A stretch of DNA of 58,501 bases from Acidothermaceae bacterium (GTDB taxonomy: Bacteria > Actinomycetota > Actinomycetes > Acidothermales > Acidothermaceae). A program made the position numbers and the translations under genes. The notes under the pieces are model-generated. The model was not told where the DNA came from. It made no database searches and was given only the letters and a program-made list of their open reading frames with translations. Location: positions 1 through 58,501 of the forward strand of contig JAICYF010000001.1 of NCBI GenBank assembly GCA_025934355.1. The letters are read 5' to 3'. Positions 1-58,501 of the stretch are shown here, piece by piece; position 1 is the stretch's first letter; every line of letters starts with the position of its first letter.

Positions 1-1074
1 CCGCCGTCCGACCTGCTCGGCACACTGGCACAAGCAATTCGCCAAGCGAACGACCAGTTGCGCCAGATGATGGAGGCCGACGACGAACTCGACGGCATGG
101 GCACCACGCTGACCGCCCTATTGCTCGGCGGAAACCGGCTGGGTCTCGCGCACATCGGCGACTCGCGCGCGTATCTGTTGCGCGACGGCGAGCTCACCCA
201 AATCACCGACGACCACACCCTCGTGCAGCGTTACGTCGACGAAGGTCAACTCGACGAAGCAGACGTGCCGACGCATCCCCAGCGTTCGGTGATTTTGCGT
301 GTGTTGAACGGCCGCCCGGACGACGAGGCGGATCTGTCGATCCGCGAGGCTCGGGCCGGCGACCGATATTTGCTGTGCAGCGACGGGCTTTCCGGCGTGG
401 TCAGCAAAGACACGATCTGCGAGACGCTCAACATCCCCGACCCCGACCAAGCGGTCGAGGCGTTGGTCAACCTTGCGCTGCGCGGCGGCGCGCCCGACAA
501 CGTCACCTGCATCGTTTGCGACGTCGTCGAAGCTGACCATGTTCCCGTCGCCGAGCCCATCGTCGGCGGTTCAGTCACCGACGGCGATGAGGAGCGCAGC
601 CGTCAACTCGACACCGCGGCCGGACGCGCCGCCGCGCTGCGCGGCCACCGGCGGGCGCCTGCACGCCGGCATTCAGCCGACGACGAGCCGCGCCGGCGGA
701 TTCGCGGACCGCTCCTTGTTCTTGCGTTGCTCATCGTCGTCGCGGGCGCGCTGTTCGGTGGAACCTGGTGGTACTCGCAGCACCAGTACTACGTCAGCAG
801 CAATGGTCAGGACGTCGTTGTTTACAAGGGAATCAAGGGGTCGATTCTCGGCATCAGCTTCTCGTCCGCCATAGAGAACACGCACATCCCGATCGATTCG
901 CTTCCGTCGTTCGAGCGCGACCGAATCACCGACGGCATCACCGCGCACAGCCGGGGTGCCGCGGAGCGAATCGTCGACGGCGTGCGTCAGTCGACGCAGA
1001 GCCCGTCGTCCAGCCCACCAGCGACTCCCGCCCCCTCCTCGTCGGTCACCGTGTCACCGGGAGCGTCGCCATGA
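1..1074 (+). CDS. pstP: PP2C-family Ser/Thr protein phosphatase (PstP-like), 5' end cut by window edge
   Basis: The frame of ORF 58..1074 is open back to nt 1. PP2C motifs are present: GMGTTLTALL, HIGDSRAYLL, LLCSDGL, GGAPDNVTCIV. These are followed by a TM helix and a Ser/Pro tail. The stop overlaps the next start (ATGA). It heads the conserved pstP-rodA-pbpA-pknB cluster. Confidence 0.9.
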   Translation, partial: PPSDLLGTLAQAIRQANDQLRQMMEADDELDGMGTTLTALLLGGNRLGLAHIGDSRAYLLRDGELTQITDDHTLVQRYVDEGQLDEADVPTHPQRSVILRVLNGRPDDEADLSIREARAGDRYLLCSDGLSGVVSKDTICETLNIPDPDQAVEALVNLALRGGAPDNVTCIVCDVVEADHVPVAEPIVGGSVTDGDEERSRQLDTAAGRAAALRGHRRAPARRHSADDEPRRRIRGPLLVLALLIVVAGALFGGTWWYSQHQYYVSSNGQDVVVYKGIKGSILGISFSSAIENTHIPIDSLPSFERDRITDGITAHSRGAAERIVDGVRQSTQSPSSSPPATPAPSSSVTVSPGASP

Positions 1075-2477
1075 GCTCGGCGACCGCAACCGGATTGGCC
1101 AACGCCGCGAAGGCGATTAAGCCTCGCCGACCCCGCACCCGACGCGGCGTCGAGTTGGCGATGCTCGTCTTCGCGGTGCTCATCGCGCTAGCCGCGTACA
1201 CCGACGTCGGAATGGCGCGCTCGCAAAAGGTGCCGCCCGACATCTTGACGTACGGGCTCGGCCTCGGTGCTTTGGTGCTGGTCGCGCACATCGCCGTCCG
1301 GCGGTTCGCGCCCTACGCCGACCCGCTGTTGCTACCGTGCGCGGCGCTGCTCAACGGCGTCGGCCTGGTGCTCATACATCGACTCGATCTCGTCGCGCCA
1401 AAGGCGGAGAACTCCGACGCGACACTGCAATTGGCGTGGAGCGCGATCGGCGTCGTTGCTTTCATCGTCGTCCTGGTCGTGGTGCGCGACCACCGACGGC
1501 TCCAGCGCTACACCTACACCTCGATGTTGCTCGGCGTGCTGCTGTTGGCGGTCCCGTCGATTCTGCCGGCGCGGTTCAGCGAGGTGAACGGCGCCCGCAA
1601 CTGGATCCGGTTCGCCGGTTTCTCAATCCAGCCAGGCGAATTCGCGAAGATCCTGCTGGTCATCTTCGTCGCAGGTTTTCTCGTCGCGAAGCGCGACGCA
1701 CTCGCGCTGGCAAGTCATCGATTCCTCGGGCTCGACCTGCCACGCGGCCGCGACCTCGGCCCCATCATCGTCGCCTGGCTGGTCAGCGTCGGCCTGCTCG
1801 TTCGTGGTCGAGACCTCGGCATGTCGATGCTGTTCTTCGGCTTCTTCATCGTCATGCTCTACATCGCCACCGAGCGACTTTCGTGGCTGCTGATCGGTCT
1901 GCTGCTGTTCTGCGGCGGCACCTTCATCGCCTACCACCTTTTCGCACATGTGCGCGAGCGCTTCGAGATCTGGCTGCACCCGTTCCGCTATGCGAAGTCG
2001 ACCGGATACCAGCTGGTGCAGGGGCTGTACGGCTTTTCTTCCGGCGGACTCATGGGCACCGGACTCGGTAAAGGGCGTCCCGACCTTGTGCCATTCGCCA
2101 AGAGCGACTTCATCATCTCGACCATCGGCGAGGAACTCGGTCTCACCGGCCTGATGGCGATCCTGTTGGTCTACGTGGTCATGGTGTCGCGCGGACTGCG
2201 CGCGTCGTTGTCAGTGCGCGACTCATTCGGCAAGTTGCTCGCCGCGGGTCTCGCGGTCTCCCTCGCCGTCCAAGTGTTCGTCGTCGTCGGTGGCGTGATG
2301 CGACTGATCCCGCTCACCGGCATCACCACGCCGTTCCTTTCATACGGTGGCTCGTCGTTGGTCTCCAACTGGGCGTTGATCGCGCTATTGCTTCGGGTGA
2401 GCGACTCCGCACGTCGTCCGGCGCCACCGCCCACGCCAAGACCGGACGACGCGGCGACCCAGGTGGTCAGGTTATGA
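1071..2477 (+). CDS. rodA: SEDS-family peptidoglycan polymerase (FtsW/RodA)
   Basis: ATG at 1071 overlaps the pstP stop. The track start at 768 is an Arg-rich extension inside pstP. The protein is polytopic, with SEDS-like segments FSIQPGEFAKI, TIGEELGLTG and TTPFLSYGGSS. Confidence 0.9.
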   Translation: MSSATATGLANAAKAIKPRRPRTRRGVELAMLVFAVLIALAAYTDVGMARSQKVPPDILTYGLGLGALVLVAHIAVRRFAPYADPLLLPCAALLNGVGLVLIHRLDLVAPKAENSDATLQLAWSAIGVVAFIVVLVVVRDHRRLQRYTYTSMLLGVLLLAVPSILPARFSEVNGARNWIRFAGFSIQPGEFAKILLVIFVAGFLVAKRDALALASHRFLGLDLPRGRDLGPIIVAWLVSVGLLVRGRDLGMSMLFFGFFIVMLYIATERLSWLLIGLLLFCGGTFIAYHLFAHVRERFEIWLHPFRYAKSTGYQLVQGLYGFSSGGLMGTGLGKGRPDLVPFAKSDFIISTIGEELGLTGLMAILLVYVVMVSRGLRASLSVRDSFGKLLAAGLAVSLAVQVFVVVGGVMRLIPLTGITTPFLSYGGSSLVSNWALIALLLRVSDSARRPAPPPTPRPDDAATQVVRL

Positions 2478-3931
2478 ACAAGCCGATCCGTCGCGTCGCC
2501 ATCGCCTGCCTGCTGCTGTTCGCCGCGTTGCTGGTCAACGCCAACGTCGTCCAATTCGCTGACGCCAAGAACTTGCGCGACAAGCCTGGCAACACCCGCA
2601 CGCTTTACGCGCAATACGACCGGCAGCGCGGCGACATCGTGACCGCGGCTGGCGACGCGATCGCGTCGTCCACCCCAACGACCGACACGTTGAAGTACCT
2701 GCGCACGTATTCGAACGCACCTGTGTACGCGCCGGTCACGGGCTTTTACTCGATCGTGTATGGCGCGACTGACATCGAGGCGGCCGAGAACTCCGTCCTG
2801 GCCGGCACCGACGACCGGCTCTTCGTTCGGCAGCTGACCAACCTCATCACCGGACGCACACCGCAAGGCGGCAGCGTCGTCCTCACCATCGACCCCGCAC
2901 TTCAGGTGGCGGCTTACCAAGCGCTGGCCGGACGCAAAGGCGCGGTGGTCGCCGTCGACCCGTCGACCGGCGCCATTTTGGCGTTGGTGACGTCGCCGTC
3001 GTACGACCCCAACGTGCTCTCGTCGCACGATGAGAAGTCCATCACGGCGAACTGGAAGCAACTGACCGCCGACCCCAACAATCCGATGCTCGACCGCGCG
3101 TTAAACGAGACGTATCCCCCAGGCTCGACGTTCAAGCTGGTGACCGCGGCGGCGGCGCTTTCCAATGGCGGTTACACGCCGCAGTCCAGCATTCCGGCGC
3201 CGAACGTGCTGCCTTATCCGAACTCCACGAAGTCGCTGCCGAACTACGCGGGCGAGCAGTGCGGCGACGGAAAGACCACCACCCTCATCGAAGCGCTGAC
3301 CATCTCGTGCAACACCGCCTTTGGCGCGCTCGGCGAGACGCTCGGCCAAGACGCGCTGCGAAAGCAGGCTGAGGCGTTCGGCTTCAACTCGACGTTCAGC
3401 ATCCCGATGAAGTCGGCCAGCAGCGTCTTCCCAACCGGCCTCGACGATGCTCAGACGATTCAGTCCGCAATCGGTCAATACAACGTGCGCACCACCCCGC
3501 TGCAGATGGCGATGGTCGCCGCGACGATCGCCAACGGCGGCACGTTGATGAAGCCATATCTCGTGAAGCAACTCGTCGGCCCCGACCTCGCCGTCATCGA
3601 CACCACCAAGCCAACGGCGATCCGGCAGGCGATTTCCGCGGAGGTGGCGGCCGAGCTCACCACGATGATGGAAAGCGTCGTCGACAAAGGCACCGGCACC
3701 ACCGCCCAGATCCCGGGCGTGAAGGTAGCCGGAAAGACCGGGACGGCGGAGAACGCACCCGGCAAAGCGCCGCACGCGTGGTTCGTGTCGTTCGCACCTG
3801 CGGCGTCACCGAAGATCGCGGTCGCGGTGGTTGTCGAGAACGGCGGCGGCGCGAACGACGCCACCGGCGCCAAAGTCGCCGCCCCAATCGCGAAAGCCGT
3901 GATGAGCGCGGCGCTTAAGGAATCGCAATGA
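2474..3931 (+). CDS. pbpA: Class B penicillin-binding protein (PbpA-type transpeptidase)
   Basis: N-terminal TM anchor. Transpeptidase motifs are STFK (PGSTFKLV), SCN (TISCNTAF) and KTGT (AGKTGTAE). There is a 4-nt overlap with rodA. Confidence 0.9.
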   Translation: MNKPIRRVAIACLLLFAALLVNANVVQFADAKNLRDKPGNTRTLYAQYDRQRGDIVTAAGDAIASSTPTTDTLKYLRTYSNAPVYAPVTGFYSIVYGATDIEAAENSVLAGTDDRLFVRQLTNLITGRTPQGGSVVLTIDPALQVAAYQALAGRKGAVVAVDPSTGAILALVTSPSYDPNVLSSHDEKSITANWKQLTADPNNPMLDRALNETYPPGSTFKLVTAAAALSNGGYTPQSSIPAPNVLPYPNSTKSLPNYAGEQCGDGKTTTLIEALTISCNTAFGALGETLGQDALRKQAEAFGFNSTFSIPMKSASSVFPTGLDDAQTIQSAIGQYNVRTTPLQMAMVAATIANGGTLMKPYLVKQLVGPDLAVIDTTKPTAIRQAISAEVAAELTTMMESVVDKGTGTTAQIPGVKVAGKTGTAENAPGKAPHAWFVSFAPAASPKIAVAVVVENGGGANDATGAKVAAPIAKAVMSAALKESQ

Positions 3932-3989
3932 ACACGCGCCCCACCGGTACGGTAAAAGAGTTTTCCTGCGACGCGAGAGGGTCTTCATC

Positions 3990-5687
3990 ATGACTGAGCC
4001 ACGGCGGCTCGGCGACCGCTATGAGCTCGGTGAGGTGCTGGGCTACGGCGGCATGGCAGAGGTGCTGCGCGGTCGCGACTTACGCCTCGGGCGCGACGTC
4101 GCGGTGAAGACCCTGCGCGTCGACTTCGCACGCGACCCGTCGTTCCAGTCGCGGTTCCGGCGCGAGGCGCAATCGGCCGCCTCCCTGAACCACCCGACGA
4201 TCGTCGCCGTGTACGACACCGGCGAGAGCACGCTCGACGGCGTCCAGGTTCCGTACATCGTGATGGAGTACGTCGACGGCCGGACGTTGCGCGACGTTCT
4301 GAAGACCGAGCGGCACATCATGCCGACCCGCGCGCTCGAGATTTCCGCGCAGATTTTGCAGGCGCTCGATTACAGCCACCGCAACGGGATCATCCATCGC
4401 GACATCAAGCCGGGCAACGTCATGCTCACCCGCTCCGGCGATGTGAAGGTGATGGACTTCGGCATCGCCCGCGCGCTCGCGCAATCGTCCGCCACCGTCA
4501 CCCAGACCGCGGCGGTCATCGGCACCGCGCAGTACCTGTCGCCTGAGCAAGCGCGCGGTGAGCAGGTCGACCCGCGCTCCGACGTTTACTCCGCTGGATG
4601 CCTGCTGTACGAGTTGCTCACCGGCGTGCCGCCGTTCACCGGAGACTCACCGGTCGCGGTCGCGTACCAGCATGTGCGCGAAGATCCGGCGCCGCCGTCC
4701 CAGGTAAACCCCGACGTCAGCCCGGCGATCGACTCCATCGTGCTCAAGGCAATGGCGAAAAATCCGGCGAACCGCTACCAGTCGGCCGCCGAAATGCGCG
4801 AGGACATCGAGCGGGCGCTCAGCGGCGTTCCGGTTCAAGCGACTCCGTTGCTCACCGACCAAACCACGCGCATGGCGCCCGTCGCCGACAGCCGCGTCGT
4901 CCGTCGACAACCACGCGGACGACGAACCCTTACCTACATCATGCTGTTCATCGTCGTGATCGGGCTGTTCGTCGGCCTCGGCATTTTGCTGCGGCACCTG
5001 CTGGTCTCGAAGCACAGCGTCACCGACGTCAAAGTGCCGAGCGTCGTCACGCTGTCTCAGGCCGACGCGGAGAGCCAACTGCAAGCCGCGAACCTTAAGC
5101 CGGTCGTCAAGCAAGAGGCCACAGACAAGGCGAAGGCGGGCATCGTCTTCGATCAGAACCCGCCCGCCAACACCTTGCTGCCGCCGCAGTCGCAGGTCAC
5201 CATCACGGTGTCGACCGGGCCAGCCGATGTGCAGGTCCCCGACCTCAGCAACAAGACGTTGGCCGACGCGCAGACGGCGCTGCAACAAGCCAAGTTGAAG
5301 TTGGGCTCGCAAACGCCGCAAGACTCTCAGCTGCCGCCCGGCACGGTCATCAGCCAGGATCCGAAAGCCGGCACGAAGGCCACCGAGGGGTCACCGGTCA
5401 ACGTCGTGGTGGCGAGCGGCAGCGGCAAGGTGCCCGACGTCCATGGTCTGCCCGCCGACCAGGCGCAGACGACGCTGTCCGAGGCTGGGTACTCCCCGGA
5501 GATTGTCGAGCAGCCGAACTCGACCCAGCAGGCCGGCACGGTCATCAACACGTTCCCGAGCGCGAACTCGTCGGCGAAGATCGGCAGCACGGTGAAGGTG
5601 TACGTCGCGACCGCGCCGCCACCGTCGTCGCCGCCACCGACACCCGCGAGCAGCGGCGGCCCGGCCTCACCGCCGGCCAGCCCGTAG
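3990..5687 (+). CDS. pknB: Ser/Thr protein kinase with extracellular PASTA repeats
   Basis: Kinase motifs are GYGGMAEV, VAVK, HRDIKPGN, DFGIA and SPEQA. A central TM helix is followed by repeated PASTA-like modules and a Pro/Ser tail. Confidence 0.95.
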   Translation: MTEPRRLGDRYELGEVLGYGGMAEVLRGRDLRLGRDVAVKTLRVDFARDPSFQSRFRREAQSAASLNHPTIVAVYDTGESTLDGVQVPYIVMEYVDGRTLRDVLKTERHIMPTRALEISAQILQALDYSHRNGIIHRDIKPGNVMLTRSGDVKVMDFGIARALAQSSATVTQTAAVIGTAQYLSPEQARGEQVDPRSDVYSAGCLLYELLTGVPPFTGDSPVAVAYQHVREDPAPPSQVNPDVSPAIDSIVLKAMAKNPANRYQSAAEMREDIERALSGVPVQATPLLTDQTTRMAPVADSRVVRRQPRGRRTLTYIMLFIVVIGLFVGLGILLRHLLVSKHSVTDVKVPSVVTLSQADAESQLQAANLKPVVKQEATDKAKAGIVFDQNPPANTLLPPQSQVTITVSTGPADVQVPDLSNKTLADAQTALQQAKLKLGSQTPQDSQLPPGTVISQDPKAGTKATEGSPVNVVVASGSGKVPDVHGLPADQAQTTLSEAGYSPEIVEQPNSTQQAGTVINTFPSANSSAKIGSTVKVYVATAPPPSSPPPTPASSGGPASPPASP

Positions 5688-5737
5688 CGCGCCCGGGAGC
5701 TCTTCGACCCCGACCCGACCCGGGCCGCCGAAAGTTT

Positions 5738-5774
5738 GTGACGCCTGCTGTTGCTGAGCAACAGCAGGCGTCAC
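5738..5774. terminator. Bidirectional stem-loop between convergent pknB and trpG
   Basis: Perfect 17-bp inverted repeat: GTGACGCCTGCTGTTGC-tga-GCAACAGCAGGCGTCAC. It lies in the 114-bp gap between two convergent stop codons. Confidence 0.6.
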
Positions 5775-5801
5775 CAACTCACGAATTCGGAAACGCCGAC
5801 G

Positions 5802-6413
5802 CTACAACGGGGCGGTTAGCGCGAGCGCCCGCGCGGGGGCGTCGCTGTCGCCGCAGCGGGCCAGCCAGTTGGCGAGCATCCGATGGCCGCCTTCGGTGAG
5901 CACCGACTCGGGGTGGAACTGCACGCCCTCGACATCCAGCTCCCGGTGGCGCATGGCCATCACCACGCCGGAGTCGGTGCGGCCGGTGACCTCGACGAAG
6001 TCGGGCAACGTCGCCTCGTCTACCGCGAGCGAGTGGTACCGGGTGGCCGTGAACGGGTCGGGCAGACCCGCCAGCACGCCGACGCCGTTGTGATGCACCT
6101 CGCTGGTCTTGCCGTGCAGCAACTCCGGCGCGCGATCGACCACGCCGCCATAGGCCACCGCGATCGCCTGATGCCCGAGGCAAACGCCGAAGATGGGAAC
6201 CCGGCCGCCGACCTCGCGCACCAGCGGCACGCACACGCCGGCCGCCTCGGGAGTGCCGGGCCCGGGGCTCAGCAACACGCCGTCGTACTCAAGAGCGTCG
6301 GACGGCGTCAGCTCGTCGTTGCGCAAGACCACGCACTTCGCGTCAAGCTGTCCGAGGTATTGGACCAGGTTGAACACGAAGCTGTCGTAATTGTCGACGA
6401 CGAGGATGCGCAC
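5802..6413 (-). CDS. trpG: Glutamine amidotransferase, anthranilate/aminodeoxychorismate synthase component II
   Basis: GTG at 6413 begins VRILVVDNYDSFVFNL. Class I GATase motifs are GVCLGHQAI and VQFHPES. The 87-aa Arg-rich N-terminal extension in the track overlaps the neighbouring gene and was rejected. Confidence 0.85.
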   Translation of the reverse strand: MRILVVDNYDSFVFNLVQYLGQLDAKCVVLRNDELTPSDALEYDGVLLSPGPGTPEAAGVCVPLVREVGGRVPIFGVCLGHQAIAVAYGGVVDRAPELLHGKTSEVHHNGVGVLAGLPDPFTATRYHSLAVDEATLPDFVEVTGRTDSGVVMAMRHRELDVEGVQFHPESVLTEGGHRMLANWLARCGDSDAPARALALTAPL

Positions 6414-6453
6414 GACCGAAGTGTCGCATGCGGCGCGGCCTCGCGTCGTCCGA

Positions 6454-6705
6454 CTAGTTGGACGGCAGCGCGGTTGGCGTGGGCGCGGACGATGCGGCCG
6501 GCGTGGGTGTCTGCGACTCGAGAATCGACGGCAGGCTGCCGACCGGCGGCGTGTTGACCGTGACGTCGTTCCACGGCAGGTGCGGCTCCACCACGGGAAA
6601 GACCACGAAGAACAACAGGGCGAGCGCGCTGACGAGCAACAGCGCGACGCTCGCCAGTTTGCCCCACAAACCACCTGGAATGGCCCGCCACAACGCCGCG
6701 TACAC
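6454..6705 (-). CDS. Small membrane protein (one TM helix, Pro/Thr/Ser tail)
   Basis: GTG at 6705 lies 6 nt after the sortase stop and is preceded by AAGGGGG. The hydrophobic helix is LASVALLLVSALALLFFVVFPVV. Function is unknown. Confidence 0.5.
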   Translation of the reverse strand: MYAALWRAIPGGLWGKLASVALLLVSALALLFFVVFPVVEPHLPWNDVTVNTPPVGSLPSILESQTPTPAASSAPTPTALPSN

Positions 6706-6711
6706 CGTGCG

Positions 6712-7488
6712 TCACACCCCCTTGAGCGCTGGAGGCAACCCGGCGGACTTAGGCAACGCCGACTCCAGTGAGCCGTAGATGATCAGCCGGTGTGAGGCGG
6801 AGTATTTCGGCGTGCACGTGGTCAAGGTGATCAACGCCTGGCTCGGCTTCGCGTGCGGCTTGTTCGGAACCGGGAGGACGACGCCGACCGCGGTCGGCAA
6901 CACCGTCTGGTCGCCCGTGACCCGGTAGGTGTACCAGGTGTCGCGAGTCTCGATGACAATCGCGTCGCCCTTCTGCAACTCGCCGAGACCGTTGAACGGC
7001 GCGAGATAGGTCGTGCGGTGACCAGACAACACGAAGTTGCCGACGCCCCCTGGCATCGCCGTGCCGGGATAGTGTCCCGGTCCCTTCTTCAAGTCGTCTG
7101 TCGAGACGCCCTCGACGATCGCGTAGGCGTAGTTGGCGCCCAGCCGCGGGATGCGGATCAATCCGATGGCGTCGCCCGGCACCGGCTGATCAATGAGGGC
7201 CGGCGGCGAGGCGGCGGGGCTGCCTGGCGCAGTCGGTTGCTCGCCGGGCAGCTCCGTCGCGGACGGCGTGGACGGCGCGGGCAGCGCCCACTCGGAGCGC
7301 AGCTGCGACTTCAGGTCCGACTGCGCGCGAGCGGTGTACAACCCGGTGAACCACAGTTCGTACGCCAAGAACAAGAACACGATGACGCCGAGGGTGATGA
7401 GCACCTCGCCGACGACGCCGATGACCGTTCGGGCGTCAGGTCGCGGACGGCGGCGCGCGCCCCGGTAGCCGTCGACGACCTGCGTCAC
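6712..7488 (-). CDS. Class E-type sortase
   Basis: N-terminal TM anchor. Sortase motifs are SGHRTTY and the catalytic LTTC (ALITLTTCTPKY). Confidence 0.85.
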   Translation of the reverse strand: MTQVVDGYRGARRRPRPDARTVIGVVGEVLITLGVIVFLFLAYELWFTGLYTARAQSDLKSQLRSEWALPAPSTPSATELPGEQPTAPGSPAASPPALIDQPVPGDAIGLIRIPRLGANYAYAIVEGVSTDDLKKGPGHYPGTAMPGGVGNFVLSGHRTTYLAPFNGLGELQKGDAIVIETRDTWYTYRVTGDQTVLPTAVGVVLPVPNKPHAKPSQALITLTTCTPKYSASHRLIIYGSLESALPKSAGLPPALKGV

Positions 7489-8375
7489 GGGTTTGATCCG
7501 GACGGCGGCGCGGACGGGGTCGAGCCGGGCGAAGTCACGGGCAAGCCGGGCGAGGTGACGGGCAAGCCGGGCGAGGTGACTGGCGCAGCCGGCGTGCGAA
7601 CCGGCGCGGCTGGCACCGACGCGGACGCGGACGGCGACTGCAGCGCCGACGCATACGCGAGCGACAGGCCTCCCGTGTAGGCCGGCATGGTCACTTTGTC
7701 CTCAGTCTTCACGCTGTATCCGAGGTGGTAGGCCTGCACGTACTGCTTGTAGATGATGATGTCAGGCGAGTCGTCGAGCGCAGACCGCAACCGATCAACA
7801 TCCCCAATCGCGGAGATGACGTATGGCGGCGAATAGACGACGCCGTGCAGCAGCAAAGTGTTCCCGACGCAGCGGACCGCGCTCGTCGAGATCACCCGCT
7901 GGCCCTGCAGAGTCATCGCCTCGGCGCCGCCGGCCCACAGCGCGTTGACGACGGCTTGCACGTCTTGCTGATGGACCACTAGGTAATCGGGCGGGACCGA
8001 GCCCTTTTGCGCGCCTGGCAGCGGCGGCGCGTCGTTGAGGCTGACAGTGACCGCCGAACCGGTCACCGCCGACATGCCCGCGTCGTCCGCGACCTGCTCG
8101 GCCTCGTCGCGCGCGCTCGCCACCCGACTGTCGCTACGCGCGGCCTTCGACGTCTCGGCCTGGACCTGCTTTTCCAGGTCGGCGAGCTGCTTGGTCTGGC
8201 CGATCACCGTGCGCTGCTGACGCTCGGCGAAGCTGACGCCGTCGTCGTGGGCAACGACGCGCAGGTCGACGCCGTGCGAGGTGTTGGCGGACGTCGCGAA
8301 GAGCAGCCCGGCGAGCAGCGCGGCGACGGGGACGGCCGCGCGCCAGCTGATCGCCCGCTTGAATTCCACAACCAA
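7485..8375 (-). CDS. DUF881-family membrane-anchored protein
   Basis: N-terminal TM helix and a coiled segment. The C-terminal domain carries VVNALWAGGAEAM...SPPYVISAIGD, which is typical of DUF881. There is a 4-nt overlap with the sortase gene. Confidence 0.7.
   Translation of the reverse strand: MVVEFKRAISWRAAVPVAALLAGLLFATSANTSHGVDLRVVAHDDGVSFAERQQRTVIGQTKQLADLEKQVQAETSKAARSDSRVASARDEAEQVADDAGMSAVTGSAVTVSLNDAPPLPGAQKGSVPPDYLVVHQQDVQAVVNALWAGGAEAMTLQGQRVISTSAVRCVGNTLLLHGVVYSPPYVISAIGDVDRLRSALDDSPDIIIYKQYVQAYHLGYSVKTEDKVTMPAYTGGLSLAYASALQSPSASASVPAAPVRTPAAPVTSPGLPVTSPGLPVTSPGSTPSAPPSGSNP
7525..7587. repeat. In-frame 21-bp tandem repeat x3 in the DUF881 gene tail
   Basis: CCGGGCGA(A/G)GT(C/G)AC(G/T)GGC(AAG/GCA) occurs three times. 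On the minus strand it encodes PVTSPGL PVTSPGL PVTSPGS. Confidence 0.9.
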
Positions 8376-8508
8376 CCTTCTGCCGTCGGCGCCGACGCCG
8401 GTAATTCTCCGACTAAGCTAACGAACGAGCGAGCGCTTCGTGACGGCGTCCGCTCGAGTGTTGCTCGCTCAGCCCGTGGTCGTCACACGTTCATGCGAAG
8501 GGCCAACC

Positions 8509-8766
8509 GTGCCGAAGTCCCGCGTCCGCAAGACCGAGGTCTACACCCCGCCGCCGCGGCGGTCGGCCAAAAAGAAGGTCAGCCCGCCGTGGCTCGCTCC
8601 GACCATGGTCGGCCTGATGATCCTCGGCGTCGCCTGGCTCGTTGCCGGTTACCTGTCGCAGTACAACTTCCCGGGCATTAGCGCCCTCGGCGGCCAGGCC
8701 GGCAACCTGATCGAGGGCTTCGCACTGCTGATCGCCGGGCTGGGACTCGCGACACAGTGGCGCTGA
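8509..8766 (+). CDS. crgA: Cell division protein CrgA
   Basis: GTG at 8509 begins VPKSRVRKTEVYTPPPRR. Two TM helices follow. The position between DUF881 and rhomboid/ppiA matches other Actinomycetota. Confidence 0.9.
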   Translation: MPKSRVRKTEVYTPPPRRSAKKKVSPPWLAPTMVGLMILGVAWLVAGYLSQYNFPGISALGGQAGNLIEGFALLIAGLGLATQWR

Positions 8767-8871
8767 GCGCCGTCCGGCGCGGTGGCGCTGAGCGCCGTCC
8801 GGCGCGGTGGCGCTGAGCGCCGTCCGGCGCGGTGGCGCTGAGCGCCGTCCGGCGCGGTGGCGCTGAGCGCC
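8757..8871. repeat. 25-bp tandem repeat, 4.6 copies, starting in the last codons of crgA
   Basis: The unit is GTGGCGCTGAGCGCCGTCCGGCGCG. Perfect copies lie at 8757, 8782, 8807 and 8832, with a 15-bp partial copy at 8857. The first copy contains the crgA stop codon. Confidence 0.95.
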
Positions 8872-9176
8872 CGCTCCCAACCGATCTCCCTCACCAAGCC
8901 AACGCGTCCCTCGCCGCTGCTGTGCAGCCGGTCAGGGACCTGTTGGGTTGGTGAGCGCTTCGCTGGGTCAGGCCCCGCCCGGGACCGGAGTTACACGAGT
9001 GTGATTCCTCCACAGGGCTTGTCCACAGTGGGGACAACCTCGACGTTGAGGCCTGGACAGCCGGCGGCACCCGAGGACACCCAGCGAGGATGGTCTTCGC
9101 GTGACGTCAGCTGTCCTCGGCCGCCTCAGCCCGCATCGAGGTCCGGCGGCCCGGACGGGCGCCGAAGGCGGTCGCG

Positions 9177-10106
9177 TCAGTGCGTTAGCGAGTGCGTCCG
9201 CAGCAGCACGATGACCGCGATCAAAACCGCCATGGCGACGGACGACGACAGCTGGGCGGCCAGCCGGTACTTGCGTGGCGGGTAAGCCCAGGCCCCGGCC
9301 AGTGCGGCGCCGGCCACTAGACCGCCGACGTGTCCCTGCCAGCTGATGCCGGAGATGGTGAAGGTCAGCAGAAGGTTGATACCGATCAAGAACGCGATCG
9401 GCCGGATGTCGAAATGCAATCGTCGTCCGAATACGAACAGCGCCCCGAAAAGACCGAAGATCGCGCCCGAAGCCCCAAGCGTCTCGCTGCCCGGAGACGT
9501 CATTAGGTAGACGAGGGCCGACCCGCCTAGTCCAGCCAGGAAGTAGAGCACCAGAAAGCGGACGCGCCCGAGCATCGCCTCGAGCTGCGCCCCCACCACG
9601 TACAAAGCCCACATGTTGAACAGGATGTGGGTGATGCTGGCGTGCAGGAACATCGCCGTGACCAACCGGTAGTACTCGCCGGTCGCGACGCCAATAATCC
9701 TGGCGGGGGCGCCGTGGAAGATCACGTCGCCGCCCGGAATCAGCGCGAAACGGTCGGTGAACGACCCTGACGCCTGCTGGATCAGGTACATCACAACGTT
9801 GATGCCGATTAGCGTGAGCGTGACCGCCGACCGGTTTGGCGAGATCCGGCCGCCCAACGCCGTGCGGGCCACCCGCTGGGTCTTGTTGCCGCCGCGCACG
9901 CACTCGGGGCACTGAAATCCCACCGCCGCCGGAATCATGCAGTCGGGGCAGATCGCGCGATCGCAGCGCACGCATCGGATGTGCGCCTCGCGCTTCGGGT
10001 GCCGATAGCAGGTCGAGACAACACCGGGTTGGCTCGGGCCCACGCCGTCCGCGCCGTTGATCGCGATGTTCTCGGACGGCGGGAAGCCGGCGTCGTCCGC
10101 GCTCAT
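9177..10106 (-). CDS. Rhomboid-family intramembrane serine protease with N-terminal zinc-ribbon
   Basis: The N-terminus has Cys pairs CYRHP...CVRCDRAICPDC...CPEC. Rhomboid motifs are FLHASITHILFNM, GASGAIFG and HVGG. Confidence 0.85.
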   Translation of the reverse strand: MSADDAGFPPSENIAINGADGVGPSQPGVVSTCYRHPKREAHIRCVRCDRAICPDCMIPAAVGFQCPECVRGGNKTQRVARTALGGRISPNRSAVTLTLIGINVVMYLIQQASGSFTDRFALIPGGDVIFHGAPARIIGVATGEYYRLVTAMFLHASITHILFNMWALYVVGAQLEAMLGRVRFLVLYFLAGLGGSALVYLMTSPGSETLGASGAIFGLFGALFVFGRRLHFDIRPIAFLIGINLLLTFTISGISWQGHVGGLVAGAALAGAWAYPPRKYRLAAQLSSSVAMAVLIAVIVLLRTHSLTH

Positions 10107-10127
10107 GATGTTCTTTCGCTTCTGCGA

Positions 10128-10646
10128 CTATCGGCGTTCGACGGTGACCGAGTTGATCACGATGTCCTCTGCCGGGCGGTCATTTGCCCCGGTGGGGGCG
10201 CTGACGATGGCGTCGACGACCTCGGTGCCCGCGGTGACCTCGCCAAAGATGGTGTGCTTGCGGTTCAGCCACGTCGTCGGCGCGACCGTGATGAAGAACT
10301 GCGAACCGTTGGTGTTCGGGCCCGCGTTGGCCATCGCCAGCAAGTAGGGCCGGTCGAAGGACAGGTCGGGGTGGAACTCGTCAGCGAAGTTGTAGCCCGG
10401 ACCACCGCGACCGCTGCCGAGCGGGTCGCCGCCTTGAATCATGAAGTCCGGGATCACCCGGTGGAAGACCGTGCCGTCGTAGAGCGGACCGCTGGTCTTC
10501 CGGCCGGTGCCGGGGTGGGTCCACTCGCGCTCGCCCTGCGCGAGCTCGATGAAGTTGCGCACAGTCTTGGGCGCGTGGTCAGGGAAGAGTCGCAACTCGA
10601 TGTCGCCTTTAGTGGTGTGCAGGGTGGCGTAGGTCTGCTCGGCCAC
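10128..10646 (-). CDS. ppiA: Cyclophilin-type peptidyl-prolyl isomerase
   Basis: GTG at 10646 is preceded by GGGAAGGA. Motifs are [15 protein letters not shown] and GSQFFIT. The longer track ORF (to 10730) is probably an over-extension. Confidence 0.9.
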
Positions 10647-10839
10647 GAACGTCCTTCCCTCGGGCGGGTGGGCGGCGCGATCCGACGGCGCGCCCGGTGT
10701 CTGGCCATCTTTACACGCGACAGCGCTCACCGGTCGTCGTACCGTTGGTGCCGGGGATTACCGGCCCGGCGCGCGGGGCAAGCGCCAGCTAGGCCGGTTA
10801 TGGCACGCGCGGTTTCGACCAACTCATCCGGAGGGACCG

Positions 10840-11676
10840 ATGACCGTCACGACAGAGAAGATCGCCGACGCCGTGGGTGCGGGCGCCGACGCCATCCGGC
10901 ACCAGGCGAAAGGCCGCATCGCCAAGGCGATGGAGCAGGCGGAGAAGGCCCGAGCGCAGGCTGACAAAGCCCGTATGCGCGCCGACAAGGCGCAGGCAAA
11001 GCTCGCCGGCAAGCTCGAAGGCAAGCTCGGCCGCAAGCTGGCCGGCAAGCTGGCCGGCAAGGCGACGATCGACAAAGCCGCCCTCAAAGCGCGGATGGCC
11101 AACCGGATGACGGGAATGACCAAGGACATGGGTAAGAGCGCGGGCAAGGTCGCGATGAAGAGCAGCGCGGCGCGGTCCGCCGCGTCGACGGCCGCGAAAG
11201 CCGCCGCGATGAACCTGCCGGCCGCGTGGATGATGCGCCGGCGGATGCAGCAACGAGCAGCGGAGGCAGCCCGAATGGCGTCGATGGAGGCTTCGAAGCA
11301 GTTGAAGCAGGCCCGCGCGATGATGCAAACCCGCGTCATCCCGACCGTGGTGCCGATGGCGTCGTCCATGATGGACCAGGCCTCGAGCAAACTCGACGAG
11401 TTCATGGTGTCGTCGGCGCCGGCCCGCAAGGAGGCCATGCGGCGCGGGATGCTCGCAGCCGCCGTGCTGCGCGGGTCCGAACCGATTGTGAAGAAGCGCC
11501 GCCGCTGGCCGATCGCGCTGGTGTTTGCCGCCCTTGGCGCGGCCATCGGCGCGGCTGCGGCGTGGCTGTCACAAGCAGGCAAGCCGGTGCAGCTGACGCC
11601 GTACCCGATCCCGGCCGAGGACGGCGACACCACCGTCGACCTCACCTCCGAGGACGCCGCCCGCCACGAGTCCTGA
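10840..11676 (+). CDS. Hypothetical Ala/Lys/Met-rich protein with C-terminal TM helix
   Basis: ATG at 10840 has a strong SD (GGAGGGA). The protein has a KLAGKLEGKLGRKLAGKLAGK periodic segment and the TM helix WPIALVFAALGAAIGAAAAWL. The antisense ORF 10824..11645 is judged a shadow. Confidence 0.55.
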   Translation: MTVTTEKIADAVGAGADAIRHQAKGRIAKAMEQAEKARAQADKARMRADKAQAKLAGKLEGKLGRKLAGKLAGKATIDKAALKARMANRMTGMTKDMGKSAGKVAMKSSAARSAASTAAKAAAMNLPAAWMMRRRMQQRAAEAARMASMEASKQLKQARAMMQTRVIPTVVPMASSMMDQASSKLDEFMVSSAPARKEAMRRGMLAAAVLRGSEPIVKKRRRWPIALVFAALGAAIGAAAAWLSQAGKPVQLTPYPIPAEDGDTTVDLTSEDAARHES

Positions 11677-11702
11677 CCCGCCCTACTGCCGCACTGGGCG
11701 AA

Positions 11703-11778
11703 TGGTGGAGACGAGGGGAATCGAACCCCTAACCCCCGCCTTGCAAAGGCGGTGCTCTGCCAATTGAGCTACGTCCCC
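11703..11778 (-). tRNA. tRNA-Ala (anticodon TGC), CCA encoded
   Basis: It folds as a cloverleaf: acceptor GGGGACG/CGTCTCC with the G3:U70 Ala identity pair, anticodon loop CTTTGCAAG, T arm AGGGG-TTCGATT-CCCCT, and a 3' ACCA. Confidence 0.95.
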
Positions 11779-12436
11779 GAAGGGGAGCAACCATGCCTCT
11801 GACCTGCGGTTTTCCACTTCGGACAGTTCGCCGGAGATCGTGATCGCTCGCGCAAACCCATCTTCCCACACGTTGGCCCACGGGGTTTCTGGGCAGTTTC
11901 TGGGTGACGCTTCCGCTGACAGCGCTCCAACAAGCGCGACTTCCTTCACCGGCGGCTCGCCGCACGCACAATGCAGCACGCCTTGGGCCAAACCCCGAGC
12001 GACGCCGGCCCCCTAGCAATGCGCACCTCATCCGAGGTCGCTTGGCTCGCCCGGGCCTTGACCGGCCCGTCGGCCCTGCGACCGCCCCGCTCGCCGCGGA
12101 CGATTCGCGACCGAAGCGCGCGTAGCCAGGCGTCGGTCCTTGAGGTTCTTGGCCACCGCCCCGATCCATGGGGCTCCAGTCACGCCGATGATCAGGCCGG
12201 TCTCTGTTGCGTCCTCGGGCGAACGCAACGGGTCGGGATCCAAGTTGGCGATATGCCGGGAGCCGCGGCGCGTACGAAATATCGAGAAGGGTTCCACGTC
12301 TCAAATCGTCCCATGCCCCAGTCAGACTGTCACGGCATCGGCACGGCCAAGCGCCCATGCAAACCGAAGATGCGCTCCAGCATGAACTCGGCTTCGCTCG
12401 GAAAGATCGCGATACCCCGGTCGGTCACCGCTTGAC

Positions 12437-14023
12437 CTACTGGCGCAACTCAATCGCCACGATGCCGTCGTTCTTGATCACGCGCTCGGAATCCGGCAGT
12501 AGATTGCTCGCCCATCGAGTCTTCCACGCCAGCGGAGCCCCTAGGGTGTCCCGCGTGAGATCGAGAATGATCCAGCGAGCGCGCGGAATGTTTCCGTAGG
12601 CCTGATGAACGGCGTACACCTCCGTCCGCGAGACCAGCCACGGTGCAATGTCGTTATCGGCACGTACGACAGCACCAGTCGGAATCAGCTTCGCGACTTT
12701 CCACGCCGCGCTCATGCTGGCAGACCGCCGATAGCTATGTGCGGAAAGAATTTTGGAGAACGGGTAATGGCCCGCTGTAGTCTGAAGTAGCCCGATTGTG
12801 AGACACGCAGCACCAAAGACCGCGGGCCTAAGAGCTGCGTCAACGATTCGCTGCTTCCTAAGAATCCGCCTCGCGAGACGCACAAGGCGTGGATATCCAT
12901 CAATGGCGGCAAAGAAGATTACCGGCATCAGGATAGCGTCGTAATGATAATGCGTACTCCAGTAGTCCTGATTTGACGCGACGAAACGCCATCCCATAGT
13001 TGGCACGGCTAAGGCGATTACCGGCGATAGGAGCGCGACGAATCCAACGCACGTCACTGCGATTACGATGAAGGATGTGCGCATCCATATGTCCGGAGTT
13101 GTCCAGGGTTGGAGAACAGTATCGACGCTCAAACCTCGACCGCCGGACAGTCCGTTCAGCGATCGGTAATGATCGTCGGCCGTGAAAGAAGGCACGATAA
13201 AAGCTGTGGCAGCTATAAACCACCCACCACCCCAGAGCATGACCGCAAAACCCAGGCGTTTTCGACAAGAGGCGATGATGACTCCTGCGACGAAAGCAGT
13301 TAGGCCCAAGTCTTCCTTCACGAACACCAGCAACGCAAATAGGACGCTCGCATACCTGAACCGGCGGCGCTGTAGATATTCAAGGGCGTACGCCGCGATT
13401 GGCACTGCGAACGCGACTTCGTGAAAGTCAAATGCGACCGCGGACTGAAGGCCATACGAGATCCCGTAGGCTAGCTCGATAAACGCGCCAGCAGCTACGC
13501 CAAACTTCTGCGTAGCGAATCGACCAACCGGTACAGCGGAGAGGGCGATCAGCGCCGCTTGCGCGACCAGTAAGGTGACCGGACTTGGAAAGAGCCGGTA
13601 GACCGGGGCCAAGACGATGAGAACTGGGCTGAAATGGTCGCCCCAGGCGTTCATACCTTGCTTCAGCTCGATCGTCGGCGCCTGTCCCGACGCGTAATGT
13701 CTAACGATCTGCGTGAAGATGCCCAGGTCATACCCTGCCGAGCGACCGGTGGCATATCGGGAGAGCTCGACTGTCAGGTAGAGCGCGAATACCGCCACCC
13801 CGAGCGCAGCGGGCAAGGCAAGAGCTGCCCCAGAACGGGATGGCGAGGCAGGACGTGGACCCACCGCGTCTAAGCTCGCGCAGACCATCGTCCCCGTCCT
13901 CAACCTCTTGCCGACCGCGCCCAGATCGACGAAGTCTAGCCGGAATCTGGCGCCGCGCTCGATGCCCAGTTCGCGCGATGTGACGTTGCCGCGACCGCCG
14001 GCTGTGCGAGGTGCAAACCGCAA
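12437..14023 (-). CDS. Polytopic membrane protein, DUF2079-like (GT-C-like fold suspected)
   Basis: More than 10 predicted TM helices. The N-terminal region reads YDLGIFTQIVRHYASGQAPT...WGDHFSPVLIVLAPVY, as in DUF2079 proteins. An alternative start is ATG 13888. Confidence 0.65.
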   Translation of the reverse strand: MRFAPRTAGGRGNVTSRELGIERGARFRLDFVDLGAVGKRLRTGTMVCASLDAVGPRPASPSRSGAALALPAALGVAVFALYLTVELSRYATGRSAGYDLGIFTQIVRHYASGQAPTIELKQGMNAWGDHFSPVLIVLAPVYRLFPSPVTLLVAQAALIALSAVPVGRFATQKFGVAAGAFIELAYGISYGLQSAVAFDFHEVAFAVPIAAYALEYLQRRRFRYASVLFALLVFVKEDLGLTAFVAGVIIASCRKRLGFAVMLWGGGWFIAATAFIVPSFTADDHYRSLNGLSGGRGLSVDTVLQPWTTPDIWMRTSFIVIAVTCVGFVALLSPVIALAVPTMGWRFVASNQDYWSTHYHYDAILMPVIFFAAIDGYPRLVRLARRILRKQRIVDAALRPAVFGAACLTIGLLQTTAGHYPFSKILSAHSYRRSASMSAAWKVAKLIPTGAVVRADNDIAPWLVSRTEVYAVHQAYGNIPRARWIILDLTRDTLGAPLAWKTRWASNLLPDSERVIKNDGIVAIELRQ

Positions 14024-14186
14024 ACCTTACATCGGACCTGCGGCAGTTTGACGGACCTGACTAAGTGAGACCATTCGCCGCGTCAGTAGCCCAAGGCCAG
14101 GGTATTCTTCAGCTGCGCCTTGTGTTGCGGGAATCCACCGGAGATCTGTCGGTCAGATCGAGCGGCGTGGCTGGCTTCTCCCGTTC

Positions 14187-14777
14187 CTAGATTCGTCGGC
14201 GTCTGACAGCCATACGTCCAGCCAGCGGAGCTCGCTGACCCAGGAATACGCCGGCGCCTAGCCCAACGGCGAGAATAGAAGCCAGGAGCGAAGCCGTCGA
14301 ACTGCGCGGCTGTAAGAGAACCGCCCATGCGCTGACCGACTGATCAATGTGAGTACCCATAAGCCACATTGAAATGGGCAGGAAGCATAACGGTATCCAT
14401 GCAAGCGAGGCGGAGACAAGTCCTGTGGCGGCTAACGCGATGCCGTACATGGTCATCCAGTTGCGTGCGACGATTACAAGGTCGAATGAAGCACCGGCGG
14501 CGCAGCCAGCAAAGCTAAGAGCGGCCCACAAAAGCATTATGTAGACACGGCGGCGATGCCGGTGCGTGGCCGTCCGTTCTAGATCATCAAACGCTCGTGA
14601 TAGTGCGGCCGGCACGCCTAGTACGGCAACAGTGGGGGCGATCGGCCACACGACCGATTTGACACCAGCCTGACCTGGAACGGCCAACGCATCGCTAGGA
14701 ACGAGTAGCAGCAAGAGTGTCGCGAGTCCCGCGCAGGAGAGCATGATGCTTAGGCCCCACGCGCGCGCCGTCTTCAT
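14187..14777 (-). CDS. Hypothetical polytopic membrane protein
   Basis: ATG at 14777 overlaps the upstream stop (ATGA). About 5-6 hydrophobic helices. No recognisable motif. Confidence 0.55.
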   Translation of the reverse strand: MKTARAWGLSIMLSCAGLATLLLLLVPSDALAVPGQAGVKSVVWPIAPTVAVLGVPAALSRAFDDLERTATHRHRRRVYIMLLWAALSFAGCAAGASFDLVIVARNWMTMYGIALAATGLVSASLAWIPLCFLPISMWLMGTHIDQSVSAWAVLLQPRSSTASLLASILAVGLGAGVFLGQRAPLAGRMAVRRRRI

Positions 14778-15991
14778 GGCGCGGCGGGTGCGCCGCACTT
14801 GGTCAAATAGTTGACTGCCTGACGCAGGAACGCGCTTTGGGTCGGGCGATCTCCCTCGGTAAACGACCGAGGTATCGTCGGGTCGTCGATGTGCTGCCCG
14901 TCCACGACGCTCAGAAGCCACCACTCCAGCGCGGAATAGGACTCGTTGGCGCGCTGATCATGAAATATGTCGCACGTGTCTCGTACGTACGCTGCGGCAA
15001 TCACCTCGCTGGTCTGTGGATTGTCACCGCTCAGCACCTGCAATGGCAATGGTGCAACCGTCATCTCGCCCCCGCGGGCGCTCTGGTCGAATCGCGTTGG
15101 AACAGGTGAGACGTCAGCCTGCCTCAGCGCGACGAGGTAATGAGTCAAGCGCGCGCGGAGATGTCCCAAATTGCGAGCGTAACCGGGGCCGACGCAGATT
15201 TGAGGGTCGACTCCTACGCATGTCACGCGATCCCTGACAGGCGTCAGCATCTTCGGGCCTGCACCAATCACGCCGGATGCCGCCAGCAGGACGAGCATAG
15301 ATGACGCCGCCAGAAACGAGTTGGACCGCATGTCGGCCTTGAGTGACCGGACACATGCACAGATAACCAGCATCACAACACCTGCGAAGAAGCCTACTTG
15401 TGCCGTTACCATCGATAGGCTGGGCGTGAGACCGACGAGCGAGCTGGTTGCGCCGCCGACAGTAACAAACTGCGCGGGGCCGTTGGAATAGAGAAAGATG
15501 ATTACCGCGAAGCAGCCGGCGGCGGCGAGCGGTGCAACGAGCACATGGCGGAATGCCCATCCAGCGAGGAGCCCCAGCGCGGTTTCTGCCGCCATTATGA
15601 AGACTGGCGGGAATATCGCGGGCAACACACGCAAGGCGGGCATCCCTGGCGTGCCGCTCGCCGACACTGCGATCACAGCGGCAGCAAGTGTCGCTAGATA
15701 GGCCAACGACACCCACGTGGCCAGAGCAGACCATCGCATCAGAAAGGCGCCGAAGGGCCGTATTGCCGTTGAGAGCGTGTCCCGCTCAGCGCGGAGGCGG
15801 CGACCCTCCCACGCCGCGACCCCGGCGACGATCGGTCCCAACAAAACAGTGGTGAAGCCATGCTGGTACACCGCCCAGGTCCATTCGTGCACCCATTGGT
15901 GGCTGCGAAAGACAAGCTGTGCGAAGAGGACCGCCACAAACACCGGAAACGCGGTTCGGCCGACTGAACGCCGGAGCGTGATGCTGAACAT
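14774..15991 (-). CDS. Hypothetical membrane protein (possible ABC-2-type permease) with C-terminal soluble domain
   Basis: ATG at 15991 lies 1 nt after the ABC ATPase stop. There are about 6 TM helices, then a soluble C-terminal region of about 170 aa containing Cys. The track start at 16147 lies inside the ATPase gene. Confidence 0.6.
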   Translation of the reverse strand: MFSITLRRSVGRTAFPVFVAVLFAQLVFRSHQWVHEWTWAVYQHGFTTVLLGPIVAGVAAWEGRRLRAERDTLSTAIRPFGAFLMRWSALATWVSLAYLATLAAAVIAVSASGTPGMPALRVLPAIFPPVFIMAAETALGLLAGWAFRHVLVAPLAAAGCFAVIIFLYSNGPAQFVTVGGATSSLVGLTPSLSMVTAQVGFFAGVVMLVICACVRSLKADMRSNSFLAASSMLVLLAASGVIGAGPKMLTPVRDRVTCVGVDPQICVGPGYARNLGHLRARLTHYLVALRQADVSPVPTRFDQSARGGEMTVAPLPLQVLSGDNPQTSEVIAAAYVRDTCDIFHDQRANESYSALEWWLLSVVDGQHIDDPTIPRSFTEGDRPTQSAFLRQAVNYLTKCGAPAAP

Positions 15992-15992
15992 C

Positions 15993-16763
15993 CTAGAGCG
16001 CTCCAAGGAAGTTCGCCGCCAAGTGAAGGCCCGAAGTACCGGCGAACGTCTCTCGGCCCACCCGCTCAAGCTCGTGCGGCGTCCCGAAAAATCTGACACC
16101 GTTGTCGCGTAAGCAGATGACATGGTCAGCCATCGCCACGTCCTCAAGCAGGTGTGTGCTAAACACCGTAAGACGATCGGTGCACAGGGTGCGCAGCCCT
16201 TCCCTTAGCGCTTGGGAGTGTTCCGGATCTAGTCCCGCTGTGGGCTCATCGAGCAGCAACACCGTCGGCTGCGAGACTAAAGCTTGCGCCACATACGCCC
16301 GGCGTTGCGTGCCCCCCGACAACGTACCTATCTTCTTGGTCGCGGTCGCTCGAAGGTCCAATAGAGACAGCACTTGTTTAACGTGGTGATCGAGCTCGCG
16401 CCGAGACTTTCCCTTCAGCCATCCAGCATATCTGCAGGCCTCCTCTACCGCGAAGTGCCGCAGCGCCGTTGGCTCCTGCGGGAGATAGGAGAGGTGCATC
16501 CTGGCGCTATCTGCGCCCCGACGCGTCGAGATATCCAGCCCGTTGATGGAGATTTTGCCACTCGCTACAGGCAATAGCGTCGCGATAGATCGGAGGAGCG
16601 TCGACTTACCTGACCCATTCGGGCCCACCAGGGCCACTAGGCCGCGGTACAAGCTTAGGTTCACGTTTTCCAGGATCGCGCGCTGACCCCGCCGAAGGCT
16701 CACCCCTTCCAAGTGGAGCGGGACGGGGCCAGCGCACGAATCCTGTGACGGCATATTGACCAC
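15993..16763 (-). CDS. ABC transporter ATP-binding protein
   Basis: Walker A is GPNGSGKST, the signature is LSGGTQRR, and Walker B is LLLDEPTAGLD. The start is either GTG 16763 or ATG 16754. Confidence 0.9.
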   Translation of the reverse strand: MVNMPSQDSCAGPVPLHLEGVSLRRGQRAILENVNLSLYRGLVALVGPNGSGKSTLLRSIATLLPVASGKISINGLDISTRRGADSARMHLSYLPQEPTALRHFAVEEACRYAGWLKGKSRRELDHHVKQVLSLLDLRATATKKIGTLSGGTQRRAYVAQALVSQPTVLLLDEPTAGLDPEHSQALREGLRTLCTDRLTVFSTHLLEDVAMADHVICLRDNGVRFFGTPHELERVGRETFAGTSGLHLAANFLGAL

Positions 16764-17254
16764 TAGTAGGAGAGCGTCGTGATTGCGTTTGCGGAACAGT
16801 GATCCGGGACGGGCCAGCCGAGCTGTACGCAGTCGGTGATCGACCCACGCGCCTGAGAAGACTGAACCTTCAGACTGTCACTCAGGTACAACGTCCAGGT
16901 CGGCCCGACACCAGAGAACTCACCGGTGCTCTTCTTCGTGTCGTACCACCAGCAGGTCAGGGTATTACCGGATCCATCGGTTCCGCACGAGGTGTTTTGA
17001 CCATAGAAGTAAAAGGACGTGTTCGAGTAGACGTTGTTGCCGTCATTCATCAGGTCTTTCAACTGTACCTTGTTCGTCACCTGCGTGCCTGTCGCTATGT
17101 AGAAGAATCCGAGCGCGGACGAACGCGCTTGGCCATTGTAAGACGCTGTGAGCGGACCCCAGTCCACGCCTTGCGCATACGCGACACCGCCGGCAAGACC
17201 CGTCGCGATAAAGGCCAGCAATGACGCGGCACCGACTTTCAGACTCCTTCGCAT
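16763..17254 (-). CDS. Secreted 4-Cys protein of unknown function
   Basis: ATG at 17254 lies 9 nt after GGAGG. The signal peptide is MRRSLKVGAASLLAFIATGLAGGVAYA/QG. The mature protein is about 134 aa, beta-rich (Tyr/Thr/Ser/Gly) and has 4 Cys. No family was recognised. Confidence 0.7.
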   Translation of the reverse strand: MRRSLKVGAASLLAFIATGLAGGVAYAQGVDWGPLTASYNGQARSSALGFFYIATGTQVTNKVQLKDLMNDGNNVYSNTSFYFYGQNTSCGTDGSGNTLTCWWYDTKKSTGEFSGVGPTWTLYLSDSLKVQSSQARGSITDCVQLGWPVPDHCSANAITTLSY

Positions 17255-17365
17255 ACTCGTAAGCCTCCGTTGCATCGGTCGTGCCTCGGGACCATCCCGC
17301 GGTTGCGCCGCAGTTTTACATAGCGAAAAGAGATTTCGCCAGAGCGGTGTGGCTAGTGCGGTCCG

Positions 17366-17392
17366 GCGGCGCGTCTCGTAGAAACGCGCCGC
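17366..17392. terminator. Stem-loop between regulator gene and secreted-protein gene
   Basis: GCGGCGCGT-ctcgtagaa-ACGCGCCGC, a 9-bp stem. It lies about 150 nt downstream of the regulator stop. Confidence 0.4.
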
Positions 17393-17539
17393 GACTGAAT
17401 CTCAGGCTGGCAATAAATGGCGATGAGGTCGCATGAGCATCTGCAGTCGGGCACCCCGTGAACGGTTGTTGCTCTCGACACACAAAGGACGCTCGGATAG
17501 CAGTCCAATACGCAAGCCGAGAACGCGCGCTTGAGTGGG

Positions 17540-18550
17540 CTAGCTGTCTCGGGTATCCGACTCAACTCGTTCAGCAAAGCCCAACCACCAGGCCGAGCAC
17601 GCCCGGGCGAGATTCGCGACAACGTCGCTTTGGTGCCGCGGCATGGCCACGATCACGTCTTCCGACTGGGATGCGGCCAGGCTTGTGATGCTGAATGCTC
17701 TCAACAGTGTTCGCCCGGCGTTACGCAGGTGAATCGAGGGGTCCTTTTGCAATACGGCCAAAAGATTTGCCGCCGCGTTGCCAAGGTGAGAGTTTCCGCT
17801 GAGTTCGAGATCACCCGTTGGTTGCGCGCAGGGTCTAGCGGAAGGTGACCTTGTGGCAAGGCTGACACGACGGCCGGGGGTCGTTCGTCCGAGCCCGCTG
17901 GCTGGTTCTGACGGAACGGCGCGTACTCGGCCGTCCCTCCCAAGGCGTGAGTTGAGGTGAGGAATTTCCTCACTCGAGCGCCGGACTGCACCCACGGTTT
18001 TCGGTGACAACCCGGTGAGAGCCGCGACTTTTCGGTCGGACCATTCTGGTGTGGCGGACATGATGCGCGCGGCCGCGGTGCGACGGTCAGCGAGCGTGAG
18101 AGGAAGCCCATGCGCGACGTTGAGCTGCACTGCGAGCGCGAATGCCTCATCGTCGCTACCGTCGTAGTAGACCACTTCGATGTCGGCTCGACACTGGAGC
18201 TGCGCGGCACGCAATCGATGCATTCCATCGATAACGCGCATCGTCGCCCGGTGGACGAGGATCGGCGGCAGCGGCCCGTCGACCTCGGCCAACCGTCGCA
18301 CGTGCTCTCGGTCCTCACCGCGAGATCGTGGCGAAAGGCCGCCGGCGAGTTCCGCAAGCGGAACGCGCGTCACGGCGATGCCCCCCGCGAGCGACCCGGA
18401 GCGTTGCACTATTGGCAGCGTGGCCAGCATCGCGATGGTGTGATGCTGAGATCCGCGACGCAAGGCACCCACGGAAGCGGTTGAAGCGCCCTTCCTGGTG
18501 AGCGCCGTCGCGAGATCCGCGTCGTTGACATGCTCAGTCCGATCGTCCAT
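17540..18550 (-). CDS. StrR-family transcriptional regulator (ParB-like N-terminal domain plus HTH)
   Basis: The segment LSPRSRGEDREHVRRLAEVDGPLPPILVHRATMRVIDGMHRLRAA...AFALAVQLNVAHGLPLTLADRRTAAARI...WSDRKVAALTGLSPKTVGAVRR matches, from memory, the conserved core of StrR/NovG/Bbr-type regulators. Confidence 0.7.
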   Translation of the reverse strand: MDDRTEHVNDADLATALTRKGASTASVGALRRGSQHHTIAMLATLPIVQRSGSLAGGIAVTRVPLAELAGGLSPRSRGEDREHVRRLAEVDGPLPPILVHRATMRVIDGMHRLRAAQLQCRADIEVVYYDGSDDEAFALAVQLNVAHGLPLTLADRRTAAARIMSATPEWSDRKVAALTGLSPKTVGAVRRSSEEIPHLNSRLGRDGRVRAVPSEPASGLGRTTPGRRVSLATRSPSARPCAQPTGDLELSGNSHLGNAAANLLAVLQKDPSIHLRNAGRTLLRAFSITSLAASQSEDVIVAMPRHQSDVVANLARACSAWWLGFAERVESDTRDS

Positions 18551-18979
18551 GGCCCCCGCTCCGGCGCGTCATAACCGAGCGAACATGCGCGCGCACGGAA
18601 GGTTAGCGCAGGGAATCGGGTGATAAAAGAGCACCGGGTGCCACAGCATCAAGAACCGGCTAGCGAGGCGTCAGTGACGGGTGCCTTTGCGGCGACAATG
18701 TGCTTCGCTGCCGCACTCGCCATGCTCGGATGCACAGAGACACCCCACTTCCGTCACGAGGGCGACGAAATGACGGTCAAAGTAGAGGTTCGTCACGCTC
18801 TCGGATGCGGCACCCTCTTCTAGGCCGGGAAGCACGCGCGACGCGGGAACTGGACGATGGATTAGACGACGGGTCCTTCGGCAAGGTCACCCGGCGCAAG
18901 AGCGCGCGGGCGACGACCTGCGCGGGCCAGATATCAAGCAGCGCGGCCGCGCCTGATTCGGTCTAAAGGCAGCGCCGAT

Positions 18980-19627
18980 CTGTGCTCGACCCTGCTCAGT
19001 CTGGCCGCGGCGACGATCAAGGGTGGGGCGGCCGAGCGGCGTGCGGCCTTGGCGCAACGCACGGGCGGCCCTCACCGCTTCGCGAGGTGAGGGATCGGGA
19101 TGAAGCTCGGCGCTGAGCAGGCCAGGCTGGTCATCTCCGACGAAGTGCAACGGCAGTTGAGAAGCACCGACGGACGGACACGCGCGATTGCGAACGCCCA
19201 GCCAAGTGGGGCGTCCACGGGGAGCGCGGTTCCTGGAATGGCTGTGGGACGACGTGCATCGCCGGATCGGAGGTCGAGGACGATGAAGCTGCGGGAAAGA
19301 ATCCTGAGCGCCTACTCTTCCGGCGCGCCCAAAGGCGGTCACTACTGGCGATCAAACTGTCGCCCCGACATGTAGCCACCCGCCGCACAAGCCGCAGGTT
19401 TCCCGACCGATATCGACGCGAAGAGGGCCGTGAAAGTCCGGTGGGGCGTTCGCAGCGCTCGACACCATTACGCGACCTGGCTCCTCGACACGTGCGGCAT
19501 GATGCTTGCCGTGGTGCGCAGAGTGATGGGCGCGAGTTTCAGGGTGAACTCGGAAAACGCGGTCCATTGGATGTCGCGGCAACACTTGGATCACTGTTCG
19601 CCCAACCAGATTGGCGTGTGCGGCTGA
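18980..19627 (+). pseudogene. Decayed tyrosine integrase (frameshifted C-terminal half)
   Basis: The 19430..19627 frame reads ARHHYATWLLDTCGMMLAVVRRVMGASFRVNSENAVHW. This resembles the RHxYATWL...VMGH...Y catalytic region of actinobacterial integrases, but with Ala and His at the expected His and Tyr positions. Box-I-like LLSLAAATIKGGAAE (about 18980..19036) and PSGASTGSAVPG (about 19196..19237) lie in other frames. Confidence 0.45.
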
Positions 19628-19885
19628 CATTTAGTGTCGTTCGACGATTTGCGCGTCGCCCCGGGCGTCAGCGCGCGAATCGGCAACGCGGACCCGCAGT
19701 GAATGTGGCCCTGCAGCGGCGACCGAGATGAGTAAACGACAAGCGCATGCCGGGCGATCCGAGACTTTGGCAGCCGGCAGGATTAATTTTGGTCCGTACG
19801 CGGGACGGAAGGGGCGAAATGCGGGGGCGCCGAGCGGGACCTTGACGACTACTTCCAGGGTCGCCTCAGGTCCGCGCTCGCCGAG

Positions 19886-21013
19886 TTGTCGGCGTTGAAC
19901 CCGGACCTGTTGCTGACCGAGAACCAGGACGTCCTAGTTGCCGCACTCATCGAGAAGCATCTCCCACAACCAGTCACTGTCAGCTGGGACGAAGTGACCC
20001 GCAGTCAGGTCATCGAGGTGTCCCTTCAGGTTCAGGATCCGTTCGAACGCGGTGCGAACTACACCGTCGCGGGGAGCAAGGTCATTCTGACCTTCCCCCT
20101 GACTGGGACGTCCGACATGCTCGCCTACCGAGCATCGACGTACAGCTACAGCTCGATGCGCGGGGAGGTCTCGGGCAATGCCATCGTCTTGGAAGTGGCC
20201 GATCGAACCCTCACGGCGGAGGTCGTTCAAAGTCGGATTGACCAACTACGGCAAGACATCGACAAACGGGCTGGGTGGGCGAATGAAGACCTTCGAAGGT
20301 TCACGGAGGTCGCGAAGGAGGAGCTTAAAAGCCTTTACCTCAGCCGAAAAGAGCGCATCCTCCACGATCGAGAGGTTGAGGAAGCACTCGGAATACCGGT
20401 CCGGTCATCCGACGCGCGACGACAGCCTGTGCCAGCCTGTCGAAAGCAGGTCGCACTTGAAACTCGCCGCGCGCAAGCAGAGTTCGTGCCTGAGCCCGAA
20501 CTCGCCGAAGCCATCTACCGCGAGGTGCTCGATGTCGTCCAGTCTTGGGCGCGGAGTCTCGAGCGGACACCGAAGACCAGTAACAAGTTGGACGAAGAGG
20601 AGCTGCGTGACCTCCTGCTAGGCACTTTGAACGGCTATTGGAGCGGAGCCGCCGGTGGCGAGCTCTTCAACGGCAGCGGCAAGACAGACATACTTATCCG
20701 GTTCAACAACCGCAACGTCTTCATTGCCGAGTGCAAGATCTGGCGCGGGCGAAAAACGGCGTCGGAGGCCATCGGCCAGCTCCTGAGCTACCTTGTATGG
20801 CGCGACACCAAGGCGGCCATCGTGATGTTCATCAAGACCGCTGATCCAGCAGTCACGATGGAGAGGCTGCATGCTGCTGTTGAGTCGCATCCGCAGTACG
20901 TGCTAACGAAGGACTCCACGGAACCGCAGAAGCAGGTGGACTACGTCTTCACGGCCGACACCGAAGGCCGCCGAATCTCATTGGCGATAATCCCGGTCAT
21001 CGTGCGCCCTTGA
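19886..21013 (+). CDS. PD-(D/E)xK nuclease-like protein with QxxxY motif and unrecognised N-terminal region
   Basis: The C-terminal signature is E259 (GGELF), D268 (GKTDILIRF), E282-C-K284 (FIAECKIW) and Q298-LLS-Y302. The start is uncertain: TTG 19886 has no SD, and the frame is open from 19787 with no earlier canonical start. Confidence 0.65.
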   Translation: MSALNPDLLLTENQDVLVAALIEKHLPQPVTVSWDEVTRSQVIEVSLQVQDPFERGANYTVAGSKVILTFPLTGTSDMLAYRASTYSYSSMRGEVSGNAIVLEVADRTLTAEVVQSRIDQLRQDIDKRAGWANEDLRRFTEVAKEELKSLYLSRKERILHDREVEEALGIPVRSSDARRQPVPACRKQVALETRRAQAEFVPEPELAEAIYREVLDVVQSWARSLERTPKTSNKLDEEELRDLLLGTLNGYWSGAAGGELFNGSGKTDILIRFNNRNVFIAECKIWRGRKTASEAIGQLLSYLVWRDTKAAIVMFIKTADPAVTMERLHAAVESHPQYVLTKDSTEPQKQVDYVFTADTEGRRISLAIIPVIVRP

Positions 21014-21163
21014 ACTGCGGAGATTCATCGCGTGGCGCCAGTGATCCGTGGCAGTATCGGTGCCGGTCCGGCGAGCCTCCCTCGTGACCCTGGCCCGAGC
21101 CACGGTGCAGCGGGGGGCAGGCGTCGGGAGGTCACCCGGACGTCTCACGGAGGGACGGCTGTC

Positions 21164-21712
21164 GTGACCAAGCCGGAAGCGAGCGAGCCACGCTACCTGG
21201 ACCGCTGGGCGGTCGCGGTCTGCTGGCTCATTGGTGTCGGCGGTCTCGGGGCGGGCGGCGTAGCCGTCTTTAAGACGACGAACGGTCTGGGTAGCGCGGT
21301 GCTGATCGTGGTTGGGCTGATCGTGCTCGTAATCGCATTGGCTCGTCGCGTTCCCACCAGCCTGAGAGCTGGGGATTACTCGGCCGATTGGGGCAGCGCC
21401 GCGCTCGGCGCCGCTGTTGGGGCAAAACTCGTGGCGGAAAATGTCAACGCGGCTGCAGAGACGGCGACTGACACAAGGGAGTTGGCGAACGCGGCCAATG
21501 CCACCGCCAGCGAACTGCAAGAGGCAGCTAAGTTGCCTCCGAGTTGGCTCGTGCAGGCGGCACGTCATCGCACGATGCAGCGATGGGCGGCGGCAGACTT
21601 CGACGCGCTTTTCCGTTCCGCTTTGGTTGCCGCGCAGCAAACGCCGACGCCGCCGCCGCGACCTGGCAACCGCGACGTGGCGACGGAGGACCACGCCGAA
21701 TCCGATGGCTAA
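21164..21712 (+). CDS. Hypothetical 2-TM membrane protein with Ala-rich helical tail
   Basis: GTG at 21164 lies 8 nt after GGAGGGA. TM helices are WAVAVCWLIGVGGLGAGGVAVF and GSAVLIVVGLIVLVIALA. The track start at 21032 lacks an SD. Confidence 0.6.
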   Translation: MTKPEASEPRYLDRWAVAVCWLIGVGGLGAGGVAVFKTTNGLGSAVLIVVGLIVLVIALARRVPTSLRAGDYSADWGSAALGAAVGAKLVAENVNAAAETATDTRELANAANATASELQEAAKLPPSWLVQAARHRTMQRWAAADFDALFRSALVAAQQTPTPPPRPGNRDVATEDHAESDG

Positions 21713-22095
21713 GCGTCCGCAGAACGGTCCTTCGTAACGGTCCGAGCAACACGCCGATCCTTCGCGCGCCCGCACGCTCTCGCGATTGCGTTCCCATTGG
21801 AGTGGGTCGAACTGAGACCGCGCTTTGTGGTAGTGCCCGGCAGCCAGCTGCTCGGAGCTTTCACACGGGCACACGCCTCCCGCACGAGGGATGGAGGCTG
21901 CGGCCCTTCGGCTGCCGTCGCTAGTCCGCCGGCGCGCCTCATCGCGCGAGGGTGGCGGCTGATAATGACAAGGCGACGACTCCCGAGATTGCGCCATGAC
22001 CCACCGTCGCGCAATCGTCGCCGAACGGTTTCTGGCTGGTTTCTGGGCAACCAGCCCCAGAAGAGCCGCTATTCGCGTGAACTCTGGGGATTTCT

Positions 22096-22139
22096 CCCGC
22101 CTTGCAAAGGCGGTGCTCTGCCAATTGAGCTACGTCCCC
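22096..22139 (-). pseudogene. tRNA-Ala 5' fragment (nt 1-44) left at the ancestral position
   Basis: It is identical to 11735..11778 and lacks the variable loop, T arm and acceptor 3' strand. It sits immediately downstream of the DLW-39 gene and tRNA-Ile. Confidence 0.9.
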
Positions 22140-22153
22140 GAAGGGATAACCAG

Positions 22154-22291
22154 TTAGCTGACCGAGTTGCCGACGGGCTCGGCGCTGGTGGCCTCGATCC
22201 ACAGGTCCTCTTCGGCCTGCGCCGCCTGCCAGCGACGGTAGGCGACCAACCCGCCGAATGCCGCGAGTGCGAGCAAGATGAGCTTCTTCAC
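22154..22291 (-). CDS. DLW-39 family small membrane protein (45 aa; not in ORF track)
   Basis: GTG 22291 opens VKKLILLALAAFGGLVAYRRWQAAQAEEDLWIEATSAEPVGNSVS, ending at TAA. It has one TM helix and the DLW motif. The position between tRNA-Ile and tRNA-Ala is typical for this family. Confidence 0.7.
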   Translation of the reverse strand: MKKLILLALAAFGGLVAYRRWQAAQAEEDLWIEATSAEPVGNSVS

Positions 22292-22328
22292 GGATCTTCA
22301 CCTACCTCGACCAGGTCGACGTCGTGGG

Positions 22329-22402
22329 TGGGCCTGGGAGGACTTGAACCTCCGGCCTCATCCTTATCAGGGATGCGCTCTAACCGACTGAGCTACAGGC
22401 CC
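22329..22402 (-). tRNA. tRNA-Ile (anticodon GAT), CCA not encoded
   Basis: Acceptor is GGGCCTG/CAGGCCC, the anticodon loop is CTGATAA, and the T arm is GGAGG-TTCAAGT-CCTCC. The discriminator A is followed by CCC. Confidence 0.95.
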
Positions 22403-22487
22403 AAGCGTGCCTAGCGAGGGTACCTGATGGCCGGACGCCGACCCAATTCGGAGGCAGCTCACCCGGCCGCGGCGACCGCCGGCCTGC

Positions 22488-23009
22488 TCACGGGTCGCTG
22501 AGGGTCACCTCGATGCCGCCGACCAGGTCGGAGATCAGGTTGTAGATCGCGGCCGCCAGCGTCGCGAGCGCCGTCATCAGCACCACGTTGATGGCACCCA
22601 CGATCGCGACGATGCCGATGATCCGACTGCCGGTGAGCGGGTTGCGTAATGACTCGCTCGCGGTGGTGGGCGCGACCGAGTTCACCAGGTTGTTGATCTG
22701 GTCCCAGACGCCCATCTGCCCGAGCACCGCGTAGATGATCGCGGTCGCGATCACCAGGACGACGAGAATCACCAGCGTCACGACGAAGGTGACCTTCATG
22801 ACGGTCCACGGGTCGACGTGCTTTACCACGAGCCGGGCACGCCGGGGGCCGCGGCGGGCGACCGACACTCGGACGGGCGCGCGGCCGTCGTCCACCGCCG
22901 TACCGGTGCCGAGCGAGCCCGCTGCGGCGGGTGCCGACGCCTCGGTCACGGCGCGCGGGTCGGCCGTGGTTGCCGGACGGCGATGGCCTGGCCGGGTGGG
23001 ATCGCTCAC
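22488..23009 (-). CDS. DUF3566 transmembrane protein (Rv0007-like)
   Basis: The core [39 protein letters not shown] is typical of DUF3566. There is a GTGA overlap with the gyrA stop. Confidence 0.85.
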
Positions 23010-25690
23010 GAGTCTCCCTGTTCCGGATCGGCGGCAGAATCGGTGGCCGGGTCGGCGGGCGAGTCGCCCTGCGTTTCCGTGACACTACCGCCGTCACGCT
23101 GGTCCGTGTCAGCGATCTCATTGTCGCCGCTCGTCGCCGCGGTTGCCGGACGCCCCGCCGCTCCGCCCGACAGGTCAGCGTCGATCAAGCCCTCCACCTC
23201 GGCGTCGTCGATGTCGTCGACGCCTGCCGCCGACTCGGCGTTCCGGGTGACGCCCACGACGGCGTCGCCGTCGCCGAGGTTGATCAACCGCACACCCATC
23301 GTGGCGCGCGAGGTTGGCCGCACCTCGTCGGCGCGGGTGCGGATCACGCCACCGCTCGAGGTGATCGCGAATACCTCGTCGCTCGCGTCGACCATCAGCG
23401 CGCCCACCAGGCCGCCACGGTCGTCGGTGAGCTTCGCGGTCAACACGCCCTGCCCACCCCGGCCTTGAACCGGGTACTCGTCGATCGGTGTGCGCTTCGC
23501 GAACCCGCCGTCAGTGGCCGTGAAGACAAACGCGTCGGGGCGGGCGACCATCATGGCGAGCAACTCGTCGCCGTTCTTGAAGCGCATGCCAATCACACCG
23601 GACGTCGCGCGGCCCATGGGCCGCAACGCGTCGTCGTCCGCCCTAAAGCGAATCGACTGACCCTTGCGGCTGACCAACAACAGGTCGTCGTCCGCGGAAA
23701 CAAGGCGGGCCGCGATGACGGCGTCGTCGTCGCGCAGGTTGATGGCGATGACGCCGCCGGTGCGGTTGGAGTCGAAGTCTTGCAATGCGGTCTTTTTCAC
23801 CAGACCGTCACGGGTGGCGAGCACCAGGTAAGGCGCGACCTGGTAGTCCTTCAGCGCGAGCACCTGGGCGATGTTCTCGTCGGGCTGGAACGCCAACAGG
23901 TTCGCCACGTGCTGGCCGCGAGCGCTGCGTGCGGCCTCGGGCAACTCGTACGCCTTCGCGCGATACACCCGACCCTTGTCGGTGAAGAACAGCAGCCAAT
24001 GGTGAGTCGTCGTCACAAAGAAGTGCTCGACGACGTCGTCCTGGCGAAGCTGCGCACCGATGATGCCCTTGCCGCCGCGTCGTTGCGCGCGATACAGATC
24101 GGTCTTCGTGCGCTTGGCATAGCCGCCGTTCGTGATGGTGACGACGACCGGCTCTTCGGCGATGAGGTCTTCCATGCTGACCTCGCCGTCGAACGGCACG
24201 ATAACGCTGCGCCGCTCGTCGCCGTGCTTCTCAACAATCTCGGCCAACTCTTCGCTGACGATGCTGCGCTGCCGCGGCTCACTGTTGAGGATGTCGTTGT
24301 AGTCGGCGATTTGCGTCTCGAGTTTGGCCAGCTCGTCGACAATCTTCTGCCGTTCCAATGCTGCAAGCCGACGCAACTGCATGTCGAGGATGGCGGTGGC
24401 CTGCACCTCGTCGACGTCGAGCAACTCCATCAAGCCACTGCGCGCGACGTCGACCGACTCGGAGTTTCGAATCAACGCGATGACCGCGTCGAGTTGATCG
24501 AGCGCCTTCACGTAGCCGCGGTAGATATGGGCGGTGCGCTCGGCCTCGGCGAGCAGATAACGAGTGCGCCGGACAACAACCTCGAGCTGGTGGTTTACCC
24601 AATGCCGGATGAAACCGTCGAGCGACAGCGTGCGCGGCACGTTGTCGACGAGCGCGACCATGTTGCAACCGAAGGTGTCTTGCAGCTGCGTCTGCTTGTA
24701 CAGGTTGGCGATGACGACCTTCGCAACCGCGTCGCGCTTGAGCACGATGACAAGCCGCTGCCCGGTGCGCGATGACGAGTCGTCGCGAATGTCGGCGATG
24801 CCGCCGAGCTTTCCCTCGTTAACCAGCTCGGCGATGCGCAGCGCGAGGTTGTCGGGGTTGACCTGGTACGGCAGTTGCGTGATGACAAGCAGTTGCCGGC
24901 CGCGGTTGTCTTCTTCGACGTCGATGACCGCGCGCATCGTGACGGACCCGCGACCGGTGCGGTAAGCCTCTTCGATGCCGCGGCGGCCGACGATATACGC
25001 GCCGGTGGGGAAATCCGGGCCCTTGACGCGCTCCATCAGCGCTTCAAGCAACTCCTCGCGGCTGGCTTCGGGGTGCGCCAGCGCCCACTGCGCGCCCTCG
25101 GCTACCTCGCGCAAGTTGTGCGGCGGGATGTTGGTGGCCATGCCGACCGCGATGCCAGCCGATCCGTTGACCAACAGGTTCGGGAAACGGCTGGGAAGAA
25201 TAACCGGTTCGTTGGTCTTGCCGTCGTAGTTCGGCGTGAAATCGACGGTGTCTTTGTCGATGTCGCGCACCATCTCCATGGCCAACTGCGCCATGCGGCA
25301 CTCGGTGTAACGCATCGCCGCCGGGGGGTCGTTGCCGGGCGAGCCGAAGTTGCCTTGACTGTCGATGAGCGGATAGCGAAGCGACCACGGTTGGGCCAAC
25401 CGGACGAGCGCGTCGTAAATCGCGCTGTCACCGTGGGGGTGGTACTGACCCATGACGTCGCCGACGATGCGCGCGCACTTGTTGTACCCGCGGTCCGGCC
25501 GGTAGCCGCCGTCGTACATCGCGTACAACACCCGGCGGTGCACCGGCTTCAAACCATCACGGACGTCGGGCAGCGCGCGGCCGACGATAACGCTCATCGC
25601 GTAGTCGAGGTAGCTGCGCTGCATCTCGCCTTGCAGGTCGACCGGCTCGATGCGGCCGCCCTCAGGCGGGAGCGTGGTGTCTTGGCTCAC
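23006..25690 (-). CDS. gyrA: DNA gyrase subunit A
   Basis: Motifs are GQYHPHGD and the AAMRYTE active-site Tyr context. Six C-terminal beta-pinwheel repeats are followed by an acidic tail of about 70 aa. Confidence 0.97.
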
Positions 25691-25753
25691 AACGACTTCC
25701 TCACTCGGATTTCCCTGTTAGACAAGCGAATTCGCTCACTTGCGACTGGCCGA

Positions 25754-28646
<2,893 letters not shown>

Positions 28647-29761
28647 CGGCGAGCTCTTCCGGGACGTCGGCGGCGACCGCCGCGGTGATCAACACCTGCT
28701 CAGCCGGTGCGACGAGTGAGGCGAGCCGCTCCCGCCGGTCGGCGTCGAGCTCGGCGAACACGTCGTCCAAGATCAGCACGGGCTCGCCGCCGTCGGCACA
28801 CAGTAGGTCGTACGACGCGAGCCGCAACGCCAACGCCAGCGACCACGACTCGCCGTGGCTGGCGTAGCCGCGCGCGGGCAAGCCGTTGACACCGAGCGCG
28901 AGCTCGTCGCGATGCGGTCCGACCAGTGTGATGCCGCGTTCGAGTTCGTCCGACCGCGCGCCGGCCAGCGCCGCTTGCAGCGCGGCGGCAAGGACGTCGC
29001 GATCGGGTTCGAGCGCGACCTCGGGACCGAGCGAGCTGACGTACTCGAGGGTGGTCGACGCCGAACCCCGTGCGACCGCCGCGTAAGCCTTCTCAGTCAG
29101 GGGCCGCAACGATTCGACCAACTCGATGCGGGCTGCTAGCAGCTCGGCGCCGGCGCGAGACAGATGTGCGTCCCAGACGTCGAGAGTGCGCAAATCAGGG
29201 CCGCCGGAACGTCGCGCTAGCGCCGCCGTTTTCAACAACGCGTTGCGTTGCTTCAGCACGCGGTCGTAGTCGGCGCGCACGGCGGCGAGCCGCGGCGCGC
29301 GCGCGACCAGCACCTCATCGAGAAAACGGCGACGCTCACTGGGATCGCCCTTCACCAACGCAAGGTCTTCAGGGGCGAACAGCACCGTGCGCAGGATGCC
29401 GAGCACCTCGCGCGGCCGCGGCACCTGGCTCTTGTTTATGCGCGCGCGGTTCGCCTTTCCAGGGTTTATCTCGATTTCGAGAAGCATCGAACGTGCGTCG
29501 CGGACGACGCGACCGCGGACCACCGCTTGACTCGCGCCCATCCGAACAAGCGCGGTGTCGTTCGCCACCCGATGGCTGTCGAGACTCGCGAGATAGTTCA
29601 CCGCCTCGACCAGATTGGTTTTCCCTTGCCCGTTAGGGCCGACGAGCGCGGTGACGCCGGGTTCGAGCGCGAGCTCGACCGCCTCGTAGGAACGAAAGTC
29701 GGTCAGCGAAAGATGCGCGATATGCACGGCGACAGCGGCGGACGACGTCGGACGGCGGCGG

Positions 29762-30724
29762 TCAGCCGCTGCGCTCGGTGGTTCCGGACGTCGCGCCCGC
29801 GCCCTCACCGGTCTGCGTTCCCGCGGCGGTCTCGGGGAGAATCGCGTGCCCGCCGAACTGGTTGCGCAGCGACGCGACCACTTTCATCGCAGGCGAGTCG
29901 TCCTGCCGCGACGCGAAGCGGGCGAACAACGACGCGGTGATGACGGGCATCGGGACGGCGTGGTCGATCGCGGCCTCGATGGTCCAGCGGCCCTCGCCGG
30001 AGTCTTCGGCCCAGCCGCGCACCTTGTCGAGTTTCGGATCGGCCGACAAGGCCGCGTCAAGCAAGTCGAGCAGCCAGGAGCGGATGACGGTTCCTTCGCG
30101 CCAGCTCTTGAAAATCGCCGGTACGTCAGTGGTGACCTCAGTGGCCGCAAGCAATTCATAACCCTCGGCGTAGGCCTGCATCATGCCGTACTCGATGCCG
30201 TTGTGAACCATCTTGGCGAAGTGGCCGGCGCCGACAGAACCCGCGTGCACATAGCCGAATTCGCCCGGCGGCTTCAACGCGTCGAACGCGGGCTGCACCA
30301 ACGCGACGTGCTCAGGATCGCCGCCCACCATCAGCGCGTAGCCGTTTTTCAGACCCCACACGCCGCCGGAGACACCGGCGTCGACGAAGCCGATCCCCTT
30401 CTCCGCCAGCTTGTCGGCGTGCACCTTGTCGTCGGTGTACTTGGAGTTGCCGCCGTCGACGACGACGTCACCCGCCTCGAGCAACTCGCCAAGCTGCTCG
30501 ACGGTCTGCCGAGTGGGCTCGCCCGCCGGCACCATCACCCAGATCTTGCGCGGGGCCCGCAGTTTGGCGACCAGGTCTTCAAGACTCGCGGCGTCGCTGA
30601 CGTCGGGATTGCGGTCATATCCGACGACCGTGAGGCCGGCGCCACGCATGCGCTCGCGCATGTTGCCGCCCATGCGGCCGAGGCCGATCAGCCCGATCTC
30701 GAAGGTGGAGTTGGTGTCAGTCAT
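29762..30724 (-). CDS. gnd: 6-phosphogluconate dehydrogenase, decarboxylating (short Gnd-like form)
   Basis: The Rossmann motif is [13 protein letters not shown], followed by GGNSKYTDD and [16 protein letters not shown]. The dnaN-gnd-recF order is seen in many actinomycetes. Confidence 0.85.
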
Positions 30725-30783
30725 GCCCGCCCGCCGCTCTCGTCGTCCAAATGCTTGTGACCCGAACCTACGCCGAGAGTTGA

Positions 30784-31980
30784 TCAGCCGGAGAGACGCA
30801 CCGGCATCAGCAGGTAGCGGTAGTCGTTGCGCAGGTCTTGCTCATGCGCGGCGCTCTCGGACTCCTTGCCTCCGCGCAGGATCGCCGGCTTGGTCGGCGT
30901 CGTGAACTCCAGCCGCGTTGTCTCGGCGTCGACGGCCTGCAAGCCGTCGAGCAGGTAAGCGGGGTTGAACGCGATCGAGAAGTCCTCAACCGGCGCGTCG
31001 TTACTCTCGAACAGCGAGTCGAGCGACTCCGACGCTTGGGCGTCCTCCCCGGTGCCGGCCTCGAGGAGCACCTGGTCGGCCGTGAACGTCAGGCGCACCG
31101 GCGTGTTACGCGGCGCGACCAAGGCCACTCGCTTGACCGCCTCGACGAAAGACGCCGTCTCGACCTGCGCGTACGCGGCGCAGTTGTCGGGCAGCAGCGA
31201 GCGGTACTTCACGTACTCACCGTCGAGCAGCCGAGTGGTGGTGCGGCGCTCGCCGTGCTGGCCCGCGGCGCCCTTGCCAGCGAAGCCGATGAGGCCTTGA
31301 CCAGCGCCGGCGTCGTCACCCGTCGACAACGCGACGCTCACCTGCGCGCCGCCGGTCAAGGCTTTCGCGGTGTCAGCCAGGGTGCGTGCCGGCACCAGTG
31401 CGACCGCGGACATCCCCGCCCGCTCGGGCTGCCAGCGCAGTTCGCGAACCGCAAGACGGTACCGGTCGGTGGCGGCCAATGTCACGCGGTCGTCTTCGAT
31501 TTCGATGCGGACGCCGGTGAGCACCGGAAGCGTGTCGTCGCGGCCGGCAGCAACGGCCACCTGCGACACCGCTGTCGCGAACACGTCGGCGCCAATCGTG
31601 CCGGCGGTCGACGGCATGTCGGGCAAGGTCGGGTAGTCGTCGACGGGCAGCGTCGGCAGCGTGAACCGAGCGCTGCCGCACGACAGGACGACGCGCGCGC
31701 CGTCGACGGTGACGTCAACCGGCTGCGCCGGCAAGCTGCGGCTGATTTCGGCAAGCAGCCGACCGGAGACCAACGCCCGGCCAGGCTCGGCGACGGTCAC
31801 GTCGATCTCGGCGTTGGCTGAGACCTCGTAGTCGAAACTCGACAGCGCCAGCGCGCCACCAGTGCTGCCGGCCTCGAGCAGCAGGCCCGCGAGCACGGGC
31901 ACCGGCGGCCGCTGCGGCAGGGTGCGAGCGGCCCAGGCGACCGCCTCGGCGAAGACGTCTCGCTCAACCTGGAACTTCAT
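30784..31980 (-). CDS. dnaN: DNA polymerase III beta sliding clamp
   Basis: It starts MKFQVERDVFAEAVAWAART. The length is consistent with three domains, with a Gly/Ala-rich insertion. It lies directly downstream of dnaA/oriC. Confidence 0.95.
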   Translation of the reverse strand: MKFQVERDVFAEAVAWAARTLPQRPPVPVLAGLLLEAGSTGGALALSSFDYEVSANAEIDVTVAEPGRALVSGRLLAEISRSLPAQPVDVTVDGARVVLSCGSARFTLPTLPVDDYPTLPDMPSTAGTIGADVFATAVSQVAVAAGRDDTLPVLTGVRIEIEDDRVTLAATDRYRLAVRELRWQPERAGMSAVALVPARTLADTAKALTGGAQVSVALSTGDDAGAGQGLIGFAGKGAAGQHGERRTTTRLLDGEYVKYRSLLPDNCAAYAQVETASFVEAVKRVALVAPRNTPVRLTFTADQVLLEAGTGEDAQASESLDSLFESNDAPVEDFSIAFNPAYLLDGLQAVDAETTRLEFTTPTKPAILRGGKESESAAHEQDLRNDYRYLLMPVRLSG

Positions 31981-32400
31981 GCGTGACCACCCGCCTGCTG
32001 GGAATTGCTGAACGCGGAGCTCAAGTTTGCGTGGAGTCTCAAGGTTGGAGGGCGACCTGTCGAAGTTCGGCTTACGTCTTGTGTCATGTCTGATCCATAT
32101 CTCAAGGACGTCGTCATAAGCGCGGTGGATTCTGGGGAAACCTCGCGTTTACGCAGGTCAGACGGCTGATGAAGCCGACCCTAGCTGTGGACGAACGCCT
32201 CGCGGAGCTGACTTTCCTGGGGACGGCGCTCATCGTAGCGACCGGCGACCACAGTTCATCCAGCGTTCCTTGCTGGGTTCCCACCGGTTTGCCAAGGCGG
32301 TCCACAAGGTTGTCCCCAGCCTGTGCACAGTGGCCAGCAAGGACTAGTGCGCCAGCCTCTTTTGTCACAGCTGACACGCAAGCGAGCGCAGGCACCGCGG
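31981..32400. other. oriC (dnaA-dnaN intergenic replication origin)
   Basis: DnaA-box matches to TTGTCCACA are: TGTGGACGA at 32186..32194 (8/9, inverted), CGGTCCACA at 32298..32306 (7/9), TTGTCCCCA at 32310..32318 (8/9) and TGTGCACAG at 32322..32330. Weaker boxes are also present. An A/T-richer stretch lies at about 32067..32105. Confidence 0.8.
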
Positions 32401-33918
32401 TTACCGCGCCTGCGACTTGATGCGGTTGGTCAGCTCCGTGACCTGGTTGTAGACGGCGCGTCGTCCGGCCATGAGCGAGCGGATCTTGCGGTCGGCGTGC
32501 ATCACGGTGGTGTGGTCGCGGCCGCCGAAGTGCTGCCCGATCTTGGGCAGCGACAAGTCGGTGAGCTCGCGGCACAGGTACATCGCCACCTGGCGGGCAG
32601 TGACAAGCGCCCGGCTGCGCGACGAGCCGCACAGATCCTCCAGCGAGATGCCGAAGTACGAGGCGGTCGCGGCCATGATGGTCGCGGCGGTGATCTCAGG
32701 CCCTTGGCTGTCGGGGATGAGGTCTTTGAGCACGACCTCGGCGAGCGACAGGTCGACGTCCTGCCGGTTCAAGCTGGCGAACGCCGTGACGCGGATCAGC
32801 GCACCCTCGAGCTCGCGGATGTTGCTCGCGATTTTGCTGGCGATGTATTCCATGACGTCGTTGGGTACGTTAAGTCGCTCTTGGGCGGCTTTCTTGCGCA
32901 AAATTGCGATACGAGTTTCGAGCTCGGGCGCCTGAACGTCGGTGAGCAGTCCCCACTCGAAGCGGTTGCGCAGCCGGTCTTCCAACGTGACGAGCTGCTT
33001 GGGCGGACGGTCGCTGGAGATGACGATCTGCTTGTTCGCGTTATGCAGGGTGTTGAAGGTGTGGAAAAACTCTTCCTGGGTTTGCTCTTTGTTCTCCAAG
33101 AATTGGATGTCGTCGACGAGCAGCACGTCGACGTCGCGATAACGCCGGCGGAATCCCTCGGCCTTGCCGTCGCGAATCGAGTTGATGAAGTCGTTGGTGA
33201 ACTCCTCCGAGCTCACGTAACGCACCCGAGCGCCGTGGAAAAGACTCATCGCGTAATGGCCGATGGCGTGCAAGAGGTGTGTCTTGCCAAGACCTGACTC
33301 GCCGTAAATGAAGAGCGGGTTGTACGCCTTGGCCGGCGCTTCGGCCACGGCGACGGCGGCGGCGTGTGCGAATCGGTTGCTCGCCCCGATGACGAACGTC
33401 TCGAAGGTGTACTTCGGATTCAGCCGGGCCGGCTCCACGTCACGTCGTCCGCCGACTTCCCGGCCGGTGCCTAGCTGGGAGCGCGCCGGTTGGCTCGGGC
33501 GGACCGGCACGTCGCGCACGTCGCGCTCGTCACGAAGGTCGCGGACGTCGGGCCCGGTGTCGGTCGCGTGCGGTTCCTCGCCGACGGCGTCCGGCTCCAA
33601 GTCCGCCTCTGGGCTGGCTGGCGGCGGCTCTGTTGGCGGCTCGACCGTGACGGCCACCCTGGTCTCCCGGCCGAGCTCCGCGGCGAGGGCGGCGGCCAGC
33701 GCCGGACGAAGCCGGGTCTCGAGCACGTCTTTCGCGAACTCGTGCGGCGCGGCCAGCAGCACGGTGTCCTCGACGACGGCGAGTGGGCGGATCAGCGCGA
33801 TCCAAGCCTGAAACTGGGCGGAGAGTTCACCTTGATCGGCAAGCCGGCGGGCGGTGCGCTCCCACAGTTGGGCAAGTTCGGCGCCATCGCGGCCGGGGGT
33901 GTCTAGCGGGGCAGACAC
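32401..33918 (-). CDS. dnaA: Chromosomal replication initiator DnaA
   Basis: Walker A is [11 protein letters not shown] and Walker B is LLVDDIQFL. The C-terminal DNA-binding region is [32 protein letters not shown]. Confidence 0.97.
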
Positions 33919-33934
33919 GCGACACCTCTTTCAC

Positions 33935-34066
33935 TCGTCCACACCGTCGTCCACAACCTGTGTACGCAGCGTGGCGGGATTCGCCGCCTGCGTGACGCCA
34001 GCCTTCAAACGTCCGGCCGTGGGACGCTAACAGCGGCACGGCCCGCGCTACAAGGAGTTCTCCACA
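33935..34066. promoter_or_regulatory. DnaA-box cluster in the dnaA promoter region
   Basis: TCGTCCACA occurs at 33935..33943 and 33947..33955, and TTCTCCACA at about 34058..34066. Each matches TTGTCCACA at 8/9 positions. Confidence 0.6.
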
Positions 34067-34305
34067 AGCACCCCCCGACTCGCCGAATTTAGCCCTGCCG
34101 CCGGGTGATCGTGAGGGGAAGTCAGGCACTCCCGGGGTACTCGCGGGCCGGTTTGACCGTGCCTGCGTCGCCCACGTACCGTGGTAGGTCCTTATGACCT
34201 GACGTTGGTGGTCTGGGCTGTCGACTCGTTGTCGCTGCGCAGCATCGCCCACGTCGCTAGCCAGCCGCCGAACTTCTCGAGCCCGACCTCCCCTGGAGCC
34301 CTCCC

Positions 34306-34443
34306 GTGAGCAAGCGCACGTTCCAGCCGAACAATCGCCGCCGCGCGAAGACGCATGGTTTCCGGCTGCGCATGCGCACCCGCGCCGGGCGCGCCATCCT
34401 CGCGGCACGCCGCCGCAAGGGTCGCCAGGCGCTGTCCGCCTGA
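34306..34443 (+). CDS. rpmH: 50S ribosomal protein L34 (45 aa; not in ORF track)
   Basis: GTG 34306 lies 7 nt after GGAG. The translation is [45 protein letters not shown]. Confidence 0.95.
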
Positions 34444-34461
34444 TCCGACGCGGACTCACTC

Positions 34462-34821
34462 GTGTTGCCCGCGCCATCCCGGCTGCGGCGACGTCCGGAT
34501 TTCGCCGCGGCGGTCCGGAACGGCCGTCGAGTCGGTCGCGCGCGCCTCATCGTCCACCTCGACGTGCATAGCCCAAGCTCGGACGACGCCGGCGCGCTGC
34601 CGCGTGCCGGTTTTGTTGTGGGCCGCGCCGTCGGTGACGCGGTGACGCGAAACCGGGTCAAGCGGCAACTGCGGCACGTCGTCCGGGATCGACTCGCGGC
34701 GCTGCCCGGGGGCGCGCGACTCGTGGTGCGGGCCTTGCCGGCCGCCGCGGACGCGACGTCGTCCGAGCTCGCCCGCGACCTCGATTCTGCGCTGACCCGC
34801 GCACTGCGTCGGGCGTCATGA
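34462..34821 (+). CDS. rnpA: Ribonuclease P protein component
   Basis: The RNR motif region is [23 protein letters not shown]. It follows rpmH directly. Confidence 0.9.
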
Positions 34822-35111
34822 CGAGCCGAGTCCTTCTGACACTGATCGCGGGGTACCGCCGGTTTGTCAGCCCGTTGCTCGGGCCGCGCTGCCGGTTCTA
34901 TCCCAGCTGCAGCGAGTACGCGGCCGTGGCGATCGCACGACATGGCGCATTGCGGGGTTCTTGGCTCGGCGTCCGGCGGATCGCGCGGTGCCACCCCTGG
35001 AACCCGGGGGGCGTCGATCCCGTTCCGCCGAAGGGTGACCAACCGTCGGTTGGCGCCAGCGCGGCGAAGCCGACCGGCATGACAGGGGCGACAGGAGCGA
35101 CCGGGTGCTGA
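34818..35111 (+). CDS. yidD: Membrane protein insertion efficiency factor YidD
   Basis: Motifs are [23 protein letters not shown] and [13 protein letters not shown]. Confidence 0.9.
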
Positions 35112-36154
35112 ACTGGCTGTACGACATCGTCACCAGGGTTGTCCTGGCACTGCATAGCGCGCTCGCGCCGCTGTTCGGCGACGGCAGCGGCGTCACCTGG
35201 GGACTTTCAGTCTTTTTCCTGACGATCCTGGTCCGGATCCTGCTCTTCCCACTGTTCGTCAAGCAGATCAAGTCGCAGCGCGCGATGTCCGAGCTCGCGC
35301 CCAAGATCAAAGAGCTGCAGACCAAGCACAAGAACGACCGCGAGCGCCTCGGGCAGGAAACGATGGCGCTGTACAAGGAGCACGGCGTCAACCCGCTCAT
35401 GGGTTGCCTGCCGCTGGTCTTGCAGGCGCCGGTTTTCTACGCGTTGTTCCACGTCCTGCGCTACATCTCCAACCACGGCGGCGCCGGCGCGAACCCAAGC
35501 GGATTTAAGCCGGAGTACGGCTGGACCGTCGATCTGCTGCACAGCGCCGGGCACGCGCACGTGTTCGGTGTCCCGCTTGCCCTTGGTTTCCGGACGGCGA
35601 GCAAGGCCCCCCTGTTCGATGCCAGCGCATCGACGGTCAAGATCGTCACCGTGGTCGCCATCATCGTGATGGCCTCGACCACGTTTCTCACCCAGCGTCA
35701 ACTGATGGCGCGAAACGCGAAGTCCGGCACGCCGATGCAACAGCAGCAAAAGATGCTGTTGTATGTGCTGCCGCCGCTGTTCGCCTTGTTCGGTTTGAAC
35801 TTCCAGATGGGCGTGCTCATCTACTGGGTCACCAGCAACGTGTGGTCGCTCGGCCAGCAGCACTTCGTCATCAAGGCGATGCCGATCGTGCAAAGCCAAG
35901 GTGGCACCACCGGTGGCGGGAGCAGTGGTGGCGGGAGCGGTGGCGGTGGCGGTGGCGTTGGTGGCGGTGGCGGTGGCGGTGGCGTTGGTGGCGGGAGCGG
36001 CGGCGGTGGCGTGCTCGGTGGGCTGGGCAAGCGCGGCAAGAAAGAGGCGCCGCCCCCACCCCCTCCAGTGGTGATCCGGCGTCAGCAGGTCACTCGACCG
36101 CCGAAGAGCAAGCGCGACGGCCGTCGACCACAGCGTCCTGGCAGCCCCCGCTGA
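35105..36154 (+). CDS. yidC: Membrane protein insertase YidC
   Basis: The five-TM Oxa1-type core includes [24 protein letters not shown] and [17 protein letters not shown]. The C-terminal tail is Gly-rich and then basic. Confidence 0.9.
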
Positions 36155-36253
36155 CCGAACCCGCGGCGGGGCGACGGCCGCACCCAGCGGCGTGACCTGA
36201 CGCCGCATACCACGGATGTCCAGAATCACTTCGTATCTCACGGGAGGCGCACG

Positions 36254-37036
36254 GTGGCAAACGCGACCGATGACCCCATCAACGCCGGGTTGGCGGACGA
36301 CGTCCCATCCGGCGCTGACGCTCAGGTCGAGGCTCACCTTGACGTCGAGGCTCATGCGGTCGCGGGCGGCATCGAACAGTCCGGCGAGCCAGCCGACGCC
36401 GAGCGGTTCGACGGCGAGCAGGCCGACGGCGAGCCGACCGACACCGACAGCGTCTCCGACGCCGGCGGCGCGGCTGAGTCGGGTGGCCCCGACCTGCTCG
36501 AGCGCGAGGGCGAGGCGGCCGCCGACTATCTCGAAGGCCTACTCGACATAATCGACGTCGATGGCGATATCGATATGGACGTCGATGGCGACCGCGCCGT
36601 CGTCGCGATCATCGGAGACCACCTGCGGCAACTCGTCGGGCAAGGCGGTTCAGTGCTCGACGCCTTGCAGGAACTGACCCGGTTGGCGGTCGCTCGCGAG
36701 ACCGGTGTGCGAAGTCGGTTGATGCTCGACATCGCCGGCTATCGGGCTCGTCGGCGCGCGGAGTTGACGAAGATCGGCACCCAGGCGGCTGAAAAGGCGC
36801 TCGCGAGCGGCGAGTCGGTCGCGCTGAACCCGATGTCCGCGTTCGAACGCAAGGTCGTGCACGACGCGGTTGCCACCGCTGGCTTGCGCAGCGAGTCCGA
36901 GGGCGTTGAGCCGGCGCGGTACGTCGTGGTGTTGCCGACCCGGCGTGGCGCGGCTGACGCCGAGACCCCGTCGGCCGTCGTCGCAGACAGCGCGCACGAG
37001 GCTGATGGCGCCGCCGACCTGGAGTCACAGGAGTAG
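36254..37036 (+). CDS. jag: Jag/KhpB-type KH + R3H RNA-binding protein
   Basis: GTG lies 6 nt after GGGAGG. An acidic N-terminus is followed by a KH-like region (VVAIIGDHLRQLVGQGGSVLDALQ) and an R3H region (ERKVVHDAV). Confidence 0.85.
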   Translation: MANATDDPINAGLADDVPSGADAQVEAHLDVEAHAVAGGIEQSGEPADAERFDGEQADGEPTDTDSVSDAGGAAESGGPDLLEREGEAAADYLEGLLDIIDVDGDIDMDVDGDRAVVAIIGDHLRQLVGQGGSVLDALQELTRLAVARETGVRSRLMLDIAGYRARRRAELTKIGTQAAEKALASGESVALNPMSAFERKVVHDAVATAGLRSESEGVEPARYVVVLPTRRGAADAETPSAVVADSAHEADGAADLESQE

Positions 37037-37062
37037 CCGCGACCGGCGCTCTTGAGTCGGCC

Positions 37063-37851
37063 GTGACCGCTCTCGATCTGCCGGCGCCGCCACCGCTCGC
37101 GGCGGCGGTCTTCGGCGAGCGGCTGTCGCTGGCGACGCGTTACGCCTCCTGGCTGGCCGGGGCTGGCGTGGAGCGCGGGCTGGTCGGTCCCCGTGAGACC
37201 GGGCGGTTGTGGGACCGTCACCTGCTGAACTGCGCCGCGATCGGCGCGCTTGTCGGTCCAGCTATGACGGTGGTCGACGTCGGCTCTGGTGCGGGGCTGC
37301 CCGGGCTGCCGCTTGCGATCGCGCGTCCGGATCTTCGGGTCGTGCTCGTCGAGAGCATGCTGCGCAGAACCACGTTTCTGTCCCAGGTCGTGGCTGACCT
37401 TGGATTGGCCGGTGTTTCGGTGCATAGGGCGCGGGCCGAGGAATTGGCCGCGGCGCAGACTCAGCGCGGATCAGGCCCGCAATTGCCGCTGGCGGACGTC
37501 GTCACCGCGCGCGCGGTGGCGCCGATCGACAAGCTCAGCCGCTGGGCGATGCCGCTGACCCAACAGCGCGGCGTCGTCCTGGCACTGAAGGGCGCGGGCG
37601 CGGCCGACGAGGTGTCTGCCGCGTGGCCGTCGTTGCGTGGTTTGGGCGTTGCTCACGCGCGCTTGTTGGCGTTGGCGGCAGATGCCGCGCGGCCGTCGTC
37701 CGACGTCGAAATCCAGGTGGAAGAGCTGGCGAGCTGGCCCGATTCGCCCGCGCCTCGAGCGCCGTCCATCCCGGCGCCGTTGGCGCTCGTGGTGGCTCTT
37801 TCGCGGTTTCCCGGGGGCCTCTCCGGCAGGACCGGGATTGGTCTAGGCTGA
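37063..37851 (+). CDS. rsmG: 16S rRNA (guanine527-N7)-methyltransferase
   Basis: The SAM motif is VVDVGSGAGLPGLPLAI. Its position between jag and parA is conserved. Confidence 0.9.
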   Translation: MTALDLPAPPPLAAAVFGERLSLATRYASWLAGAGVERGLVGPRETGRLWDRHLLNCAAIGALVGPAMTVVDVGSGAGLPGLPLAIARPDLRVVLVESMLRRTTFLSQVVADLGLAGVSVHRARAEELAAAQTQRGSGPQLPLADVVTARAVAPIDKLSRWAMPLTQQRGVVLALKGAGAADEVSAAWPSLRGLGVAHARLLALAADAARPSSDVEIQVEELASWPDSPAPRAPSIPAPLALVVALSRFPGGLSGRTGIGLG

Positions 37852-37908
37852 CGTGCTCGCGATTCGAGAAGAGTGCGGCGACAGCGAGCTAGGGACGGAG
37901 GAGTCACC

Positions 37909-38904
37909 ATGAACGACCCAACCTCCGGCCCGCACGTTTCACGTGAAACATCGAGCGGATCGGACGCCGGCGTGGATGTTTCACGTGAAACCACGCCCCT
38001 GACGAGCCCGGACGACGAGACACCGATCGCAACGGCCGCAGCAACCGCCGTGCGCGTGATGGGCCGCTTTGGCGACTCGCTCCCCCGGCCGCGCCGCCGC
38101 CGCTTCATGACGGTGGCGAACCAAAAAGGCGGCGTCGGGAAGACGACGACCGCAGTCAACATCGCCGCAGCGATGGCGATGCACGGGTTACGAGTGCTGG
38201 TCGTCGACCTTGACCCGCAAGGGAATGCCTCCACAGCGCTTGGCGTCGAGCACCATGCCGAGGTCCCGTCTGTGTACGACCTGCTGATTGAAGGTAAGAG
38301 CCTCGGCGACGTCGCCGTGCCGGTACCCGAGATCTCCGGGCTGTGGTGCGTGCCTGCGACGATCGACCTCGCCGGCGCCGAAATCGAGTTGGTGTCGCTC
38401 GTGGCACGCGAGTCGCGGCTGCAGCGAGCGCTGGCTGACGTGGGAAGCCTCGCCGACGGCGGGATCGACTACGTGCTCATTGACTGCCCACCCTCGTTAG
38501 GGCTGCTCACCGTCAACGCGCTTGTCGCCGCCGAGGAAGTGCTGATCCCGATCCAGTGCGAGTACTACGCGCTCGAAGGCCTCGGCCAACTGCTGCGCAA
38601 CATCGAACTGGTGAAGTCGCACCTGAACCCCGGCCTTCATGTGTCCACGATCCTGCTCACGATGTACGACGCGCGCACTCGGCTGGCCTCGCAGGTCGCG
38701 GACGACGTGCGCGAGCACTTTGGCGAGACCGTCTTGCGCACGGTCATCCCGCGCAGTGTGCGGGTGTCGGAGGCGCCGAGCTACGGTCAGACCGTGATGA
38801 CCTACGACCCGGCGTCGCCAGGTGCGCTGTGTTATCTCGACGCCGCGCGGGAGATCGCCGCGCGGGGCGCTGGTGAGCAAACGCAGGAGGCTAAGTCGTG
38901 GTGA
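37909..38904 (+). CDS. parA: Chromosome partitioning ATPase ParA
   Basis: The deviant Walker A is [15 protein letters not shown]. The best start is ATG 37909 (GGAGGAG, 5-nt spacer). Alternatives are ATG 38059 and ATG 38107; the latter would give a Soj-like short N-terminus. Confidence 0.9.
37936..37949. promoter_or_regulatory. parS site 1
   Basis: Perfect palindrome GTTTCACGTGAAAC, the core of the consensus tGTTTCACGTGAAACa. Confidence 0.9.
37978..37991. promoter_or_regulatory. parS site 2
   Basis: Perfect palindrome GTTTCACGTGAAAC, flanked as TGTTTCACGTGAAACC. Confidence 0.9.
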
Positions 38905-39956
38905 ACACCCGTCGTGGCGGCCTGGGCCGCGGCCTCGGCGCGCTGATCCCGACCGCGCCGGTCACCGCCCCGTCCACTCCCGCGCCGAGTTCGCCGACCG
39001 ACGCAGCGGCCGCCGGCGCGCCGGTTACCGGCGCCGTCGCGCAACCGTGGCCAGCCGCCGACGCGGTTGCGGCCGGCCCGCTGGCCGGACCGACGGGCGA
39101 GATGGTGCCGGTGCCCGGCGCTCGGTTCGCCGAGCTCGCCGTCAGCGACATCCGGCCGAATCCGAAGCAGCCGCGGCAGGTCTTCGATGAGGTGGCGCTG
39201 GCTGAGCTGGCGCACTCGCTGCGCGAAGTCGGATTCCTGCAGCCCGTCGTCGTCCGAGAAGTGCCATCCGGCGAAGATGCGGGCACCCCGTACGAGCTGG
39301 TCATGGGGGAGCGTCGCTGGCGGGCCGCGCAGCAAGCCGGCCTCGACCGCATTCCGGCGATCGTCCGAGAGACTGGCGACGACGCTCTGCTGCGCGACGC
39401 CTTGCTGGAGAACCTGCATCGCGAGCAGCTCAATCCGCTCGAAGAAGGCGCCGCGTACGCGCAACTTCTCGAGGAGTTCGGCGCCACCCACGACGAGTTG
39501 GCGAAGCGCATCGGGCGCTCGCGCTCGCAGGTCACCAACACCATCCGGCTGCTGCACCTGCCGTCGAGCGTGCAACTGAAGGTCGCGGCGGGCGTGCTGT
39601 CGGCCGGTCACGCGCGCGCCTTGCTCAGCCTCGACGACGTTGACGCGCAGGAGCGGCTGGCACAGCGGATCATCGCCGAGGGATTGTCCGTGCGCGCCGT
39701 CGAGGAGCTCGTCGCGGTCGGCGATGATGGCGGACCGAAGAAGCGGTCGTCGCGACCGTCGCGGCACCGGGCGCCGGCCCTGGACGATCTGGCGGCTGGC
39801 CTGTCCGACCAGTTCGAGACGAGGGTGAAGGTCGAACTTGGCCGTAGCAAAGGGAAAATCATCATCGAGTTCGCGACGATCGACGACCTTGAGCGGATTG
39901 TCGCGACGATGGCGCCTGAGCTGTCACCACAGGCCCGGGCTGCGGCCGGAACCTAG
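38898..39956 (+). CDS. parB: Chromosome partitioning protein ParB
   Basis: GTG lies 7 nt after AGGAGG. It starts [13 protein letters not shown]. The ParB box is GERRWRAA...[14 protein letters not shown], and the HTH is [20 protein letters not shown]. Confidence 0.93.
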
Positions 39957-40004
39957 CGCTGCGGCCCTAAACGAGCGCTCCGCGCAAGCTCGGCGGACCG
40001 ACTC

Positions 40005-40979
40005 CTAGGCCGGCGCCCCGGGCGCCGACATCCCCCGCGTAGCGGCATGCTGCAACAGATCTCGGCACAGCGCGCCGAGGTCGATGTCGGCCGCCGCTGC
40101 CGCCAGCGGCAACAAACTGGTGGCCGTCATGCCGGGAGACACGTTCGTCTCGAGGTACTCGATCTCGCCATCGGCAGTGACGATGAGGTCGGTGCGCGAG
40201 AGGTCGCGCAGGCCGAGCACCCGGTGGGCGGTGACCGCGACCTCGGCAACCTTCGTGGCGACCGACGCGTCGAGCCGCGCGGGCGCGTGGTACTCGGTCA
40301 TGCCGGCCGTGTAGCGGGCCGCGTAGTCGAACGCGCCGCTGACCGGCTCGATCTCGACGGCGGGCAGTGCGACCGGTCCGTCCCCGGTGTCGACGACACT
40401 GACCGCGAGCTCGGTGCCCGCGACGCACTGCTCGAGCAACGCCACGGTGTCGTAGGAGTAGCAACCAACCATCGCCTGCGGCAGCTCGCTCGCGTCGCGG
40501 ACGACGGAAACGCCAAGCGCCGACCCGCCGCGCACGGGCTTGACGACCAGCGGCAGCCCTAGCCGACCGACCACCCGGTCGAGCAGGACCGGGCCGCCGA
40601 GGTCGCGGAATGCGGCGTGCTGCAAGGCCACGGACGCCGGTGTGCTGATGCCAGCCCGAGCGACGATCGCCTTGGCCGTGGCTTTGTCGAACGCCAACCG
40701 GGCGGCGGCGCCGGTTGCGCCGACGTACGGCACGCCGCTCAGGTCGAGCGCGTCGCGCAGCGCGCCGTCCTCGCCCTCGATGCCGTGGACGGCGACGAAC
40801 ACCGCGGACGGCGGCTCGCTGACCAGCCGGGGCAACAAGTGGGCGTCGACGTCAACCAGCTCGACGTCGACGCCAAGGTTGCGCAGCGCCTCGGCGACCC
40901 GTCGTCCGGAAGCCAGTGAGACCTCCCGCTCGAACGAGACGCCACCAGCGAGCACCAGCACGTGGCCGAGGTCACTCAT
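40005..40979 (-). CDS. ddl: D-alanine--D-alanine ligase
   Basis: Motifs are VHGIEGEDGALRDALD, VKPVRGGSALGVS and ETNVSPGMTATS (ATP-grasp family). Confidence 0.9.
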   Translation of the reverse strand: MSDLGHVLVLAGGVSFEREVSLASGRRVAEALRNLGVDVELVDVDAHLLPRLVSEPPSAVFVAVHGIEGEDGALRDALDLSGVPYVGATGAAARLAFDKATAKAIVARAGISTPASVALQHAAFRDLGGPVLLDRVVGRLGLPLVVKPVRGGSALGVSVVRDASELPQAMVGCYSYDTVALLEQCVAGTELAVSVVDTGDGPVALPAVEIEPVSGAFDYAARYTAGMTEYHAPARLDASVATKVAEVAVTAHRVLGLRDLSRTDLIVTADGEIEYLETNVSPGMTATSLLPLAAAAADIDLGALCRDLLQHAATRGMSAPGAPA

Positions 40980-41075
40980 GAGCGGCTCCCGAGGTGAGCA
41001 TCGCAGCGAAGCGTGGGCGCGGGGCGCGAAGGCGCCATTTGGCGCAGCGGAGGGTGCCGCGGGAAGCGGGGTCGC

Positions 41076-42338
41076 TCATGCGTCGAGTGCTCCCGCGCCG
41101 AAGGTGGAGACGATCTCGAATTCCTCGTCGAGGACCGCGGCAAGCCGTCGGACGCCTTCGCGGACCCGCTCTGGATCGGGCAAACTGTACGAAAGCCGGA
41201 GGTTTCGCCGACCTTGCCCGTCCGCGTAGAAGCCGGTGCCCGGAACGTAGGCGACCCGGCCCTGAATCGCGCGCGGCAGCATCGCCTTCGCGTCGACGCC
41301 CTCGGGCAACGTCACCCACACGTAGAAGCCACCGGCTGGATGAGTCCACGACGAGCCGGTGGGGAACGACGCGGCGAGCGCGTCGAGACAGGCGTCCCGG
41401 CGGGCCCGGTAAAGCTCTCGGTAGACCTTGACCTGCTCCTGCCAAGGGTGGTGCGCCAAAAACTCAGCGACAACGTATTGCGACAGCGCGACCGGGCAGA
41501 GCGTGGTGGCCTCGCTGGCCATCACCAGCTTTTCCTTGACGCCCGGCGGCGCCACCGCCCAGCCCACCCGCACGCCGGAGGCGAACGTCTTCGAGAACGA
41601 CCCTAGGTAGATCACGCCTTCGGTGGCCCGAGCGCGCAGCGCCGGCAGCGGAGGCCCGTCGAAGCCGAGCAAGCCGTACGGGTTGTCTTCCAAAATCAGC
41701 AAGTTGGCCTCGGCGCAGATCGCGATGATCTCGTCGCGCCGTTCCTCGACCAGGGTGATTCCAGCCGGGTTGTGATAGTTCGGCACCGTGTAAAGGAACT
41801 TCGCGCGCCGTCCTGACGCCGCGACCTGCGCGATCGCCGCGCGTAGCGCCTCCGGCACCAGCCCTGCGTCGTCCATTTGCACGTGGACGACGTCGGCTTG
41901 GTACTGGGTGAACGTTCCGAGCGCGCCGACGTAGGACGGCGCCTCGGCGATCACGACGTCGCCGGGGTCGAGGAAGATGCGCGAGACGACGTCAAGCGCC
42001 TGTTGCGAGCCGACCGTGACGACGACGTCGTCGGGCGAGGCGCTGATGCCCTCGAGCGCCATCACGCCGCAGATCAACTCGCGCAGCCGCGGGTCACCCT
42101 GCCCACCCATGTACTGGAGCGCTTGGGCGCCGCGCTCGGCGACGATCTTCGCGGTCATCTCGCCAATGGCATCGAGCGGCAACGCGCTCACAAACGGCGA
42201 GCCGCCGCCCATGCTGATGATCTCGGGCCGGTTTGCCACTGCGAAAAGTGCTCGAATCTCGGACGTCGTCATGCCGTGCGTGCGCTCGGCGTAGCGGTCG
42301 ACGTAAGGATCGAGACGCGATCCACCCGAGAATTCCAC
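41076..42338 (-). CDS. PLP-dependent aminotransferase, class I/II
   Basis: The PLP-lysine context is GSFSKTFASGVRVGW, with YTVPNYHNPAG upstream. Substrate is unknown. Confidence 0.85.
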   Translation of the reverse strand: MEFSGGSRLDPYVDRYAERTHGMTTSEIRALFAVANRPEIISMGGGSPFVSALPLDAIGEMTAKIVAERGAQALQYMGGQGDPRLRELICGVMALEGISASPDDVVVTVGSQQALDVVSRIFLDPGDVVIAEAPSYVGALGTFTQYQADVVHVQMDDAGLVPEALRAAIAQVAASGRRAKFLYTVPNYHNPAGITLVEERRDEIIAICAEANLLILEDNPYGLLGFDGPPLPALRARATEGVIYLGSFSKTFASGVRVGWAVAPPGVKEKLVMASEATTLCPVALSQYVVAEFLAHHPWQEQVKVYRELYRARRDACLDALAASFPTGSSWTHPAGGFYVWVTLPEGVDAKAMLPRAIQGRVAYVPGTGFYADGQGRRNLRLSYSLPDPERVREGVRRLAAVLDEEFEIVSTFGAGALDA

Positions 42339-42563
42339 CGGTGTTACCTCCTGGCCGCTCGCACTCGGCTAATGCCGGCCGGCAGCGTTCGATGAGACCA
42401 TCAGGCTACCGGCAGCGCCGGGCACGGGCCTCGCTATTAGTTTTCGGCGTCTCGCCGATGGGTCAGCAGTCGCTGAGCGGACAATTTACGATGGATCCGC
42501 GAACTCCCCAGCTGCGCTCTATTCGGGCCGGCGTTGCTTGTGCGGTGCTTGTTGGAGGCGACC

Positions 42564-43181
42564 GTGTCGCGTCGTGTCGTGAGCTTCACGCTCGACAACC
42601 TTGACGACCTGCCGAGCCGCTGCCGCAAGTGCGTTTTCTGGGAACTCGACCCGGTCAGCGGCGAACGCGCACAGCAGGCTGGGGATCCGGCGCTGGAGAA
42701 AGAAGCCTGGGTCTCCGCGATGTTGTTGGAATGGGGCAGCTGCGGAAAGTTGATCCAGGTCGACGGTGTGCCAGCCGGTTACGTTCTTTACGCGCCGCCG
42801 GCATACGTTCCGCGGTCGGTCGCGTTTCCGACGAGTCCGGCCAGCCCTGACGCCGCACTGCTGATGACCGCGCACGTGTTGCCGGAGTTCAGCGGTGCCG
42901 GCCTGGGCCGAATGCTTTTGCAGGCCGCCGCGAAAGACCTGACACGTCGTGGCGTGAAGGCGATCGAAGCGTTTGGCGACAGCAAATGGACGACGCCCGC
43001 CTGCGTCCTGCCCACGGATTTCCTTCTGGCATTGGGATTTAAGACCGTGCGACCGCATCCTCGGCATCCGCGACTGCGACTGGATCTCAAGACCGCATTG
43101 TCGTGGCGCGAGGATGTTGAAGGTGCTATCGAGCGGCTACTGGGATCGGTGACGCCGGAAGGCGCGCTCAGGCCGGTCTGA
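42564..43181 (+). CDS. GNAT-family N-acetyltransferase-like protein
   Basis: GTG 42564 lies 5 nt after GGAGG. The acetyl-CoA loop-like segment is FSGAGLGRMLLQAAAKDL. The N-terminus has a CRKC pair. Confidence 0.65.
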   Translation: MSRRVVSFTLDNLDDLPSRCRKCVFWELDPVSGERAQQAGDPALEKEAWVSAMLLEWGSCGKLIQVDGVPAGYVLYAPPAYVPRSVAFPTSPASPDAALLMTAHVLPEFSGAGLGRMLLQAAAKDLTRRGVKAIEAFGDSKWTTPACVLPTDFLLALGFKTVRPHPRHPRLRLDLKTALSWREDVEGAIERLLGSVTPEGALRPV

Positions 43182-43326
43182 ATACGGCAAACAAGGGTGA
43201 TGCGACGGGTCCGATCCGTCGTGGCAAAGACCGCAAGGGCGCTGCCGGGCGGCGACAGCGGCAGCACCACTCGGCGTTTGATGCCGATGCTGGTTGGAAA
43301 ACGCGCCAGGACGGCACTGCGACGGC

Positions 43327-43716
43327 CTACACCGCGCGGGCGGCTTCGACAAGCCGCGCAGCTGCGCGCGCGCTGCGGCGCCGATCCTCCTCGGAGACCG
43401 GGCGATGGTCATAGCCGGCCTTCGTCTTCACGCCGAGTAACGTGCCGAGATCGTCCGCGAGGCGTTTGTTGACCTGACCGAGAAGGTCCCGTGCCTGCCA
43501 GTGGCTCTCTCCGGACGCGTGCTCGCCGAGCCGCGCGCAGCAAATGACGTCTGCGGCCGCAATGCCGGCGTGTACTAACAGCGTCACATACGCGTCGCCG
43601 ACGTCCTCCGCGTCGTCAGCTAGGTCGACGATCATCGCCGCCGCCTCATGAAACTGCCCTGCCTTTTGTAGCCGGCCCGCCCGCGTCGCAGGTGTGCACC
43701 GCACAGTTCTAGGCAC
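43327..43716 (-). CDS. HEPN-like domain protein (putative toxin)
   Basis: All-helical. GTG 43716 overlaps the upstream stop by 8 nt (GTGCCTAG). It is paired with a nucleotidyltransferase gene. The Rx4-6H motif is not clean (ARLGEHASGESH). Confidence 0.5.
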   Translation of the reverse strand: MPRTVRCTPATRAGRLQKAGQFHEAAAMIVDLADDAEDVGDAYVTLLVHAGIAAADVICCARLGEHASGESHWQARDLLGQVNKRLADDLGTLLGVKTKAGYDHRPVSEEDRRRSARAAARLVEAARAV

Positions 43717-44335
43717 TGGTCGGCACCTTCCGTAGCATCCGCGAGTCTCCGCATAGCCGCAACCCATCCCGCGCGATGTCGCGCAGCACCGGCTCGCCCG
43801 CGGCGGCCCCCGCCTTTGCCTCGGTCTCCGTCATCTCGAGGACCCGCGTGTCGTTGCCCGTCCAGGCGGTCACCCGCTCCGTCAACTGCACCAGCTGCTC
43901 ACGCCAATGCTGCGACTCCGCGGTCACGCGGTCCGGTCGGACGACGAACAAGTCGATGTCGCTGTCGGTGCGCATGTCGCCTCGAGCGGCAGACCCGAAC
44001 ATAGCCGCATACGACGGCTGCGGCTCCCAACCGGCGAACTCGTCACGCAGCCGCTCGAGCAACTGCTCCTTGAGCGTGGCCAGCGCAATAACCGCTGACG
44101 CCCCCAGGTGGTCACGGTTTAGCCGGTAGACGTAGCCCGTGCCCGCCCGCTCCTGCCGAACGATGCCTTGCGTGCTCAAGCGAAGCAGCACCTTGCGCAC
44201 ACCGCTGACCGAGTACCCACCCAGGAGATGCTTCACCTCGCCCGGGGTGAACGCATGATCGGCGAGCGCGAGCACCCGGAGAACCTCACCGTCCGCGGTC
44301 GGTGTCACTACCTCAAGTGGCCTCGACAAGTCCAC
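43709..44335 (-). CDS. Winged-helix + minimal nucleotidyltransferase (MNT) protein (putative antitoxin)
   Basis: The NTase motif is FGSAARGDMRTDSDIDLFVV. The N-terminal wHTH is HLLGGYSVSGVRKVLLRLSTQGIV. GTG 44335 lies 7 nt after GGAGG; the track start is 44365. Confidence 0.7.
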   Translation of the reverse strand: MDLSRPLEVVTPTADGEVLRVLALADHAFTPGEVKHLLGGYSVSGVRKVLLRLSTQGIVRQERAGTGYVYRLNRDHLGASAVIALATLKEQLLERLRDEFAGWEPQPSYAAMFGSAARGDMRTDSDIDLFVVRPDRVTAESQHWREQLVQLTERVTAWTGNDTRVLEMTETEAKAGAAAGEPVLRDIARDGLRLCGDSRMLRKVPTSA

Positions 44336-44347
44336 CCGGACACCTCC

Positions 44348-44375
44348 ACAATAGTACGCGGTCACGTACTATTGT
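44348..44375. promoter_or_regulatory. Palindromic operator candidate upstream of the MNT/HEPN pair
   Basis: Perfect 11-bp inverted repeat ACAATAGTACG-n6-CGTACTATTGT. It is unusually A/T-rich for this genome and lies 13 nt upstream of the preferred start. Confidence 0.5.
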
Positions 44376-44542
44376 GCGCGGTCGCAGACGAATGTCAATC
44401 CAGCCTGCGGATGGAGTCAACGACTACTTCAGCACCGAACAGGTGGCCACTTGAGGTAACTGATGGGTTCTCCGCCGCCCGCTGCTCTGGAGCCGAACTC
44501 ACGCCGGTCTGACCGCCAGCGAGCCGACGAAAGCAGTTGCGG

Positions 44543-45730
44543 CTAGGCGAAAACGGCCGCGTGGGCGAGCTCGATCGGCTGCCCGACCGGCAACTCGGTG
44601 GGGGCATAGAGCCGCTGGATCGCGACCACAATGGATTCGGCGAGCGTGTCGCGAAACTCTTGTCGCGCGAGACGAGCGGCGTCGCCCGGATTGGTCAGAT
44701 AACCCAGCTCGACGCGCACGGCCGGCATCCGGGTGCTGCGCAACAACTCCCAGCTCTTCGGATGGCTCCGGCAGTCGAGCAAATCCGTGCCGGCGAGGAT
44801 CTCGCTTTGCAAGAGTTCGGCCAGCCGGGCGCCGACAAGTGAGCGATCCTTCGCCGTGCCGTAGTAGTACGTCGAAAGCCCTTGGCAGGAAGGGTTTTCG
44901 TCGCCGTCAACATGCAATGACACCAGAAGATCGGCCTCGGCCGCGTTGGCGAAGGCGGCGCGCTCGGCGTCGGACGGCGGCTCCTCGGAACGATCGAGCA
45001 CGCCTTCGCCGCCGCGGGTGCGAAACGCCTGAGCGCCGGCGGCGGCCAGCCGACCCTCGATGCGATTGGCGATGTCGTCGACGACCGCCGCTTCTTCGAG
45101 CACGTCGTTGCTTGATCCGCGATCGCACGCGCCATGGCCAGGGTCGATCACGATGAACTTCCCGGCCAGCGTCGGACCCCCGTGATGCAGCCGCTCGTAC
45201 TCGCGCAATTCGTTGGCCTTGCCGCCGACGACCGTGCGCGCGAGTTGGCGGAGGGCGCGCAGGGTGGCCGGGCCGCAGGTGCCGTCGGCCGGCAGACCGA
45301 CATTGCGCTGGAACTCTCTGAGCGCCGCTTCGGTGCTCGCACCGAAAACGCCGTCGGCCCGCCCGCAGTCGAAGCCCATGTCGAGGAGCCGATGCTGCAA
45401 GGCGGCGACGTCGTCGCCGACGTAGGGATGCCGGACGGCGTAGGACAACACCCGATCACCGAGTTGCCAACGCGCTTCGTCGAGCACCCGGTAGGTCTCG
45501 CGATCGACAACGCCGTCGATCCGCAGGCCGCGCTGTTGCTGGAAGCTGCGCACCGCGCGGTCGACGGCTTCGTCGAACATCTGGAGGTCGGCCTGCTCTG
45601 CCCGCCCGGACGCGGAGAGCAAGCCCAACTGCACTAGCCGATGGCGCAATTCCACGACGGCAGCGCTTCGCGAGCCAAGGCGGAGCGGTGGCTCAGCTCG
45701 GGCCGCGAGATGTGCGTGTGGTTCTTGCAT
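44543..45730 (-). CDS. cwlM: CwlM-type N-acetylmuramoyl-L-alanine amidase with two PG-binding repeats
   Basis: There are two PG_binding_1-like repeats (VVELRHRLVQLGL..., VAALQHRLLDMGF...). The Amidase_3 core is FIVIDPGHG...SLHVDG. Confidence 0.9.
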   Translation of the reverse strand: MQEPHAHLAARAEPPLRLGSRSAAVVELRHRLVQLGLLSASGRAEQADLQMFDEAVDRAVRSFQQQRGLRIDGVVDRETYRVLDEARWQLGDRVLSYAVRHPYVGDDVAALQHRLLDMGFDCGRADGVFGASTEAALREFQRNVGLPADGTCGPATLRALRQLARTVVGGKANELREYERLHHGGPTLAGKFIVIDPGHGACDRGSSNDVLEEAAVVDDIANRIEGRLAAAGAQAFRTRGGEGVLDRSEEPPSDAERAAFANAAEADLLVSLHVDGDENPSCQGLSTYYYGTAKDRSLVGARLAELLQSEILAGTDLLDCRSHPKSWELLRSTRMPAVRVELGYLTNPGDAARLARQEFRDTLAESIVVAIQRLYAPTELPVGQPIELAHAAVFA

Positions 45731-45783
45731 GGGCTAGATCCTCGCGATGAGGCGGTGACGCGGGGCGCGCCCATGCTATCGGT

Positions 45784-46107
45784 CTAGAGAAAAGCTTCCA
45801 GATCCTTCAGCAGAGCGGACTTCGACTTGGCGCCGATGATCTGCTTTACCACTTGCCCACCCTTGTAGACGTTCAACGTCGGGATCGACAAGATCGAGTA
45901 GGCCCGCGCGGTCTCGGGGTTCTCGTCGATGTTCAACTTCACGACCCGAACCTTGTCAGCGTGCTCGTTGGCGATCTCCTCGAGCACAGGGGCGACCATT
46001 CGGCACGGTCCACACCATTCCGCCCAGAAGTCGACGAGCACCGGCGTGTCGCTGCTCAGTACCTCGTTGGCGAAGGTGGCATCGGTGACTGATGCGGTGG
46101 CTCCCAC
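45784..46107 (-). CDS. trxA: Thioredoxin
   Basis: The active site is WAEWCGPCRM. Length is 107 aa. Confidence 0.95.
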   Translation of the reverse strand: MGATASVTDATFANEVLSSDTPVLVDFWAEWCGPCRMVAPVLEEIANEHADKVRVVKLNIDENPETARAYSILSIPTLNVYKGGQVVKQIIGAKSKSALLKDLEAFL

Positions 46108-46178
46108 GGTCGGCTCCTGTCTGTGCTATCTCGGGTCTATGGGGTTTCTTAAGAATCTTGCTGGGTCGCTGACTGCCG

Positions 46179-47159
46179 TCAGGAAACGGCCCCGACGGTC
46201 GCGTTGTGCTCCGCGTGCCGGGCCGCCAACCAGCGCTCGGCGTCCAACGCCGCCGCGCAGCCGCTGCCTGCGGCGGTGATCGCCTGGCGGTAGATGTGGT
46301 CGACGACGTCGCCGCAGGCGAAAACGCCGTCCAGGTTGGTGCGGGTCGACGGCGAGTCAACCAACACATAGCCCGCATCGTCGAGGTCGACCTGGCCGCG
46401 GAACAGCTCGCTGCGCGGGTCGTGGCCGATCGCCAGGAACAGCCCGGTGACAGGAAGGTCCGACTCCTCGCCGGTGACCGTGTCGCGCAACTTAACGCCA
46501 GAGACCTTGTCGTCGCCAAGCACGTCGACGACCTCGGTGTTCCAGCGAAAGCCGACCTTGTCGTTGGCGAACGCGCGATCCTGCATGATCTTGCTCGCCC
46601 GCAGGGCGTCGCGCCGGTGCACGAGGGTCACGTTGCTGGCGAACTTCGTCAGGAACGTAGCCTCTTCGATCGCCGAATCGCCACCGCCGACCACGGCGAT
46701 GTCTTGGTCGCGGAAGAAGAAGCCGTCGCAGGTGGCACACGCCGAAACGCCGTGCCCGAGCAGCCGCGACTCGTTCTCCAACCCGAGGAACCGGTATTTC
46801 GAGCCGGTGGCGATGATGACCGCGCGCGCCTGGTACACGTCGTCGCCGACCTTCACGATCTTCACCGGACCGGTGAGGTCGACCTCCGTCACGTCGTCCG
46901 TCACCAACTCGGCGCCGAACCGCGCGGCCTGCTTGCGCATGTTGTCCATCAGGTCGGGGCCCATGATCCCGTCAGGGAAACCGGGGAAGTTCTCGACCTC
47001 GGTCGTGGTCATCAGGGCGCCGCCGGCGCCGATGGCGCCCTCGAAAACCAGCGGATGCAGGTCGGCCCGCGCGGTGTACAGCGCGGCCGTGTAGCCGGCG
47101 GGGCCGGAGCCGATGATGATGACGTCGCGCAGTTCGCTCGTCGTCGATGCTGTGCTCAC
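46179..47159 (-). CDS. trxB: Thioredoxin-disulfide reductase
   Basis: The FAD motif is [12 protein letters not shown], the redox site is CATCDG, and the NADPH motif is [12 protein letters not shown]. Confidence 0.95.
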
Positions 47160-47215
47160 GCGAGACCTACCTCAGTGTGAAACCGAAGCGCTGGTGGCGC
47201 TCCGACAGACCGGTG

Positions 47216-47241
47216 AACAGATCCTAGGTCTCGGGGATTCC
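47216..47241 (-). promoter_or_regulatory. SigR/SigH-type promoter upstream of trxB
   Basis: The minus strand reads GGAAT-n18-GTT. The -35 element is at 47241..47237 and the -10 element at 47218..47216, 57 nt upstream of the trxB start. Confidence 0.55.
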
Positions 47242-47277
47242 CAGTTGCGCCCGACGAGCCAGCGTGGCGACCAGGGT

Positions 47278-48321
47278 TCAGGACACGTCGCGCAGGAACG
47301 CGACGAACGTCACGTCGCCGGCCTTCGCGCAGTCGGCGGTGTCGGCCTCCACGTAGACGTCGAGGGTCGAGGGGTCGGTCGGATCCCTTAACACGATGAT
47401 CGTGGCCGGCTTGCCGGCGTAGTAGGCGTAGTCGACCAGCACCGGAGTGGCCGGCTGGTCGAGCAACGCCTGCACGCAGGCCTGCAGCTGGGTGGGATTG
47501 CTGAGCGGTCCGCTGAACGGGGTGCGCGCCTGAAGGGCAGGCCGTCCGGCGACGCTCGGCTGGGAGGCGGCGTCGCTGCGGGCCGGCGAAGATACAGGCG
47601 ACGACGCCGAAGACGACGGCGTGGCTTGGGCGGACGACGCGGCTGGTGCCGACGGCGCGGCTGCGGGGGCCGCGTTGGCCGCGGTGGCCGCGGCGCTGCT
47701 CGCGTCGGCCGCGAGCGGCGCGAGTCCCTTGAACTCGGTGTGCGCGGCGGGCACATTCGCCAGCAACAACCCGGCAACCTGGTTGCGGATCGCCCCTTGG
47801 CTGTAATCGGTGCCGGACGCCGTGACGATGGCGCTCGCGCCCGCGCCCGCGGCGGTGCTGCTGCTGCCCTTTTTCGACGAGCTGCCGTGGCTGAGCCCGA
47901 TACCGAGCCCCACGCCCAGCGCGATCACCAAGAAGACGGTGACGGCGGCGGCGACAGAGAAGTTCGGCAATCCGCTCGAGCTGCCGCGGCGGCCAGACCG
48001 CCCGACCGACCCGCCCGCGGGTAGCACAGAGATCGCCGCCACCGCCGGCTGCTCACCGGTTGCCGCGTCGTCGGCTGGGAATTCGGCCGCCGCGTCGCGC
48101 AAGGCCGCTTCGAGTCGCTGCGCGACGTCGTCCGGCATTGGGACCGGTGGCAGTGAGCGCAACCTCGAGCGCACGTCGCGCAACGCGCCGAGGTCGGCCG
48201 TGCACTGCGCGCAGCCAGCGACATGCGTGCGAACGTCGTTCGGCGCGGTGTCGGCGCTGGTCTCGGCGTCGGAGTCGATGAGTGCGGCAAGCTCTTCAAG
48301 CTCCGGGTGGGGGGTGTTCAC
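47278..48321 (-). CDS. Anti-sigma factor (zf-HC2-like N-terminus, single TM)
   Basis: The zf-HC2-like segment is HVAGCAQCTADLGAL. The TM helix is FSVAAAVTVFLVIALGVGLGIGL. There is a GTGA overlap with the sigma factor gene. Confidence 0.75.
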   Translation of the reverse strand: MNTPHPELEELAALIDSDAETSADTAPNDVRTHVAGCAQCTADLGALRDVRSRLRSLPPVPMPDDVAQRLEAALRDAAAEFPADDAATGEQPAVAAISVLPAGGSVGRSGRRGSSSGLPNFSVAAAVTVFLVIALGVGLGIGLSHGSSSKKGSSSTAAGAGASAIVTASGTDYSQGAIRNQVAGLLLANVPAAHTEFKGLAPLAADASSAAATAANAAPAAAPSAPAASSAQATPSSSASSPVSSPARSDAASQPSVAGRPALQARTPFSGPLSNPTQLQACVQALLDQPATPVLVDYAYYAGKPATIIVLRDPTDPSTLDVYVEADTADCAKAGDVTFVAFLRDVS

Positions 48322-48947
48322 CGGAGGTCCTCTCGTGGTGCGGTCGTCGGAGGTTGGACGCCGCCACCCGGCGGTGGGTTCCCCGACTCTTCGCCGCGCA
48401 AGTGTGAGAGCAGCGGCAACAGCTTGGCCCTGCCGCGCGCGCAGCGGCTTTTCACCGTGCCCGCGGGCACCTCCAAGATCGCTGCGACTTCGTCGACCGG
48501 GTAGCCCTCGATGTCGACGAGCACGATCGCCGCCCGCTGATCTGCGGAGAGGGTTGCTAGGGCGGCGTGGACGTCGGCCGCGGTGTCGCGCTTGTCAAAC
48601 TCGTCACGGGCCGTCGGTGCGATCGACCGCGCGCCTTCGTGATCGTCGTCGGGCAAGGACGTCGTCGGGTGTGCCGCTCGCCGGCGCAGTCGGTCAAGGC
48701 AAGCGTTGACGACGATTCGGTGCAGCCAGGTGCCGAGCTGGGCGTCGCCGCGGAAGGTCGCCGCGTGCCGCATCGCTGAGATCAGCGCGTCTTGGATCGC
48801 GTCGGCGGCATCCTCCGGATTGCCCAGGGTGCGCAGCGCGACCGCCCACAGGTGGTCGCGATGACGTCGGACGAGCTCGGCGAACGCGTCGTGATCGCCC
48901 TCGAGATGACGGCGCAGCAACTCACCGTCGTCGGGTGCCCCGGTCAC
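48318..48947 (-). CDS. sigM: ECF RNA polymerase sigma factor (SigM-like by synteny)
   Basis: Region 2 is DAADAIQDALISAMRHAATFRG and region 4 is VAAILEVPAGTVKSRCARGR. It lies next to trxB/trxA, as in mycobacteria. Confidence 0.85.
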   Translation of the reverse strand: MTGAPDDGELLRRHLEGDHDAFAELVRRHRDHLWAVALRTLGNPEDAADAIQDALISAMRHAATFRGDAQLGTWLHRIVVNACLDRLRRRAAHPTTSLPDDDHEGARSIAPTARDEFDKRDTAADVHAALATLSADQRAAIVLVDIEGYPVDEVAAILEVPAGTVKSRCARGRAKLLPLLSHLRGEESGNPPPGGGVQPPTTAPREDLR

Positions 48948-49000
48948 GCTCGGGAGCCTATCGGTCGATCACCGCGTCACCGTTGCGTTGCGGCCGCGAC

Positions 49001-50533
49001 TCACTTTCCGGGTTCGAAGCTGATCTCCGCGATCCCGCCGTGAAATCCGCCGTTGGCTTTGGGCAGTTTCGTCAGCCACACCAGCCAATAACGCGCGCTG
49101 TGTTGCTCGGCGACGTGCACGGTCACGTGACTCTGCGCGTTGTCGGCTTGGCCGACCGCCGTCATCGCTTTTTCGGACGTCGGCGGCTGATCGCCGTCGC
49201 TTGTCAGGATGGAAAGGGTGGTGCCGTCTCCCAGCAGCACCAACTGCACTGCGGCCACCGAGCGTGACGCGCCGAGATCGACGAGGAGACCAACTCCGGG
49301 CTTCAGGTTGCCAAGCGTCGGACTGCCGAACGTCTGGGTGTGCCATGCGGTGGCCGGATTGCCGTCGATCGCGAGCGGCGCCTCGCGGATGTGCGGGTCG
49401 GTGTGATCACCGTACGGGTCGAACTCCACGACCGACTTGGCGGTGATGGGGCGACCGGTCGCCGACTCGCTCGTCTGGGTTGGCGTTGGCGTCGACCCGC
49501 CGGAGTGGGTAATGAAGTTCGGGTAGATCGTCGGCCCGCGCCAGAACAAGCCGGCTACCGCCACCCCGAGCACTGCGACGCCGGCCGCTATGCCAATCCG
49601 GTTTCTCCGCCGACGGGCGACGAGCGGTGCGGTCTGCCGGGTGAGCAGCGGGGGTCGGCCGCGGCCGTCGACGACAGGGATGATCGCGGTGTCGGCGCCG
49701 AAGGGGTGGCCGGCGTCGGGACCGCTGCGCATCGGCGTCAGCGCGGCGAACAACGCGGCGGGTGTGGCGATCTCTGGCAAGCCGCGCCGGATTTCGTCGT
49801 CGCCGAGCGCCCGAGTGACGAGCACGTCAAGGTCACGCGGCACCCCGCCGCGAACCTGGCGCGGCGTGCGCAAGTGCCCTTCGACGTATGGCGCGGCGGG
49901 GAGCGCGCTGATCTGCGCCTCGCCCGGCCAACGGGCGGTCAGCGCGGCGTACAGCAGTTGGGCCAGCGCGACCGTGTCGGCGCGAGCGCTGGCGATTCGG
50001 TGCGGGTCATCGGCTCCACGCGACTCGTCGGCCAACGCGACGCTGGCCAGCCGGGGCAATCCGGACGCCGTGAACAGGATCCGGCTCGGCGCCGGCGTGA
50101 GGCCGTACACCCCGATCGCGTGCGTCGCCGCCAGTGCCGCGGCCACCTCGGCGACCAGATCGACCGCGGCGGTCGGCTCCAGCGGCCCGCCGCGCAGCTG
50201 ATGGTCGAGCGACTCGCCGCCGAAGTACTCGGTCACGACGTACGCCAAGCCGGGCGCGCGCCCCGCGTCGTACACGTTTGCGAGTGCCGGATGCCCAAGT
50301 CCGGCGACCGCGCGTGCGCCGGCGAGCACATGATCGACGAGCGGGTCGTCGTCCGGTACGACCAAGACCGCCACCGATCTGGCGAGCAGCTCGTCGTGCG
50401 CATGCCACAGCTGCCCGACCTTTGACGCGCTGCGGCCGGGGACGGCGGTTGCAGAGCGGTCCGGGATCGGGGCGTCGAGACGGTAGCGCTCGGCGACGAG
50501 GAGGCCGGGCGCCACCGCGGGTGCGCCGCTCAA
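49001..50533 (-). CDS. Kinase-like (probable pseudokinase) membrane protein with extracellular domain, MviN-associated type
   Basis: The N-terminal kinase-like fold lacks a clear HRD/DFG. A central TM helix is followed by a C-terminal beta-rich domain (LAIDGNPATAWHTQTF...). The homologous region is fused to MviN in M. tuberculosis Rv3910. The start is TTG 50533 or GTG 50515. Confidence 0.7.
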   Translation of the reverse strand: MSGAPAVAPGLLVAERYRLDAPIPDRSATAVPGRSASKVGQLWHAHDELLARSVAVLVVPDDDPLVDHVLAGARAVAGLGHPALANVYDAGRAPGLAYVVTEYFGGESLDHQLRGGPLEPTAAVDLVAEVAAALAATHAIGVYGLTPAPSRILFTASGLPRLASVALADESRGADDPHRIASARADTVALAQLLYAALTARWPGEAQISALPAAPYVEGHLRTPRQVRGGVPRDLDVLVTRALGDDEIRRGLPEIATPAALFAALTPMRSGPDAGHPFGADTAIIPVVDGRGRPPLLTRQTAPLVARRRRNRIGIAAGVAVLGVAVAGLFWRGPTIYPNFITHSGGSTPTPTQTSESATGRPITAKSVVEFDPYGDHTDPHIREAPLAIDGNPATAWHTQTFGSPTLGNLKPGVGLLVDLGASRSVAAVQLVLLGDGTTLSILTSDGDQPPTSEKAMTAVGQADNAQSHVTVHVAEQHSARYWLVWLTKLPKANGGFHGGIAEISFEPGK

Positions 50534-50580
50534 AACGGACCCTTCATACGTTGTCTGGAGTCATACGTTGGCTTTTGGGC

Positions 50581-50632
50581 CGGTTGGTCTGTAGGCGTTG
50601 GTCTGTAGGCCGGTTGGTCTGTAGGCCGGTTT
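50581..50632. repeat. Tandem direct repeat CGGTTGGTCTGTAGGC x3 (16/14/16 bp) upstream of the pseudokinase gene
   Basis: Copies lie at 50581, 50597 (lacking the leading CG) and 50611, with a partial copy at 50627. They are preceded by two copies of TCATACGTTG at 50544 and 50561. Confidence 0.9.
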
Positions 50633-50735
50633 TGCGCCTGCCGCCGCGTCGCGGAGGGCGTTTCCATGCTATTCCCGCGAATCCGCCGTCCACCGGGTGC
50701 GAACGTGCTCTTAACGCGGACGTTAACCAGTCCGG

Positions 50736-50798
50736 TCAACCGGCCTGCGTCAACCGGCCCGCATCAACCGGCCTGCGTCAACCGGCCCGCATCAACCA
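50736..50798. repeat. 14-bp tandem repeat TCAACCGGCC(T/C)GC(G/A), about 4.5 copies (28-bp super-unit)
   Basis: Copies lie at 50736, 50750, 50764 and 50778, with a diverged copy at 50792 that contains the stop codon of the NlpC/P60 gene. Confidence 0.9.
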
Positions 50799-51883
50799 GG
50801 GCGCGCGGCGCCGAAGTAGCCGTCGAGATACACCGGTTGCACTTGGACGACGGTCCCGGTGTGCGGTGCCGCCAACATTTGCCCGTTGCCGAGGTAGATC
50901 GCAACGTGATGGATCGTCGCCGGATTCGAGAGGTCGGTCGCCCAGAACAGCAGATCGCCCGGTTCCAACTCGCCGAGCGGCACCTTGGCGGCGATGGCGA
51001 CGTATTGCTCGGCGGCCGTACGTGGCAGGTTGACGCCGGCTTGTCGGTAGGCCCACTGGGTGAGTCCTGAGCAATCCCAGACGTCGGGGCCAGAACCGCC
51101 GTAAACGTAAGGCTTTCCAAGTTGCGTGCTGGCGGCGCTGATCGCCGCTTGGGCGACCGCGCTGCCGACGCCGTCAAGGAAGCCGGCCTGCAGCGCGGCT
51201 TGTCGGGCGGCCGCGAGTTGCGCGGCCGCGCGGGCGGCGTTCTCGGCGTCGAGCTGGGCTTGGATCTGCGCTTCGATCGTGCGCACCTGGTTGTTCGCGT
51301 CGCTGAGCGCCGCCTGCGATTTTGCGAGTGCGGTGTCGACGTCGTTCGCCGCGGTTGCAGCTTGCGCCATCAAATCGTTTTGCCGCTGCAGCAGCGCATC
51401 GACGTGAGCCTGCGCGGCGGCGGCCTGCTTGCTCGCGGCGTCGACGCTTGCCAGCGCGACCTTGTCGACGTTGAGTTGCGACTGCACATCGTGCAAGGCG
51501 GCCATCACCATCGTGGGGTCGTTGCCCTGCAAAACGCTGGTGTACAAGCCGAAACTGCCGCCCGACATGTACAGCGCCCGTGCGCGCTCGTCAATCACCG
51601 CGCGGTTGTTGGCCACCACGGATTGCGCGGCGGCAAGTTGTTCTTGGGCGGCTCGTTGCTCTCCGACCAAAGTGCCGAGTGCTGCCTCCGCGTTGTCGTA
51701 CCGTTCCGACGCCTGCTCCGCCTGCAGCTGAAGTTGAGCGACCTGATGCTGCAACGAGGCGGCCTGTGCTTTCGCGTCGCTGAGCGGGTCGGCCGCCGCG
51801 GGCATGGCCGCGCCACTCGATGCCAAAAGTGCGCTGACGACCAAGCCCGACGCGGCAACCCCTGCGAGCGCGCGACGAATCAT
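50792..51883 (-). CDS. NlpC/P60 peptidoglycan endopeptidase with coiled-coil N-terminal region (RipA-like)
   Basis: ATG 51883 overlaps the upstream stop (ATGA). The signal peptide is MIRRALAGVAASGLVVSALLASSGAAMPAAA. A long Ala/Gln coiled coil follows. The catalytic region is YGGSGPDVWDCSGLTQWAY...HHVAIYLGNG. Confidence 0.85.
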   Translation of the reverse strand: MIRRALAGVAASGLVVSALLASSGAAMPAAADPLSDAKAQAASLQHQVAQLQLQAEQASERYDNAEAALGTLVGEQRAAQEQLAAAQSVVANNRAVIDERARALYMSGGSFGLYTSVLQGNDPTMVMAALHDVQSQLNVDKVALASVDAASKQAAAAQAHVDALLQRQNDLMAQAATAANDVDTALAKSQAALSDANNQVRTIEAQIQAQLDAENAARAAAQLAAARQAALQAGFLDGVGSAVAQAAISAASTQLGKPYVYGGSGPDVWDCSGLTQWAYRQAGVNLPRTAAEQYVAIAAKVPLGELEPGDLLFWATDLSNPATIHHVAIYLGNGQMLAAPHTGTVVQVQPVYLDGYFGAARPG

Positions 51884-52350
51884 TGGGTGACCGATCGTCC
51901 CGAGCCGCTCGCGGTGATCTCGATCCAGGATCGGAGCGCGTGAATATGCCGGACGATCAGTGTCGTCGCCTCGCGTCGGACCGCGATGTGCGCGGTGCCG
52001 TCGGTGTCGAAGGTCAGGCTGTTGTCGACGACGGTCTCGCCGTGCTCGTTGGCCGTTTCCTGCGCGGCCTGCAGGGCGCTCGTCATGTCGTGGGCGTTCT
52101 GCCAAGCGTGACTGGCCGCGAGCGCGGCCGAGTTGGCGTCATCGACGGTGCTCACGTGGGCGACGCCGATCGAGACACCGTCGAAGGCCACAACGCCCGT
52201 GAGCGAGATGCCGATCACCAGCTTCGTCAGCCAACCGAGAATGATGTCGCCGCGTTCCCGCCCGCCGGGCTCGGCCGGATTCGGCCTCCAGGCGCTAGGC
52301 CCGCCAACTCGCCGCACTTGACCTACCAACCCGAAGTCACGAGGGCGCAA
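51880..52350 (-). CDS. Hypothetical membrane-anchored protein coupled to the NlpC/P60 gene
   Basis: It has a single TM helix (WLTKLVIGISLTGVVAF) and a small soluble domain. The true start is uncertain (TTG 52350, TTG 52329 or GTG 52317). Confidence 0.5.
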   Translation of the reverse strand: MRPRDFGLVGQVRRVGGPSAWRPNPAEPGGRERGDIILGWLTKLVIGISLTGVVAFDGVSIGVAHVSTVDDANSAALAASHAWQNAHDMTSALQAAQETANEHGETVVDNSLTFDTDGTAHIAVRREATTLIVRHIHALRSWIEITASGSGRSVTQ

Positions 52351-52486
52351 TTCACCCTTGGGGTTTGGTCGGCTGTCCGGACCGCCGTCTTGAGCGCCGA
52401 CGGTGCGAATGGCGGCGCCTAACTAAGCCGGTCGGACGATCGGCCAGTCTGGGCATGCGGCCAACCGGAGCAATGACACGTGCCGA

Positions 52487-54169
52487 TCAGCGCAGTCGTG
52501 ACCGGATCGCTTGCAAAAGCGTGGTGGCCTCGCCGATCCGCATGCGCGTTGTCAGCGTCAGCAGCACTGCCCCGCCGATGCCAGCCCCGGCGACCAAGCC
52601 GACAACCGCGCCAGCCAACCCGGTGCCAAGCAGATGTGTGGACAGCTCGGCCAGTGCGAACGCGACGATTCCCGCCAGTGCAGACGCCACCGTGAGCCGG
52701 ACGTAGGTGCGCAGCACCCGTCGTCCATCAACTCCGCGCAACCGGCGGCCGACGGCGCGCACCGTGAGCACGGCCGCGATCCAGTAGGACGCCGAGAAGC
52801 CCAACGCCAGGCCGAAGGCGCGCCACCCGGTCGGCAGCGACACGTAAAGGAGGACGTCGAGCGCGATGTTCGCCGCGGTGGCAACCAGGTTGATCAGCGC
52901 CGGCGTGCGGGTGTCGTGCAGCGCGTAGAAGGCGCGCAACAACAGCTGGAAAACGCAAAACGGGATCAGTCCGATGGTGAAGCCGACGATGACCCAGCCG
53001 ATGTAGCGGGCGTCGGCGTGCGACACGCTGTGGTGCCGGAACACGATTTCCGATAGCTGGGGCGCGAGGGCGAGCAGGCCGATGGTGGCGGGCACCACGG
53101 CGACCGCGGTCGTGCGCAAGCCGGTCGATAAATCCGCGCGGACGGCGGAAAAACTGCCCTCCACCGCGTGCCCGCTCATGCGCGGTAACAGCGCGGTGAT
53201 GACCGACACTGCGACGATGGCGTAGGGCAGCTGAAACAGCTGGTACGCGTAGTTGTACGCGGAGAACGTGTCGCCGTGCCCTATGTGGTGCGCTCGTGCC
53301 GCCGACCCAGCCGCGCGCCCGAGGTGGGTCACGACCGCGAACCCGATCTGATTGACGACGACGTAAACCAGCACCCAGCCGGCCAGCTTGCCGGCGGCGC
53401 CAAGCCCTGATCCGCGCCAATCGAACCGCGGTCGGTATCGAAATCCCGAGGCGCGCAGCGACGGCCACAGCGCGAGTGTTTGCACGACCACGCCCGCCGT
53501 CGTCCCGATACCAAGCAGCGCGGTCTGACCCGACGTCAATGTGACGAGGTGTTTGTGCGTGGTGACCGCGATGAACAACCCGCCGGTCACGATCAGCACG
53601 ATGTTGTTGAGCACCGGAGTCCACATCGGCGCGGCAAATCTGCCGCGGGTGTTGAGAATCGCGCCGATGGTCGCGCTCAGGCCGTAGAAGAAAATCTGTG
53701 GCAAGAAGTAACGGGCGAAGGTGATCGCAAGGGTGCGCTGGGGCCCGGTGAAGCCGCCGTAAACGTCGACGACGACGGGTGCGAACAACACCGTCAAAGC
53801 GGTGCAGGCGCCGAGCACGACCGCGACGAGCGTCAGCAATCGCTGCGCGTACAGTTCGCCGGCGCGCGCGTCGTCCTTGACAGCTTTGACCAGCAGCGGC
53901 ACGACGACGCTGGTCAAAATCCCACCGAGCAGAAGGTCGTAGACCGCGTTGGGCGCGGCGTTCGGAATGTTGTAGGCGTCGGCGAGCTGGCCAGCCGACC
54001 CGACCGCGGCGGCGATGACAATGGTGCGCAGCACACCGGTGCCTCGTGACGCGATCGTCCCGACCGCCATGACGGCGCTGTTGCGCGCGAGCGACGCGTC
54101 GTCCGAGCTGCGCGGTCTTTCGGGCGAGGATGGTGACTCGTCGACGCCGTTCGTGTTCACCGTCGTCAT
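52487..54169 (-). CDS. murJ: Lipid II flippase MurJ/MviN
   Basis: The polytopic core has about 14 TM helices, and the N-terminal region SRGTGVLRTIVIAAAVG...ADAYNIPNAAPN is MurJ-like. There is an ATGA overlap with the upstream gene. Confidence 0.9.
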   Translation of the reverse strand: MTTVNTNGVDESPSSPERPRSSDDASLARNSAVMAVGTIASRGTGVLRTIVIAAAVGSAGQLADAYNIPNAAPNAVYDLLLGGILTSVVVPLLVKAVKDDARAGELYAQRLLTLVAVVLGACTALTVLFAPVVVDVYGGFTGPQRTLAITFARYFLPQIFFYGLSATIGAILNTRGRFAAPMWTPVLNNIVLIVTGGLFIAVTTHKHLVTLTSGQTALLGIGTTAGVVVQTLALWPSLRASGFRYRPRFDWRGSGLGAAGKLAGWVLVYVVVNQIGFAVVTHLGRAAGSAARAHHIGHGDTFSAYNYAYQLFQLPYAIVAVSVITALLPRMSGHAVEGSFSAVRADLSTGLRTTAVAVVPATIGLLALAPQLSEIVFRHHSVSHADARYIGWVIVGFTIGLIPFCVFQLLLRAFYALHDTRTPALINLVATAANIALDVLLYVSLPTGWRAFGLALGFSASYWIAAVLTVRAVGRRLRGVDGRRVLRTYVRLTVASALAGIVAFALAELSTHLLGTGLAGAVVGLVAGAGIGGAVLLTLTTRMRIGEATTLLQAIRSRLR

Positions 54170-56547
54170 GACACCGGCTGGGCAGGCTGGGCTGGTGAGC
54201 TCGGGGAGCCGACGTCGACGGCGCTGTCGGCGTCCGGCGGTCCGTTACGTCGATTGCGCACTCTGCGGTAGATGCGGATGCCGGAAAGCAAGAAGAGCAG
54301 GCCGGCTGCCCCGCCCGCGATCGCCAGCGCGACGGCGCCGTACGCGGTTGAGTTCATTTCGAAGCTGACCGGTTGGCCGATCGGCCGGTTGTCTGTGGTC
54401 GTGAGTTGCGCTTGCACCTCGAAGCGGCCTCCGGTCGTCGCCTCGACTTCGACGACCACCTCGTGCCGGCTGCCGCCGCCATCGACAGTGATCGGATCGA
54501 TCCGTGTGACGGTGAGTCGGGCCGCGTTCACCGCGCGCAGGCTGACCTCGACGGTGACCGGCTCGGGCAGCTCGTTGACCACGGTCAGCGGGATCTTCTG
54601 TTTCCGGCTGGTCAGCGTGATGAGGCCGGGCTTGCTGACGAACACCTTGTTGGTGCGCGCTTGCAACTGCGAGTTGACGGCGTTGGTGATGGCAATCGCA
54701 CGTTGCGGTTGATCGCGCCACGAGCTTGACTCCGCGCGCAACAGAGCCTGGTTCGCTTGCGAGATGAACGGATCCGTCGTGGTCTGCCCGAGGATCGAGT
54801 TGAAAGCGGAAAGCCCGTCGCGAAGTGGGGTGATGGCGCCGAGCACGCGAGCCGGCAGTTCGGCGTTGCGAGCCGACGCCGGGTACGTCAGCTGCTGGCG
54901 GGCGACGTCGTCGGCAGGTTGGGCCGCGATCGTGCCGACCTTGACCGCGTCGAGCCACGGAACGTCGCCGCTGTCAGCAAGCAGTGTGGCCAGGTATGTC
55001 GTGACGTCGACATGGCGTGGCGGCGCGATGACCACCGAACTACCGGAGCCGGGCCGCTGTTCTGTGACCAGCATGGTCTCGGCTAGGAAGCGCTGCTCGG
55101 CCGCCCGCGCGCCACCGACGACGGTGGTAGGGCTGGAGACGAGCTCGTTGATCGTCGGATCCGTGAGCAAGGCGCGCACTGAACCGGATGGCGTTTGCAG
55201 ATCAGCTCGTGGCCCCGCCAAGGCGTTCGGGTCTTGCGGTTGCAGCGCCTGCCCGTCGAGCACGACGGTGGTAACCAGGTCAGACGCGAGGTCGTCGAGG
55301 GTTGCTTCGTCGAGTTGTCCGTCGACCGGCCACACCAAGTCGGGCGAGGTGGGCGCGGCCAGCTCGGAGCGCAGCATCGAAAGTCCGGTCGAGCGGGCGA
55401 TTGCTATCTCCTTGTCGAGGCCGGCCCGCTCGAGCGCCACCAAATCCGCGTCGCCGTACGGCATCGCCACCAAACCGGAACCAGGCGCCGCCACCGCCGC
55501 GCGCAGCGCGGTCAGCCAATCCGCCGCCGACGTCGCGCCCGTGCCTTGGCGGGTTTTCGTGCCGGTGGCGTCGGTGGCGACCTGATATGGGGTCGGCCCT
55601 GCACTCGCGCTCGCCGTCGGCTTATCGGTCGCGCTCGCCTTGGGGGTCGCCGTCTTCGTCGTCCCGGCGGTTGGGGTTGTCGAACTCGTCGACGGCGGCG
55701 CCGAACCACCGCCCTCGGACGACGCCGACGGCCCGCTCACGGTGGCCGCCATGGCAGTCGCGTCGTCGACAAGCGCCGGATCCACGACATAGGTGACCGG
55801 TGTCTTTGCACTCGTCGCGGTGCCGAGGAGTTTGCCCAACCGACCGTCGGGTGCGAGGTCGGCGGCGAGGGTGTCGTCAGTGAAAGTGTCTCCGAGGCCT
55901 CGGTGGATCCCGTCGGTCAGCGGCCACAGCCAGCTGATCTTCGTCGGCGTGAACTGCGCGTCTTTCGGCATCCACATGGCCGTGGTTGGCAAGCGGTCTT
56001 GTTGCGCGCCGGAGTCGTCGCGCGACGTCACCTCGACGGCGATCGGGAATGCGCCGAACTGGTCGGGCGACGTCGGCATCGAAATCCGGTCAATGGGCAG
56101 CGTCAACTGCCAGTCGATCCGCTGGCCAGGAGCGACCTTGCCGTCGTCGGTCGCCTTCTGCCGGGTCGATGACAAGACGACGCCGAACGTTGTCCGCGGG
56201 TCGGCGTCGTGCGCCAGTTGGTAGCGGGTGGTGATCCGCTGCGTCGAGATCCGCAACGCGTAGGAGACGGCGGTCAGCGTCTCGCCGGACGTGTTGACCA
56301 TCGTCCCGCTCAGCGACAGCGTGTCGCCGGCGTGCAACACCTTGGGCGTCAGCTCGTCGAGGGTGATCGCGAACCGTTGTGGCGAAGCGGACGACGAGGG
56401 TGTCGCGGCGTTTGCCGCCGGGCCCCACGTCGTCCGATCGAATGCGCCGAACGCCCCGCCGAACGCCCCGCCGAAAGCCATGACGCCGAAAGCCATGACG
56501 CCGAAAGCGACCGCGAGCGCGGCGAGCCGACGTCGCGAGCTGGTCAC
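54166..56547 (-). CDS. Large secreted/membrane-anchored protein conserved upstream of murJ (Rv3909-like)
   Basis: GTG 56547 overlaps the NUDIX stop (GTGA). It has an N-terminal hydrophobic signal/anchor, a Ser/Thr/Pro-rich linker and a C-terminal TM helix ([22 protein letters not shown]). Confidence 0.65.
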
Positions 56548-57053
56548 GCGATGTCTGCCAGCAACCGAGGGACTTGATCGATCAGCCGGCGCTCGTCGTC
56601 GTATTCGAGGCGTTGGGCGAGTTCGCCAAGCGGCACCCACGCGACTTCGACGACCTCGATGTCCTCGTCGGACAGCTCGCCGCCCTCGGCGATCAGCAGA
56701 TAATGATGCACGGTCTTGTGGACCCGCTTGTTCTCCGCGACGAACCAGAAGTCGATGACGCCGAGCGGTGCGACGACGCGGCCGGCGATGCCGGTTTCTT
56801 CGGCGATCTCGCGGATGGCGGCCGCTTCGGGCGTCTCGCCGTCCTCGAGGTGGCCCTTCGGCAGCGACCAGACGAGGCGGCCGCGACGGTCGTGCCGGGC
56901 GATCAACGCCGCCCGCGGCTCGCGCTGACCGCCGCGCAGCTCGTCGATCACCAGCCCGCCCGCCGACGTCTCCTCAACCCGCCGCATCCGCGCTGCGCCG
57001 CGGGCGGGCGTCGCGGGGGTTTCGGGTTTCGAGGGTTTGCGTCGGGCGGCCAC
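56544..57053 (-). CDS. NUDIX hydrolase (MutT4-like by position)
   Basis: The Nudix box is [22 protein letters not shown]. Confidence 0.85.
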
Positions 57054-57088
57054 CGTTCGATCGTAATGGCCGCCCGCGCCGCGACCGG

Positions 57089-57784
57089 TTAGCTCGCGAC
57101 TGGCGTGACGCTCGCGGCCGCCCGCCGGGGGCCCGGCGCTCGCCGCGCCGGCACGGCGGCGCTCGGCTGGTCGGCACCGAAGTCGAGCAGCGCGTGTGCG
57201 GGATCGAGGTCGATGCGCACCGGACGACGACGGGTTCGGTGGTCACCCGACGCCAGCACGGTCGCGCGCGACAACACGATCAGGTCGAGCGCGCGCAAGC
57301 CAAGGGCGGTGCCGCTGTCGCCTGTCGGCGTGTAGACGACGGTGGTGGCGAGGTCGGCGAGGGATTGGAGCGCGACGACGTCGACGTCCGGCGGCAACAG
57401 CAGCGGTGCGACGTGGTCGGCGAGGTAATCGGTGCGGCGGCTGACCAACTCGGCGCCGGCCCGCACGAGGGCGGGGCATTGGTCGCTTGAGTCGCTCTTA
57501 TGCGAAGCGACGGCGCCCGCCGTGCTGGCCTTCGCCAAACGCTGCCCCATGACGGCGTCGTCGATCGCGGTGTCGGCGGGTGCCAACAGCAAGGTGAGCC
57601 GGTCGGCCGACGTCGTCGACGCGTGGAACGGATGCACGGCGACGCAGCGGTGTTCAGGCAGGCCAAGCGCCTGGGCAAGGGTGACCGCGCCTGTCGGTCG
57701 AGCGGTGTTTCGCGGCAGCCGGACGATCTCGTGGTGCACGTCGTGCGCAAGTAGGAACTGGTGAATGTCGAGTGGACCTCTCAT
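57089..57784 (-). CDS. Hypothetical protein, possibly YbaK/aminoacyl-tRNA editing-domain-like
   Basis: ATG 57784 lies 8 nt after GAGGTG, and third-position GC is high. Resemblance to YbaK-type proteins is only loose, and the C-terminus is Arg/Ala-rich. Confidence 0.4.
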
Positions 57785-58022
57785 GCCGAGCTCACCTCGC
57801 TCACCCGGCCGATCCGCGACGTCAGATCAACGCACGGGTCGTCCTAGCATCCGATAATCGTGTCCCCCACAGACTGGCTGCCGAACGCTTTTGTTGTGTG
57901 CATCTGACCATAAGCGTGGCATCTCGGAATGAGAACCCTCCAATGCCGAAAATTCCGCTGAACTTCGGGCGACAAAACGGCGCTTCCGTCGTCCGGGCCT
58001 CGTCGCCGTACGCTTGTGTCCC

Positions 58023-58501
58023 GTGCCTGCGACTTCCTCCGCGTCCGACGCTGTTTCCCCGGACTCCGCTGACCGGCTGACCGACGCTGACCGGCTGACC
58101 GGCGCTGACCGGTTGACCGACGCTGACCGGTTGACCGACGTTCAACGCAAGGCGATCGCCGAGCTGATGCGGGTGTCGCCGGTCGCCGACGATTTGGGTC
58201 GGCTGTTCGCGCGCGGCGGCCACGAGTTGGCCTTGGTCGGTGGCTCGGTTCGTGACGCGCTACTTGGCCGGTTGGGCAACGACCTCGACTTCGCGACGAG
58301 CGCGCGGCCCGACGAGGTCCTCAAGATCGCTCGCAAATGGGCGGACAACCTGTGGGACACCGGGATTGCGTTCGGCACCGTTGGTCTGATGAAGGACGGG
58401 CATCGTCTCGAGATCACCACCTATCGGTTCGAAACCTACGAGCCTGATTCGCGAAAGCCCGAAGTGGTGTACGGGGAATCGCTGCTCGAAGACCTGCGTC
58501 G
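58023..58501 (+). CDS. cca: CCA-adding enzyme / poly(A) polymerase family protein (PcnA-like), 3' end beyond window
   Basis: The frame is open from 57933 to the window end; starts are GTG 58023 or TTG 58014. The motif is LALVGGSVRDALLGRLGNDLDFAT. It is not listed in the ORF track because there is no stop in the window. Confidence 0.85.
   Translation, partial: MPATSSASDAVSPDSADRLTDADRLTGADRLTDADRLTDVQRKAIAELMRVSPVADDLGRLFARGGHELALVGGSVRDALLGRLGNDLDFATSARPDEVLKIARKWADNLWDTGIAFGTVGLMKDGHRLEITTYRFETYEPDSRKPEVVYGESLLEDLR
58068..58139. repeat. In-frame 18-bp tandem repeat x4 in the cca N-terminus
   Basis: GCTGACCGG(C/T)TGACCG(A/G)C occurs four times and encodes ADRLTD ADRLTG ADRLTD ADRLTD. Confidence 0.95.

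Follow-up and report, generated by a model that had tools for sequence, protein, structure and literature searches.

A PDC-S54-family gene with a +1 frameshift, as sequenced, on a tRNA-Ala island of an actinobacterium

The tRNA-Ala island and the start of the PDC-S54 gene

The gene described here lies on a 10.36-kb insertion in a tRNA-Ala gene of the window, by which we mean the whole stretch of 58,501 nt that was analysed. The island (11785-22095) is bordered by exact direct repeats of 50 nt on the reverse strand: copy 1 (11735-11784) overlaps the 5' 44 nt of the intact tRNA-Ala gene (11703-11778) and 6 nt upstream of it, and copy 2 (22096-22145) is a 5' fragment of tRNA-Ala near the tRNA-Ile gene (22325-22403). 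Repeat copy 1 is 100% identical to the tRNA-Ala of a contig from a relative (L092) that preserves the empty site, with tRNA-Ile and tRNA-Ala 178 nt apart, nothing inserted, and the alignment breaking at the repeat. The GC content is 0.621 within the island and 0.675 outside. Together, the GC content, the repeats and the empty site bear out the lower-GC, tRNA-linked island of the original prediction, which had been made from the letters of the DNA without database searches. The same prediction placed an integrase relic beside the gene and described the whole as the usual setting of defence systems. No such relic could be detected, either in six-frame Pfam scans covering 18551-19818 and 21713-22095 or by tblastn of the whole window, for which the queries were tyrosine recombinases taken from three homologue loci. 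A faint 'RHxxATxLL'-like string in ORF 19430-19627 was considered as a relic and dropped, since Pfam at E≤10 and tblastn were both empty. The neighbours of the gene in the window are an ABC exporter, membrane proteins and a ParB-like protein; among the other island genes, comparison with defence models gave no match beyond generic ABC-ATPase similarity. With no other defence-model gene and no integrase relic detected, the supposed setting was not recovered in this window.

The longest ORF with a canonical start runs from 19886 to 21013 on the forward strand (375 aa, TTG start, no Shine-Dalgarno (SD) sequence), at the coordinates originally given for it. As had been pointed out, the frame is open from 19787, after the stop codon TAA (19784-19786), and contains no in-frame ATG, GTG or TTG before 19886. 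A non-canonical start further upstream was considered and rejected: between 19787 and 19886 there is no in-frame ATG, GTG, TTG, CTG or ATT, the only candidate being ACG at 19805. The explanation lies in another frame. An SD-like purine-rich sequence, GGAAGGGG (19807-19814, forward strand), is followed by what appears to be the ancestral ATG (19819-19821) and then by a run of five G (19823-19827) that carries a +1 insertion relative to the family frame, as judged from the sequence and from the gain in profile score after repair. Read as sequenced, translation from this ATG would stop after 8 codons, at TGA 19843-19845. When one G is deleted, a family-typical protein of 397 aa (19819-21013) is in frame with the ATG, and the match to the PDC-S54 profile is extended by 20 N-terminal profile positions and gains 12 bits. 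The repaired N-terminus, MRGAERDLDDYFQGRL, resembles those of homologues such as MRGAGRQLGDYFRGRL (P0007), which follow the common pattern MWGxxRRLDDYLRGRL. A product started at TTG 19886 would lack the first 22 residues and with them the greater part of the conserved first helix (residues 19-36, numbered from 19787), for which AlphaFold returned mean pLDDT values of 85-92 in 10-residue blocks and in which L19, Y22, L23, R26 and A30, in the same numbering, are nearly invariant. The oddity at the 5' end is therefore real, and the missing start before 19886 is accounted for, in the sequence as deposited, by a one-base (+1) frameshift in the G5 run just after ATG 19819.

Since the extra G parts the ATG from its frame, the copy could be inactivated, could yield a truncated product from TTG 19886 or TTG 19895, or could merely look disrupted through an error of sequencing in the homopolymer. 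We consider the copy probably damaged. That the organism has four G and an intact gene, the fifth being an error of sequencing or assembly, is a serious possibility to which we give somewhat less credence: the body of the gene retains all family-invariant residues and has no internal stop, the window seems to come from an uncultured actinobacterium and so probably from a metagenome assembly, and the contig of the nearest relative contains many fragmented genes, a pattern expected of long-read indel errors. Against this, dnaA, dnaN, recF, gyrB, gyrA and the other large genes of the window are intact, which argues that the assembly is not generally indel-ridden and that such errors are uncommon here; moreover, inactivation of defence genes is frequent, and at least one homologue elsewhere (L021) has an in-frame stop. 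Phase variation was not favoured, a G5 run being short for such a mechanism. Scans of 19300-22200 for promoters and terminators were negative.

The PDC-S54 family and its nuclease-like domain

The original prediction could place the gene and its supposed partner in no named system. The search of PADLOC models that it had suggested identified the nuclease-like ORF as PDC-S54 (PDLC05036), an already catalogued candidate, matching profile positions 30-404 of 410 with E=6e-109; the repaired 397-aa protein matched positions 10-404 of 410 with E=1.4e-112 and 375 bits. By this profile comparison the gene in 19819-21013 is a near-full-length member of the family. PDC-S54 is carried in PADLOC as a single-gene phage defence candidate (Payne et al., bioRxiv 10.1101/2024.01.29.577857). 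In that preprint, candidates of the PDC type are predicted by guilt-by-embedding, from genes lying within BREX, DISARM or type I RM systems; mobility-associated proteins were filtered out before the embedded candidates were chosen, and 145 such candidates, PDC-S54 among them, resulted (Payne et al., bioRxiv 10.1101/2024.01.29.577857). The gene described here is likewise stand-alone, in keeping with a family whose neighbours are variable and often defence-related; it differs in that it is frameshifted at its start and sits among transporter genes on a tRNA-Ala island, not embedded in a BREX, DISARM or type I RM system. A 2026 survey describes PDCs as unvalidated. In a separate experimental screen of eight PADLOC candidates, four of them, namely three PDCs and one HEC, conferred protection on E. 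coli; the main text of that study makes no mention of PDC-S54. The main texts consulted on PADLOC candidates contained no experimental test of PDC-S54, although the name-based full-text search was incomplete and such a paper may exist.

We found 709 homologues, mostly of about 400 aa. The C-terminal domain matched 3,202 clusters at E≤0.001 in a library of 1.84 billion proteins, and clustering at 50% identity puts the family at no fewer than 3,200 clusters, with members in many bacterial phyla and in a single archaeal MAG. The PDC-S54 model was matched with E=1e-120 to 1e-148 by distant homologues from Pseudomonas, from a Verrucomicrobiae MAG and from a MAG of the Helarchaeota, which takes the family into the Asgard archaea. 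Pfam and PDB searches yielded no Pfam family and no solved structure for the family, and searches of PDB by sequence and by profile, with the single protein and with two family alignments, found no relative of known structure. Unusually long members, including the 972-aa P0255, carried no informative fusion domain detectable by Pfam.

The conserved core of the family is the C-terminal domain (20492-21010), with a mean pairwise identity of 56% versus 24-27% in the N-terminal parts. The PD-(D/E)xK signature originally read in it was confirmed codon by codon: E259 (20660-20662), D268 (20687-20689, GAC), E282 (20729-20731), K284 (20735-20737), Q298 (20777-20779) and Y302 (20789-20791). To these putative active-site residues (20594-20791) can be added a helical glutamate (20594-20596), E259 being the glutamate of strand 1. 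The motif is not due to chance, as it is kept on family alignments: among 26 members of mutual identity below 50% both glutamates, the D, the ExK and the Q are invariant and the Y is at least 90% conserved, and in 20 members from different phyla all of these residues, the Y included, are invariant. The AlphaFold model of the domain (pLDDT 85, pTM 0.85) has the predicted topology alpha-beta-beta-beta-alpha-beta (helix 35-49, strands 55-61, 64-71 and 74-83, helix 87-100, strand 106-115), in which D268 starts strand 2, strand 3 carries E282-x-K284 and the helix after it carries Q298xxxY302 (375-aa numbering). In the repaired protein D268, E282 and K284 become D290, E304 and K306. The domain is also matched by a family of phage proteins, phrog_9664 (E=1.2e-5).

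Comparisons with known folds and families were less decisive. Foldseek returned nothing at E≤0.001, either for the full-length model against PDB or for the C-terminal domain model against PDB and BFVD, so the modelling proposed in the original prediction gave the expected topology but no significant structural match. Among the best 50 BFVD matches, two of the three top TM-scores belong to Mrr-type or other restriction endonucleases (TM 0.41-0.42, E non-significant). The PDB hits of highest probability were nucleotidyltransferase folds (OAS, Pol mu, TUT7); this assignment was rejected because the three antiparallel strands predicted in succession have no helix between them and because no GS...DxD motif is present. 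A Walker-A reading of 'GSGKTD' was rejected too, the first-position G being absent and the motif falling in a beta-hairpin loop of the model. No named nuclease family gave a significant profile match in Pfam, PDB or PADLOC, all hits other than PDC-S54 having E>0.004; the weak ones came from restriction-endonuclease-fold families alone (LmuA, 0.0086; pPIWI_RE_REase, 0.024-0.058; NERD, 0.067; type IIG REase, 0.082). In hhalign comparisons of a 163-sequence C-terminal alignment with single sequences (E. coli Mrr, McrC and HsdR, and two actinobacterial nucleases), McrC reached 8% probability versus 3.5% for the negative control, a margin that does not discriminate. A PD-(D/E)xK-type nuclease, suggested by the invariant motif, the predicted topology and the weak restriction-endonuclease-fold hits, is the best available reading of the domain; that part of the original claim stands, with no significant fold or profile match to add to it.

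The more specific attribution to a RecB/Cas4 type held only in part. The order and spacing D...ExK...QxxxY are the same as in RecB, AddB and Cas4, with 14 residues from K to Q, and the motif residues are predicted on strand 2, strand 3 and the following helix; the QxxxY is present (Q298 invariant, Y302 at least 90% conserved), but neither the window protein nor 20 family members had a PDDEXK_1 or Cas4 Pfam hit. The C-terminal domain of the window copy has a single Cys (C283, 375-aa numbering) and thus no four-Cys Fe-S cluster of the Cas4 type, and the gene has no helicase or CRISPR context. With Mrr-type enzymes and LmuA the protein shares the arrangement of a restriction-endonuclease fold placed C-terminal to a differing N-terminal module; in LmuA the profile match covers 76 residues of the catalytic core, below significance. 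Unlike Mrr, it gave no Mrr_cat hit and has no winged-helix N-domain, its own N-terminal domain being acidic, and unlike in Lamassu no LmuB/SMC-like gene is found beside it, here or in the sampled loci. Shedu (SduA) is a single-protein defence system that combines a variable N-terminal regulatory or sensor region with a C-terminal PD-(D/E)xK nuclease. The PDC-S54 protein follows the same concept; however, it had no DUF4263/Shedu hit in Pfam or PADLOC, and its N-terminal domain, long helix and basic linker are unlike those of Shedu.

The N-terminal part, which had been said to match nothing recognisable, indeed found no counterpart in Pfam, NCBIfam or PDB, or by Foldseek. AlphaFold predicts an alpha/beta domain of unrecognised fold (19835-20215), with three helices and a beta sheet. 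This domain is acidic (mean net charge -6.9 among family members) and fast-evolving (mean pairwise identity 24-26%), and we propose that it is a sensor or regulatory domain. It leads into a single predicted long helix of about 58 residues (20216-20395; helix 144-201, block-mean pLDDT 80-91), possibly a coiled coil or oligomerisation element, and then into a basic linker (20396-20491) that is largely predicted to be disordered (pLDDT <50 for residues 209-235) and has a mean net charge of +5.5 over 32 residues. The linker contains the conserved motifs ALGIP, P..RK and PEP; P237 is invariant in 20 members from different phyla, and P204, P216, R219 and E236 nearly so.

Gene neighbourhoods and the downstream 2-TM ORF

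Around homologues of PDC-S54 no conserved neighbour could be found, either across nine gene-called loci or among the 83 loci examined. Judged by gene content, PDC-S54 acts as a single gene with no obligatory partner. Known defence genes were present within 8 kb of the homologue in six of the nine gene-called loci (SIR2 and STAND; Abi_2; AbiEii; pAgo, Mrr and type IIG RM; TIR and HipA; type I RM), a seventh had a TIR_2 protein at the locus edge, and recombinases or conjugation genes occurred in five of the nine. One homologue adjoins a type I RM operon without lying inside it. Circumstantial evidence, namely the candidate status in PADLOC and the neighbouring RM, pAgo, TIR, SIR2, Abi and recombinase genes, makes a defence role for the family plausible. 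The defence-like role originally proposed thus gains from the family as a whole but not from the window, where the gene has no defence-gene neighbours.

The original prediction paired the nuclease-like protein with a downstream gene in a two-gene defence module; the second protein would then act as sensor, anchor or effector. The sequence elements are as described: GGAGGGA at 21149-21155, a spacing of 8 nt, GTG at 21164, and an ORF of 182 aa (21164-21712, forward strand) with hydrophobic segments at aa 15-36 and 40-62. This good SD, the two hydrophobic segments, the common strand and the distance of 150 nt between the ORFs all speak for such a pair, as do the source annotation, which likewise calls the 182-aa ORF a gene, and small single-TM ORFs, unrelated to it, downstream of the homologue in two other loci. 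Its status as a real gene is nevertheless in doubt: it is an ORFan whose codon-position GC signal is ambiguous, a 339-aa ORF runs antisense across the same stretch, and Val/Leu/Ala/Gly-rich 'TM' segments easily arise at 66% GC. A search of 5.8 billion proteins returned the self-hit alone, plasmids gave no match, and the ORF was missing from the 83 homologue loci (best tblastn E=0.2), where the downstream ORFs are unrelated to one another and often on the opposite strand; PADLOC, furthermore, classes PDC-S54 as single-gene. Since the 2-TM ORF has no homologue anywhere searched, including the 83 loci, the module is not supported, and this lack of linkage, which the prediction itself had named as grounds for refutation, refutes the pair; we regard it as highly improbable. 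By these comparisons the 2-TM ORF is unrelated to the PDC-S54 gene, lies outside the conserved system, and leaves that gene with no dedicated partner.

Mode of action and meaning for the family

On balance we favour, with some confidence, the view that the window holds a frameshifted PDC-S54 member on a tRNA-Ala element, encoding a stand-alone sensor-nuclease with no dedicated partner. A division into sensor and effector is inferred from the identities (56% in the core versus 24-27% in the N-terminal parts) and from the charges of the N-terminal domain (-6.9) and linker (+5.5). In such a protein the N-terminal region and linker would keep the nuclease in an inactive or mis-assembled state until a cue signals infection, the long helix would drive oligomerisation, and the C-terminal domain would then cut DNA by means of a metal ion, halting the phage or the infected cell.

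Two other readings have to be weighed against the sensor-nuclease. The protein might be a solitary restriction endonuclease, either type IV-like (modification-dependent) or direct-acting, in which the N-terminal part reads phage DNA and the C-terminal part cuts it, with no abortive infection or sensing of proteins. This would fit a protein of the restriction-endonuclease fold that stands alone and lacks a methyltransferase partner, the weak resemblance to Mrr-type enzymes, the weak type IIG REase and LmuA hits, and the homologues that adjoin RM systems. However, the N-terminal domain is consistently acidic, unlike a DNA reader, and matches to SRA, winged-helix or other reader folds are lacking, as is a Mrr_cat hit, which makes this reading quite unlikely in our view. 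Alternatively, the family may not be immune at all and could encode a mobile-element nuclease, involved in maintenance, addiction, entry exclusion or recombination, that hitch-hikes in variable regions. The recombinases and conjugation genes in five of the nine loci, the integrated element that carries the window copy, the domain shared with phrog_9664 and the fact that half of the candidate systems tested elsewhere were not protective are consistent with this. Yet there is no fixed link to any one element type, defence genes lie close by in six of the nine loci, and, according to the preprint, the family was chosen for its embedding in BREX, DISARM or type I RM operons from a set already cleared of mobility-associated proteins; we therefore hold this reading to be unlikely. 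Returning to the sensor-nuclease, a bolder form, in which PDC-S54 is an immune nuclease that acts as a single protein by a new kind of mechanism, its acidic N-terminal domain and basic linker gating a divergent PD-(D/E)xK domain, is put forward tentatively, as a possibility that we rate a little below even.

For the window itself the analysis mainly corrects the original prediction: the gene is a member of an already catalogued candidate family, has no partner gene, and is probably damaged in this copy. For the family, PDC-S54 emerges as large and phylogenetically broad; its nuclease-like active site is invariant and its N-terminal domain unrecognised. A domain map, residues to mutate and intact homologues, among them those of Kribbella (P0042), Rhodococcus (P0006) and Pseudomonas carbonaria (L081), are now defined for it, and the window copy minus one G provides an actinobacterial representative. 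As about half of the tested candidate systems protected in a heterologous host, the outcome for PDC-S54 could go either way; a test of its function would either establish one of the 145 embedded candidates as a defined system or strike it from the defence catalogues.

A frameshifted member of the PDC-S54 family

The nuclease-like ORF (19886..21013, + strand, TTG start, 375 aa) was found as originally predicted, with all the active-site-like residues at the expected codons (E259 at 20660, D268 at 20687, E282 at 20729, K284 at 20735, Q298 at 20777 and Y302 at 20789). Searches of Pfam, NCBIfam and PDB sequences with the 375-aa protein gave no match. The PADLOC library returned a single strong match, the phage defence candidate (PDC) PDC-S54 (PDLC05036, E=6e-109), which was near full length (protein residues 3-371 against profile positions 30-404 of 410), and the claim that the ORF and its downstream partner fit no named system is thereby overturned for the nuclease-like protein. 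PDCs owe their prediction to members nested within BREX, DISARM or type I RM systems, and entered PADLOC as predicted systems (Payne et al., bioRxiv 10.1101/2024.01.29.577857). A later study tested seven PDCs and one HEC from PADLOC, S54 not among them; four of these eight candidate systems protected E. coli. A 2026 survey states that 'PDCs remain unvalidated'. No test of PDC-S54 was found in the literature, coverage of which was incomplete, so that a published test is possible.

Among 5.8 billion proteins we identified 709 homologues, nearly all of about 400 aa and every one annotated as hypothetical, the nearest sharing 66% identity. GTDB representative genomes contained relatives in Actinomycetota, Proteobacteria, Planctomycetota, Verrucomicrobiota, Acidobacteriota, Melainabacteria and Saccharibacteria, together with one archaeal relative in a Helarchaeota MAG. 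With a C-terminal domain profile, 3,202 clusters (defined at 50% identity) were retrieved at E<=0.001, 1,303 of which also passed E<=1e-30; the ~400-aa architecture is common to almost all of the matches listed. The same domain occurs in phrog_9664, a phage family whose function is not known (E=1.2e-5), and at the end (residues 802-967) of a 972-aa homologue, P0255, whose N-terminal part of ~800 residues gave no hit in Pfam and might serve as an alternative sensor.

The frame of the window's gene is open back to 19787, after a TAA at 19784-86, and contains no ATG, GTG or TTG before 19886, an oddity already flagged in the original prediction. The translation upstream of this TTG, RDLDDYFQGRLRSALAELSAL, can be aligned to the N-termini of homologues, and a start at 19886 would cost most of the first helix, which is conserved and confidently predicted. 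An ATG at 19819 (+ strand), preceded by the purine-rich GGAAGGGG, is out of frame and meets a stop after 8 codons. Deletion of one G from the five-G run at 19823-19827 yields a protein of 397 aa beginning MRGAERDLDDYFQGRL, with the length and N-terminal pattern of the family (compare MWGxxRRLDDYLRGRL, and MRGAGRQLGDYFRGRL in the homologous protein P0007), and extends the PDC-S54 model match by 20 profile positions and 12 bits. Judged from the sequence, the missing start is explained by a frameshift in the G run. The body of the gene retains all family-invariant residues. Across the window, large housekeeping genes are intact, which argues that indel errors are not rife in the assembly. That the extra G is a single homopolymer error, and not a recent real frameshift, seems possible though somewhat doubtful, the two being indistinguishable here. 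A homologue in Mycobacterium terramassiliense (L021, 8001-9257) has an in-frame stop codon, so the window's copy would not be the sole damaged member of the family.

Predicted architecture

The full-length AlphaFold model (pLDDT 77; residues counted from 19787) comprises an N-terminal region (residues 17-143) with three helices and a beta sheet, a long single helix of ~58 residues (144-201), a low-confidence and probably disordered linker (209-235) and a compact C-terminal domain. Modelled alone (pLDDT 85, pTM 0.85), this domain consists of a helix, three consecutive strands, a helix and a strand, with the invariant D starting strand 2, ExK in strand 3 and QxxxY in the following helix; two further invariant glutamates lie in the preceding helix (20594-96) and in strand 1 (20660-62). 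This is the canonical arrangement of PD-(D/E)xK nucleases, and the QxxxY matches the fourth motif of RecB-type nucleases. Foldseek gave no match at E<=0.001 against PDB or BFVD. The most probable PDB matches were nucleotidyltransferases, rejected for their unfitting topology; the best BFVD TM-scores include Mrr-type and other restriction endonucleases (0.41-0.42, with non-significant E-values). Marginal profile matches beyond PDC-S54 were all of the restriction-endonuclease fold (LmuA, pPIWI_RE_REase, NERD, type IIG REase). The PD-(D/E)xK reading is therefore upheld by the invariant motif and predicted topology but not by any significant Foldseek or profile match to a known nuclease, and the assignment, though well motivated, is putative.

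In a set of 20 members spanning different phyla, mean pairwise identity is 56% in the C-terminal core and 24-27% in the N-terminal parts, a pattern suggesting that a conserved effector is preceded by a regulatory or sensor module that evolves fast. The N-terminal domain is acidic throughout (mean net charge -6.9) and the 32-residue linker basic throughout (+5.5), with conserved ALGIP, P..RK and PEP motifs; the effector is possibly autoinhibited electrostatically. Were the protein a type IV restriction enzyme, its N-terminal domain would act as a DNA-reader, a model mildly disfavoured by the acidity of that domain. The gene product would most likely be a stand-alone PD-(D/E)xK-type sensor-nuclease.

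The downstream ORF and homologous loci

The proposed partner is present as described: GGAGGGA (21149-55, + strand) stands 8 nt before GTG 21164, which opens a 182-aa ORF (21164..21712) with hydrophobic stretches at aa 15-36 and 40-62. This ORF matched only itself among 5.8 billion proteins and nothing in plasmids (tblastn) or in 83 loci encoding PDC-S54 homologues (tblastn, best E-value 0.2). The ORFs downstream of those homologues are heterogeneous, often on the opposite strand and mutually unrelated, also in loci with a small hydrophobic ORF; nine gene-called loci revealed no recurrent neighbour. The codon-position GC of the 182-aa ORF (0.70/0.56/0.72) is not a coding mark, and a 339-aa ORF runs antisense across this stretch. 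The 182-aa ORF is perhaps a gene confined to this lineage, or else spurious; whatever its nature, the 'module' is one gene. The initial observation was largely right and its interpretation half right, with no support for the two-gene reading or for the unplaceability.

PDC-S54 homologues are located in variable regions. In the nine gene-called loci they stand near SIR2_2/DUF4020 and a STAND NTPase in Kribbella, Abi_2 on a conjugative element with two integrases in Rhodococcus, AbiEii in Microbacterium, and a short pAgo with DUF4365, Mrr_cat, a type IIG RM system and an integrase in Promicromonospora. Three further loci of the nine carry TIR and HipA, a type I RM operon with a resolvase and an integrase, and TIR_2 with ParB_N, respectively; two Nocardia loci have recombinases only.

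The tRNA-Ala island

The gene lies on a 10.36-kb island (11785-22095; GC 0.621 versus 0.675 outside), bordered by an exact 50-nt direct repeat (11735-11784 and 22096-22145) that consists of 44 nt from the 5' part of tRNA-Ala and 6 nt upstream. Elements that target tRNA genes usually duplicate the 3' part of the tRNA, unlike this 5' repeat. The intact tRNA-Ala (11703-11778, - strand) is now 10.4 kb from tRNA-Ile (22325-22403, - strand), immediately beyond which lie gyrA and a DUF3566 gene, and its upstream sequence past 6 nt is island-derived. In a relative whose DUF3566 protein is the nearest match at 90% identity (contig L092, with 10845-10924 set against the repeat), the two tRNAs are 178 nt apart and alignment with the window ends exactly at the repeat; this empty site, the repeat and the GC difference bear out a lower-GC tRNA-linked island. 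The window appears to derive from an uncultured actinobacterium; its DUF3566 protein is 62-73% identical to matches named 'Acidothermaceae bacterium'. The L092 contig is long-read-style with many fragmented housekeeping genes, and has beyond tRNA-Ala its own ~5-kb segment (10925-15894; methyltransferase, TetR, aldo-keto reductase and HTH_31 genes). This segment is absent from the window (compared with 11677-11705), so both flanks of tRNA-Ala are variable.

Neither the integrase relic said to lie beside the gene nor an integrase was detected, and no recognised defence gene was found among the other island genes. Besides a DUF2079 membrane protein, the cargo at 12437-17275 (- strand) encodes two membrane proteins without an assignment (245 and 457 aa, from ORFs that overlap), an ordinary, DrrA-like ABC-transporter ATPase and a 170-aa secreted Cys-containing protein; it resembles an export or immunity cassette. 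A 336-aa ParB-like protein follows at 17540-18550 (- strand; phrog_1033, E=4.7e-10; TIGR00180, E=9e-4, below cutoff). Locus L089 likewise encodes a ParB_N protein of 542 aa, ~3 kb from its PDC-S54 homologue, which may be coincidence.

We conclude that the window carries a frameshifted new member of a catalogued, still untested single-gene defence-candidate family. The locus itself is of modest interest, and the PDC-S54 family as a whole is a reasonable experimental target.
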